64,000 nt of DNA from Fistulifera solaris (lineage: Eukaryota): the NCBI GenBank assembly GCA_030295235.1, contig AP026125.1:806001-870000 (forward strand), read 5' to 3'. The translations under genes were made by a program, and so were the position numbers. Positions within the stretch are counted from its first letter, which is position 1, and each line of letters begins with the position of its first letter. The notes under the pieces are model-generated. The model did not search any database and was not told the origin of the DNA. It saw nothing but the letters and a program-made list of their open reading frames with translations. This document shows positions 1 through 64,000 of the stretch, piece by piece.

Positions 1-726
1 TGCAAAGTCTCTTGATTGGGCCGACTGAAGCACCGAAATAACGGTCCAACTGCGAGCAATCTTTCTGATTTCTTTTAGGGCTTTTAGGCCCCCTAGCCAC
101 AGGCCAGGCCATACTTCCGCCAATTCTGTCGTGTTATAATCTTCGTTTGCTGAGTGGATAATCGACATCGTCGATTGATTGCATGTGTCGAAGGAGAAAA
201 CGATGTTTTCGTCGATCATCATCTCATCACCGACGCTTTTTCTTGTTTGTCTCGCAGACCTCAGACGTGCAGAAGGAGAGTGCGGCCACGATAAGGTTAG
301 AAATGATACTCTGTCGATAAAGGATCTCGATCCCTCTTCGTGGTTCACCGTGCTCCTTAGTGGTTCTATTTCCGTTCGACCATGAAGGAATTAAGTTGAT
401 AAAACACTACCAGTACAAGAGGTATATGGACCTCTTGAAACACTAAATCAAAGTCACTTCAAGAAAAGTAGCAAGAGGGCTTTCCTCGCTAAACGAAATG
501 ACTCATGACTTAATCCAGTCGTGACAAAAGGTCGTCTTCACTTTGGGGTTATAGTAAATCAAAGTGTAAAAGGATCTCGAAGGCTTTCCCACGCAGCAAA
601 TGCAGTAATGCATCTCAAAAAATGCGAATCGCTAGTACAATGCTTCAACAATATTACATTTTCTTATTTCCGTTCATGGAGCTATGTGTTGTCAATGCAA
701 TCCATTTCGGTGTTTGGATTATGACA

Positions 727-1071
727 CAGCCGGCAATGTCTTCGATTCCTGACCTTCATGTTTTTACTATGGTCCAAACAGTTGGTTGTACCAATCCACG
801 ACTGGATTTCAGTCATGAGACTGCATCGATCCTTTTGTACAGGCAGCCCGCAGCGCAAATTTTTTGTCTTTTTCGCGTTTAACTATAGTCTCGTTATAAT
901 AATAGATCTAAAGCTAATTAAGCTCTCACCTTAGAATTTCGCGCAATTGCGATTTCAGCCGGCAATGTCTTCGAGTCCTGACCTTCATGTTTTTACTATC
1001 ATCCAGACAGTTGGTTGTACCAATCCACGACTGGATTTCGTCATGACATGAGACGCATCGATCCTTTTGTA
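727..1071. repeat. Direct duplication of a ~115-bp segment (727-840 and 956-1071), period ~229 bp
   Basis: Both copies read cagccggcaatgtcttcga-tcctgaccttcatgtttttactat...gttggttgtaccaatccacgactggatttc...catcgatccttttgtac. Confidence 0.9.
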
Positions 1072-1638
1072 CTGGTAGTCTACAAGTAGTCTACATGCAG
1101 CCTGCGGCGCGAAAAAAGCTGCGGCTAGAGTGGTAATAACGCAGAGAAAAGCATACTCGGAGATCTGTGGATTCATCAGAGCGCGCATGAGTCTTTCTCT
1201 GGTTCGGACGGTTAGTATGCTTCTCCGGAATCCAAGAGAAGGAATGTCAAGACGATTTCCTCCTCATTGGGAAACGGGTTCTGGACTTGCCCTCTACTAG
1301 CACCAGGGCTCTAGGGCTCTAGAACTTTTATACTTGGCAAAGTTCCAGATCGAAATCGGGGTATTTGGAAAAAAAGTCGAATGTCAAAATTGCATTCGAA
1401 CTCCAGGAAAATTAGGAATAAATATTTTTTTTAAAAAAAAGTGCTTTGTGCGCAATAATATTCGAAAACGTGAATTCGCCTGTGCGACATTTACGGGATG
1501 CGAGAGCGAGAAAGCAAGAAAGATGATGAATGAATGAATTGAATGGCAGTTGAGATTATACCTGGTATTTTTATATTAGTCCTGTCCAAGCTGGAGGGAA
1601 TCACACAACAGAAAAAGCGCGTTACCGCTTCTGTTATC

Positions 1639-2547
1639 ATGAACTCCTTCTGCACGGCCGTCCTTCTATCAATCCTGCTGCTTGTTCATCCCGCTGGAGC
1701 GTTTGTGCTACAGGGAAAGAACCTCCAACGCCCGACGGATCATCAATCATCATTCGCTCTTTTCTCGGCACGTCGCCCTGTGATAGCGGGAAACTGGAAA
1801 TTGAACCCTAAAAGTATCGCGGAGGCATCTCAATTACTCAAGCTTTTGCATGCAAACTTTGTTAATCATCGCACTCCAGCTCAACTGGACGTCGAAGTTG
1901 TTGTCTTTCCTCCTTTCCCTTTCCTTCTGGAAGCTCTCTTGGTGCTGCAAGGTTCTGGAATTAAGGTCGGAGCGCAGAATGTTGCGCTTCAGACATCAGG
2001 AGCATATACTGGCGAAGTTTCCGCTCCCATGGTGAGATCCATTGGCGTTGACTATGTCATGCTCGGACATTCGGAACGTCGGGCTATCTTTGGCGAGTCG
2101 GATGCTGACATCAACAAGAAATTACACCTCTGTTTAGCGGAACCAGGTCTTGGTGTCATTCTCTGTGTCGGGGAGACAGAAGATGAATACGAGAGCAAGC
2201 TACTGGCTAGTGTTTGTGACGTTCAAATTCGAAAAGGTTTGAAAGGAGTAAGCATCAGTGACCTCAGTCGCATTATCATCGCCTACGAGCCTGTTTGGGC
2301 CATCGGAACAGGGAAAGTTGCAACACCCGAGCAAGCGCAGGTAGCGCATACTGTCATTCGGAACACTTTAACTGATATGTACGGATATCAAGCAGCCGAT
2401 AGTGTTCGAATTCAATACGGGGGGAGTGTGAATCCTGAGAATGTCGATTCACTGATGAGTATGCCAGATGTTGACGGCGCACTGGTTGGTGGAGCATCAC
2501 TTACGGCCGACGCGTTCACCAGAATTGTGGATGGGGCTATACATTGA
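1639..2547 (+). CDS. TPI: Triosephosphate isomerase, probably plastid-targeted
   Basis: AGNWK, GHSERR, AYEPVWAIGTG, YGGSV and GALVGGASL motifs. Likely start MNSFC at 1639 gives a signal peptide ending AGA-F, the diatom bipartite pattern. Confidence 0.95.
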   Translation: MNSFCTAVLLSILLLVHPAGAFVLQGKNLQRPTDHQSSFALFSARRPVIAGNWKLNPKSIAEASQLLKLLHANFVNHRTPAQLDVEVVVFPPFPFLLEALLVLQGSGIKVGAQNVALQTSGAYTGEVSAPMVRSIGVDYVMLGHSERRAIFGESDADINKKLHLCLAEPGLGVILCVGETEDEYESKLLASVCDVQIRKGLKGVSISDLSRIIIAYEPVWAIGTGKVATPEQAQVAHTVIRNTLTDMYGYQAADSVRIQYGGSVNPENVDSLMSMPDVDGALVGGASLTADAFTRIVDGAIH

Positions 2548-2687
2548 AAGCTCTGCTTGCGTACTAATTTAATGACAATTACCAAATTGTTCTATGAAGC
2601 GAAAATCCATCTATAATTTGCTTGTGATTATTGTTGTTTTTTATCTAGGAACTCACTTACCTTGTCATCCCTTATTGGCTCTCTCGT

Positions 2688-4456
2688 CTATGCTTCTTTC
2701 ACTCCCTCTCCTTCATTTTCCTCCTCATCACTGTCTTGAGCACCGTCGCCTTCTGGAATTTGGTATTCCATTGCGATATCCCAACGAGAGCCAGGAGCTC
2801 GGCTACTGACGTATTTGACAAAACGCATTGTCCCCGTGTCTCGCAAGACAAGTGACAAAGTGTTATTGTTAGCTGAAACACTCAAGAGTTCGCCACCATC
2901 TTCATCGGCTGGATTGTACTCCTCGTCAACTCCTTCTTCTTCGTCTGCTTCGATGTAACACTCGAAGCCACCAACATTTCCCGACTCCCATGATTCATCT
3001 TCTTCGTCCTCAATTGGACTTTCGATATCATCTTTGCTTCCTTCCATTGTTGTTGATATCGCATCACGCACAGGACTATTCACCACAAAACACATCGTGG
3101 CATCCAACACGGGGGTTCATCTTGCCCCAACAACAAGCCATGGTGTGCTACTGTGTAATCGAGTCCGGGACGAAACCGTCGCGTTTTACCTCGGTACGCG
3201 GTTGGCGGTGTCAAATTGGTCACAGCAGCCAGCCATCGCCCAAACTGCGGCGACTGCAGCACTTCCGACCGTAATTGGGATAATTTGGACCCTAGCGTAT
3301 CTTTCGAATCGGGTCCAGCAATACATTCTAGATGGCGTTGCTTGTGAGGAGGTCCCACCAACTTCCACTCCTGTGTTACGCCCCTGGAATAGGAAGAAGA
3401 TTTCAAAGCAATATCTGCAGCTTTCAGTTCTTCCTGCGAAGGAATCACATCCGACCGGAAAAAGTTTTGAAGTTGGACTGCGGACTCGTCTTGAAAAGCA
3501 TCATTGATCTGTTTGATCTCGGAAGGTTGAATGTAAGTCGCGTCAAGGTAGTTGGCCAGGTAGTCGAGATCTTCTTTCGTTAAAGATGCATCAGCTGACG
3601 TTTCAACGTCAGTACTTTCGACCAAAGGCTCGTACGGCCCGTCTCCTGTACTGTCATCATCGTCTTCTCCTTTGACCTGTTTGAGCATTTGCAGAGTAGG
3701 CATGTGCTGATGGTGCATTTGCGAAGGATCTTTGTAATGATACCAACCCTGTAAACTTAGTCTGGGTCTCGATCCAAATACTTCTTGTACCGCATGAAAG
3801 GAAACTCCTGGTTCTACTTTGAACATTGCTAGATGGTTCCTCAACGGGCGATGAACCTTGGAGGGTATCGCATCGGGTATTTTCTTGGCTTCTCCTTCTT
3901 TCGACGGATACAGTTCTAACGCCCCACCTTCTTCTTCCGTCCAATCTTCTTCGGTCAAATACAAAATATAGGAAAGACAACGTGTGGTGATGACATCGTC
4001 ATGACACAACAAGTGGCATCCGGTCGTATGGCAGTTACAAGCACAATCCACCCGATCCGCCAGAGTATCGCGCGGCAAACCGGCGACATCCTCCATAAAG
4101 TGACGCCATTCCGTACTGTACAGCAGATCGCGCAACTGCAGAACCGGTCCGCTCGATTGGAGGTTGGCCAAATCAATGGATTGATAGAACTTGAACAAAT
4201 CACTTTCCTTGAATGTCATGGAAGAATTCTGCTTAATTTCTTCAACGACTTGATCCAGAAAGACCGTATCGAATAGATGGGGCAAGATCACATGCGGATA
4301 TGGCGTGTTGGAAGTATATTCCGTAGCGAATTTGTCGCGTTGCGATAAGATGGTAGCCGATATCGGGGCGAGAGGATCTTCGGTTTTGGCTTTCTTCGGT
4401 GCCGGCTTGACTTGATCCTCGACCGCTGCTTCCGACGATGATTCTTGGTTTGTCAT
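2688..4456 (-). CDS. OGFOD1: OGFOD1/Tpa1-type prolyl 3-hydroxylase (2OG-Fe(II) oxygenase); apparent frameshift near 3110
   Basis: PYPH, KESDLFKFYQSIDL, CHDD, YILYL, GGALELY, FHAV..V, RLSLQGWYH, RRFRPGLDYT motifs, continuing into the 2688-3110 ORF (LDATMCF..GGFECYI..LSLVLRD.GTMRFVKYVS..A..SRWD). Confidence 0.88.
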
Positions 4457-4921
4457 TTTAAAAGTAGCAATACCCTTACTTGTTAGAAAGAGTTTAAACG
4501 GAGTAGTAATTGCAATCGGATTGTATGGAGCCAACAAAAAGACGAAAGATTTTTTTCTTTTTGGTTCGGATCGTCGGCTGCATGCGAAAAATTGGATGGC
4601 TCGTGACAAACGGGACCGTAGGGTCACGGTATGGACGTCAGTAGATTTCCGTTCGACAAAAGGTATGATGACGCGGTCGTATCTGGGGACAATCTACGAT
4701 GACATAAAACGTCATGTAAGATCGCATATTGTCATTTGTGTAGGTTTTAACGCCTTGCTTGTCCTTGCGGTTTTGCTTTCGCTCCGTCTGAGATATGCTG
4801 CGACGCGAACCTTCTCTCCTGCTTCGACCAGCGGATCTTCCCTTTTGCGTTCTTTCCTCGGCATTTCATTGTGGCTTTCGGGCGGTGACTGTAGTTCTCA
4901 ACATAATAATTATTCATCAAT

Positions 4922-6886
4922 ATGCTTTCATCTGCTTCCAAACGTTTCGCTTTGCACCAAGTCGTATCGAAGCAGGCCAACCGATGCCTTTCGACGATGA
5001 AAGGCGATTACACGGTCGTCGATCACACGTACGATGCCGTAGTCGTAGGGGCGGGTGGGTCTGGTTTGCGTGCGGCGATGGGTTTGAGTGAAGCCGGTTT
5101 CAAGACAGCCTGTGTGACCAAATTGTTCCCCACGCGCAGTCACACGGTCGCCGCGCAAGGAGGCATTAATGCGGCACTCGGAAACATGACGGAAGACGAT
5201 TGGCGCTGGCATATGTACGATACGGTCAAGGGAAGTGACTGGTTGGGTGATCAAGATGCGATTCATTACATGTGTAGAGAAGCACCCAAGGCAGTGTTAG
5301 AACTAGAAGAATTTGGTATGCCTTTTTCACGTACGGAAGAAGGAAAGATCTATCAACGTGCTTTCGGGGGACAGTCATTGAAATTTGGAAAGGAGGTCAA
5401 GCGTACCGCTGTGCTGCAGCTGCCGATCGAACGGGCCATGCCATGTTGCACACACTTTACGGAAGATCCCTGGCTTTTGATACAACTTATTTCATTGAAT
5501 ACTTTGCATTAGACCTTTTGATGGATGACAACGGAGCTTGCGTCGGGGTAATTGTTCTTAACATGGAAGACGGCTCGATTCATCGCATTCATGCGAAAAA
5601 TACGGTTCTGGCTACGGGTGGATACGGTCGTGCCTACTTCTCCTGTACTTCGGCACACACTTGCACTGGAGATGGGAACGCGATGGCGTTACGAAAGGGT
5701 TTGTCGAATCAAGACAACGAGTTTGTACAGTTTCATCCGACCGGAATTTACGGAGCTGGTTGTCTCATGACCGAAGGTTGCCGTGGAGAAGGAGGTATCT
5801 TGCGGAACTCGGAGGGTGAACGATTCATGGAGCGATATGCTCCGTCGGCTAAAGATTTGGCCAGTCGTGATGTTGTGAGTCGAGCCATGACGATGGAGAT
5901 TCGTGAAGGACGCGGTGTTGGACCCAAGAAGGACCACGTAAGTTCAATCGCGATGGTGTCATTGGATCTTCGAATTTGATTTACAAGTCTCACTATCTTT
6001 GCTGCTTGAACAGATTTACTTGCATTTGGACCACCTTCCAGCGGATTTACTTGCACAACGTCTACCTGGAATCAGTGAGACTGCTGCCATCTTTGCCGGC
6101 GTCGATGTTACCAAGGAACCCATCCCTGTTCTTCCGACCGTTCACTACAACATGGGCGGCATTCCCACAAATCATCACGGAGAAGTTATCAAAACCGTAT
6201 TTGAGAGCAAGGGTAACTTCGTAGGGGATGGAATCGTTCCTGGGTTGTTTGCCGCTGGAGAAGTTGCCAGTGCATCCGTACATGGTGCTAACCGCCTTGG
6301 CGCCAACTCGCTCCTAGATATTGTGGTATTCGGTCGCGCTTGTGCCCTTCGTATAGCAGAAACAAGCAAACCGGGTGACAAGATCCCGGACTTGAAGGCG
6401 GATGCTGGGTTCGATAGTATTGAATACCTCGACAATCTACGATACAAAGAAGGTACTTGCACACCATCACAGGTTCGTTCGGAGATGCAGTCCACTATGC
6501 AAGAGCATGCCGCTGTTTATCGTACGACGGAGCTGCTCGAGGAAGGCGCAAAGAAGATTGACGAGGTTGTTAAAAAGTTCGATGATGTTTATGTGACAGA
6601 CAAGTCTCTTATTTGGAATACGGATTTGGTCGAGACACTCGAATTGCGTAACTTATTGGCCTGTGCTTCTACAACCATGCATGGTGCAAACAACCGCAAG
6701 GAGAGTCGTGGTGCTCATGCTCATGAAGACCACCCAAATCGCGACGACGAGAACTGGATGAAACACACTCTTGCATACTTTGATCCAGAAACGGGAAAGA
6801 CTACGTTGAACTACCGTCCTGTGCATAATTTCACACTTGATGAAGAAGAATGCCAAGTGGTTCCTCCAATGGCTCGCGTTTACTAA
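4922..6886 (+). CDS. SDH1: Mitochondrial succinate dehydrogenase flavoprotein subunit; intron 5938-6013; apparent 1-nt deletion near 5390
   Basis: [40 protein letters not shown] and ESRGAH motifs. GT-AG intron joins KKDH/IYLHL. Confidence 0.97.
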
Positions 6887-7316
6887 TTTAGAGTAAGGTC
6901 AAGATAGAATAGTCAGCGTCGAAAATGATTAAACTTTGGACTGCGGCTACATCTTATCTTTCATCGCTCGTTATAGCTGAGGGAACACCTAGCAATAGAA
7001 CAAATGGATAAGCCACCTTGAGTCAAAGTGACAATGATCCTAGTCTCTAGCATCACTTCCCCGCATTTTTCTGGAAACCTTTTTCGACGGTCATTATTTT
7101 CGGTCACAAAGACCACTGGGTGTACTTATTCGCGGATACTTCGGATCAGCAACAAGAGGCACTTTTGCCTTCACACTTTTTTCAACAACTTTCCGCCTTT
7201 TTCCGTCTATCAGGAAAGGTCTTGGGACGATATCCTTTCAAGCTCGAAAGTCAAGAAAATAACAAGAAGCATTACAAAGCCGGAGAAGCAGTTGAACGAA
7301 TAAAGACCTTACCAAG

Positions 7317-7895
7317 ATGGGATTCAGTGAGGACGAGATCAAAGAGTACCAGGAGCTGTATGAGGCCTTTTCGCAAGATAAGGACGGAAATGATAGAGGT
7401 ACATCCACCTGTCTCTTGCCACCTACTTGTCGTTGTATTCTCACATTGTAACTTTCAGGATACATTGAAGCAAAAGACTTTCGGGAATATGTTCGAATGA
7501 TTGGAGGGAATCCATCGGAGAAGAAATTAGACGAGTGGGTCAAAAAGGTACGTGCGCGAATGGTCGTAATCAATCTTTATTGGCATGGAGACACTATCTA
7601 ATCGAGCTCTTCATCTTCAGGTTGGAAAAAGATCGACTTTCAAACTCTATTGAAATTTATTCCGACAGTTCTAGCGGAAGATAAAGATAGTGTGGAAGAC
7701 TTGATTGAATGCTTCAAAGTATTCGACAAGGACGGTTCTGGCTTTATTAGTATTCAGGAGCTTCGGCACATTTACTGTGGAATGGGTGAGAAGTTCTCGG
7801 ACGAAGAGTTCGCAGAAATGGCAAAAGATATCGACGACGGTAGCGGAATGGTTGCTTATGAGGATTTTGCAAAAGCCATTTTGTCTGGTGCCTAA
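7317..7895 (+). CDS. Myosin light chain-like / calmodulin-superfamily EF-hand protein; introns 7399-7458 and 7548-7620; apparent 1-nt deletion near 7628
   Basis: Spliced reading MGFSEDEIKEYQELYEAF..GYIEAKDFREYVRMIGGNPSE..IDFQTLL..FKVFDKDGSGFISIQELRHIYCGMGEKFSDEE..YEDFAKAILSG. Most EF loops are degenerate. Confidence 0.75.
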
Positions 7896-8220
7896 GAATA
7901 TCCAGGATTTTTTCTGCACCAACTACTGATTCCAGCTCGACAAGCTCAGAGAATAAAGTCACAACGCAACGGACCTTTTTGATAGTCATCTTTAAATTAG
8001 GCCTACCTTTATCTTAGATGCGAAAGAAGGATGGTTAGAAGTAAAATTTTACATTTTACAAACTAAAAAGTTCTCAGTTAGAACTAAATGCCACAACTTG
8101 AATATGGGGCATCGCTATCATAGCCCCTAGCCGTAAAAACCGACATCTCGCATAAAAACGGCTGACGTTAGATGTCTAGAGTCGATCTTAAACGTGACTC
8201 AATAACGGTGATGAATAAAT

Positions 8221-8780
8221 CGGTGTTTGCGATAATGAACATGCAGAAATTCTGTGGATGGTCCAGAAATTCTGGACCGTCGGCGTCTTCGGTCATACAG
8301 AAATTCTGTGATTGTCGTTCCAAAAATTCTGGTTTCGGTGTTTGTGATCATGAACTTGCAGAAATTCTGTGGTTGGTCCAGAACTTCTGGACCATTGGTG
8401 TCTTCGGTCATACAGAAATTCTGTGATTGTCGTTCCAAAAATTCTGGTTTCGGTGTTTGTGATCATGAACTTGCAGAAATTCTGTGGTTGGTCCAGAACT
8501 TCTGGACCATTGGTGTCTTCGGTCATACAGAAATTCTGTGGTCGTCGTTCCAGAAATTCGTTCGCAATCATGAACTTGCAGAAATTCTGTGGTTGTTCCA
8601 GAAATTCTGGACAATAGGTGTCCGGTCATACAGAAATTCTGTGGTCGTCGTTCCAGAAATTCTGGAATCGGTGTTTGCGACCATGAACTTGCAAAAATTC
8701 TGTGGATGGTCCAGAAATTCAGGACCACCGGTGTGTCCGGTCATACAGAAATTCTGTGGTTGTCGTTCCAGAAATTATGG
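8221..8780. repeat. Tandem array of ~5 units of ~105-115 bp with repeated CAGAAATTCTG submotifs
   Basis: Unit anchors at 8244, 8359, 8474, 8579, 8692 (spacings 115, 115, 105, 113). Confidence 0.95.
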
Positions 8781-9079
8781 AAGAATGAATCATAAAACAT
8801 AGACTATGAACTATTGTTTGTACAGCAACAATGATCAATACACAGACAACTCTTTCAGAAGTTCTGCAATTATAAGCTTTGTTTGCAATATGATGAACGC
8901 TTCAAATGAAAATGAAGATTGATTAGTGAGTATAGTATTTCAAACAGTTGGAGCGATTTCTTTACGGCAGGCAAGACACTATAGTCCGTGACTCACCTGC
9001 TCGATTTTTGACGACCTCGTTGCAGAACCCAAAAATCTAAACGGTAAATTTTGTAGAATACTACTAATAACCTTTGCAT

Positions 9080-10335
9080 GACCCTTGTTGTTCGGTTCAT
9101 GACTACTATACAATCCAGTCTTGGCTAGAGTAAAGCAACACTCCGTTCTATAGTGGAAATTCATCTTCTCGATCCTCGGATTTTCGACTTGAAAAAGGAA
9201 CTCTTAAAAAGTCATTCAATATCATCATTGCTGCGACGTTAGTTACCCGTAACTAAAAATTTATATTCGCAGTTGAATGACAATGGACGGATGCGAGAGA
9301 CGCATAACGGAACCCTTTGTTGTTCGGTTCATGACTACTGCACAATCCAGTCTTGGCTGGCATAAACTAACACTTTGTTCTATAGTGGAATTTTAAAGGT
9401 GTCGATCTTCTCGGATTTTCGACGTGAAAGAAAAAGGAACTCTTTACATATAGTTCAGACTCATCATTGCTGCAATTTTAGCTACCCGTAACTAAAATTA
9501 TAGTCGCAGTCAAATGATAATGGACGGATGCGAGAGACGCAAAACGGAACCCTTAGTTGTTCGGTTCACGAGTACTGCACAATCCAGAGTTGGCTGGCGT
9601 AAACTAACACTCCGTTTCATAGTGGAAATTCAAGGTGTCGATCCTCGGATTATTGCGACGTGAAAATAAAAGAAACTCTTAACAAGTCATTCAGAATCAT
9701 CATTGTTGCAAGTTTATTCACCCGTAATCATAAACATAATCGCAGTCGAATGACAATGGACGGATGCGAGAGACGCAAAACGGAACCCTTTGTTGTTCGG
9801 TTCATGACTACTGCACAATCCAGTCTTGGCTGGCGTAAACTAACACTCCGTTTCATAGTGGAAATTCAAGGTGTCGATTCTCGGATTTTCGACGTGAAAA
9901 AAAGGAACTCTTTACATATAGTTCAGACTCATCATTGCTGCAACTTTAGCTACCCGTAACTAAAATTATAGTCGCAGTCAAATGATAATGGACGGATGCG
10001 AGAGACGCAAAACGAAACCCTTTGTTGTTCGGTTCACGACTACTGCACAATCCAGTCTTGGCTGGCGTAAACTAACACACCGTTTCAAAGTGGAAATTCA
10101 AGGTGTCGATCCTCGGATTATTTCGACGTGAAAATAAAAGAAACTTTTAACAAGTCATTCAGAATCATCATTGTTGCAAGTTTATTCACCCGTAATCATA
10201 ATCATATTCTCAGTCGAATGACAATGGACGGATGCGAGAGACGCATAACGGAACCATTTGTTGTTCGGTTCATGACTACTGCACAATCCAGTCTTGGCTG
10301 GCGTAAATTAACACTTTGTTCCATAGTGGAATTTT
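9080..10335. repeat. Tandem array of ~5.3 units of ~235 bp with A/B alternation
   Basis: Anchor atggacggatgcgagagacgc at 9283, 9520, 9756, 9988, 10224. Confidence 0.95.
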
Positions 10336-10444
10336 ACCGTTCAGATTATTCATGCAGAACCCGCCGCTCGTTCTCATTGCGTTCGAAATGATTGCCTTTG
10401 TTGAAATCGATAAGCCTACAAATTCTGTATAAACGAGGCATTAA

Positions 10445-12305
10445 ATGTTGATTCATATTCAAATCTATTCGACCGAGTGGACACGAGGAGAACCGCCGCA
10501 GCAAGAATTTCATGCATCTCTGGCGACAAGCAAGAGCAATGATCATTTCCTCACCATTGGACGAAAGGAAGGGGATATTTTACTTACCGACAAGAGCGTA
10601 TCGCGCGAACATGTCATCTTGAAAGTGGCGAGTACAATAAATAGAGAAAAGACTTATTTGGCATCCACTCCGGAAGAGAAAGCCGCTTGCGAAGAGGACG
10701 ATGACGGGCTGTGTTTAGTGCTTCACAACGTGGGTAAGCTGGGAACTTATTTGGCCACGGAAGAAGACCGAGAGCACATTTCTGTAAATAAGAACGGAGG
10801 AGATTCTTCCGGAACGGACGAGACGGACGACGAAGAAGCGATCAAGGCGTCACAAAAAGATCAAAACCCTGTAACGGTGTCAGCGGCTACAAAACAATTC
10901 TTTCCCGGCAAAGCGATCCGTCTTAAAGAAATTACGTCGCCTCTTGTCTTAGAAGCTTTATCAAAGAGCGACGGGCGAGTTGTACTTCAATGTGGGAAGC
11001 TGGGAACGACAATTGTCTTGACGCGAAAAGTAATAGAAGTTTTGGTTTCCGGAACGGGTCCTCACGGTTACTCGGACTGGAAGAAAGCAAACTTTTATAA
11101 GCTAGGCTTACGACAATCCAGCCGATTCGTCCTTGGGCGTACCAGCATGGTTCTCAGTCAAAAAGAAAATTAAGTCTACATCAGGTTTCTGCGTGGTCTC
11201 GGAATCTTCCCATTGTGACCTTCGATTATCTATACGCCTACGCCAACGCCAGAAAGTATCTAACAGACCCGCTCTTTCCATTGAATCCAAAAGATTACGA
11301 ACCAGCAGCAGATGAGCACCAGTTTTGGGGTAATGTGGCTGATCCCAAGCTCTTGTCTTCGTGTACATTGCTGAGTACAGCAGAAAGTGACATGGAAACG
11401 CTGGCCGAAGCCGCGGGAGCCACAGTCGAAAAGCTTTACGACGAGGGTTCGAAAACCAGCACTGCAGAGATGATAAAGCGTGCGCAGCTGATATTGGATT
11501 CGACTCTCACTGTTTTGGTCTTATCGAAAAAAGACCAAAAAAGATTGATACTGAATTACGATCAAAAGCGGAGTTGCGACTCGTGAAGTCAGAGGACTTC
11601 GTAAGTGCCATCATGGAACAAGTGCTTCCGAGAGACACAGAAGGGGAAGTGGTTGGTCGCGTGAAAGCCAAACGTGTTTTGTCGGACGTAAATATGGTGG
11701 AGAACGAAGAACTGTCTCCTGTGAAGGAAGCTGAAACTGATGTAACAGAAGTCGCGGATGATAACGACCCTACTGCACCGCCATTAGAAGCCGATGACGC
11801 AATTATGATGCAAGACGATTCGGATCATCATTCCCTACCGAAATCGCCATCAAGGGACGAGACGGACAGCGTGGCAGCACCAAGTAAAGCCACGGAATCA
11901 AGGTCGGCAAGCCCTGCACCTAAACGTAGAAAGATTGCAACAGCCAGCGGTAAAGGCTGGTTCCGTGCAGCTCCGTTGGATCGCAGTGCCTACATTAGTT
12001 CAAAAGACACCAATCTTGCTGATCCCGACTCCCCGGTAGCGGTGGCTTTGACCGATATTTGCACGGATTTGATTCTACCAAATAAGAACAAGGGACCATC
12101 ACGCAATGCAAGAATTACCAGCGGTCCAGACTTTCGTGCTTTTCGCAAAAACCGCATCTTATCCGTTCCTACCCATTCGCAAATTGAGCTTCGGTCGGTT
12201 CTTCCGCGAGAAGTAGATCAATTGATAGAAGACTATGAGGAACAAGAGGTTTCCTTGGCACAGCAAAGAATGCGCACGGACGATTTATTCAGAGATGCAA
12301 GCTAA
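10445..12305 (+). CDS. NBS1: Nibrin/NBS1-like protein (FHA, BRCT-like region, Mre11- and ATM-binding motifs); apparent frameshifts near 11165 and 11540
   Basis: N-terminal FHA (IGRKEGDILLTDKSVSREH), DFRAFRKN resembling NFKxFxK, and an acidic C-terminus ending DDLFR. Confidence 0.75.
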
Positions 12306-12966
12306 AACTAATTTTGACGAAATAATTGTGAAGCCTGAATGAATAGATGGATGCGCTCTTAGCTAACATTCGCGTTGGTGATAGACGCTCTCTAGCTAGA
12401 AGTTATCAGCCAGATAGATGATAGATGTCAAACGCGACAACCACTTACTCTACTAATCTGAGACGTCACGCTGCGTCACATGTCACATGTCACGTCATGG
12501 ATGACCGTTCACAAAATCATTTAAGGTCTCACGTGTCGTAGAGGTTACGTTTATTACGCCAAATGCCAATTGCCGAATAATGCCGTTAAGTTTCTGTACG
12601 TTGTACTTTAACAAGGATTGTCGAGGATTTCTTCCAAGTGGATTCTTTCGTCTACGATTTTGTTCCAACGAAAAGACAGGTGACTGTACACCAAAGACCA
12701 TACAAAAAGTAGCAGCTTCATTGCAAACTGTAGCCATCCGGTAATGAATCCAGTCGGAGTTCAATCCCGCTTTCCCGCCTCCGCCATTTTCACCCACTCA
12801 GATGCAAAGAGACCGCCCACTCAGCAATCAGCACAGCACGCGCAATAAAATCCGAAGCTTTGTTACAAAATAAAAACTCTGGAGACACGATACCCTCGTT
12901 GACGATAATCGGTAAACAATTTTATTGTTAGTGCCGATCCTTTGTAATTATTTTATTTCATCGAAC

Positions 12967-14414
12967 ATGACGACCAAGGCCTCGGATATTAGTCAAGATG
13001 TTCCCATCTTTCTACGCAGTAAGTTTTTCAATGCGGCGGTCACACCCGTACAGCGTCTACTGTTTCCCACGTGAAGCGGATCGGACATTTCATCTCTTTC
13101 GATACTTGAGTTCTTCTTCTTTATCCTGCAATGATTAGTTCATTTCAACTAACACTTTTCTCTTTGTTCGACTCACTTTGTTATTCCTGTTAATCGTATT
13201 CAGAAACGTTTCATATGATCGATACCTGCGACGCCAGCATTGCAGGATGGTCCGACGATGGTGAAACGTTTGTTGTGAAGGACCCCGTCAAATTTGAACG
13301 CACCATTATCCCGCAATTCTTCAAGCATTCGAAATTCAGCAGCTTTGTGAGGGTAAGTACGATCAAAACCTCTAAGTTTGGTGAGCACAAGGCATTTATC
13401 TAACTCACGCTGTTCCCGATCGTGCAGCAATTAAATTTCTACTCGTTCCGTAAGATCAAGTACGTCGATAGCATTCGCATTGATCCCAAGTTGGAAGCGG
13501 AGACTGCAAACTTTTGGCGATTTCGGCATGAAAACTTTCGAAAGGGTCGACCGGATCTGTTAACGGAAATCAAGCGGATGAATGGCCAGAAGAGCACTAC
13601 CTCTCCTTCGGACAAATTACCCACCAAAGAAGTACAGTCAATAGAAGTCGAAAGTAGTACTGAAGTAGAAGTACAAACGCTCAAGAAACGCATTGAAGAG
13701 ATGACAAAGAATATCGATAGCCTCACGGCGATGGTGAAGAAAGTGAGTCTCAAGCAGGAGGAACAACTGAGCAAACCGACCGTGAATGATAATGTTCCTG
13801 TAGGATCGAAGCGAGTCAAAATGGATTTGTCGGAAGATGAAGATAAACCGGACGCGATGCTAAGTAACATGGATCTTGATGATATGGTTCTGCCGGTTCT
13901 GTCCATCCCTGAGCCCGAAGCCATCGTACATCGAGAAACCACCGACTGTACGCAAGTCAGCGATAATCAGTTTGTTGACGAGCTCTTTAACGCCTTTACT
14001 GAGGACGACGAAGACTTGCTTATCGGATCATTGCACGGAAGTTCACAATCGAAAAATGAGACCTGGGAAGAATCTAACCGACCCGACCCTGAGATGATGA
14101 ACCGACTCAGCAATGCATTGGCGTTGTTGCCGAAGGACCTTCAATGTATGATCATTGATCGTCTTATTGCGGCCATCATGAGCTCTGACGCACTTGAGAA
14201 CAGTGCTTTTATCGCTGCCGCAATTCAAGACGCGGAATTAAAAAAGGTACTTCCAGCGGATGTAACGCCTGCTACTCCAGAAGAAAAGACGAAGCCCTTC
14301 AATGTGGCAGCTGCTACACTTGCCGCCATGTTACATCACTACAATTCCCAAGTCAAGGAGAAACACCCCAAGTCGGAACATAAATCAATTCCGGTCATCC
14401 CTGTTCATGCTTAA
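12967..14414 (+). CDS. Heat shock transcription factor; introns 13019-13203 and 13353-13427
   Basis: Spliced DBD VPIFLRKTFHMID..WSDDGETFVVKD..FFKHSKFSSFVRQLNFYSFRK..FRHENFRKGRPDLL.EIKR, followed by a heptad coiled coil. Confidence 0.93.
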
Positions 14415-14629
14415 AGCAGAGGTACCTGTGTATACGATTCGCCTGAGGAACTCGTGAATTGAAGAAAGATCTTTGAAGTCACTTGATCTGCTTATTTGCA
14501 TCATCTTTACGCATTAAAAACTGCAGGACTGAGGAATGCTAGCGCAAACGGCGCTTGTTTAGGTCGCCCACCAGTCAGTTTTCTACATATTTTTATCTAC
14601 GTAGCTTTTAACCTTAGAAAAAGAATTTT

Positions 14630-17246
14630 TACACAATGAGTCCCGTCACAGCTACCTCTTCTTCCCTCCCCCCTGCTTTCTTAGCAGCTTTTCGTTCACG
14701 AGATGAGCTAAACGATGACGATGTTCCTCCGCTTTTCACAGGCGAAAGTTCGCTCGGGCGCCCTTTCACCCGAGATAGGATAACTGCAAGACGACGACGA
14801 GAGTCGGGGACGCTCTTGTATCCGCAACGTCATCATTTTGTTCCCAAACGCTGTCATAGTCCCAGACACCGATCTCGTGTCGCTTGAGCACCAATGGTCG
14901 GGCAACATCTATGCCATTAGCTGAAGCGCTAGCGAAATCACCGACAAAAGACGGCATGACTGCAATTTCATCAGGAGAGGAAACGATATCTGACGAGCTC
15001 ACGACTGAAGCCTGCATTCCATCCAAATCGCCCTCCTGAATAATCACAACCATTTCGCCGTCCACAGGATTGTAGTCGTTTGGCAAAATTTTGATGCCAC
15101 GTTCCTTCAATCGCTCCTTCTCAGTCTTCACCTGTTTTCTTACGACTCTTATTTGCGTTATCGTTTCGCCAACAATCTCCAGAGGGGATCCATTTTGTGC
15201 CTTATTTAGCTCCCAGTAACATGAGTTCAGTCTGCTTTCCAGTCTTTGAAAATGCTCATCATATGAGGAAGCCAGCGAAAGCATCGCTCTACGGATACGC
15301 TCCATATCTTCGCGGTAGAGTTCGGCTTGCGCTCGTGCTTCTTCGGCAAGCTGGATCTGTTTCTGTAATGATGTATTCAAAGCGTGGTAGGTCGAAGCAT
15401 TCTGAGCACTGTCGCTGTTTTGGGCAAGAAGATTTTCTGCTCTCTGGAGTACGTCCATAGGGAGTGGAGGAGAACAGCGATTAGCCGCCCCGAGCGCATA
15501 CGACTCCCCGATTATCCCGTACTGGAGTTGAAAAGCAGGCAGGCTAAATTTCGACCTCTGTTCAGCGTTTGGTTTAAGAAGTACTGCAGCGCATTCATAC
15601 ATCTCGTTTTCAAATGACAGACTTTTCAGACGTGTTGAATGAGTCGTTGCAATGACACGACAGGAAGTAATAGCGGATAGTTTGTCAAGGATTGCTTCCG
15701 CTATAGCCCCGCCAGCGTTGGCTTCTGTACCAGCACCGAGCTCGTCCATGATGATAAGATGCGATGAAGGTTGAGACAACGTACTTTCCGACAAAACGCT
15801 GTTTAGAATACCAGAATATGTCGATAATTGGGCTGTGAAAGTGGACTGTCCATTTTCCGAGTCTTGCCCGTCACCGATGGAAACATGTAGGACATCAAAG
15901 AAGTCTACTCGTGGCCGATCATGCACATGAGGGCTCATTGGTATCGGAACACCGGCTTTAGAGAACGCCGAAACAATGCCAAACGCTTTTGCAGCTAGTG
16001 TTTTCCCTCCACCGTTCGGTCCACCAATAATCAGTATTCGCTTGTTGTCATTCATCTGGAGGTCTATCGGAACAACCATGCGGTCATGTACCATTCGTTG
16101 GAGTAGGAGAGGGTGCCTGAATTGCTTCACGTCAATACATCCATTCAGATCCATTGACGGTATTTGACCACCAGACATTACGCTGTAAGCAGCTTTCGCG
16201 AAGCAAGAGTCGATTTTCGCCACCTTCTCCAATCCCTCATCGATAGCTTGAAGTTCACTGCACATGATCCGTACAAAACCATTTTTGATCTCGTCTTCTC
16301 GAGCGTCAATTTCAGCTGTCAAATCAATAATCTTGGCTTCAGAAACACCAATCGACCTGTATTCACTAAGCTTATCTTCCAGAATACCCATAACCGGAAA
16401 TTTATCGCGGTTGATTTGAAAGGTGTAAGAATTACGACCCGTTGGATCGGTAATGGATCGTACGCGCACAACTTTTACAGAACCATGAATCTCCTCCCAA
16501 ACTGGTTCAAGTGCCAAGGCATTGATCTGAAGACCGATAGCGGCGAGACGAGGCATCCATGTTTGACTTTGTTCTGCCCATCTATGAGCATTCAATAAAG
16601 TTTCGATCACTTTTTCGGCCTGTAGAATATGCTCCAACGTCCACTCTTCCGTGGATGAGAAAAGCAACCAGTCATCGTAATCTGTCAAGGGTATTGTTTT
16701 GGTATCGAAAGGTCCTAAGTCATCGCCATAAATTGAGGGATGAGTTAAATTGAGACCATTGTCACAATTCAAAACACGAATAGCCTCTTCCGTCAAATCA
16801 TACAATTCCTTTGCTTCCTGCACCGATTGAGCAATCGACACGCTCGAATGAGCCCTACTTCTTTGTCCCAGTATTGTGTAATCGGATCGAGAGACACGAC
16901 GGCGCTTGGCATGAACTGGTGAACTGTGAAAAGGATTTGTGGGTACTGCCGTATCTTTTCTACCTACATAACGCATGATTGCATTGTATCCTCGCTTCGT
17001 ACCCGTGTGAGCAGCAATATCGCTGAATATAGGGTACAGGTCGAGGGAGCGCACCAATTCCGAAGGAAATTCTTCCACGTCATCGCTCTTATCATCCTTT
17101 GAACCAAAGAGAGTCACATCATGAGGTTCTCGAGACCATCTTTTCCACGTAGAGTGCGAGGTAGTGGTACGTAGAGAAGTTGCCGACCAACTGAATGTAA
17201 CGGCGGAGAAGGGGAGCAAAGGAAGAATCACGTATTTTGAAAGCAT
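14630..17246 (-). CDS. MutS2-like ATPase, probably organelle-targeted, no Smr domain seen; 3' end approximate (apparent frameshift near 14808)
   Basis: FRHPLL, Walker A GPNGGGKT, STF, Walker B IMDELGAGT, TTH and GESYA motifs, then a coiled coil and a KOW-like segment. Confidence 0.85.
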
Positions 17247-17829
17247 TTTACTGGCGCAATAAACACAACCGTTATTCACGCTTTGGATGAACTAAAGGTG
17301 CACCATTACAATGCGTTCATTACGCCGTCGCAGATAGGAAAGTTAACATAGATAGAAATCAAGATGAAATCGGTGGTGTGGAATATTGGTAATATTGCAA
17401 ATGTATGATGTCTGTAGCGTTTAGCGTTCGTCTTCATTCTTCGTCATCATTCATTCATCATTCATTCTCGTTTCGAGTTTTTCAAAAAGCGCGCAAAAAA
17501 ATGACGTCCCAAAAAACAAAAAAAAACTGGTTAAGTAAGATACTATAAAGAGTACCGGTAAGCTTCTAAGCTTATTTTCAACTACCAGGTATTAACTTTA
17601 GTACTCCAATACTCAGTCGACTGAAGTTTCTGCAAGGCTTTTCGGCGCACTGAATCCAGGCATGCATTTAATGTAATGTTACTAAACGATTATGTTTTTG
17701 ATCATGGGGGTTTCCAATGTAAGGAACGACGAATGGAGCTCAAAACATGATGAACGAACGGACATTATTAATTCATTATCGAAGTCGTGGCGAAAAACGG
17801 ACAACACTTCACTCGATAGTAAATACGAA

Positions 17830-18226
17830 AGACAACGTTTCGCAAGGCTCTTCGACGTAAAAAAAATATTGGTGTGTAATGAAAAACGCTGCAATAACCT
17901 TGTTTGATTGCAACGATGACAAATGAAGCTCAAGAGACTTTGACGAACGAATGAATTGTTGGTAACATTATTGTTGCACGAAAGAAGATTGATTCGTGAC
18001 TGAAGTGCAGTCGTGGATAAGTTGATAGTAAACTCTAGAAAAAATACGGCCGTATTTTTTAGGTAAACTTTGGAATATACTACGTACAGTATTAGAATAC
18101 GACACACAACGTCTCGCAGGTTTTTCGACGGAAAAGTATCAAGGCGCGTAACCTTGATGCAAACGCTGCTAAAGCCTATTTGATTGCAACAACGAAAAAT
18201 GGATCTAAAGAAAAATTAGCGAATGA
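17830..18226. repeat. Degenerate duplicated segment (~17830-17950 and ~18105-18226)
   Basis: Colinear blocks acaacgt-tcgca, ttcgacg, aaacgctgc, tttgattgcaac and aaatg occur in both, ~275 bp apart. Confidence 0.6.
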
Positions 18227-18406
18227 GCCGTGCTGAAGAATTATGAGAAAGTGAGAATTGCCATATTGAGTAAATTCTAGCAATTTTTTTCATTTACAGA
18301 ATCGTGTTCCCGCTCAGAAAAATTGAAGTTACTTGCCGGTAGTTGTTTTAGCGTAACGTGGATAATCACTTTCTTTTATATCTCGTACAGCACTCATTTT
18401 CCTGAT

Positions 18407-19405
18407 CTAATAAAGCTTAACAGCGCTCTTCACAGGAACGCCGTCCGACCATTGACCCATATCAAACCCGAGGTCAGTTACAGCCGTTCCACCAATAACT
18501 TGGTCAAGAGCAGACCATGTAAATCTCCAATCAAAACTGTCCTGTCTAGCTTCCCTCCTCTTCGCCAGTGGCTGTATATGATCGGCACTCAATGAAGGAT
18601 GGCCGTGTTTGTCGCTTTGTGCTTGATACCAAGCCTTACTTGTGCTGCCAAGAGCCTCGTATGATGGTAAAATATCTTGTTCGGAGGCAATCGTGTCATC
18701 ATTACCATGGATTACCGCAATCGGAAAGGTTGTACTAGGAGCCGCTTCTGGCACATCAATGTCCTCTCCGAATCGAAAGAAAAAGAGAGTGGTAATAATG
18801 CCAGGAATGGCACTGAATCCCGCTGGTTGCGGGCTCGCAACAACAGCCGCCTCGATTGGATCAACGGTGTTTAATGATCCCCACATCATTGCAAATGCGC
18901 CTCCCATCGAATGGCCATACAAAAATACTTTTCCGACAGACGGAAGTGAATCGAGTGCTTCAGTGACAACCTCCCCAGCACGTTTGACCCATCTTGCCGG
19001 CGATGATCTTTGCGAGAGCTGAACTGCCCATCCAAGTAACTTCCCACGAAATATTTCACAAGATCCTTCCTGCATTTGCGGGTAAATTACATAGTTCCCT
19101 TGTTTCACAAGATGTTCAATATGTCCTTCATAAAAGTCTGGGCTTGTAATTCCGAACCCGTGTAAGTATACAATGGCATCAGTTGGATCGGATTTGGGTA
19201 TCTGGGGTGAATATATCCAAACACGTGTGCCATGCAGACAGCTTCCTTGCTCTCGAACCGAAAAATTCGGTGAAATGTATGTGAAATCGGGTTTGGCGGG
19301 CGGTTTGGCTTCTCTTCCAATATCTGCTGTGACGAGATGGACCGGAGCCAGCACGAGCACAATAATTATTCTCCAGACAATCATCTTGTAGTTTGGTTGT
19401 GGCAT
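18407..19405 (-). CDS. Secreted alpha/beta hydrolase (esterase/lipase fold), intronless
   Basis: Signal peptide, YLHGFG oxyanion loop, GHSMGG nucleophile elbow, IHGNDD acid residue and candidate His in SADH. Confidence 0.85.
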   Translation of the reverse strand: MPQPNYKMIVWRIIIVLVLAPVHLVTADIGREAKPPAKPDFTYISPNFSVREQGSCLHGTRVWIYSPQIPKSDPTDAIVYLHGFGITSPDFYEGHIEHLVKQGNYVIYPQMQEGSCEIFRGKLLGWAVQLSQRSSPARWVKRAGEVVTEALDSLPSVGKVFLYGHSMGGAFAMMWGSLNTVDPIEAAVVASPQPAGFSAIPGIITTLFFFRFGEDIDVPEAAPSTTFPIAVIHGNDDTIASEQDILPSYEALGSTSKAWYQAQSDKHGHPSLSADHIQPLAKRREARQDSFDWRFTWSALDQVIGGTAVTDLGFDMGQWSDGVPVKSAVKLY

Positions 19406-19922
19406 TCGATTACAAGTTCCAAGTTTTCGCGTTTGTTGTTGTCAACAAGGAAGCGGTGGAAAATAAAAACGTAAACTTTCAAACGACAACTCCCTTTGGC
19501 GAAAAGGTGCCTACATCGTAGACTATAGTGCGACATGCTTGCTCGCTTCTCTAAACTAGAAAGTAGTCTTGGCCCAATCTTTTGTATCTATAAATGCCGA
19601 TGCGATGACTTTACCTACGACTAAATGTCGCACGCACGAATGAAGACTGACGAAACAACGAGAAAAGAGAAACGAGAACAACGAACAAGACCGGCGGACA
19701 CACGCACAAGATACAATTGAAGAGGAATTTGGAATCTTGAAGAGGACCATTTCCATGCACCTTGCACCTTGCGTTTTCTTGAAGCTGCGAAGATCGCAGG
19801 ACGCCTACGTTCGACGTGTGGTAGAGATCCTACGTAAAACTGGCGAATGCCGTAGGTCATCCTATCTTTCTCATCATCTTCAATCATCACTTTCTCTCTT
19901 TGTCAAAGTAAACGATAGCACC

Positions 19923-20561
19923 ATGATGTCACGAATCCTTGCTCTTTTTGCCCTTATCGCATCGGCCTCTGCCTTTGTCCCCGCCAGCACTTCGGCAGGT
20001 ATGTTGAAACGAGGATCTAGCACAATCGTTGAGCTCAAAGCAGAGATGCAGCAACCTCCGGCACTATGCGGGCCGTGCGGACGATGCGTTGAGACTCTTA
20101 TTTGCTTTCATAGAATGTTTAGATGCATCTCTGCAAGATCAGTATGTTTAGAACGTCACAGAGAATGAGCTATGAATTTTGAGATCAAATCAATCATCAA
20201 TAGTCTTCGCATTCCGAATCCTTTATGTCATACCTTTTTCTCACTGTACTCTTTGCCTTTTTTCAATTCCACAGCTTTCGGCGTTGCCAAGAGCTCCAGT
20301 GCTTTGAGCATGGCCATGCAAGTCCCTGATGTCAAGAAGGGTATTGCCGCTGCCGTCGCTGGTGCCATGCCCGCCATCCTTTCCTCCACTGCCGCTGTTG
20401 CGACTGAGGGAACAAATGAATGGTTCGGTGTTGACGATCTTCGTCTTTTGGGTGTTCTATTCATCGGTCACTGGTTCATCCTTACTTTGTGGTTCCAGGA
20501 ATACGGCAAGTACGACGAGGAGGAGGACTTCTTTGGCGAAATTGACTACACACGCAAGTAA
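19923..20561 (+). CDS. psbW: Photosystem II PsbW-like small subunit; intron 19999-20274
   Basis: ASA-F plastid presequence, Ala-rich thylakoid signal, mature TEGTNEWFG + one TM helix + acidic tail, matching the PsbW pattern. Confidence 0.72.
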
Positions 20562-20834
20562 ATTAGTCTAAAATGTACTTGGGGACGTTGCAGTCGCTTG
20601 GCTACAGCGTGCTTTTGGCTTTCACTTGAAACGTTTAACTCATAGACGAATAAAGCGTTAGAGTGGTCTTTTTATAGCTACCTGGTATTACTCGTCTGTG
20701 CGTTTGTTAGAAGGATTACTGGTATTACGATGTCATCAGAAATACTGTAGTCTACATCGATCGAAAGGATTCATGTAATAAGTCGAAATTGGGTAACCAG
20801 ATAGACAAAATGAATTTAAATTTATTAATTACTG

Positions 20835-21296
20835 TTAGTTCGGTGAAAAGATAGAGGAACTATCTTTGGAGAAATCCATTTCACTCGCAGCCGACGGTGA
20901 AGGCGATTCCATCATGGAATCAAACGAAGGAGGACTTTTCACCGGAGTCGATTGCTGCTGTTGCTCTCCGTGCACTTGACTAGCGTATTTTTGCCAGAAC
21001 CGAGGCATGGGAGGTAGCGTCTTAAGATCTACGGCGTTCTGTTTTTGCAAAATCGCTCGTTGCCGCGCCAGCGCTGACTGGCTATCATTGACGGCGAAAC
21101 CGAGAGGTTCAGGAGCTGTCGGTAGAACTTCGCGACGCAATCGTTCCAATCGCTCTATTTCCTGTTGTTCTAACCTTTCTAGTCTAATGGTCGGAAAGTA
21201 TGAGAACACTAGCACCGTCGAAAAAAATGATTTTTATCATCGCACAGAATAAAATCTTACCCTGATTCGGTTTCTTCTTTTGGACGGGGAAACCAT
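20835..21296 (-). CDS. Small hypothetical protein, probable intron ~21184-21260
   Basis: MVSPSKRRNRIR exon followed by GTAAG, then coding-like ORF LERLEQQEIERLERLRR. The splice frame is off by one base, so the model is uncertain. Confidence 0.45.
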
Positions 21297-21912
21297 TGCG
21301 GCTCTAAATGACTGTGCAGCAAGTTCTCAGGAAGTCGAAAGGATGACATGATAAAGTTGCAATCACTTTTTATGTATGAAACACTTCATCCTGGTACCTG
21401 GTAAAGCAAGAAAGAGTATGAAGCGTTTGAATGCAACTGATCGAAAAACGCCCTTTTTGCCTTTACAATCCCCTTGCAAAATTTCACGGATTTTAGTTAG
21501 TAAGACGACATGGATTGCACTTAGCAGTTTAAAACCACAAAGTAACTATAGGCTAATATGTAAGATGAAAACCATAACGTTTCGGTGAAAAAATCAACAT
21601 ATTAAGGTTATCCAGCTTTTAGAGGTAAAACCTTAATAGAAGTTTTGAAACGGAGAATCATTTATGGATATCATTCTACACATTCGATCATAGTCCCGAA
21701 GCGGTTTTATTCGATTAAATACAATCCAAATTAATTTACGTCGTAGCAATAAGTAGAATCCGTAAAATTCTGCAAGGGGATCGTAAGGCAAAATCCGTCA
21801 AAAGTGGACGAACGAAGAAAACACCACCGATCACAAAAAGCAAAGCGAAAATCAGCCAGTCCGCCTTTTATTGTCTTGCTCATTCAGACTATCCATCATT
21901 AATCAACATCCA

Positions 21913-24135
21913 ATGTCAGCTTTTGCTGTCTTACGCTCTTCTCTGCGCACGCAGCTCCGCCGCAGTGCAATTCGAGCTGTAGCGGGCGGAAACGTACAGC
22001 AGCATATCCTGCCGTCACAACGAATGGCAGCCATCCAGCATCGCTCTTTTTCATCATCACCGTCCGAGTCACATGAGTTTCAAGCGGAAACTCGTCAGTT
22101 GCTGGATATTGTGACTCATTCCTTGTATACGGATAAGGAAGTCTTTCTGAGAGAACTAGTATCAAATGCGAGTGATTCATTAGAAAAGTTGCGTCACATG
22201 CAAGCGACCGGCACGGCGATTGTCGATCCCGACGTGCCACTCGAAATTCGAATCGAGTTGGACGAAGTGACTAGTACTATTACCATTACAGATACCGGCA
22301 TTGGTCTCACTCGGGAGGAAATGATATCCAATTTAGGAACCATTGCCCGATCGGGGTCCAAAAACTTCGTGCAGCAATTACAGCAGGCAGCAACGACGGG
22401 AGTCGATCCATCCAAAGGAATTATTGGACGATTTGGCGTGGGATTTTACAGTGCCTTCATGGTAGGATCTAAAGTGGACGTTCGATCCAAGTCAGCGCTA
22501 GCGGAAAATGAAAGCTTGTCGCCGAAAGTGTGGACATCGGAAGGGACGGGCACGTACGAAATTACGGATCTGGATGAAGGCGTACGACAAAGTCGAGGAT
22601 CCTCCATTGTCATTCATTTGAAAGAAGATTACTGGGATTTTATCAACGAAAGTCGCATTGAGAAGATCCTTAAGCGATATTCGAACTTCGTGGGTTTTCC
22701 AATCTATTTAAATGGAAATCGTGTGAACACTTTGGACGCTATTTGGACTAAGGATCCGAAAGAAGTCGAGCACGATGCATATGTTGACTTCTATAAATAC
22801 ATCGCCAATGCTGTGGACGATCCGTTGGATATATATGTAAGTCAATTGCGTTGCTTTTGATGAATCATCGTGCTTTTCGATACTGACCGCACTTCGTAGC
22901 ATTTCCGAGCCGATGCCCCCATTGATGTGAAAGCCCTTTTCTTCATTCCGTCGTTCCATTCAGAGAAGTATGGCATGGGCCGAATGGAACCGGGTGTTTC
23001 TCTTTACAGTCGAAAAGTCTTGATCGAATCGAAAAGTCCAGATATATTGCCCGAATGGTTGCGATTTGTCAAGGGTGTTGTCGATTCGGAGGATTTACCG
23101 TTGGCTATTTCTAGAGAAAAAGCTCAGGACTCAAACCTCATTGCCAAACTGAAACGAGTCTTGACACGAAAGTTTATAGCCCATCTCTCGAAAATGGTCA
23201 AAGATGACAAGGACAAGTTCATTGACGAATTCTATCGCGAGTACTCCTTCTTTCTCAAAGAAGGCATCTGTCAGGATTACGAGTTTCAACAACCGTTGGC
23301 AAAGTTGATGTATTTTGAAACGTCTAGAAATACAGGCAAGGATCTCATCTCACTCGATGAATACATTGGTCGCATGCAACCTGAACAAAAGGACATATAT
23401 TACATCGTTTCTCCTACGCGCGAAGCAGCATTGAACAGTCCTTATCTCGAAGCGTTTGACAAGGCCGGTGTTGAAGTGCTGTTTTTGTTTACTGCCATTG
23501 ATGACTTTGTGATGGCTAACCTGGATCAGTACGAAAGTCGAAAGCTCGTTTCCGTCGAAAAAGGAGACATTGATCTGAGTGCCTTGAAGAAAGGCGAGGA
23601 CGACGAAGACGACGATTCGTCCAGCATCTATAAATCAGACCGCGAGCTGTCCCCCACAGAAGTGATTGAGTTTTGCCATTGGTTTAAAATGGAGGTCGGT
23701 GAAAGCAAAGTAGCGTCATGCACTGCTACCAATCGACTATCCACGTCTCCAGCAATCGTCACAGATAACGAGTCGGGTGCCATGCGACGCATGATGAGAC
23801 TTGTCGACACGAGCGAAGGAAATAGAGATGGAATCCCGCTGCCGAAACAAAATGTCGAGATCAATCCGAAACACCCAGTCATCGTCGGCATTTATGACTT
23901 GAAAGAGAAAGAGCCCACACTGGCTCGGGTACTCGCCGAACAAGTATACGACAACTGCTTGGTGGCTGCCGGTCTTTTAGACGACAGTCGTTCGATGCTA
24001 CCCCGCATCAATGATCTGTTAGTTTGTGTCGTCAATGGCGCCAAATTACAAGGTGGATCCAAAGTTGATGATTCTTCAAGCAGTGAGAGCGATAGCGACA
24101 ACGAAAGCAAGCCCGAAGAAGGAAAGAAAGAGTGA
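21913..24135 (+). CDS. TRAP1: Mitochondrial Hsp90 (TRAP1/Hsp75); intron 22837-22899
   Basis: Arg/Ser-rich presequence, EFQAET, FLRELVSNASD, NLGTIARSGS, GRFGVGFYSAF, LYSRKVLI, GVVDSEDLPL and EINPKHP. No MEEVD or KDEL tail. Confidence 0.93.
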
Positions 24136-24750
24136 TTTTTAGAGAACAGTAAGAGTTTTAAGGGTAGTGTAATTAGGTCCTCATTTAGCTAGTTTTATAC
24201 ATATGCGTCTTGAAAGTTTCCAATGTCTCCCCGTCAAGTCAGAGGCTTGCCTATCCACCATGAAAAAGGTCTACGCGTATTCTGTACAGTGCTTGTTAAG
24301 AACAATTCTTCAAACTCTCGGATATACTTATGAAAAGCAAAATGACGACGATGTAGCGCTTGTGCTACATGAGAGGACCGATCTCGGAGATTTGAAAAAG
24401 ATTCAGATGATGCTGTCGAGTTTCGTGGCGCCGAAGGGACTGCAGGTAGCACCCTTTCGTCAATCTCCAAATTTGTGCATAATGCAGGTGGTTTTTTAAA
24501 ATAATCCTTTCGTTTCGTTGCAACAGTTAAAAAATTCGAGGCGTTTCTTCGAGCATCATGCGTTTGGTTATGTAGTGCCTCGTCCTTTGTCTTCATGTTT
24601 GTGTGCTTGCAAAGACTGACATTGGGTGCATTAAGGCCTGTGTAAAGCAAACTGTTTCTATTTCACGAAGAAAAGTTATTTATAACAAGATGTAAATCAT
24701 CACGGGGGCGTCTTTTTATTGCTCGTCGCAAAGAAAACTCAACGCATCAT

Positions 24751-25201
24751 TGTCACGGAAATGCGGATAGCGGGCAGACTACTAGGGACTCAGCCAATAT
24801 GGCCGCACGACCTAATGCGAATTCCGATCCCCAAATCGGAAGCATCCGAATGTAACCTCTTGGGCGAGGCCCAAGGGTCTTTGCACGATTTGGGTTGATC
24901 GTGAAGGCGTGAAAGGTTTGCAAGCAACGCGATACAAGAATGTTAGAGCCACATACGTGAGCTCAGAATTTCAAGATAAAACAAGACCTAGTCCGATGGC
25001 AGTGACATTCTCGGCGGAACCATCACCCAGTGAGATTCCACCTTGTTCATTTGTCGGATTTGTAAAGGCTTCATAATATTGTTGTTTGGAAAACTTTGAC
25101 TGTTTATCGTCTTAGCTCTACCAGATACTTCCTCTTCTGTTGTTGCGAAACGTAGCGACTTGGTTGACAGAATTTCTGTTTCTGTCCGTCGATACGTGAG
25201 A
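24751..25201 (+). repeat. 5' LTR
   Basis: TGTCACG...CGTGAGA; no differences from 31389-31839 found by eye. Confidence 0.96.
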
Positions 25202-25215
25202 GGTTACGAGCCCAG
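25202..25215 (+). promoter_or_regulatory. Primer-binding site, half-tRNA-iMet type
   Basis: GGTTACGAGCCCAG directly abuts the LTR and is one base from GGTTATGAGCCC, the complement of the initiator tRNA anticodon arm. Confidence 0.7.
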
Positions 25216-25300
25216 ATTCACACTATCTGGTACAGTCTTTGCAGTTGTTTGATACACGTGCCCTACTTACTCCCTTTTGTCGTCTTTCGTTATTCGCGAT

Positions 25301-26818
25301 ATGTCTTCCGATAGCGAAACTGATGACAGGAAACCTCCTCCGGTGACCGCCGGTACTCGACTCGCAGTTTCACCGAGCGCAAAAGTCGAAAAGGATGTTC
25401 AGGCCACTTTTTCCGAGCCCGTTCTCGCCAAAGTTCGGCCTTGTTCAAGGTTCTATCCCAGCTATTGGTGGTCCTCCGGATGCAAACTTTACTCGCAGTG
25501 TTAACCTTGTGCCTGCGACGCCCTACTGCTTCCGAGATCCGAATCCTTATCGCGCTGAGAAAAGTTTTAAGGATCGCATCGCCGGTCTCGACCCCAAGTT
25601 CAGTCCTACTGCGAATGACTACCGCCTTGTTGAGCTCGCTAGGATGAAGCGTTCAACCATTGTATTACGCATGGTCTCGATACGCCGTTCTACATGAATG
25701 ATCCTGCTGATCTCAGTCGTGTCATCGATCTCTTCGTGTACCATGGCAAGTTCACTTTCGACGAAGTCGCCAAGCATCTCGAAGACATGATCAAGTCCGG
25801 TGTCTTTGATCAGTACATGATCAACTCGCTAAGCGATTCGGCTGCTTTTCTGCTCAACTCGTTGGAGCTCTCCTTCCAGCGCACGATTCGTACTTCCTTG
25901 AGTTCCGGCCATGCCGCTTTGGCCCTTTGGTTTGGATGAAAATCACCGAAGAAGTTCTTCCCAACGCATTTCGCCGTGTCTCAGAGCTCGGAGAGGAGTT
26001 CACGGCGCACGTTGGTTGAAACTCCCGGTGAGAATGTTGCTGCTTGGGGCGAATGCGCGCAGATGGAGACTTTGCAGGAGTTGGAAGCTAATGACCAGCT
26101 CCCTCAGCGACCACTTGATTATTTTGCAGCAGCAGCTGTGCAAATGTTCGGTCGAAGGCGTTCCGTGTTCACTGGCACACGAAGTTGGCATCTCTCTCCG
26201 ACTTTGTGCGTCTCTCTGCCGGAAAGTCGAAGGAAGTTGCTGAAAGGATGAGCGGTTATACAAACTATCGCCGCATTCTCCATGAAGCTAAAGATTTCTA
26301 CAGCACCCTTAAGGACGATTGGGGACCGGCTAAAGGAGTTGCTACTGATGTTAGTGCTAATACTGCGGCTATCAAGAGTCTCAAAGCCGAGTTCAAGACC
26401 CTCAAGTCGAAATTCGAGTCGAACGGCACTAAAACTGCCTCCTCGAAGACCAAAGACAAGAAGGCGAACAAAGACAAGGCTGCTCCGAAGGCTAGCGGTG
26501 GTGATGGCGAAAGAAAAGCAGTGGTTCGACCGAAACTCGTTGGACTCGCATCGCGCCGAGGGCGAGCCCACCACCATGACCAAGTACGGCAAGACTTTCT
26601 ATTATTGGAGCCAAGTGCAAGCGTTGGAACCAGACTCATGGAACCGACGAGCACAAGAGCAAAGAAGAGAAGCCCGCTGATGCCAAGCCCGCCGCTCTCC
26701 TGCCGCTAATGTTGCTCAAGCTTGGACGGCACCCTTGCAGTTCTGTTGGGGTTCCGACAGCGATTCGAATAGGAAATCGGCAGGGAAGGTGAACCTTTCG
26801 ATCGAGGTCCCTTCCTGA
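25301..26818 (+). CDS. gag: Gag-like region, broken into several frames
   Basis: Starts MSSDSETDD. Lys-rich linker and a zinc-knuckle-like (C)AKCKRWNQTHGTDEH across a frame break near 26610. Confidence 0.6.
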
Positions 26819-27339
26819 GCCTTTTGTCCATATTTATCGGTCGTTTATTGTTGGAGCTTTCGCCGAAGCATTTTATTCTTTGCTGGTTGATTGTGGAGTG
26901 CTTTTCTTGGTGGCGTCATTTCCGTGTTGCTGCGACCATCTCGAAGTGGTTGCGTGCCCAAAGTGCCGCTCATCGTCGCTCTCTTGGTCTTCGGCCGATT
27001 CACGCCCTTTGCCCGAGCGTCTCATCTCTCTCCGTGTCGTTTCATGGTGCTTTCTTCGATCATGACGAGCATGTGGCGAGTGACGCTTACGCTCGGCGCC
27101 CCCGGTGTTGTTTATGGAGTCAACTTGGTGCCCGCCTGGCATGGCTGCTACCAGTTTCATCCAAGTGATCGCAGCCGACGTTTGCGCCGACCTCCTGATC
27201 CTTCTTCATCTTCAAACGATTCGTCTTGTCAGCATGGTGAGGATGGTGTTTTTCGGCGTCGCAAGCAAAATCGTTTTGTCGGGGAAACTGCGAGAGGAGC
27301 AAACGTCGTCGAAGACTTCAAGCGATTCCTCGTTGGGCC

Positions 27340-30300
27340 TTGGAGCTTCCGGATATGATTGACAGCAATGGCCATTTGTGTACCGAGTCTTTAGATTTAT
27401 CGTGTCCGCCGAACGGGCATCCTAAGCCTTGGAACCTACTGGACGACTCTCTTCTGTTTTGCTATCCCACTGGGCATTTCTTTCCAGAGGGAGCTGCTAG
27501 TGAAAGTGAGACGATGTTGCTTCGAGAGGGAGATAATAGTGTAGACAACTCTAAAGCCTACTTTGCACCGTACGCGAAGCTGCCCCCGTCTATTTATGCC
27601 CTCCCTGCTTTGCATCAAGTGCATGTCGCTGGAAAGCCTACCATGGCGGATCTGTTTCCGGTTATTTGGGATACTGGAGCCACAGTTGCTGTTACTTTCG
27701 ACCGTGCTGACTTCACGTCCTACACTCCGACTACTGGCGATAAAGTTTTGTCTGGCTTTGCTGCAGGTTCTTCGATTGCCGGCACGGGCACTCTTGAGTG
27801 GACTGTTACTCTGTCCAACGGCAAGGGCTTTACTTTTCGGATCCCTGGGCTACATGTGCCCGATGCCAATGTCCGACTCTTCAGCCCACAGTCCTACTGT
27901 CAATTGGTGAAGGCGCAACGTAACGACGAACCGCGTTTTTCAGGCGACTCGAGCCTCATTCATGTCGATCTGTTGGACGGCCACTTTCTTGATATTGTTT
28001 ACTCTCCGGAAAACAACTTGCCTACTCTGGAGATGTTCCGAAAACAATCTGTTGCTCTCAATGCTGCAAAGATTCGAAACTGTGTGACCGCGGCTGAGAA
28101 TCAAAACTTGAGTGAAGCACAGAAATTTCTTCTTCGCTTACATTTCCGATTTGTTCACCCGAAGCATGAAAAATATTCAAGCCTTGCTCAAAACCGGCGC
28201 TCGGAAAGTCTGCTGAAGTCAAAGCGCGGCGTTGTGATATTCCCAAGTGCTGCTTGCATGTATGGAAAAGGAAAGCGCAAGTCGACTGGAGCAAAATTGA
28301 CCGTCGATCGCCAATCCAAAGTTCTCTCGAAGGATATTTTAATTCCGGGCCAGAAGGTTTCAATGGATCACTTCTCTGTTTCAACGAGGGGACGTCTCTA
28401 CTCTGGTTTCGGTGGTACCAAAGATGATGAGAAGTTCAAAGGCGGTGTGATTTTTGTCGATCATGCAAGTGGATTCGTGTACGTCGTTCACGTTTTGAAT
28501 TTTACTGCTGGCGAGGGCTTTCGCGCCAAGTTGGAGTTCGAAAGTGCAATGGCTAATCACGGCATCACGGTGGTCCAATATCATACCGACAATGGCACGT
28601 TCTGGCGCAGGAGTTCACAAAGCAAATTGATACTGAACTACCAGTCGATGACTCTCAGTGGACCTGGTGCTCACCACCAAAATGCTGTTGCTGAGCGCGA
28701 TCGGAAGTATTATATCTCTTGCACGCACCACGATGCTACATGCTAAACTGCGTTGGCCGGCGATTTCTTCGGATTTGTGGCCTCAGGCGATCGATTATGT
28801 CGTTCAAAATTTCAACTACGGACCCGGCGAAAATAATTCATCTCCGGCTGATATGATCTTCAGAACAACGACCGATCGAAAAGTGTTTGCTGATATGCAT
28901 GTATGGGGATCACCCGCGTATATTTTGAACCCTCAATTGCAAGATGGGCACAAGATTCCAAAATTTGAACCTCGCTCGAGACGCGTTTTCTTGGGTTTGT
29001 CAAAGCGGCATGCATCGAATGTTCCTGTCGTTCTGAACCTAGAAACAAACCGGATTTCCGCGCAGTTCCATGTTGTTGTTGATGATTGGTTTGCCACTGT
29101 TTCGAATGTCGCTAATGAGGATGATTCTGTCGATCCGGAGACTTGGGCCGACATCTTCGCATCATCTCGCTTTCAGGTATTTTTCGATGAGGATGATCCG
29201 ATCGACTTGGATGATGAATGGTTGAGTCAAGATGAGTTGCATGTTCGAATTCAAGAGCGATCTCGCAAAATTCGAAGCGTCCAAGACACTGCTAGCCCTC
29301 CAGTTGATTTCGACAAAGTGCACCAGCGATTACGAACCGATGCCGAGCCTACAACTGAAAAGAGTTCAAACGAGCCTACATTGCAGAGGGAGCCAGAACA
29401 AAAGACAGTTACTACTCCTGTTAAATTATCTGAGCCTATTTCAAAGCCGGTTGAGCCGATTCCTGCTCCAAAGGTTGCTGTGGATGCCAAGCCTCCATCA
29501 AGTTCGCCAGCGGAAGAAGACACCAGCTGTTCCTGCCGAACCTCGCCGATCCACTCGCGAGACGTGCTCCAAAGAGATTCAATGAATTTATTACAAACGT
29601 TGCTTCGGTTGTTCTTGCGCCGATTCCTCGCGAAACTTTCTCTTTTATTGCGTCGATTCATTCCGGCCTTGTTGCTTGTTGGGATTCGGAGATCGGCGAG
29701 TTTGATTTGCGCGACCCTGTTGCTTTTGCGCTATGCAGCGTGCAAAGAAGCCAAAGAAAGGTTCCGATCCCGACTATCCAATGTATCATCAAGCAATGTC
29801 GTCTGCCGAATATCGAGAATGGCAAGAGGCGATGGTGAAAGAAATTCGAATGTTGGAGATGATGGGGACGTGGAAGAAAATTCCGCGAGCTTCAGTACCT
29901 GCGAATAAGCGCGTGATAAAATCCACTTGGGCGTTTCGGCTTAAACGTTCACCGGATGGGACACCCACGAAGTACAAGGCGAGGTTTTGTGTTCGTGGCG
30001 ACATGGAGATAAAAGGAGTAGACTACTTCGAGTCCTACTCTCCTGTCGTACAGTGGTCCACAGTTCGGTTGCTGTTAATTATGTCCATTGTCCACGGAAT
30101 GCATACCCGCCAAGTTGATTATGTCAATGCGTTTGCTCAAGCCCCTTTGCCACCTACTGAAGAGTGCTACATTGAGATGCCTCAAGGATTTCACGACGAT
30201 GGCGAAGACACTGTTTTGATGCTCCAGAAGACGCTTTCACGGAAAGTCCGACAGTCCACTCCGATTCTTCAACTTGTTGAAGGACACTTTGGAGAAGCAT

Positions 30301-31493
30301 GGTTTCAAACAGTTGGTCGACATCGATGCTTGCCTGTTCGTGCACGAAAATTATTTGTTTGACTTATGTCGATGATTGCCTTTGGTTCAGTCTCGATGAA
30401 AAGTGCATGGATGACATGATTGACACTATTGACAAGGTTTTAACTTTAACTGTGGAGTCGAAAGATGTTTCCGCGTTCTTGGGAATTCAGTTTACCCGTC
30501 GTGGAGATACTATCGAGTTGACCCAGAAAGGTCTCATTAAACGCGTCATCGAAGCCACCGACATGGCTGATTGTAATTCTTGCGACACGCCTGCTGAAAA
30601 CAAGCCATTGGGAAAAGATTTGGCTGGTGCTGCGTTTGCCGAGTCTTGGAATTATGCTTCGGTTGTCGGAATGTTGCTCTACTTGTCGTCAAACTCTCGA
30701 CCGGATATTGCATTTGCTGTCCACCAGTGCGCTCGCTTCACTCATTCACCACGGCAAAGTCATGCTAAAGCAATCAAGAGAATAGTGCGTTATTTAAAAG
30801 GAACGGCCGATCGTGGTTTGGTGATGCGTCCGACGAAAGAGTTGAAAATTGATTGTTTTGTTGATGCCGACTTTGCCGGATTGTGGGGTGCGGAAGATCC
30901 TGAAGATCCGATAAGTGTGAAGTCGCGTACTGGTTATATTTTGACGCTCGGCAATTGCCCCCTACTTTGGGTATCGAAGCTACAGTCTGAAATCTCTCTA
31001 AGTACGATGGAGAGTGAATATGTCGCATTGAGTACCGCCATGCGCGATGTTTTGCCGATGCGAAGACTTGTTACTGCTGTTGCTAAGGCTATTACTGGAG
31101 AAGACCAAGTCGAGAGCATTGCCCATTCGGATGTATTTGAAGACAACAATGGAGCGCTCACTCTTGCTACAATTCCGCTGGATGACCCCTCGCTCGAAGC
31201 ACTATGGCACGAAATATCATTTCTTCCGACAACATGTTCAAAGTGGTGAATTGAAAATCAACAAGATTGACACTAAAGAACAGCTTGCGGATATCATGAC
31301 GAAAGGATTGCCTAGGGAAACGTTTACCTATCTTCGAGACAAGTTAATGGGTTGGGTTGAAAGTGATCCCTCTTCGTCTGAGAGGGAGTGTCACGGAAAT
31401 GCGGATAGCGGGCAGACTACTAGGGACTCAGCCAATATGGCCGCACGACCTAATGCGAATTCCGATCCCCAAATCGGAAGCATCCGAATGTAA
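27340..31493 (+). CDS. pol: Copia pol (protease, integrase, RT, RNase H), multiply frameshifted
   Basis: WDTGA protease; MDH/TDNG/QNAVAER integrase; YKARFCVRGD, DYVNAF and YVDD RT; DADFAG, EDNNGA and QLADIMTKGL RNase H. Confidence 0.93.
31380..31388 (+). promoter_or_regulatory. Polypurine tract
   Basis: GAGAGGGAG immediately before the 3' LTR TG. Confidence 0.85.
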
Positions 31494-31839
31494 CCTCTTG
31501 GGCGAGGCCCAAGGGTCTTTGCACGATTTGGGTTGATCGTGAAGGCGTGAAAGGTTTGCAAGCAACGCGATACAAGAATGTTAGAGCCACATACGTGAGC
31601 TCAGAATTTCAAGATAAAACAAGACCTAGTCCGATGGCAGTGACATTCTCGGCGGAACCATCACCCAGTGAGATTCCACCTTGTTCATTTGTCGGATTTG
31701 TAAAGGCTTCATAATATTGTTGTTTGGAAAACTTTGACTGTTTATCGTCTTAGCTCTACCAGATACTTCCTCTTCTGTTGTTGCGAAACGTAGCGACTTG
31801 GTTGACAGAATTTCTGTTTCTGTCCGTCGATACGTGAGA
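31389..31839 (+). repeat. 3' LTR
   Basis: Copy of 24751-25201, followed by ATCAT. Confidence 0.96.
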
Positions 31840-32364
31840 ATCATGGTCGCGCCTCGCGCGATCGCGTCGCGAAAAAATGCTCCATCTTACGGGTTACGGG
31901 ACTGATGATCTTTGAAGTCGTGAGTTAGGGGACAGTGGCTTAAAGTGTAAACGGAGTATTACTTTTTCCAAGACAGGATTTCGGTCACGAGACAAAACTA
32001 CCTTTTACTCACTTTGCTTCCCTCGTATCTGCAAACGTCACGCGTAAACCTTCAAAAATTATTATTTTAATATTTGCTTGTATTGTGAGACACTCTGTTG
32101 CATTTCCAAGCCGTTGCGCGATCATATTTGTCGAGAAATAACATCATTCCTTAGGGGTTATCGCTGCGCTAAGGGCAGCGTTAACCAGAGTTGATCCTAA
32201 ACCTTACTTCGCCTCAAGTTTTACGTCCTCCCGGAATTCCCAAGAACACACCGCAGCCGCAGGGTCAGAATTTCGGTTCATTTCCTCTCCATTCCATTTT
32301 CGTCCAAATCTATTTACAAGAAGTAGTCGTAAACACAAATTCTTGTGCAAAAGGAGCATCATTA

Positions 32365-33660
32365 ATGAAAATGACGTTTTGGATGTCTGCTACAGCCATA
32401 GCAGCCAAGCTAGACAGGCTTCGAGCTGCGGAGACTCGACTGCTGGAGCTCGCCCATCGTTTCGGACGTAATCGAGCCAAGATTGAAGTTGTTGATACGT
32501 TCATTCCGAGAAATCTCATTCCGCTGGTCTCTCATGACCATGATCTGGTGAAACTAGGAAATGACGATGATTCTTTTGTGATACACAGTGTAAAAGTTAC
32601 GTCAGAGCAGGACAAGACAGAAGAAGTTAATGCACCGCTGGTGTTGTTGCACGGCTATATGAATGGTGCCGCCTATTTTTATCGCAATTTGGTGGGTCTC
32701 AGTAGCGCCTTTGATACCGTACACTCAATTGATTTGTTGGGATGGGGTTTGTCCTCGCGTCCCAGGTTTGAATTGAAACAAATAGAGGAAGAAGCGAGTC
32801 ACCAGTCGGATACTTTCATGGTGCGACAAGCGGAACACTTCTTTGTGGAATCCCTGGAGGCATGGCGACATTCTCAGGGAATACCCAAAATGGTGTTAGC
32901 CGGTCATTCCATGGGAGGTTACATCAGCGTTGCATACGCCGAACGCTACCCAGAGCGCGTGGAGAAGCTGGTATTAATATCGCCAGCGGGAGTGCCCGCC
33001 GAAGAGTCGCCCGAACGACAAAAGAGACTCGATGAAGCACGAAAGAGGTCTCTTTTCTTTCGATTCGTTGTCGGTACATGGTCAACACTATATTCATGGA
33101 ATAGTACTATTGGAAGCTTGCTGCGGATGTTACCGGAAGAGAGGGCCTATGGGTCGGCCCTTGGGTATGTGCAACGCAGGCTTCCTGCCATATCGGATGA
33201 AGAGGAACAGAAAGCTGTCACAGATTATTTGGTTTTGAATAATCTTCTTCCAGGATCGGGGGAGTACTGTGTGGGTGCATTTTTGACACAATTTCTGCAG
33301 GGTCGCGAGCCTACAGAATTACGTATTCCTAGATTGAAAGTTCCATCCGTATCGTTTCTGTACGGAGCACAGGATTGGATGGACATTCATGGAGCTCTCC
33401 GAGTTGAGGCGCATTGCGGGGACGAGAAAGATGTTGCTGTATACAGAGTCAGCAACGCAGGACACTTACTCATGCTTGAAAATTGGCAAGAATTCAATAA
33501 TGGATTAATACACGCAACCGGAAGGAAAATGAACGGTATTGGTTCTCTGCCAGAACGTGTAACCCCTTCTGACGTTCATTTCCGTGATGCTGCTCGAATT
33601 ATGTCTGCTTGGAAGAACGGTGTCTCAGAAATAAGCTCAGAGAGTCTTGAGGCGTCCTAG
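32365..33660 (+). CDS. ABHD4/ABHD5 (CGI-58/Ict1)-like alpha/beta hydrolase
   Basis: LLHGY, DLLGWGLSSRP, FVESLEAWR, GHSMGGY, LISPAG, YGAQDWMD and AGH motifs. Confidence 0.87.
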   Translation: MKMTFWMSATAIAAKLDRLRAAETRLLELAHRFGRNRAKIEVVDTFIPRNLIPLVSHDHDLVKLGNDDDSFVIHSVKVTSEQDKTEEVNAPLVLLHGYMNGAAYFYRNLVGLSSAFDTVHSIDLLGWGLSSRPRFELKQIEEEASHQSDTFMVRQAEHFFVESLEAWRHSQGIPKMVLAGHSMGGYISVAYAERYPERVEKLVLISPAGVPAEESPERQKRLDEARKRSLFFRFVVGTWSTLYSWNSTIGSLLRMLPEERAYGSALGYVQRRLPAISDEEEQKAVTDYLVLNNLLPGSGEYCVGAFLTQFLQGREPTELRIPRLKVPSVSFLYGAQDWMDIHGALRVEAHCGDEKDVAVYRVSNAGHLLMLENWQEFNNGLIHATGRKMNGIGSLPERVTPSDVHFRDAARIMSAWKNGVSEISSESLEAS

Positions 33661-33717
33661 GGGAGTGCAGCTACTACATAACATGCTTAAATTGTAATTT
33701 TTCCTTTTATTCCTAAA

Positions 33718-35617
33718 CTAGAGCAGCCCTTGTCGGGCAAGATCCTCGTATGCAGTCCTTGATAATATATTTCCGTGAGAATCCTCAAACTGCTCCTCTT
33801 CTGCTCCGTCAAATTGATTCTGATTTAGTTTAGCACCAAGATTTTCCCAAAGTCTCTTTGCATCATCGATGTTGGTGACACCATGAAAATGCTTCGTGTT
33901 TGGTATTCCCAGACTTTTTCATTCCCGCAGCGTGGCGCTGCTCAGCAAAATGGAGCTCAAAGTTGCGTCGTCCCCGATAGCTTTCCCCGCCGCAAATCTC
34001 ACAGGGATAGTAGTGATTCAATCCATGTAATTTGAAAAGCCAGTAGGCGATCGGTTTGCCATCCCAGTCGAGAGGGACGTTCTTGGGATTGTAGATGGGA
34101 GCATCATCATCCGAGTCACCATCATCGTTACCTCTCGTTCCCGATTTCTTCGTCGCGTCGGCGGGTACCCCGTAGAGATCTTCCTGGATTTCTCGTTCGC
34201 GTTCTGCCAACGTTTGCGTCATTTGTCGCTCACATCGTCGAATAGATGCATCCAAAGTAGGTCGTAGCTGGTCAAGAAAAGCTTGGACGATGAACTCTTG
34301 CCGAGCAATGTCAATACGCTGCATGGAAGATGACGATGCATTTGACTTTTTCGCGAATAGCGAGGGCGGAAGCTCTTCTAACTTCTTATCACGTAACAGG
34401 AATAATCGTTTAGCCCGGTCGAGTGCAGCACCGCCACACTTCAGACCGAGTCGTGACAGCTCCAACTTTAACTTGTCACCGTCAACGGCTTCTGCCAATT
34501 CCTCCGGAGTCGAGAACTGGGAAAGGTCCAAGCTGGATGACGCCGTTCCACTCGAGTTGTCTTCTGCTAATGCAGCTTCGATCGGTTTGCACGACCAGAC
34601 CGTTGGTACACCCCCTTTTTCCCTCCAAATGTCGTTACACTTTTTCAACGCTTCCATCTCAATGGCTTTAGCGTCGATCAAAGGAGCCGTTCGGTTCAGA
34701 AAGGATTGAAGGTAAGTCTGTAGAGACGTCAAAAATCGAACATACTTTTTTCGATTAGATAGTTTCGCAGCCTCGTCCATCGGAAAGGCGTGACTGCCAG
34801 TATTGTCCAACCCGTTGGCAAGAAATTGCAAAAAGTCGATATATTGACCCATCTTTGTTTCCGATCCAGAGAAAAGACCATCTTGTTGAGTCTGAATGTA
34901 AATCGCATGAAGATCCAAGTATTTTCCGAGCACTTCGTCCGGCGAAAACACAGATTCTTCATTCTGCAAACCTATTAAACGCTGCTGAATCGTAGCGGAA
35001 AGATCGTATCCATCCGCAGCCGGATTTCCCCATCGCCGGCGTTTGTGAGGTCGTGAGGAGTCGTCTTCCACGTGCAAAGGTTGATGCCGGGCATGATAGA
35101 CTCGCAAAGCCTGCAATCGTTCATCCAATAATTTGAGCCATACGTTGGGATCCTTGGGTTGTGCCTTCAAAACAGACCAGGCTTTCTGCAGCGCGGCACC
35201 TTCCAAAAGTCGATTTGCCGTCATGTGCTGCGCCTGTTCCGCCATTTGTTGTACACTCAAGGCTTGAACGGTTCGATGAACGGTGGTGGCCCATTGTCCT
35301 CCGGCCGTTGGGTCGCTTTGTGGAGGTAGAGAAGCAATCCCTTCTTCGGTCAAATCCACAATGGTCGAGAGCGCGTCTTGCACTCCTCCTGTGGTGATCG
35401 GTTCACTTCCCGGATCGAGTGCTTTAATCAAACCCAGCGGTACTTTGAGAAGCGATGAACCTAGGACCGTCCATGCTTCCATCTCGGCTTCGTTACACCT
35501 CGCTTTCTCTAGAATGCGCGTTGCTTGGGCCATGGCCTGTCGCTGAATTTCTTCCGGATTGTCGATGATTACATCGGTGCTCTCTTGTGCGGCATTATCC
35601 TCCATTTCCGTCGTCAT
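33718..35617 (-). CDS. SF3A3: Splicing factor SF3a60/Prp9; apparent frameshift near 33915
   Basis: GKYLDLH, GLKCGG..RAKRLF, YNPKNVPLDWDGKPIAYWLFKLHGL, CEICG..YRGRRNFELHF.E.RH, and a terminal YEDLARQGLL in the shifted frame. Confidence 0.93.
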
Positions 35618-36177
35618 GTGGGCTCAATACTGAAGCTTTCGCTCAGGTAGTCTATTTTAAAAAGGTTTGATATTTGAAACGAAATAACGCGTGTCATCAT
35701 CATCATGGTCGGGAAAGCATCGACAAAACCCTGCCGTTCTTGAAACGTACCACGGACGGACGAACTCCATCTCTAATAAGATCCAGTCAAAGCATACCTC
35801 TTGCGTCAGTGGGAGTGCGCGTCAAAAAGTCAAAACCGCCAACGTCTGTGCATCGCACCAACTTGAAGTCCTCTTCGCCGTGCGTGCAGTATCCAACGAC
35901 CCAAGCGACATCCGTCATCGACGACCGCGCCCACCATTTTGCAACACTCGATGATTTTGCATTCTCTTTGTTGTGAAAACAGATCGTTTGGAAGCAACCC
36001 TTTCCTTTAGTTCCTACTACGTTCCTCTTCTTGCAAAGAAAGAGTGTAGTGTATCCCCGTTCGTTAACATTCGGCAGTAGCTACTTTAACGAGTGTTTTC
36101 CTTCTCCTCCGAACGACGTGTCGCAGTTACTTTTACTATTACTATTATTAGAAACAACCAAACGACTTAAAATCATC

Positions 36178-38626
36178 ATGAAGTTCAACGTGGCGGTCCT
36201 ACTACTGTCGCTGCAAGCGACTTCTGCTTTCTTGTCCGGGGAACGAGTGAATCGTGTTTCGGTGATGCAACGAAGTATGGCGGTCGATGTCGACTTGTCC
36301 ATCCCGTACGATGCGGCGGCTCGGTTGGCCTACGACGAATGGCGCCAACAATTCAATAAGGGAGCATTTGATGAAAAGCGATTTGTGTCTTTTAAAGCGA
36401 ACTACGAGGCTGTGACAGTAGCCAACGTGGTGGCCAAGAAGGAGGCTCGTGAAAGTGGCTCGGACGAACCGCTCGCTCTGATGACGCTCAACGAGTACGG
36501 TGATTTCACGGAGGAAGAATTCTCTCAATTGTCGTCGGGATCTGGTTCGGCGACAGGGAAAGTGTTGGAGAAAGCTTTGGAAGTGGCTCAATCGCAGTCA
36601 GAAGCTAGTTCCGCTTTGGAAGAAGCAGCCAATGCACTGGCGGCGGAAGAAGAGGTAGGTAGTTTGTGCGCGTTCGTAGGTGACGTAACCAATGGACTGT
36701 ACTGATGGTGTCAAACTTTGTGTTACCCTGCTTATACTACAGGAACTTGCTGCCAAACTCGGTTTGAACAGTGTAGACGAGCTGGAAGCTGCTCTTGACT
36801 CGCTCGAAGGCATTGCCGAAGATGGAGGAGCCATTGATGACAACCTGGCTCGTGAAGCACGCGTGCGATCTGCTTATATGAAATGGTGTAAGGATTTTGG
36901 AAAAGATCAAAGTGAGGAGCGTTTTCAAAAGTTTTCGGAGAACTACTTGATGATGGAAGACTATGCGAAGCAGTCCGGAAAGGAGATGAACTTGAATGAG
37001 TACGCCGATTGCACAAAGGAAGAGTACGAGGCCATCGTTTTGGAGGAGGCCAAGAAACGGGTCGCCGAGAAGGAGAAACAAGCCGCGGAAGCGAAAGCGG
37101 CGCGCGACAAAGCCGAGGCCGAGGCGGGTGCAGCACGAAAACAGGCTGCTGCCGCTTCCGATGCCAAAGTTTCGATTCCTAATGTTGTGATGGGTAAGGA
37201 TGACGCTGATACAGAACTTGTCAGAGCCCAGAGACAGGCAAGATTCGAGGAGAATCAAAAGAAAGCTCAAGCTGAAATTAAGGCGCGAGAAAAGGCTGAG
37301 GCTGAGCGACGCGCACAGATTGAGAAAGAACGCGCCGATCGACAGAAGGCTCAGGAAGCGCAAAAGCAAAGGCGGCAGCTGAAGCTGCGGCTGCAGCTAT
37401 CGCCGCAGCAAAAGCAGCTCAGGACGCTGAGGCGGCCCGACAAGCGGAACGTCGTCGAATCGAAAAGGAAGCTGCGGATCTTGTTCGAGCGAAGGCAAGA
37501 GAAGCTGAAGCGAAACTAGCGAAGGCAGCCTCGAAAAAGACCTCGGTGACTGAAACACCGAAGAAGAGCAGAGCCCCCGCTTTTTCTTTCTTTGCAAAGA
37601 AAGAAGAGGTCAAGACATCCCCTGCTCCTCCTGCTTTCAAACTTCCCCTTGTATCGGCCCCTGCTCCGGCACCGGCCAAGAAAGAGAATGCTATGTTCTC
37701 ATTCCTCTCCACTCCGGCAGAAAAGCCAAAGGCTTCGCCCGCTCCTGCGCCTGCAAAGAAAGCTCCTGTACCTCCAAAGAAAGAAGAAAAATCAATTCTT
37801 TCTATTTTCTCCGCTCCTGCTACAAAAGCCGCTCCCACTCCTCCCCCCGCTCCCGTAGCGAAGAAAGAAGAAGCCAAACCGCTTATTTCTTTCTTTTCGT
37901 CTCCTTCACCTGCTAAAGCTCCAGCACCCGCGCCAAAGAAAGATATACCCGTTCCTAACAAGCCAGGTACACTCAGTTTGTTTTCGGCAAAGAAACCCGA
38001 GGTTCCCAAACCTCCCGCTCCGAAAAAGGATATAAAAGTGCCCAACAAAAGCGGGACTATCAATCTTTTTGGCGGTGTACCATCTAAACCGAAACCAACG
38101 CCGGCGCCCGTGACTAAGAAGTCTCCCACTATCAGTCTCTTTGGTAGTCCATCAAAAGCAAAACCTCAGTCTGAACCTGTAAGCGAGCAAAAGCCCAAAT
38201 CCAATACAGCCCCGACGTTTAGTCTATTTGGAAGTGCTTCCAAGTCTCAACCGAAGCCTGCACCTCCCGCTCCAGTTGAAAAGGCAGCGCCCACAATCAG
38301 TTTGTTTGGCGGAAAGAAAAAGGTTGAGTCGACCCCTGCACAAGCTTCACCTGCCCCTGTTAAAGCTAGTCCCTCCTTTTCTCTTTTCGGTGGCAATAAT
38401 AACCCAGCAGCCAAAACAACGCCCGAAGTAAAGATTTCGAAGGCTCCTCCTGGCGTCCCAACGCTTTCACGCTGGACGGTCAATCGAGATGGATCTGTCA
38501 CCGGAAATATTAGCAACTCAAAAACTTCCGCAACGGTGAAAAGATCACAACATCTCCTATCAAGGGAAAGCGCAACCAGGATCTGTGGTTTCAACAGGAT
38601 CTGGTAGCAAATACTTTCTGTCTTAA
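36178..38626 (+). CDS. Plastid-targeted multidomain protein: 2x I29-like, coiled coil, Pro/Ala/Lys-rich repeats, C-terminal beta-rich (PyShell-like?) domain; intron 36655-36742; apparent frameshifts near 37362, 38523, 38568
   Basis: MKFNVAVLLLSLQATSA-F presequence. ORFs 36031-36705, 36692-37519 and 37546-38607 join into one gene with the intron plus single-base fixes in A runs. Confidence 0.8.
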
Positions 38627-38664
38627 TTATTACTAAACATTTAAATCCATGATTCGTAAGTTAT

Positions 38665-41600
38665 TTATGTCATCCGTGATAAATGGCGAAGTAAGCACAG
38701 CGAATGTTGCATCTGTGTTCGAATCACAAGTGAAGCCTCGTGCTGTGACTTTTTCAATCGGCCAATTACCTGTAGGAGAATGTCATACTCCTTAACATTG
38801 CGCTCCTCGTTCATGTGAGAATCGTCGTTCACGTCATCTCTTTTGTACGTATCAAGCTGAGCGATTACCTCAGTATGCACATGTAGGAAGCGGTGAATGT
38901 ATGCATTAACGGCCTCACACCGTTCCCTGGACTGGGAAGCTTCTAATAGCCATTGTCCAGCGAGAACAAGTAACTGCAGTCCTTCGTCTAGATCGTGCAT
39001 TCCATTGCAAAGGGACGATAAGGCTAGGTCTATAGCGGATGGTCCACACGTCGCAATATAGTCTGACACATCTTGAAAGCTGCCTTTACTGCTGCAATCC
39101 TGGAGGAGTGACGCCAATTGGGATCTGTAATGGGTCACCTTTCTGCGTTTATTAGAATCTGGTGCTTTGAAGCCTTCTTTGTCAGTGGGTGCACCAACTT
39201 CGATCTCTTGTCCTTCGTCGTCGTCGGTCCATGCCGAGGCCCACGTATCTTCCGCCTCTTTTCCAGTTTCTCCTTGATTTTGTTCACTTGCAGGTGGTGC
39301 CATGTCGATTGCTTCTCCACCACGCCACTGAAGAAAAAAAGGCGCTGAAGGAGGCTTTTGGGAGGCTCTTTAGGTTTATTTCTCTCCTTTACCAACTCGA
39401 GATGAAATAAGTTTTTCCAGTGAGCAGGTGGAAGACCGGAAAGTGTGATGAGACCCTTTTCCTTCGCCGATACTGGCCCAGCTTCTTGATCTTCGACGCT
39501 CTCTGCTTCACCGGCTGATGGTGAGAAATTTGAATCATCTGCAGCTATGATAATTCCAGTATCCTCTGAAATCGGAGTCGGTTCATCCATGAGAAAAGGT
39601 TTATCCAAAGCCAGTCCACTCGTATTGACGCGCTGATAGTAGCTACGGTCGCTCCACACACTGATGCCTACTTTTCCGTCGTGAGTTGTTGCTATGTACT
39701 CGCCTGTCGGGCTTACAGTCAGAGAAGTCGGCACAGCCTTGAAACACAACCAATCAATGCACGTGGCTGTAGGGACATCATAGACACGAACCGTGCCGTC
39801 CAATGAAGATGTATACATGATGCGACCATCAGGACTAAAGTCGAGGTCGCTGACGGGACCACTGTGCTTTGCAAACCGTCTTACAACAGAGAGAGCAGTA
39901 CAATCGAACAACACTACGCTCATATCTTCCATTGCAACTGCAGCTAGATCCGAATCGCGAACATGCGCCAGTTTTGTAGCAGGACTGGGTAAAATGAAAG
40001 GGCTTTTGGTGTGCGGAGCGTGTGTGGCGAAATTCCATAACGTAAGTTTCGAGTCGGACCCAACGGAAATGACTGTTTTGTTAACAGAGTCGACTGCTAA
40101 GCCGGTTACAGCAAAGCCAACGTGCGCCGCCTGTTTAATCTTTTCCTGAATGTATTTCTCGCGCTTTAACTCATTCTCCATATCTTTCTGGCGTTTGTCC
40201 AGATTCGCCGATCCACGATGATTGCCTTTCATTTCCTTCTGCATTACTCTCATCGTACGATTGATATCTCCGGATATGAACTTTTTTCGCGTCGGACCCA
40301 CTGCCTCCTTTTCGGCAGGATAGCTCCCCGTGGTAAACCACTTTGGATGTTGTACTTGTAAATTGTTCCACCTCGAGTCCCAACTAAAACCATGTTGCCA
40401 CAAGAAGATATCGCGACAGCAGTGGCATGACATTCTGGAGGAGGAGCCTTTTTCCGTGCACTAATGTTCCAATCGGGCTGTCGCAACAATGGGCCTGACT
40501 GCGCTCCTCGTCGAGTACTCCACACATACGCGAAAGCATGATTCTTGTGAATCGTAACAAGATCACCCCAATCTCTTCGTCGTGCTTCGCCAAGAGCCAT
40601 TGCTGTGACCGGGGGCAATAATAACTCAGCTTCGCTGTCCAAACCAAGTGTACGAGCTTTCTTTTCAAGCCCAGCGCCTTGACTGTATTCCTTATCCAAT
40701 ACACTCCTTGCTGTTGAAAAGACGCGCAAAGTACGGTCTGGCCCACCAGAAGACAAAAGCTGACAAGATCGGGCGTCGGTTCCGTCGACCGAATTTGCGG
40801 TAATTCCATTGCCGTACAAATAGTTGATGCGACAAGGAGGTGCGGTATGTCCACGTCTTTTACGCAAAAGTCTAGCCGAATGGTCCGGGTTGTCAAAGAT
40901 ATGCATAAGAACAGCATTCGATTGGGTGCCCGATGAAATGAGGAGGGGCTCCTGAGGCATGTACTGCAACTTTGCCACGCCTCCCGGCGCATGGACACGA
41001 TCCAAAGTGCACAGAATGGCTCTACCGGCATTTGGTTCTTCTGGTGGTGTCAAGTCCCAAATAGTAATACTTCCGTCGGATCGACCTACCGCCATGGGGG
41101 CGATGCCATAATTGACTGCGGATGCGTCGTCGCGAAAGGATATGGAAGTGATGGTGACTGTTTTCGAATCATGCCCAAAATGGCTCAGCGAAAAAGGACT
41201 TTATCATGACGTAAATTCACCAAATGAACCAATCCTTGATCGGTACCGACAGCGATAGTATCGATGGCGGGCGACTGTTGAAGGGTTGTGATGGAGCGAC
41301 ATTTCGTATCTCGGAGACAAACGAATTCGTGAATGACCTTTTTCGAGCGTACATTGAGCAAAAGCATCGCACTATGTCCATTTTGTGAACCACCAACCAC
41401 AATTTTGTTCACGTAAGTCGACGGGTGTGTAGCGACAACCGGAATAAACGCTTCTGGAAGCTGAATCCGACGATCAATGCGGAGGATGGTTCGCGTTGCG
41501 ACCAAAACCACAACCTGTCCCCCTAAATTCCTACCGTCCTCGCCAGCAACAGATTCATCATCACTGCTACTACTGCTGTTCGAATCATGCGCATTGTCTT

Positions 41601-42134
41601 GAGTTTTGCAGTTCGATAATATTGCGACAATGATGGCAGCATTCTCGTCTTTTCCGGTTTCCGCACGAGCCACAGGCATTCTTCCCAAATGCAATAAATC
41701 CTCAATTTTACCTCCCAACGATACAGTCGCCATTGCTTTGGTTCTCTGAAACAATGTAATAGAGCCCTTCCCGTGTGCGACAACAGTAATACTCATACTG
41801 GCGTCCGCCACATTGTGGGTAATGGGAGGAGTCGCCACCGCTTGACCCATGAGAACGGGCTGAAGTTTATCAGTCTGCATCAACTGGAATCGATCTTCAA
41901 TCGGTACACATATCATAGACGTCTGGCTGTTTTGATGCGGAATGAAGGAGAAGCCAGCGCCACTGGAGACCAAACCCACCAGACGGTAGGGTGTGAAAAG
42001 ACGCGACGATCCGGGCGATGACAATTTTGTCGGGCTGGCCAGTGTTGTGTCGACTTCATCGATCGACGACTCGTCGTCGTCGCTGCTATCCGAGATCACG
42101 GGTTGAGCAACCGCTTTTCTCTTTCAATAGACAT
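38665..42134 (-). CDS. UTP21: WDR36/Utp21 WD40 U3 snoRNP protein; several apparent frameshifts
   Basis: SRLFTPYRLVGLVS, HPSTYVNKIVVG, SPAIDTIAVG, RRGHTAPP, YNIQSG, LITLSGLP..HWKNLFHLELVKERNKPKEPPK and GPSAID motifs. Confidence 0.9.
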
Positions 42135-42578
42135 CTTCAAAGAAATAAAGAAAATAAACAATAGACGTATTGTTGTTTATTATTTGTTGTTTAACCGAGA
42201 CAAGGAATTCTGAAAAGTTGCCTCCGCCATCCGCGAAAAGATGGGTGGTGTTGAGCTGAGTCCTGGATTGGCTTGACTCACGCGCTTTACAACGGAACCA
42301 AAAATACACCCGACGAGCTACAGACGAATGTCTACCCGGTAGGTACCGGTAAGATGTCCTTAATTTAACTAGAAAATGTCGTCTCAAACCCCACGATAAG
42401 AAAATGACTGCGACAAGCCGAAACAAAAGACTGCGTTGCCGCGATTTTTCGTAATGCGTTGATTGTTACGACGAGTAGTTTGTGAGGAAACCATAATTCC
42501 TTTCATACTCTCTTGTCTCTCTCTCTTCAACGAGCTCAATAAGAAGAAGTAACATTTTTACTTGACAAGCAAGCTCTC

Positions 42579-43688
42579 ATGAGTAGCAACCGGACCCATG
42601 AGTTCCTGGCGTTGGCGCAAAGCCTCCCCGCCGGTCCACCGCCGCCGACGAACGCCAACGGTAAAAAAGGAGACAGTGATGCCTATCAAGAGTTAAGGAA
42701 TTTCCATACCACAGCGGCAGGAATTAGTCGTGATATTGCGGGCACATCTGCGTTACTATCGGAGCTGTCGAATTTGGTGCGACAGGGATTTGCGCAACCG
42801 CAAGATCAAGCGCGGATGAATCAGTTAGTGATGCATATTAAATCACAAATTGAAGGACTCAATGGGAGACTCGATCAAGCGTCAAATACAATGCAAAAGC
42901 AGCGACGGAAAGTGGGGCAACAAGCGGGAGAAGAGGCGGCGAACATGATGGATGGCTTAAAGTCTACGTTTGCCGAAGCGGCGTCCGATTTTAAGAAAGT
43001 ATTACAAGAAAGAACAGACAATATGAAGGAAGAAACGGATTTTCAAAAGCAAGTGTATGATTACAACAATGCGGACGATGACGATCCCATACCCAACATG
43101 AGCTCCTTATATGCTCCGCCAGTGTTTGGTGGTGCGAACAGCAATGGGTTCCCCGCGCTGGATCTAACGAGTAGTCTCATGTCACCAGCAGACAATACCA
43201 GCTCCTTACCGCGGCCGCACGGTATTTCTTCATCGTACTCCGGTGGCGATATTCGACAAAGACGGCCTCTGGAGTATAATAACTCGTACGGGAGCCAGAA
43301 CTCGTTTGGGGGCAGTCTGTACTCCACATCGCAAGCTCCTTTGACTCCACTTGATATACAAAGAATGGAAGAAGAGAGAGGTTTGCAACAGCAACTGATC
43401 CCAGATCAAGACTACTTACAGCAGCGAGCGGATGCCATGTCGCAGGTAGAATCAAATATTGTGGAATTGGGAACGATCTTCAACAAGCTAGCGGTGATGG
43501 TCCAGGAGCACCGCGAAATGGTGCAACGAGTGGATGACAATGTTCAGGACGCAAATACAAATATCAACATGTCGATGGAAGTGCTAACGGACACACTCAT
43601 GAGTTTACGCACGAACCGTATGCTAGCGTTGCGGGTGTTCTCGGTGCTGGTGCTTTTCATTATTGCTTTCATCATCTTTTTTGCCTAA
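42579..43688 (+). CDS. STX5: Syntaxin-5 (Sed5/SYP3) Qa-SNARE
   Basis: N-terminal NRTHEF, SNARE motif RADAMSQVESNIVELGTIFNKLAVMVQEH.EMVQRVDDNV and a C-terminal TM anchor. Confidence 0.9.
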   Translation: MSSNRTHEFLALAQSLPAGPPPPTNANGKKGDSDAYQELRNFHTTAAGISRDIAGTSALLSELSNLVRQGFAQPQDQARMNQLVMHIKSQIEGLNGRLDQASNTMQKQRRKVGQQAGEEAANMMDGLKSTFAEAASDFKKVLQERTDNMKEETDFQKQVYDYNNADDDDPIPNMSSLYAPPVFGGANSNGFPALDLTSSLMSPADNTSSLPRPHGISSSYSGGDIRQRRPLEYNNSYGSQNSFGGSLYSTSQAPLTPLDIQRMEEERGLQQQLIPDQDYLQQRADAMSQVESNIVELGTIFNKLAVMVQEHREMVQRVDDNVQDANTNINMSMEVLTDTLMSLRTNRMLALRVFSVLVLFIIAFIIFFA

Positions 43689-43851
43689 GAAACTGGACTA
43701 AAGTCACTTTTCGTAACCACAAATGCTAATTATCTTATAATATTGCAACTTACGTCCATGCCCTGTACATCGTGGGCTTTATGCCAAATATTACTCGGCC
43801 AGAATCTGCAGTAGAGTTTTCCCCCAGTGTCGTACACTCTCCAAAGACTCC

Positions 43852-45188
43852 CTATTCCTCCTTCGATGCAGAATTTGGGTGCGGAGGGGTCGAGGCATCA
43901 CTTTGTGATCGATCGGTGATGGGGAGCAATCGCGCTGCCCTACTCACCGCGCGTCCTCGATTGGAAACAAAGAACGAACGTCGTCCCCGTCCCGACTGAA
44001 TGCTAATCGGGGAATAGGGCGGCATGTAACTACTAGATCGACCCGATATGCCTTCGGGATGATAATTTACAAACACGGGACGTCCTTCCATATGATCCCA
44101 AGGATTCGTAGAAGAATCATTCAAACCGGGAGGAGTTTTGATTCGGTCTTGTTCAATGTCTGGCGTAGTCGGAGATCCTCCAGCAGCGTGGTTGGAATCG
44201 CTGGTCTCTCCTTTCTCAGTGCCGCCAACCGAAAGAGACGGAACACGCAAAATCGATCGAGGAGAGCTGTTCAGAACCTTGGGCAAAATCTGTCGAACCG
44301 GTGTGTCTTCATTGGATGGAAGAACCATCTCGCGGCAGAGTTCCGGCGTGTCGCGGCAAAATTTCTAAAGGAAAAGATATTATGAGATAATGTTTTAAAA
44401 GAGTCCGCAGAGCGATCGCCACACCAACGTACCTCGTGCGTGTAGGCACCGACATCCGCGCCTTCCGTTTCCTCACGAAATCCCCAGGCCGAAATGTGAG
44501 CCAGGAAAGCATCCATGGACTGGAGTTGAGGAAAAAACTGAGGCAGAATCGACCGACGAAGTGCTTCCCAACGGACAATTCGCCACGCCTTGCCGTGCTC
44601 CAACCACTCCAAGACACCATCTTTGGATGCCGTTAGAAGCATGTGCAAGACGGAGGGAAAGTGCGGAACGACAGCCGCAGCAGCGGGGATAATAGTGCCG
44701 TGATCTTCGTCCTCTTCACGAGAGTACTGTGTGACTTGCGTGCGGTCGTCCGCATGTGACGAAACCGGACTTACATGGAACGGCATGGGAGTCGCTAAAG
44801 TCTTTCGCTTCTTGAGAGGACGATTTCGATCGTCGGCAGATTCAGAAGAATCTTTCGCCAGCAGGAGAACCGAGGCGGCGACCTGGTGTCCGCGTTTCGC
44901 CAGAGAGGACGCCGAGCTGGTGCTATCATGAGAGAGCACGGTCGACATAGCGGGAACATGCCGATAGTGGTGATCTTCCACAGACGAAGACGATCGTATC
45001 TGATGAATCATAAGAGACGGATGGTGGAAGTGAGGGGATGTAGGCGCAGCCCTCATCCACGGAGGTGAATGATGGCGATTCGCATGCATCATGCCATCGG
45101 TCGAACGATAATCCATACGGTAGCCCGATAGAGGGAAAGATGCATTGGGAAGGTGCTGATGTTCGTGCGATTGTCGTGAATGCGGCAT
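43852..45188 (-). CDS. Divergent HSF-type DNA-binding domain protein; intron 44365-44432
   Basis: FPSVLHMLL..LEWLEHGKAWRI..ILPQFF..FLAHISAWGFR..YTHE/KFCRDTPELCREM after splicing. RPLKKRK NLS-like motif. Confidence 0.8.
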
Positions 45189-46380
45189 TCTTCAGATTTG
45201 AAATGCAAAGACTCGACTTGGAGCGCTACGGCTATCGGCACTATTATGTATCTTGACCAGTGGGAGAATAATATTTCTTGTCCTTTTCTTGCGATTTATC
45301 GTCACAGAACGCTCATCATGGGGAAGTAAACGCCATTTCTCAAACACAAAGCGTCCGTTGGTCTAGGGTGCGCGCCATTTCTCTCTAAGTGAAAGAGCCA
45401 ACGGATGCTACGAAAGCGTTGGTGGATCAAGTTTCAAAAAGGTGAGACGGGACACTTTTTCTCCGCCGTCTATTTTGGACTTCTAAGTGCTTCACTCAAC
45501 AGATGGTTGAGTTTTCTTACATAACTCCAAAATTGATTCAACTGATAATTTCAGCAAATGCTATGACAATACATTGGATTCTTGGTACCGGTTGAAAATT
45601 ACTTAGTAAACAATACCACAGTGCCTAGGGTTAAAGATAAAATATCAAAAGAATGAAGCTGTACAAAGTACAACATAACTGTGAACTGTAGAGTAGTGAA
45701 AATGTCGTACCAGTATGTATGTCGTATGTCGCATGAACTTCAACTTATTTCCAAGTTATTATGCCCTTTGCCCTTTCCGTTTCCCACGAATTCCTTGAAA
45801 AAACGGGTTAACTTTCTTATAAGACATCAAACATATTGCCACGTGTCAAGGGTCATGGTACGCAGTACGTAGTACAACGAACAACAAACAACAACGGGCA
45901 AACACCAAACACTCAATACTACTAATACGCATACATCATACTCTTTTCTTTTACTGTGCACCAAGTGACACGTGACAACAACACACGATCTACATGATGC
46001 AATAATATGACGCAGCATCGCAGCATCACTCAAAAACACAACACACAAAATCCGAAATCGGTACTGTACTTATTACTCTTTACTCTTATATGCGGTGGAC
46101 GATGAACGCGTTCGATGTTCCACGGGTCATACTACAGTATGTATCACAAATACCAAATACTCTACTACAGTACGTACTTTCGGTTCTGGTCACTGTCAAT
46201 TTCTACTATCTACTTAATTGTAGCTGTAGAAGAATCAAGCTTTTGTGTTCGCGAAGGAAAAACGAAGATTCAGATTTCAGATTTCGAATGAGCAACTCGG
46301 CCTCCTTCCGAATTTTCTTCCGAGCGCGCTTTTGTAAACTTACCAAGCATTTCGATTCATTCGCCGCATAATTCTTTGTC

Positions 46381-47055
46381 ATGAGTGAGGAGAAAACGAA
46401 TCTGATCAAGCGAGCATCTGAGCTCAACAATCATGGTGCACTTCTGATTGTGCAAGGTGAACTTGGAAGGGCGACGGCTGTATTCCAAAGCGCGCTAGCC
46501 GTCATGAAAAACGCGAGCACTCCAGTTGAAAGTCAAGGGCGAGGCGAGGTCGTGGATCATTCTCAACACATTCGTGCTTTTCGTGCCCTGGTGGGTGGTC
46601 GTGAAAGATTGCCGAGCAACGGGTGCTGCATTCACGCTATTCCATTCGTTCTTGAAGGCAGTCTCATTCCAAATCACGATATCGCCCTTCCGCTCTACAG
46701 TGCGATCATCCTTTTCAACCTAGGACTAAGTCTGCACGGAGAAGCTTTGACGGGAAGTGAAGCATCCTTGAGAAGAGTTTCTCATATCTACCGTATGAGT
46801 TTACAGATTCTTGAGAGCGTCTCTCAGATGTGTCCGTGCGCTATCGTTGTTGCAATTGCTGCTCTGAACAACAAGGCCACGATACACTTCGAGCTTTGCC
46901 AGTATGATGAGTCAAAGAGGTGCTGGGCGGTGCTCTCGCAACTCTTTGAATCTGCACAAGCGGTGATGCATGTTGCTTTGGATGCCAAGGCAATGGAACG
47001 TATATTCATGAACTTTCACATGGCTAATTTCCCATCAGCCGCGGGGGCAGCATGA
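46381..47055 (+). CDS. Hypothetical TPR-like helical protein
   Basis: LNNHGA.L..G..A..FQSAL, SAIILFNLGLSLH and ALNNKATIH helical motifs. Single 224-aa ORF. Confidence 0.7.
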   Translation: MSEEKTNLIKRASELNNHGALLIVQGELGRATAVFQSALAVMKNASTPVESQGRGEVVDHSQHIRAFRALVGGRERLPSNGCCIHAIPFVLEGSLIPNHDIALPLYSAIILFNLGLSLHGEALTGSEASLRRVSHIYRMSLQILESVSQMCPCAIVVAIAALNNKATIHFELCQYDESKRCWAVLSQLFESAQAVMHVALDAKAMERIFMNFHMANFPSAAGAA

Positions 47056-47230
47056 TTTACGACGCGCAATTTTGATTTATGTCGCGATTTTGTTACATCT
47101 GAGGTTACATTTAATTTTATATAGACGGGAATATGCACCTTAGCGTTAGACTGTTCCGTGAAAAGCAGAAAGAATAGTGCTCATCAACCGCCGAACTTGG
47201 ATCAGCACATAGCCAAAATAAGTAGTTTAT

Positions 47231-48573
47231 TTACATAGTCATCGCGAAAGCGTTTCGCTCGTATCGAACTTGATTCGCAATAATTGCAATAACGACGTGT
47301 AATGCTAGATCCGAGTTTTTGGCAAGGTGCATTTTCATTTTTGCGTATGAAAACTATGTTCCCATTTCCAGTAGGCGACTAGTGGTTCTTCCTTGTTGCT
47401 CAACTCCTCATCGCTCAAAGCTCCCTTCCTTTCATCAACAATTGCGGCTGTCGAGTCGTCCTCCGTTACAGTGCTTTGAGCATTTACACCTCCCGGCTGC
47501 ATCAGGCGTCTTTGGGTCATAATTAACGGAGAGTTACTAGATTCGCCTTCTTCCGCTTCCTTGGGATGGCATTTAGAATGTGCAGCGATATCTTGTTGTA
47601 ACAAGGACAAAACGTGCTCTTTTGAAACTCGGCTGGTCTGGTGATTTCCAATAAGTCTGGTATAAATTTCCTCACAAAGTATTAAAGGTTTATCCAGGTC
47701 GAGAACTCCTTCCATAGGTTGTCGCGAAGTAACCGTACTGTGCAAGACTTTTCTTGACTTTTCGCGGAAGCTTTGTGAGTGCTTCTGTAACCAATCTTGA
47801 ACGTTACTTGTTGCATTCAAAACACTTTTCGAAGATGCGCTTATCGAAAATATCGATGACAGTTTCTCGAAAGTATCCTCGCGCTGAGATGAACAGTGCT
47901 TATCATTATTGTCGAGACTGGATGCTCTAGATAAAATAGCGGTCTCTGTTGCAGCGCCTTGATCATCACGATCTCGGTCACGCTCCTGGTCAATCCTGTC
48001 CGTCTCGTTCAATGATTCTCCAGGTTGTTCTAGCGGCTCACCTTCGTCGTCGTTTGCTTGCATGAACTCTTCCGTCATCATTAATCCCTCCGGAGGTGGA
48101 CCAAAAAAGGCCGCAACGGCTAGATGACGCGACCAGCTTACTGTGACGCATGATCGCTTGTAAAGTTGAATGGGACGAGCGATATACAACTCAGAGTTGG
48201 CGAACTGCTGTTCTGCCTTCTCGGACTCTTCTCTATCCGGTTCCTGATCCGGAAAACCTTGAGAACCGAATCTGTAAACAATCCAGTATCGTCTCGCGAT
48301 GTCCGAATGGACACGCAGCTTATAATTGCCTAATTCTTTCCCCAAAACATCAAAGCCGCAAATCGTTCCGGGAACTTGCCGAGTGGTGTAAAGTAGATTG
48401 TTGTTTGAGTCGGTCACATCGAATTCACGTTGATTGAACCCCTTTTTGATTATGTAGAATAGGCCAAAGTGATCGGTGGGCGGAGCGCCGTCGATCGTAT
48501 TGAGTGGGCATTCTATTTTTCCATCTGCCTTTTCCCAATTCGTTTCTTCAAGCAAAGACGAAGCACCTCCCAT
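47231..48573 (-). CDS. Hypothetical protein, possibly Tubby-C/LURP-one-like; apparent frameshift near 47340
   Basis: 416-aa ORF with EFDVTDSNNNLLY. The shifted frame ends MKMHLAKNSDLALHVVIAIIANQ, similar to the terminal helix of this fold. Confidence 0.6.
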
Positions 48574-49032
48574 TTTCGCATTCACCGGACCTTTGACTCA
48601 TTTGACATTGCTGACACCTTTGACTTTATCCAATTACTAATTCTTGTGCTTCTGGGCAACAATGATGTGTTATTTTTTTTTTTTTTTTTGTTTTTTCTCT
48701 CTCTATTCTCTCCCTCCGTCAACGTCTTGCTTCGCCCGTCCAGAGAGACCTTTGTATTCAGTACTCCGGGGTACTACGTAACCAAGAGTAAAATAATTTA
48801 GCTTAACAATCAAGGTGCCGGCGCGCAACGGCCATGTACGGAATGTCAACGGCTTGAAAAACCACAAAGGACACGCTTGGTATCAAACACGACGAAAATT
48901 ATTGCCCCTCGTTTTCGCCCACCAATTCGTTCCAAGCTTCTTGCAATCGTTGCAAATCAGATTTGTTGCAGTTAGAAATATCCTCTCTTGCTAGATTTGC
49001 TATTCTCTCGCTTGAATTTATTGCATTGAGAA

Positions 49033-51411
49033 ATGTCCGATCCCGAGCTACCGGATGGCTTCGACGGATATGTGGAAATTTCGGTGGACCCCGGGGCATC
49101 CGTTCTCATTAGCACAATAGTAATATGTGCGTTGATGCTGGGAGTTCTTCCTTTTTTAATAGAAGCTCACCGTCGAATACAGAAGAGAAAGATTACGGAC
49201 GATTTATTGCTATCAAATGAACGACATCAAGATGGGACGTCGACCCGAGAGAACAAAGTAAGTTGATGATGGGTAAACGCGAACCTGTTGTTCAAAAAAG
49301 TGGTCGAAGATTTCTCACGATATGCTCTAATGCTTGATAGAAACAAACAGATAAACCTGAGAATGGCGACAGTGACGACGAATCCAGTGACTCGGATGAC
49401 TCCGGTGCGGCTGAACACATGGTTCACGTTATTCTGGATGCGCATCCTCGATCCGGTGTCAACAAAACTCGCTTACAGAAAGGAGTGAATAAAGCCGAGC
49501 TAGGAGAGTATACCGGAGGATCTCACACGCCAAAACACAAGAGTCCGGAGGGTATTGAAGTCGAACTCACTGACGATGGGAGTGCCAGTCACCACTCGGC
49601 GTTGCTTCAGCTGGAAGAAGACGAATTGTCGAACGACGGACGTGATGCCCAGGAAAGATTTATTGATGAGAGACATGAAAATGATTCAACCAAAGACAGC
49701 ACCCCCTTTTGGAAACCGGCAGCGTGGGGTGGAATTTTCGATTCGCTGCTGGAAGTTGCCGAGTACGATTACGAGATGAAACGAATTCTGAGGCTGGCTT
49801 GGCCATTTGTGGGTCAATCCCTTATAGAGGGTCTATCGGAAGCTGTTAATGTAGCGCTTGTTGGTCGCTTCGTCAGCACGAGAGCAATGGCTGCTTATGT
49901 CGGTGTTGACATGTTGATCGGACTTTCGGCTAGTTTCTTATCGGGCTTCAAGGATTCGTTGCAAGTCTTACTAAGTCAAGCAATCGGCGCAAGGAATAAG
50001 GTTCTGGCTGGCCAGTACATGCAGATCAATATGATCTTCTTCATTGTGCTGTTTTCTCCTATCGCTCTTTTCTGGGTAGTGTATATGGAAAGCATACTCG
50101 AATGGTTTGGTTATGACGACGACATCGTAAAGCTTGGTGTTGATTTTTCGCGGATATATATTTTCGTTCAAGTGATGGACACGGTTTCGGATCAGATTCA
50201 CGCACTTTTGGATGTGATTGATCGAGAAAATTATAGCACCGTTTTTGGCATGGGAGAGGACGCTTTGAGGACGTTCGGTATTCTGATGGTTGGCTTGGGC
50301 AGCAACCCCACACTTGATAAGATTGGTCTTGTGCAGCTTCTTGTTGGTGCCCTGGGTATGTTTATAAACGTTATGTATGTCATGTACAAAGGCTGGTTTG
50401 ACTCGTTTCTCGGTGGTATGGTCGGGACTTTCGCACTGCTTGTAAGTATCAATGTTGCTCAAGGCGAAAGTACAAATGTTTTCGCTCTGACAAGCCCGTC
50501 CTTCGGCAGAACTTCAAAGCTGTCAGACTATCGTTTAAGACGTCTGTATCCCTATGCGTGGGCAATGTTATCGCTTATGGAGAATGGGAAATGCTAACGC
50601 TACTCACAAGGTATGGTTTCGGCAAAAGCTTTGTTGCGGCTTGTTTACGTCTAACGATTGCTTTTACATTCTAGGTCGCTGGGCCAGGCTGAAATTACAG
50701 CATGGGCATTACTTGGAACGCTGTGGGATATTGTAAGCACACGAAAAGCGCATTCTGTGCTGTTGTCGCTCACAAACTAACAATTGCGCTTGCTACCAGG
50801 TTGAAATGGTGTCGGAGGCCGTAGCCGACGTTTCTGAGGTCCGTGTAGGCAAATTAATGGGAGCCGGAAGACCAGAGAAAGCCAAACTTTCCGCATACAA
50901 AACAATTTACCTAGCCGTCTTCGTCGCGACTTCTTTTACGTCCATTCTTTTCATTCTCGGTGACAATATTCCTTACTGGATGACCACTGATTCGACGTTA
51001 CAAAAGATGATGATTGAGTTAATACCTTTGTTCGGTATTGGTAACATAGCATTAGCGTTGGGAACGCAAGCTTGGACTATTGTGGGTTCCCAAGGTAGAT
51101 ACCGCCTTTCAACAGCAGTTGGTGCGGCTGGAAGCTGGCTCCTTACTATCCCACTTGCTGTGATACTGACTGTTGTCCTAAAGATCGATCTCCAAGGACA
51201 GACAGCTGCTGTTGTTATTGGGTATATGGCGAGTGGCACGGTAAATTCATATATTCTCTTCACTTCCGATTGGGAGAAATTATCCCGCCAAGTAAGGGAG
51301 GACCACGATGGAGTCAGTTCCAGCGACTCTAGCAGCAGCGGGAGCAGCAGTAGCAGCAGTGCGAGTAGTAGTAGTAGTAGTAGTAGCAGTTGTAGCGATG
51401 AAGACAAATAA
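49033..51411 (+). CDS. MATE family transporter with N-terminal TM extension, several introns
   Basis: MKRILRLAWP, LLSQAIGA.N, EVRVGKLMGAGRPEKAK, multiple TM segments and a SDWEKLS tail. Confidence 0.88.
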
Positions 51412-51769
51412 ATCTAAAAAGTGGATGAACATATTGACATTATGAATGTTGTTATCTTAGCAGAGGGTAGCGTTTTTTATGATGACAGTGTATTTGATTA
51501 GAAGTGAAATTGTACAGAGCGATTACATATTTGCAGTGTGTACACCTGCGAATGTTAGTGGTTCAAGGAGGCAGCGATCATGATGAGGACTGTGGTATGA
51601 TTTTGCGATTTTATGTTCAGAGTGGTTTTAAATTGCGTTATGTACACATGAATAAGATAGCGTAGAGGATGGTTGTATGCCCGATCGTAGTCTGGGATGA
51701 AACAGCAAGTGATATGTTCAGAGTGCTGCCTGTGATAAAAATAATGCGGGGTGCGAAACTGGCTCAAGC

Positions 51770-52068
51770 CTAGATGGACCCCATAAAGAATCCCCAAGCT
51801 TCGTCTTCATTGTCAGTGGCGGCTGACAAGAGTTGTGGGCCTTTACTTCACTTTGCTCGTAGGTACATGAAGAGGCTAGCGAGCACAAATCCGTCTTGTA
51901 AGATTTTCGCGTCACTGCGTTGCCCCAACCGTTGCTCAAACTCTCACCGCTGGTGGTAGGCGAGAAGCTGGAGCGAAAGCCGACGTACGTAGGTCGATGT
52001 TCGGATATGGTGCACAGGTCCATGCAACCAGCGAGAATCTCAACTCCGGTTTGCCGATCAAGGATCAT
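51770..52068 (-). CDS. Small hypothetical protein, paralog of 58103-58384; apparent frameshift near 51840
   Basis: ILA..M.L.TISE and WG....RKSYKTDL..LAS; the shifted frame ends DEAWGFFMGSI*. Confidence 0.72.
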
Positions 52069-53117
52069 CGTGCTTTGTTTGTGTTCGTTCTTAGAAAGAA
52101 ACGATTTTATGGAATAATTGGGATGATGAAGGAAAGATGATTTCACATCAAAACTTTGAATGTCAAACGTCAACGCACCGTCGGCCACGTAATAGAAATT
52201 GTTGACACTTTTGGCACGAAAGAACACCGAAAAGGTCATAATATAGTACAAGCAGTTTTGTACCGATGTCCTATGACCTATCAAAAATCAAAATAGTTTA
52301 TTTTACATTGAATAAGAAACGGACATCGGAAAGCAGAAACCAGAGATAGAATTATGGGGATAGAACTTCAACTTTATGACTGCAAGCCTTCTATCTTCAA
52401 TCTGGTACAAAGATACTGTACTCACAATTCATTCAACAGACATTAGGCATTAGGCCCAATAAGCAGTGACAGGTGACAGTGACCAAAGACAAAATCGCGC
52501 TCCGAGCTCCGAGCTCCGCACACACAGTGCAGAGTGCAGTACACAATCCGCACCGACCGACCCGCGTCCGTCGTCGTCCGTGGTCCGCGTCAGCGTCAAC
52601 GTTTACTTGTACCCCGGAGTATTATTTTTGACCGGGTTATACCTAACCTTGAATAATTTTTACGTTGTCGTTCGTGTTCGTCGATCACGGCCGCCGCGTC
52701 CTCCAGCCGCGTCACACTCCGCGAAAAGTGGACGTGCTAAAACTTTGGCCAATTCTACACATTATCCTATAGTCAAAGTAGGAGTAGAGAATGCTCGACG
52801 AAGATGCGCTTCGGAGCATCTGCTTGCCATCAGCTAAAAAAATTGCGCGAAAAAATTAGTTAACGATTCCGCGATTAGTCCGCCGACGGCCAACAAAAAA
52901 ATCAACGAACCAGCCTTTTTCGATCTTTTGCGTGGACCATTCTCCGCACCTCTGTGCATTCCGAAAATATCCATCGGATGAGAAGTGTTGGTCGTTCGAA
53001 AAAGACGAGACAGTTTATGCATGAAGCTTTCGAGACAGCCGATTGAGCAGCGTAAGCGTTGAGGTGCATGAAGAATTAATCGTGAGCAGGGTCATAGCTG
53101 CCATTAGACATTTCACG

Positions 53118-54116
53118 ATGGTCTTCAAATTGGAAAAGGATTCGAGAAGTTCAAAAAGTAGTTCCAGCGTCGACAAAGTAGCGAATGATCCGAAATCTGC
53201 AGCACAATCGACTGTTGCCCCTTCAGCTACTTCTAAAATGGCTAGACTTTCTGGCTTACAATCTCAACTCGAAGAAAGTCGGCAAACAACAGATGGGGAT
53301 GCTGTTGTCCAGAAACCGTTCTTCATCATGGATTGGCTCGAACAAGTTGATCAAGCAGATCTAGAACGAGCTCAGCGGATGCTCAAGACGCCACAAAAAG
53401 AACGCTGCTCCAATTCCCATAACTTTTTGTCGGATTTCGTTGTCCCCACGAGTCTTTTTGCGTCTGAGTCATCGCAGTCGTCCCGTGGATCGAATGAACA
53501 AGGATTATCGCCGACTTCTTTTTTCCGAAGAAGAAGCATATCAATGGGGGTCGGTTGGAACGCCAAAGGCCTGGCAAAGGCCAAGAACGGATTATGGGAA
53601 GACGCGCTTGCTTGTTGGGAGAACGCTCTAGCCATCCGTGTCCAGGTCTTGGGCGAAGATCACATTGATGTCGCTAATACCTACAACAATATGGGGATTG
53701 CGTACGGCAAACTTGATCAACCTTCACAAGCCATCTCCGCCTTGCAAAAGGCTTTAGAAATACGCATCAAAGAACACGGCGAGAAGCATTCTGAGGTAGC
53801 TGCAACTTTGCATAACATCGGGAATATTCTCCAACACAGCGGCGATCTTGAAGCAGCTATTGGGTATTTCACTCGTGCAAAGGACGTGCAAGAAAGCGTG
53901 TTCACGCATCAACACGTCCAGGTAGCTCGTGCCTGTGTCGCGATGGGCCATGCCTTTTTCCAAGGAAAGCATTACGAGAAGTCACACGAAGCCTTTTGTG
54001 AAGCCTTGGTGATTTTTGAACGTTTGCGAGACGGAGAAGACTTGGCTGCGGAGATTGAAACAACACGTAACGAGATACAAGACATTGAAGAGATGATGTA
54101 TCCCTCAGCAAACTGA
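53118..54116 (+). CDS. TPR protein (kinesin-light-chain-type TPR repeats)
   Basis: LGEDHIDVANTYNNMG, HGEKHSEVAATLHNIG and H.QVARACVAMG repeats of ~42 aa. Confidence 0.85.
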   Translation: MVFKLEKDSRSSKSSSSVDKVANDPKSAAQSTVAPSATSKMARLSGLQSQLEESRQTTDGDAVVQKPFFIMDWLEQVDQADLERAQRMLKTPQKERCSNSHNFLSDFVVPTSLFASESSQSSRGSNEQGLSPTSFFRRRSISMGVGWNAKGLAKAKNGLWEDALACWENALAIRVQVLGEDHIDVANTYNNMGIAYGKLDQPSQAISALQKALEIRIKEHGEKHSEVAATLHNIGNILQHSGDLEAAIGYFTRAKDVQESVFTHQHVQVARACVAMGHAFFQGKHYEKSHEAFCEALVIFERLRDGEDLAAEIETTRNEIQDIEEMMYPSAN

Positions 54117-54448
54117 GCGATGCGCCGGGAAGATAGAAGAATTTTTACACATTTTACACAGATATATACAGGAAACGGGACATTGTGGCAGCGGACTGTC
54201 GTTAAACTATTCTCGTAAAAATAGAAATTGTCAAGTTAAAGTTAAACCGGAAGTACGAAGCCCTAGCCTAAACAGTTCTATGCTGGATACAATCTTCCAC
54301 GACTGCATTCAGTCGTGATTTTGACTGCTCTAGCTAAACTACCTGGTACTGTACTTAAAACTTATAACTGACCTAAAATCTGTTCTTTCTGCTACACTGA
54401 AGAGACACATGCGTCGTCAATCTGATGCTATCACAATCAACTTTCTTG

Positions 54449-55118
54449 CTACGTGAGACCTACGGAGACATTCGAAGCGTTGTATCTTTCTACTGTTTCA
54501 TGTTTCACAGTCCAATCAGGGTAGATTATTGTTTTGTGGCACGCATAAGCGATGTTGGGCAAGGTAACATTGACATTGGTGCCCAAACGACGTGAAGAAT
54601 GGTGTGGCCGAAATTACACAAGATCTGGATACCCCTCTGTCGATAAATTTCCTTACGAGAGCTACGTGAAACTACGTAGACATTCGAAGCGTTGCATTAT
54701 TCGTTTAATCAGCGTTTTGATTTCAAATCGAAGGCGGCTATTGCTAACCGATATGAAGCAAATACGGTGCATAAGGCAACGTTGACATCTGTGCACTTTA
54801 AATGCAGCAATTGGATGATGGGAAAAATGCAAACTCCGGGTCTCCCTGCAGAGATAAATTTCCTACGGCGGCTACGTAAAATACGCGTAGACATTCCAAG
54901 CGTTGTATCTTTCTACTGTTTCATGTTTCACAGTCCAATCAGGGTAGATTATTGTTTTGTGGCACGCATAAGCGATGTTGGGCAAGGTAACATTGACATT
55001 GGTGCCCAAACGACGTGAAGAATGGTGTGACCGAAATTACACAAGAGCTGGATACCCCTCTGTCGATAAATTTCCTTACGAGAGCTACGTGAAACTACGT
55101 AGACATTCGAAGCGTTGC
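54449..55118. repeat. Tandem array of ~211-bp units, A-B-A
   Basis: Anchor agacattc(g/c)aagcgttg at 54466, 54678, 54889, 55101. Units 1 and 3 are nearly identical. Confidence 0.92.
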
Positions 55119-55497
55119 AACAATCATGTGTTTGACGTAATGCAGTGGGTTTCCACAAAGATGAGTCTGTTTCCACAAAGATGAAAGCGGTGATTACCAA
55201 AGAAAGACTGGCTTTCGTGTCTGACATCATCAAGCCGGTAAAAAGCCACAATCTTTGCGAACTATAACCCAAAAGCGTAGCTTACTTTTCGTCACGACTG
55301 CATTTCAGTCATGAACATCACTTTGCCTATAACCTTATTGTTCTCGCGATGATCGCATTTTCGTCGCGATCTTTTTCTCCCTCACTCCTTCATTTGCATG
55401 TACCTGGTAAATGTAAACAGTATAGCTATCATTTCAAAATATCTTGCTGAAGAATCATTGTTTGAGAGAAAGAAAGCCACACGTTGGGCCATGACAC

Positions 55498-57876
55498 ATG
55501 GAAGAAGCATCGGGTATTTGCGTTCGTCTTGAGCTTCACGCCTCGAAGCTGAAGGGTTCTAAATTTGGAAAATCCGCACCCTTTGCTGTGGTGACTCTTC
55601 TTTCAAGTGATCCTCGCGATGCGCCAGTAATTTTGGGAAGAACAAAGGCGTAAGTATTAGTGCTGATTCGGCGTTAGAATTTTTCCTACGCTGAGCTAAT
55701 TATTTTCTGTTTAGCGTACCGGGTACACTGAACCCACATTGGACTGAGGCTTTCCAGATCGACTACGAAATTGGGCAAGAGACCCGTGTCAACATTGGCG
55801 TTTATGATGAATTGTCAAAGAAGGAAGGAGTGAACAAGCCAATGGGCTCAGCTGTCTTCGAAATAGGAGATGTGCTCGGTGCGAGAGGTAATACGAAGGC
55901 GAAAAAGCTACGACAAGGCGGAACGTTGTTTGCAAGGGTAACCGAGTACAAGGCAACAACGGACGACAATATTGCTATTAAGCTTCAAGGCAAGGGCCTT
56001 ACGAATACAGAGCGCGCCTGGGGTATTTCGAATCCATTCTTTGAAATTTCAGCGAAGATTCAGGTAGCAGGTAGTCTCGTTTGGCATCCGGTCTTGCGCT
56101 CCGAAATCGTACAATCCAACTTGAACCCGACTTGGCCGAAATGTTTAGTTCCGGTAGAACGTCTTTTGGGTGATGCAAACAATATGGATAGCCCAATCTT
56201 AGTCAGTGTTTATCATCTTTCACAAAGGGGCGATGTAAGCCTATGGGCTCGTTTGAAACCAGCGTAAAGGACATATTGACCGAGGATCTCGCGAGTCCAA
56301 AATCGTTTACACTGATGAGAAAAAACAAATCACGTGGGGTGATTTACGTTCTTGAGGCCATGTTAGGGGGTAATGACAGGTTGAACAACGCTGAAGAATG
56401 CGCTTCATTTGGTCAGCCAGCTGGTGCCGTCGGTCAGTCTCATCGGATACCGTCGAATGATCTCCACAGCTCTTTTACTAGCCAAGTGCCAAGTCCGTAT
56501 GTTATTCACGAAAACCTTGCAAATGATCAGATTCTGGATTCAAAATCGAGTCTCACATCGAATCTCACTGATGATGATAGCTGCACGGAAATCTCGTTGG
56601 GCGATCTTCCCCGCCTATCACTCCTCCGATGATGAAGCCTAGTTTTCTCGACTACATCTCCGGAAGCTGTGAATTAAAACTATCCATTGCAATTGATTTT
56701 ACTGGATCTAACGGTGATCCGAGACAACCAGGTACTCTCCATTATGTTCACCCGAATGGACAACTTAATGCTTATGAGAAAGCCATGACGGCTGTTGGAT
56801 CAATTATCGCCAAGTATGATTCCAGAAAGATGCATGCAGTCCTTGGTTTTGGAGCTAAGTTTGAAGGTGAAGTTCGCCATTGCTTTCAAATCAGTAATTC
56901 CCTTTATTTGAATGGTGTTGATGGCGTGATCGATGCCTACCGTTCTTTCTTTCGCCGAGGAATCACCATGAGCGGTCCAACAGTGTTTACAGAATGTATT
57001 GATTATGTCGCTGCATTAGCACGAACAGAGCAAGAAATCGCGGAACGTAGCACTTCACAAGCTTACCAAATTCTATTGATCTTGACGGATGGCGCTGTCA
57101 CAGACATTCAGCAAACTCGCAAGTCACTAGAAAATGCTAGAGACGCCCCGTTGTCTGTCGTGATAGTAGGAATTGGCGGTGCGGATTTTAGCGCCATGAA
57201 GTTTTTGGATGAATTTCAGGAAAGTGTTGCGGGTGGACGTGATATATGCACCTTTGTGGAATTCTCGTGTTTTGCAGATAATCGTAGTGCTTTATCCAAA
57301 GCAACGTTGGGTCAAATTCCGAAACAATTGGTGGATTACTTCTACGGGAAAGGAATATTACCCTCCCTCTCGACAGAAGGCGGCTCTAATTTGGCATTGG
57401 ATCCTGATGATTGTGATGTCGACTTGAATCTGAGAATCGATACGTCAGGAAGAATGTCGCTTGACAATTACCAAGGTGCAGTGTTTGACGACACCAAGTA
57501 CGATACTGCGTCGAGTTTTACGCAACGCTCAAAAGAATCGTCATCCAGTCAAAGCGCTCAAGGTCACGTGTCGGATGCGCCTTCTTCAGCGACGAGTGCA
57601 CTATTTTATGTGCAGGTTCCTGAAGGTGGCTATTCAGGAATGCAACTCCAGGTAGAGAATCCTGCGACTCGGCAAACTCTGCTAGTGGCTGTACCAGAGA
57701 ACGTAGGACCAGGGGATCGCTTTGGTATACCTTTAAATCTCTATCATGTTCAAGCGCCACATGATCTGAAGCCTGGAATGCAGCTCCGCGTACATCATCC
57801 TATAAGTCGACACATGCTTTTGGTGACAATACCCGATGGAGTTCAACCGGGAGGGTGGTTCAGTATTCCCTTGTAA
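55498..57876 (+). CDS. Copine (C2-C2-vWA) with C-terminal repeats; intron 55650-55714; apparent frameshifts near 56230 and 56610
   Basis: TLNPHW and NLNPTW C2 motifs; FLDYI.G..AIDFTGSNGDP, GFGA, SGPT, ILTDG, PLSVVIVGIG.ADF..M.FLD and RDI..FV vWA motifs. Confidence 0.9.
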
Positions 57877-58102
57877 ATTGATTCTTCCATAAATTCTGTG
57901 CGGGCAGCTAAACTATTTTGCGAAACAAGCTACGTATACGGTATACCATGTAAATAAACAAGTATTTTGAACCTGTATATTATGTTCAGTTACGAGCCGC
58001 ATCGTTTATTAGGCATATATACATAGCATAGCAGCTTTGGGGAGAGACGAAATGGAAAATTGAGTGAATGTACATGAGTGTATGTGGTCGGATAGTTTGA
58101 TT

Positions 58103-58384
58103 TCAGTCTTCGTCCATGAAAAATCCCCATTCTTCCGTGTCATTCGGGGGCGAAGGCGCTGCGAAGCTGCTTGTAGCAATGGAGGGCGTGAAACTAGCCA
58201 ATGCAGACAAGTCGGTCTTGTAAGACTTTCTCGATTCAGGTGAGCCCCAGCTTTCGCTGAAATTTCTTCCGTGTCGCGAGGAGCTCAATGGAGAGTTGAA
58301 TCCATTGTGTGATGGGGAGCCTTCGGAGATGGTGACGAGCATCATGGCTGAGGCCAAGATGTCAGCGCTCCTCTCCAAGCGCAT
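58103..58384 (-). CDS. Small hypothetical protein, paralog of 51770-52068
   Basis: LERSADILASAMMLVTISE..WGSPESRKSYKTDLSALAS..EEWGFFMDED. Confidence 0.75.
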   Translation of the reverse strand: MRLERSADILASAMMLVTISEGSPSHNGFNSPLSSSRHGRNFSESWGSPESRKSYKTDLSALASFTPSIATSSFAAPSPPNDTEEWGFFMDED

Positions 58385-59483
58385 ATTGCTCCGTAATTGA
58401 CAAGTCATCGCTCCGATTGTTTAGTGAAGATAGTCAGGCGTTATGTTTTATGGGATTATGAGATCAGAATAGCACGAAGGGTTGCAGCAGTTCAAATAAA
58501 ATTGTCTCTCTACGTGTTCACTTTTGGTGTCAAAGATTCAGAAACGTAATCTGATGCGTAGCGGGCGAGGATGATGTCACTTGGCAAAGTACTTTATAAA
58601 CTACAGTTAAAGCCAAACACAAATTCAGAAAGTGGTCCATTCTGCATAACGTCAGCCTCTCCGACCTTCCAAGATCTTGCAGAGCTTCAATACTTGCGCC
58701 GATTTCCTTACAGAGAAAACAAGAAGAGAAAGCTGTAGTGCCTTGCAGCAACTGGCAATCAAATTCTGTCGACTTCTCTTGCCTTGAGCTTGCCGTTCGT
58801 AGCTGTTCGTGAGGTGCAGCATTTTTCGTCAATGTTTCAAGAGGTCAGCCTTGATTGATTGTTGATTGAGCGGGATGGCACACAATGCTCAATAAGACAT
58901 AAGGTTTGCTTTTTACGCGAGAGCAGCGCGCATTCGGATAGCGAGCATAAGCGTTAGCACGTTTTTAGAGAAGATCCGCTGTCCGTGTTCTAAGGAAATC
59001 TCATTTCCACATCAGAATGCCGGAGACGATCTTCATACGGATCATCGACTTTTCTTTTATTCGTCGTAAATGTTCAATCCATTGAGTAGTGCGTGGCCCT
59101 TGAGGGTTAATCCTAATGGACTATTTACTTTTAAGGTGAAGCTGTAGACTTGAGAAAACTGACAGCTTGGCCTGCTTGGTGCAACCCCTTCAGAAGGGTA
59201 CAGCTGTTTGACCCGTCGACCGTTCAGATATGGGAAACGTCATTTGCTCCGCGTCCTACATATATTCGAAGCGTGTATTTTTTGACCTTTGTGATGCGTC
59301 GAAAGGCATAGCAGTCTTGACGCCGACGGGATAAGGATATAAAAGTGGGACGCTCTCTGTAGATGGTGGCCCTTTGAAACGACGAGTCAGGTGAAAGTCT
59401 TGGATCATGCATCATGAATCATGAGCAACTACGAAGTAGTGTAGCAAACAAGTCAATAAATACTTTGATGGGATTTTTGGTGC

Positions 59484-60663
59484 CTAGATTACTCCATCTG
59501 CTCGAAGATTACCTTGTCGCATTTTCGACTGAAAATCCTCGTCTCTCATCTCGGGAAGTTGAATACCAGGGAGGTATCCCATTTCGGATTGAGCATAATT
59601 CAAATACTCGGAAAACATTTTGCTCTGTAACATGACTTGATTTCCCCAAATAAACGGGTACATCTCGTTAATCAAGGTTGTCGCTTGCTCTTGGCCATGT
59701 TTCTCGGCCATGCCAAACATTCTCTCCTCAAATCCGTAAGTTAATGTGATGGCCTTCCATCCCCGTAAAAGCTGTGACATTTCCCAGACCATTTCACTGA
59801 CGTCTTCACTGTAGTAAGTAGCAACCTGTTCCACGGTGGTCGGCTGCGACCGGACCACTCCTAATAAATGAAAGACGGCATCGAAGGTATGCCGTTCCCA
59901 CATGCGTCGACGCCACTCGCGGTAGAAAAGCACCGGACACCGCACGGCGTTTCGCTCCAGACGTTCGGCGATCGATCCAGCCCATTTCCCACACGATGCA
60001 CAATCACCGGCCCATTTTGTTTCTCCATAAGAATCCGGTCCTAAATTAATGCTGAGATCTTCTACCTTCCCCGAGGGTGTAATACGCATGCCGCTGATCA
60101 GTACTTGTGTCATGGAGTCGCGACAGAATCCTGGTCATTAGGAGAACCAAGAGCATTAAGAAACAAATTCTAGTTCTTCAATGGTAGAAAGAAACTTACC
60201 TTTTTCTTTCAGCACATCCTCAATATTACCAAACTCCAAGCCACCCGAAAAGAAAATGAAATCCTCCGCTTTTGCCAAGTGACTCTCTTTCAAGTTCGAC
60301 AAAAATGCTTCCAATTTCCCATGGCGGAAGAGTAATATAAATCGGATACGATTCATCAAACGGCGGAAGATCCTGGTCGGGTGTCAGCACGAGGTCGTCT
60401 CCGGTCCCCATGGCAACGAGTGCGTTCGCCAAGTCCGACGACGAAGGACTGGTAATGATGACGGAGGGACAATCGGCACTCTGGTCCATGTCCTGTTTGC
60501 CACTGTTAAGAAATTCCTGATACTCTTTGACAGCCCTGGAATCGGACCAAGTCGCCATGAATATTTTGCTGGTTCTAGGTGCTTGTTTGGGTGCCACGAA
60601 AAAGGCGGATGACACTTTCTGGCCGAGTAGGACAATGAGCCAAGTCAGAGTACAGGAGTTCAT
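59484..60663 (-). CDS. Plastid-targeted hypothetical protein, ketopantoate-reductase-like fold (tentative); intron 60131-60199; apparent frameshift near 60320
   Basis: SSA-F presequence; splice joins EKG/FCRDSMTQV; GKWAGSIAERL...C and M.ER..F motifs. Confidence 0.65.
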
Positions 60664-61153
60664 GGTTCTCTACGCGAATAAAGCAGATAACCAAGTTGAA
60701 TCCTCTTCTATTTTGCAAGAATGAAAGGTAGACAGACAAAAAAATATTAGTTTTACTTTTTCTTGCTTCGTTTGTTGCAGGTCGGCTTCGTCGTCGTCAC
60801 TGCTTGCAAAATGAGGGGGGGAGAAAACGCGCGCAACGGCTTGTTTATTGTTTACCTAACAATGGATCCCGCCGGCCCGCTGGGCAGGCACGCGCACAAC
60901 CGCGCTGCGGCGGAGAAAAAATGTTGGACACGAGAGATGATGCTCGCGTTGCGCGTCCGACACCCAGCAAGGATATTCATTCATGCCTTCGATCATTGAA
61001 GAACACTTGAATTATTGCCTTTATCACATTCATTCATCATATACATTATCAAATAGGATCTTGAAAGCACCCGAATCTCTGAAGTCGACTTTCTGTACAA
61101 CCATCTCACATTATTTACCTCGCGACATCTACAACAACTCGTACTACACAACA

Positions 61154-62446
61154 ATGACAGCTCCGAAAACCGAACACACGACACGTGCTTATTCGAAACA
61201 CCAACCCAACTGGCAGCGCTTTCAAAGCGATCTAGTGATTCCTTCTTCCAATGTCGGAGGTGATAAGAATGCGGCTCCGAACGTTTATCAACGACAGTAC
61301 TCGCACGTCTATCATCAACGTCTCGCCGCACTCGGTCCGCGGTGCTGGGAGACCATGTTGCCATCGGATGTCGTACAAGTGAAGCGCATTTTGGAGCTCA
61401 AAGAGGGTGAGCCATCTTTGGTGGTAGGAACACTGGTCCGGGAGACCACGAACACGAAAGAACCGACGTTACATCCGGACTCGGAATGCCGCAAGTCCGA
61501 TGCCTTGTATTTAGAAGATGAGAGTGGACGTGTGGTGCTCGAAGTTCCGGAAAAGCACAGTTACTGTACAGGACTTGTCGTAGGTCTTCGTGGGACGGTT
61601 CAAATGGATGGTGTCATGTTGGTGGAAGAAGTGTACGCCCCCGCGATGAGTCCTCCCACACGCATGGAGACCACGCCTCTCGAAACACAGGCGGTGCCGC
61701 ATTTGTTGTTGGTGTCGGGATTGCTCTGCGGAGGCTCCAATGTGTCATCTCTTCCGCGCGACATGTTATTGTCGTTCTTGCAGGGTCGGTTCGGAGTCGA
61801 AAAGGCCGCCTTAATCAGTCAAGTCGTGGTGGCGGGAGGACTCGTCCGCGCCGATGACAAAGTTTCCCAGGCCGATGCCTTGCGTGACCTCGATGGGTTT
61901 CTGTTGCAAGTGTCGGCCGCCGGGATTCCGGTTGATGTCATTCCCGGTCAGAACGATCCCACCACCGCCAATTGGCCGCAACGACCCTTGCATTCAGCTT
62001 TGTTGCCGCGATCCAGCGCATCTTCGAATTTGGTACGTCGGACTCCCAATCCCTACGCGGCGGTACACAATGATCATCTCGTCATGGGTGCAGATGGGAG
62101 AAATGTGGCCGATTTGACGCGTCGTCTTTTGAAACAGGAGGAAAATGATAATGCGTGGGTGCCCCTGTCCGAACTGGAAGCCTTGCAGCGCTCACTAAAA
62201 TGGAGTCACATTTGTCCCACAGGGCCCGATTCCATCCCCACCGTTCCTCATGCTGAATCGGATCCCATGTGTATGACGCAAGCGCCGTCCGTTTACTTTT
62301 GTGGCAATGCTCACGCATTCGACACTGCGATCAGCAACGGAACACGATTGGTTTGTGTGCCCAAATTTGCGACAACCGGACAAGCCATTCTGGTCAATCT
62401 GGAAAACCTGGATGTCGAAATTCTAAGCTTTGACGCTCAAATCTAA
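61154..62446 (+). CDS. POLD2: DNA polymerase delta subunit 2
   Basis: YQRQYSHVYHQRL, LEDESGRV, PGQNDPT....PQRPLH, W.H.CPT.PD, DP, P.VYF.GN and VPKF motifs. Confidence 0.93.
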   Translation: MTAPKTEHTTRAYSKHQPNWQRFQSDLVIPSSNVGGDKNAAPNVYQRQYSHVYHQRLAALGPRCWETMLPSDVVQVKRILELKEGEPSLVVGTLVRETTNTKEPTLHPDSECRKSDALYLEDESGRVVLEVPEKHSYCTGLVVGLRGTVQMDGVMLVEEVYAPAMSPPTRMETTPLETQAVPHLLLVSGLLCGGSNVSSLPRDMLLSFLQGRFGVEKAALISQVVVAGGLVRADDKVSQADALRDLDGFLLQVSAAGIPVDVIPGQNDPTTANWPQRPLHSALLPRSSASSNLVRRTPNPYAAVHNDHLVMGADGRNVADLTRRLLKQEENDNAWVPLSELEALQRSLKWSHICPTGPDSIPTVPHAESDPMCMTQAPSVYFCGNAHAFDTAISNGTRLVCVPKFATTGQAILVNLENLDVEILSFDAQI

Positions 62447-62497
62447 TTATAAACAAATTATGAATCTATTACGTTACAATTGCTAACAATACATAAT

Positions 62498-64000
62498 TCA
62501 CTTGCGATATTTACGGAGTTGATTCGCCAGCTCTTCCGGTAGTGACGGTACATGAACGAGACCCACGCTTTTGCTGAATTTGTGAGCAGCGTCCATGATC
62601 TCGTCAGCGGATATGTTCCGGCGCGCGTACTCTTGGTAGTAGGCAACCATCGAAAGGTAGGCTGCCTCTGCTTTCGGGGTCAGCGTCGCGTGTCGGCTCC
62701 CTATCAAGTGTTTCCCTTTGTCCAGTCGCTCTTGGTCGTTCTGATCCAGAGACAAACTTGCTTCGTGTTGAGGCACGTTCTGCTTGATAAAAGTCTTTTG
62801 CAAAACGGATTCAAAGGGCAAGAGCACTTGCAATCCAGCGCCTTCTTTTCCGGCGCGACCCGTTCGTCCGAGACGGTGTAGGTACAGATCCGCACTATAA
62901 GGAGCGCCGTACTAGTGGTTGATCATAGATGAGAAAGAGACGTATACACAATTGGATAAACAATCTGCAGCGAAAGGAATGTACCTACCTGTATCACGCA
63001 AGTGACATCCGGATAATCCATACCACGTGCTGTGACATCACTAGTCAACAAAATACCATTCGAGGCACTTCGGAAGGAGCTGCTGACTCGAGATCTAGAG
63101 GATTGAGACATCCGCGAATGAATCTCCCATACTGGACCAATTTCCATCACAGTTGACAAGTACTCGGCAAAAAAATCGTGCAAGCTTGGCAGTCGGGAAG
63201 AAAACAACGAGCTTGAACCTATCCGGTTGATCTGTCATAGCTGACTGCAATAAAAATACAAGTGTGCAAACGTAGTCCTCCATGTTAGTGAGCTGCAAGT
63301 AGGATTGCTTCACTTGACTGTTTGCGCGCTCTCCAGATGCAATGTTGCCTACGCAGTCGATTTTTACGTACTCCTTGGGCAGGTATTGCTCAAAGCTTTT
63401 CTCGACGCTCTTGGGCAAAGTCGCGGAAAATAGAAGCGTTTGGCGTTTCTCCGGTCGAGGCAGCTGAGATGAAATTGTTTTGATGTCCTTCCAAAATCCT
63501 TCGACGAGGCGGTCTGTCTCATCCAACACTATTATGGGGATGTCCGACAGAATGATGTCGCCGAATTTTCTACCCTTGACACGAGTTTCGCGAATATGGT
63601 CTAGCAAACGCCCCGTGGTAGACACCAAAATAGCCGGTTTCTGCTTTGCCCACATGTTCGAATCCCTTCGCATTTGCGTCCCGCCGTACATAGACTGTAC
63701 CGTCCAAATTTTCGGCAAGTACTTCAATAGTCGTTCCGCTTCGTCTCCAATTTGCTGCGCGAGTTCACGAGTGGGTGCTATGATAAGTATTCCGACAGAC
63801 CTTCCGGGAAGAAAAGTGCGAGTGTCGAGCAACCGCTGAATACTTGGCAGGAGAAAACTCAACGTTTTGCCTGTCCCCGTTTTCGCCTTTCCCACGCAAG
63901 ACGTGCCATTTAAAGCGTGAGGCCAACTTTGGGCTTGGATATCAGTCATTTGCTCCAATCCCATTTCGTGTATAGCACGCAGGAGAGAAGGATGTAAGCT
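62498..64000 (-). CDS. DEAD-box RNA helicase (Mss116/Has1-like), 5' part beyond the window; intron 62912-62988; apparent frameshift near 63175
   Basis: MTDIQ Q-motif, AKTGTGKT, PTRELA, DETD, SAT, ARGMD and HRLGRTGRAG motifs. Confidence 0.9.

Follow-up and report, generated by a model that had tools for sequence, protein, structure and literature searches.

The 64,000-nt window analyzed here (Fistulifera solaris, contig AP026125.1, positions 806,001 to 870,000 of the forward strand) carries an intact gene for a conserved diatom protein of 787 aa, which we predict, with a probability of about 60%, to be a multivalent scaffold of the plastid stroma. Diatoms fix about a fifth of global CO2. The only Rubisco linker known from them, PYCO1 of P. 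tricornutum, is reported to lack conservation and to be missing in centric species, which makes a conserved, plastid-targeted protein of sticker-and-spacer type a reasonable candidate for study.

An intact gene behind three assembly errors

One gene spans window positions 36178-38626 on the plus strand, with exon 1 at 36178-36654 and exon 2 at 36743-38626. Its landmarks, and the three places at which the assembled sequence breaks the reading frame, are as follows.

36178 (+): start codon ATG, read directly from the sequence
36655..36742 (+): intron of 88 nt, GT (36655-36656) to AG (36741-36742); spliced X3 contig and frame change in orthologue tblastn
37367..37370 (+): assembly error 1, one base missing in or beside an AAA run; contigs, and tblastn frame 2 to 1
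38519..38524 (+): assembly error 2, one base missing in an A5 run; contigs of X1, X2 and X3, and frame 1 to 3
38561..38563 (+): assembly error 3, one A missing; contigs of X1, X2 and X3, a loose end in X2, and frame 3 to 2
38624..38626 (+): stop codon TAA, read directly from the sequence

The three open reading frame pieces lie where the original prediction had placed them and join into a single intact gene. Exon 1 is 477 nt long, so that the splice preserves the frame. The proposed intron was also borne out: in the public run X3, one contig (depth 22.4) lacks 88 nt bounded by GT..AG, a cut equivalent to 36655-36742, and the frame of the orthologue alignments changes at the same place; contigs of runs X1, X2 and X4 retain the intron. 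When X is placed at the breaks, the coding sequence runs to 2364 nt with a single, terminal stop and yields the 787-aa product, and tblastn of three orthologues tracks frames 1, 2, 1, 3 and 2 exactly along the gene.

Each of the three frame breaks is matched by a one-base insertion in contigs of the independent public runs X1, X2 and X3 (the X4 contigs lie outside the three sites). At site 1, an A is added behind 37367 in X1 (26 of 52.3 depth) and X3 (18.2 of 18.2), and a G behind 37368 in X2 (14.9 of 14.9). At site 2, a G is added behind 38522 in X1 (14 of 14), X2 (10.1 of 21.2) and X3 (12.7 of 12.7), and an A behind 38519 in X2 (11.1 of 21.2). At site 3, an A is added behind 38561 in X1 (14 of 14), X2 (20.2 of 41.4) and X3 (8.23 of 20.9). 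Where support comes to about half of the depth, the remainder belongs to contigs that break off there or close by; X3 record 23 stops at 38561, and X2 records 15 and 16 stop at 38563, where the loose end itself has the extra A. The three frameshifts are therefore one-base deletions of the present assembly. The original prediction had mended the breaks with single A residues; at site 2 the best-matching run adds a G, and at site 3 the missing A belongs in the neighbouring A run. The G at site 2 gives AAG, which is still Lys, and the protein that had been reconstructed is unaltered by the corrections at sites 2 and 3.

Three frame breaks within 2.4 kb of the window as assembled might otherwise have pointed to a decaying pseudogene with real frameshifts. 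We find that reading scarcely credible, as every break is mended in contigs of three other runs, a spliced contig exists, and 34 of the 40 variants listed in the contig comparison (a further 111 lie beyond those listed) are third-position changes, a sign of purifying selection. The essential neighbouring gene UTP21 is moreover broken in the same manner, so that indel errors are general in the window. The gene is intact, spliced and transcribed, a nuclear diatom gene whose expression is evidenced by the one spliced X3 contig, none of the runs being recorded as RNA. The assembly carries systematic one-base deletions, which have to be reckoned with whenever genes are called on it.

Architecture of the predicted protein

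From the N-terminus onwards, the following parts can be recognized in the product.

36178..36228 (+): ER signal peptide (17 aa), followed by Phe18; TSA-F, a plastid motif of the ASAFAP type, read directly from the sequence
36229..36312 (+): transit-peptide-like stretch, about residues 18-45, basic and Ser/Arg-rich, from the sequence
36334..36522 (+): I29-like (cathepsin propeptide inhibitor) domain 1; PF08246, 19.5 bits, E 0.0013, profile positions 2-59 of 59
36884..37027 (+): I29-like domain 2; PF08246, 20.6 bits, E 0.00056
37061..37554 (+): long charged helix rich in Ala, Lys, Glu and Arg, about 165 aa, residues about 266-430, from composition
37555..38445 (+): disordered arm rich in Pro, Lys, Ala and Ser, 297 aa, with 10 phi-[STN]-phi-[FL] motifs, from the sequence
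37582, 37696, 37798, 37885, 37972, 38059, 38131, 38218, 38296 and 38377 (+): starts of the ten arm motifs
38446..38623 (+): C-terminal 60-aa five-strand beta domain, single copy; orthologue alignment A1 and AF2 model

Since an intact copy of the exact gene was not retrieved, folds and profiles were built from orthologues. One orthologue search gave 20 matches, and another 42 at E<=1e-10, among them named records of Mayamaea, Amphora and Stephanopyxis type; the C-terminal domain is present in 13 of the 17 orthologue tails shown. The whole architecture is conserved across pennate and centric diatoms. Two further searches added nothing to this set: a word-index search with C-terminal residues 345-400 of P0002, over proteins of 234-748 aa, gave 10 candidates, none of which scored, and a scan of JGI metagenome contigs with the last in-frame 100 aa gave 598 pattern matches, with none confirmed by tblastn.

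The TSA-F presequence of plastid type that had been proposed is present in the sequence, and inspection by eye shows a clear signal with F after it in 13 of 23 related N-termini (19 orthologues and 4 distant relatives with I29 plus the domain). A crude scan found signal-plus-F in only 21 of the 170 M-starting proteins of the beta-domain family, a count too rough to serve as a rate of plastid targeting, with many of the N-termini being unreliable metagenome gene calls. The composition of the transit-peptide-like stretch hints at a stromal destination; in the AF2 model of the orthologue P0017, residues 1-47 have a pLDDT <50.

Tandem I29-like domains also hold up. Both window scores, obtained on separate exon pieces, are below the PF08246 gathering score of 24.4 bits, but four of five orthologues pass it with two stretches each (32.0, 41.4, 32.3 and 34.4 bits), and the fifth, which is truncated at its N-terminus, reaches 18.6 bits. 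The P0017 model (891 aa) has helical domains at residues 51-125 and 197-267 with a pLDDT of about 78-93 (about 78-89 for the latter). Its best Foldseek match is 5ef4_B, the propeptide of a pro-cysteine protease (probability 1.00, E 0.045, 77 columns), and the highest-ranked matches comprise pro-cysteine proteases as well as free-standing propeptides, including 3f75_P and 5z5o_B, at E 0.045-0.4. On the model and these matches, the I29-like domains have a propeptide-like helical fold. Domain 1 also holds the string R-x3-F-x2-N-x3-V-x3-N, which we take to be ERFNIN-like.

For the region that follows, a coiled coil had been proposed. A long helix is indeed predicted (in P0017 as one helix, residues 291-420, pLDDT 70-88), but the window helix, with A at 33%, EKRDQ at 49% and LIVMFWY at only 10%, is poorer in hydrophobic residues than a classical coiled coil would require and may be a single charged helix.

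The disordered arm with its regular sticker motifs was predicted correctly. It has ten motifs, where 5000 shuffles gave 0.18 on average and never more than 3; the ten are spaced 24-38 aa apart and take in 16 of the 17 Phe residues of the arm. Residues 441-725 are 21% P, 16% K, 14% A and 12% S, with a pI of 10.2, and in P0017 the pLDDT is <50 across almost all of residues 422-827. Like Rubisco linker proteins, the arm is disordered and basic, and short motifs recur in it at regular intervals; it has neither Trp nor Tyr, and KWSP and GTGYNP are absent from the whole protein. With their Phe-Gly-type hydrophobic motifs in a long disordered spacer, FG-repeat nucleoporins offer a partial parallel, which suggests cohesive, gel-like behaviour, but the spacers here are basic and rich in Pro, Lys and Ala, and the window protein has a plastid presequence. 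The Pfam model Nucleoporin_FG (PF13634) scores 16.8 bits on it (E 0.013), below the cut-off of 32.2.

The C-terminal beta domain

A folded, beta-rich C-terminus, as originally predicted, is found in the orthologues: five strands are modelled by AF2 with a pLDDT of 89.2, and within whole P0017 the strands at 837-890 stand at about 90. Alignment A1 of this domain has 20 invariant columns, and conservation within the protein is highest here and lower in the I29 pair. At E<=1e-3 the library yields 905 representatives with the domain, falling to 646 at <=1e-10 and 132 at <=1e-30. A survey of 398 domains in 204 proteins found that they often occur in 2-6 copies each and that 174 of the 204 proteins end with the domain, and a pattern of the same type as the arm motifs, [ILVFM][ST][ILVFM]F, lies within 60 aa upstream of the domain in 122 of 364 cases, as against 9 of 364 after shuffling. 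Every organism-named member is a diatom. The domain belongs to a large diatom family for which Pfam has no model; a literature search found no published description of it, and a definition would provide an annotation for hundreds of diatom proteins now listed as ‘hypothetical’.

The original prediction saw in this C-terminus one PyShell-type region, by which the protein would tether the pyrenoid shell to Rubisco, the thylakoids or a protease. The two have something in common. According to the available portion of the PyShell report (10.1101/2023.10.25.564039), PyShells are stramenopile plastid proteins with beta-sheet regions that build a lattice, and the window protein resembles them in being encoded in the nucleus, in its presequence of stramenopile plastid type and in having a folded part rich in beta strands. 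However, that account gives PyShell two conserved regions, which together have 16 beta strands in two sheets and are each >50% hydrophobic, whereas here we see a single 60-aa domain of five strands, the remainder being helical or disordered, and the last 60 aa are 25% AVILMFWYC (23% VILMFWY). No PyShell was among the 7 sequences that profile A1 matched in all PDB chain sequences at E<=10, nor among the 10 that profile A2, made from the whole protein, matched at E<=1, and no PyShell chain (solved structure PDB 8WQP) was among the fold matches listed. The comparison consists of PDB profile searches, fold searches and the published description, run without a PyShell positive control or direct alignment, and within it we detect no relation of the beta domain to PyShell. 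As the domain also has a large and separate family of its own, we regard the tether as very improbable.

The fold similarities that the domain does show are weak. The best are to the SANTA and DNMT1 RFTS barrels, together with the RFTS of DIM2 and MET1, at scores in the commonly met range. Pfam SANTA (PF09133; M18BP1/KNL2) was above its cut-off of 21 bits in none of 138 proteins scanned (0 of 5 orthologues; 1 of 28 family proteins with a match, at 18.7 bits; 0 of 105 at E<=0.1), and a search of the ESM Atlas with the orthologue beta domain gave no usable match. Of the seven A1 matches in the PDB, six are designed ‘Cake’ propellers and the other is an S-layer protein. We rejected the likeness to ‘Cake’ (E 3e-5) as a repeat artefact, since that E value sums 6-9 stretches of about 2 bits each over a 14-residue F-x-x-G-x-x-I-x-x-S-P-V string.

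Possible functions

How such a protein might act can be sketched from its parts. As a scaffold, it would use the charged helix to space or oligomerise its copies, the FG-like motifs would supply many weak cohesive contacts, as in condensate formers of sticker-and-spacer type, and the beta domain and the I29-like pair could be protein-binding ends that tie the arm to partners. The structure organised in this way might be the pyrenoid, the nucleoid or another. Several observations count against this reading: the whole-protein model of P0017 docks no arm motif on the beta domain (the arm is below pLDDT 50 there), the helix is too poor in hydrophobic residues for a classical coiled coil, the I29 domains could mean protease control instead, and the crude family scan gave few signal-plus-F proteins. 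A complex prediction for the P0017 beta domain with a 71-aa stretch of three motifs scored 0.00 in two runs, which, being made without alignments or controls, is evidence neither way.

Among the other functions that could be assigned to this architecture, the regulation or chaperoning of a plastid papain-like cysteine protease has the I29 pair inhibit or hold the enzyme while the rest of the protein positions it. Pfam recognizes I29 in the orthologues, domain 1 has the ERFNIN-like string, and the two helical domains fit the I29 profile end to end, with the orthologue fold resembling propeptides and the free inhibitor CTLA-2/crammer. The window protein, though, has no peptidase C1 domain after the I29-like domains, which are joined instead to the charged helix, the arm and the beta domain in a plastid-directed protein; no protease domain was found in it or in the five orthologues scanned, conservation peaks in the beta domain, and we know of no plastid papain-like protease in diatoms. 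We therefore consider this function unlikely. A Rubisco linker or pyrenoid-matrix scaffold, in which the ten-sticker arm condenses Rubisco and takes PYCO1's role in diatoms that lack it, seems a slightly weaker candidate still. The layout, the disorder, the pI, the plastid targeting and the conservation in centric as well as pennate diatoms all recall EPYC1, CsLinker and PYCO1, the last being the only diatom linker named in the accessible text of a 2026 review (PMC13655443). The window protein differs from them in having no KWSPRGGS or GTGYNP, no aromatic Trp or Tyr in the arm, a motif spacing shorter than 60-80 aa and folded domains at both ends, and the function is putative. The T. pseudonana study, in its available part, found no repeat protein, with a ~60-aa repeat, among its pyrenoid proteins (10.1101/2023.10.26.564148), which argues weakly against an abundant matrix linker there. 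The supplementary files of the PYCO1 paper hold no propeptide, I29, cathepsin or inhibitor terms.

A role at the plastid nucleoid, or in binding nucleic acid more generally, would have the arm bind DNA like a histone H1 tail, next to a barrel that resembles chromatin readers. The basic K/P/A-rich arm is consistent with this, and so is the identity of the nearest folds; those folds, however, come from nuclear chromatin proteins, not plastid ones, and we think such a role decidedly improbable. The scaffold reading also has a wider version, which we offer as a long shot. The protein and its paralogues with 2-6 domain copies would be a candidate diatom-wide plastid network, in which the motifs bind the beta domain or share a partner with it and the resulting condensate organises Rubisco or the pyrenoid. 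Were this so, the network would be the missing general scaffold of the red-type pyrenoid, including that of centric diatoms without PYCO1.

An intact, expressed and conserved gene

The gene studied lies on the forward strand at 36178-38626, where it is divided among three long ORF pieces (frames 1, 2 and 1) and, at its 3' end, two short ones (frames 3 and 2). The original prediction had read three ORF fragments, an intron and base fixes as one gene, and this was borne out when contigs from four independent public sequencing runs (X1-X4) were aligned over 36100-38700. One X3 contig (depth 22.4) lacks exactly 88 nt with GT..AG ends, showing that the intron is spliced in a transcript; contigs of X1, X2 and X4 retain it. 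All three frame breaks lie outside X4 coverage; contigs from the other runs carry one extra base at every one of them, and each inserted variant gives residues identical to those originally reconstructed. Where only about half the depth supports an insertion, the remaining depth consists of contigs that stop there or close by: X3 record 23 runs to 38561, and X2 records 15 and 16 run to 38563, where their loose end itself bears the extra A.

Gene model and bases inserted at the frame breaks (supporting depth/depth for each run)
36178, forward: start codon ATG, from the sequence
36654, forward: end of exon 1, from the sequence
36655-36742, forward: intron, 88 nt, GT..AG, joining in frame to 36743
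Site 1: extra A behind 37367 (X1 26/52.3, X3 18.2/18.2) or extra G behind 37368 (X2 14.9/14.9)
Site 2: extra A behind 38519 (X2 11.1/21.2) or extra G behind 38522 (X1 14/14, X2 10.1/21.2, X3 12.7/12.7)
Site 3: extra A behind 38561 (X1 14/14, X2 20.2/41.4, X3 8.23/20.9)

Three orthologues followed the frames 1>2>1>3>2 in tblastn, and the coding sequence, with X at the breaks, comprises 2364 nt, or 787 codons and a single stop. Of 40 listed positions at which the window differs from a second haplotype or strain (111 more lie beyond those listed), 34 fall at codon position 3, a bias that is a signature of purifying selection. These observations agree with an intact gene, which we conclude is also expressed and conserved; that its broken frames mark a pseudogene is close to excluded. 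The UTP21/WDR36 homologue, which is convergent with it and has its 3' end about 40 nt from its stop, is likewise split among four overlapping ORFs in different frames, with Pfam profile coordinates running on from ORF to ORF (PF04192, 5-94 then 36-208; PF25168, 11-149 then 144-326; PF25171, 98-186 then 188-266). Since this essential gene is frameshifted too, one-base indel errors are general to the assembly and not specific to the gene studied. The five overlapping frames of a retroelement farther upstream may reflect either decay or breakage by the same errors, and the other four neighbours are ordinary genes with no evident link to the gene studied.

Neighbouring genes
27241-31493, forward: Ty1/copia-type retroelement pol region (Pol_BBD, SH3_retrovirus and, over two ORFs, RVT_2)
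32185-33660, forward: alpha/beta hydrolase
33863-35623, reverse: SF3A3/Prp9
38665-42123, reverse: UTP21/WDR36 homologue
42543-43688, forward: syntaxin/SNARE protein
44271-45191, reverse: HSF-type DNA-binding protein

Over 36100-38700, the gene occurs in X1 and X3 in two versions. The first matches the window exactly or almost exactly, and the other, differing at about 5-9% of positions, mainly third codon positions, stems from a sister strain, a paralogue or a second allele. One contig of X2, a wetland metagenome, skips 66 nt inside the intron (36667-36734, ends GC..TT), which looks like an intron indel variant of a related strain and not a splice.

Layout of the protein and its orthologues

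Segments of the encoded protein
Residues 1-17: hydrophobic signal peptide ending in TSA, then Phe18
Directly following: basic Ser/Arg-rich stretch
Residues 53-115: first I29-like domain (Pfam 19.5 bits)
Residues 207-254: second I29-like domain (Pfam 20.6 bits)
Residues ~266-430: charged stretch (33% Ala, 49% EKRDQ, only 10% LIVMFWY)
Residues 431-727: repeat arm, ten phi-[STN]-phi-[FL] motifs spaced 24-38 residues apart
Last 60 residues: C-terminal segment originally likened to PyShell

Judging from its residues, the N-terminus has the stramenopile ER-plus-ASAFAP arrangement, as predicted. Of 23 N-termini listed and judged by eye, from 19 orthologues and four more distant relatives of the I29-plus-domain type, 13 have a clear signal and then A/S/G|F, three are ambiguous and seven are truncated or without the pattern. 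The tandem I29-like domains also held up: scanned here as separate exon pieces, both fall below the Pfam cut-off of 24.4 bits, and four of five whole orthologues, each matching in two stretches, pass it with 32-41 bits. In an AF2 model of P0017, an 891-aa orthologue (12-row alignment), residues 1-47 are disordered and are followed by helical domains at 51-125 and 197-267 (pLDDT about 78-93). Its best Foldseek rows are papain-like protease pro-forms and isolated propeptides (5ef4_B, probability 1.00, E 0.045, 77 columns), with a SANTA entry ranking after them. A single helix at 291-420 (pLDDT 70-88) supports the long helix of the predicted coiled coil, which could just as well be one single charged helix.

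The model places almost all of residues 422-827 below pLDDT 50, in keeping with the sticker repeats in a disordered arm that had been proposed. Shuffled versions of the arm average 0.18 motifs, with a maximum of three, and none of 5000 reached ten. Sixteen of the 17 arm Phe residues lie within motifs, Trp and Tyr are absent, and residues 441-725 are rich in Pro (21%), Lys (16%), Ala (14%) and Ser (12%), with a pI of 10.2.

With exon 2 as query, 20 of 8000 scored proteins reached E<=0.01, and with a profile built from 12 orthologues, 42 of 7998 reached E<=1e-10. The C-terminal domain is present in 13 of the 17 tails listed, the other four being multi-I29 proteins or fragments. Named records come from Entomoneis, Amphora, Mayamaea pseudoterrestris and Pseudo-nitzschia, with others beginning 'Amphi' and 'Steph', and are annotated only as hypothetical or 'cathepsin propeptide inhibitor domain-containing'.

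The C-terminal beta domain and its family

Five strands close the P0017 model (837-890, pLDDT about 90), and five were also predicted from A1, an alignment of 11 orthologue tails (65 columns, 20 invariant; pLDDT 89.2). The proposed likeness to PyShell was not supported. The A1 profile, run against all PDB chain sequences at E<=10 without a PyShell positive control, gave seven matches and no PyShell chain, and A2, a whole-protein profile, gave ten at E<=1, none of them PyShell. Six of the A1 matches are designed 'Cake' propellers, reached by adding up stretches of about 2 bits and rejected as a repeat artefact, and the seventh is an S-layer protein. The PyShell monomer is described as having two sheets with 16 strands altogether, split between CR1 and CR2, both more than 50% hydrophobic (10.1101/2023.10.25.564039), whereas the domain here has five strands and is 25% hydrophobic. 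Every test that could be run goes against the proposed likeness, and a tether to the PyShell shell is near exclusion.

Structure prediction did recover a folded domain, for which Foldseek returned nothing from the PDB at E<=0.001, with no PyShell entry among the matches listed. Its top row was the M18BP1 SANTA domain (9r6h_A, E 0.019, probability 1.00, TMq 0.58, 62 columns, 19% identity), and Pfam SANTA matched one of 138 proteins scanned, below cut-off (18.7 versus 21 bits). These results make its fold SANTA/RFTS-like at most and place the domain outside that family.

Against 1.84 billion representatives, the A1 profile reached E<=0.001 with 905 proteins, <=1e-10 with 646 and <=1e-30 with 132. 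The domain occurs in 204 of 224 collected proteins, in 398 copies (one in 61 proteins, two in 108, three in 24, four in 7, five in 3 and six in 1), and sits at the protein end in 174 of the 204. Many members have Ala/Glu/Lys/Arg-rich helical stretches between units. An [ILVFM][ST][ILVFM]F motif lies within 60 residues upstream of 122 of the 364 domains with enough upstream sequence, versus 9/364 after shuffling, at a median distance of 22 residues. Paralogous diatom proteins (P0024, P0025, P0028, P0030, P0039, P0059 and others) consist of two to six units of phi-S-phi-FG motif, short linker and beta domain. The median spacing is matched in the product of the gene studied, where 23 residues separate the start of the final motif from the domain. 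Named members, from Skeletonema, Striatella and Leptocylindrus, are all 'uncharacterized', no Pfam family covers the domain in the 138 proteins scanned, and full-text literature searches found no published description; the family thus appears undescribed.

A candidate stromal scaffold

The protein is addressed to the plastid and combines folded ends with a long basic disordered middle bearing ten regularly spaced hydrophobic motifs, from which we infer a multivalent stromal scaffold. It would be of the known sticker-and-spacer kind, built around this apparently undescribed domain family. The charged helix could serve as spacer or oligomeriser, the FG-like motifs would make many weak cohesive contacts, and the beta domain and I29-like pair would dock the protein to partners. 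That motif and domain are paired across the family suggests that they act together, binding each other or one partner; in the P0017 model the motifs are not docked on the domain in cis.

Two other roles can be read from the same parts. Control of a protease through the propeptide-like I29 pair is unlikely, and a place in the nucleoid, to which the Lys-rich arm and chromatin-reader-like barrel might point, is quite improbable. A pyrenoid role is possible. EPYC1-type and PYCO1-type linkers have a similar layout; the PYCO1 motifs, however, are absent here, and the portion of a T. pseudonana pyrenoid study available to us reports no repeat protein among pyrenoid proteins (10.1101/2023.10.26.564148).

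Exon 2 also gives very high scores with three diatom-type proteins of 1581-1926 aa (P0004, P0005 and P0014). Precomputed Pfam assigns I29 to them, and their C-terminal end is a further I29-like stretch, the beta domain being absent; in these organisms the I29 module appears to have expanded independently.
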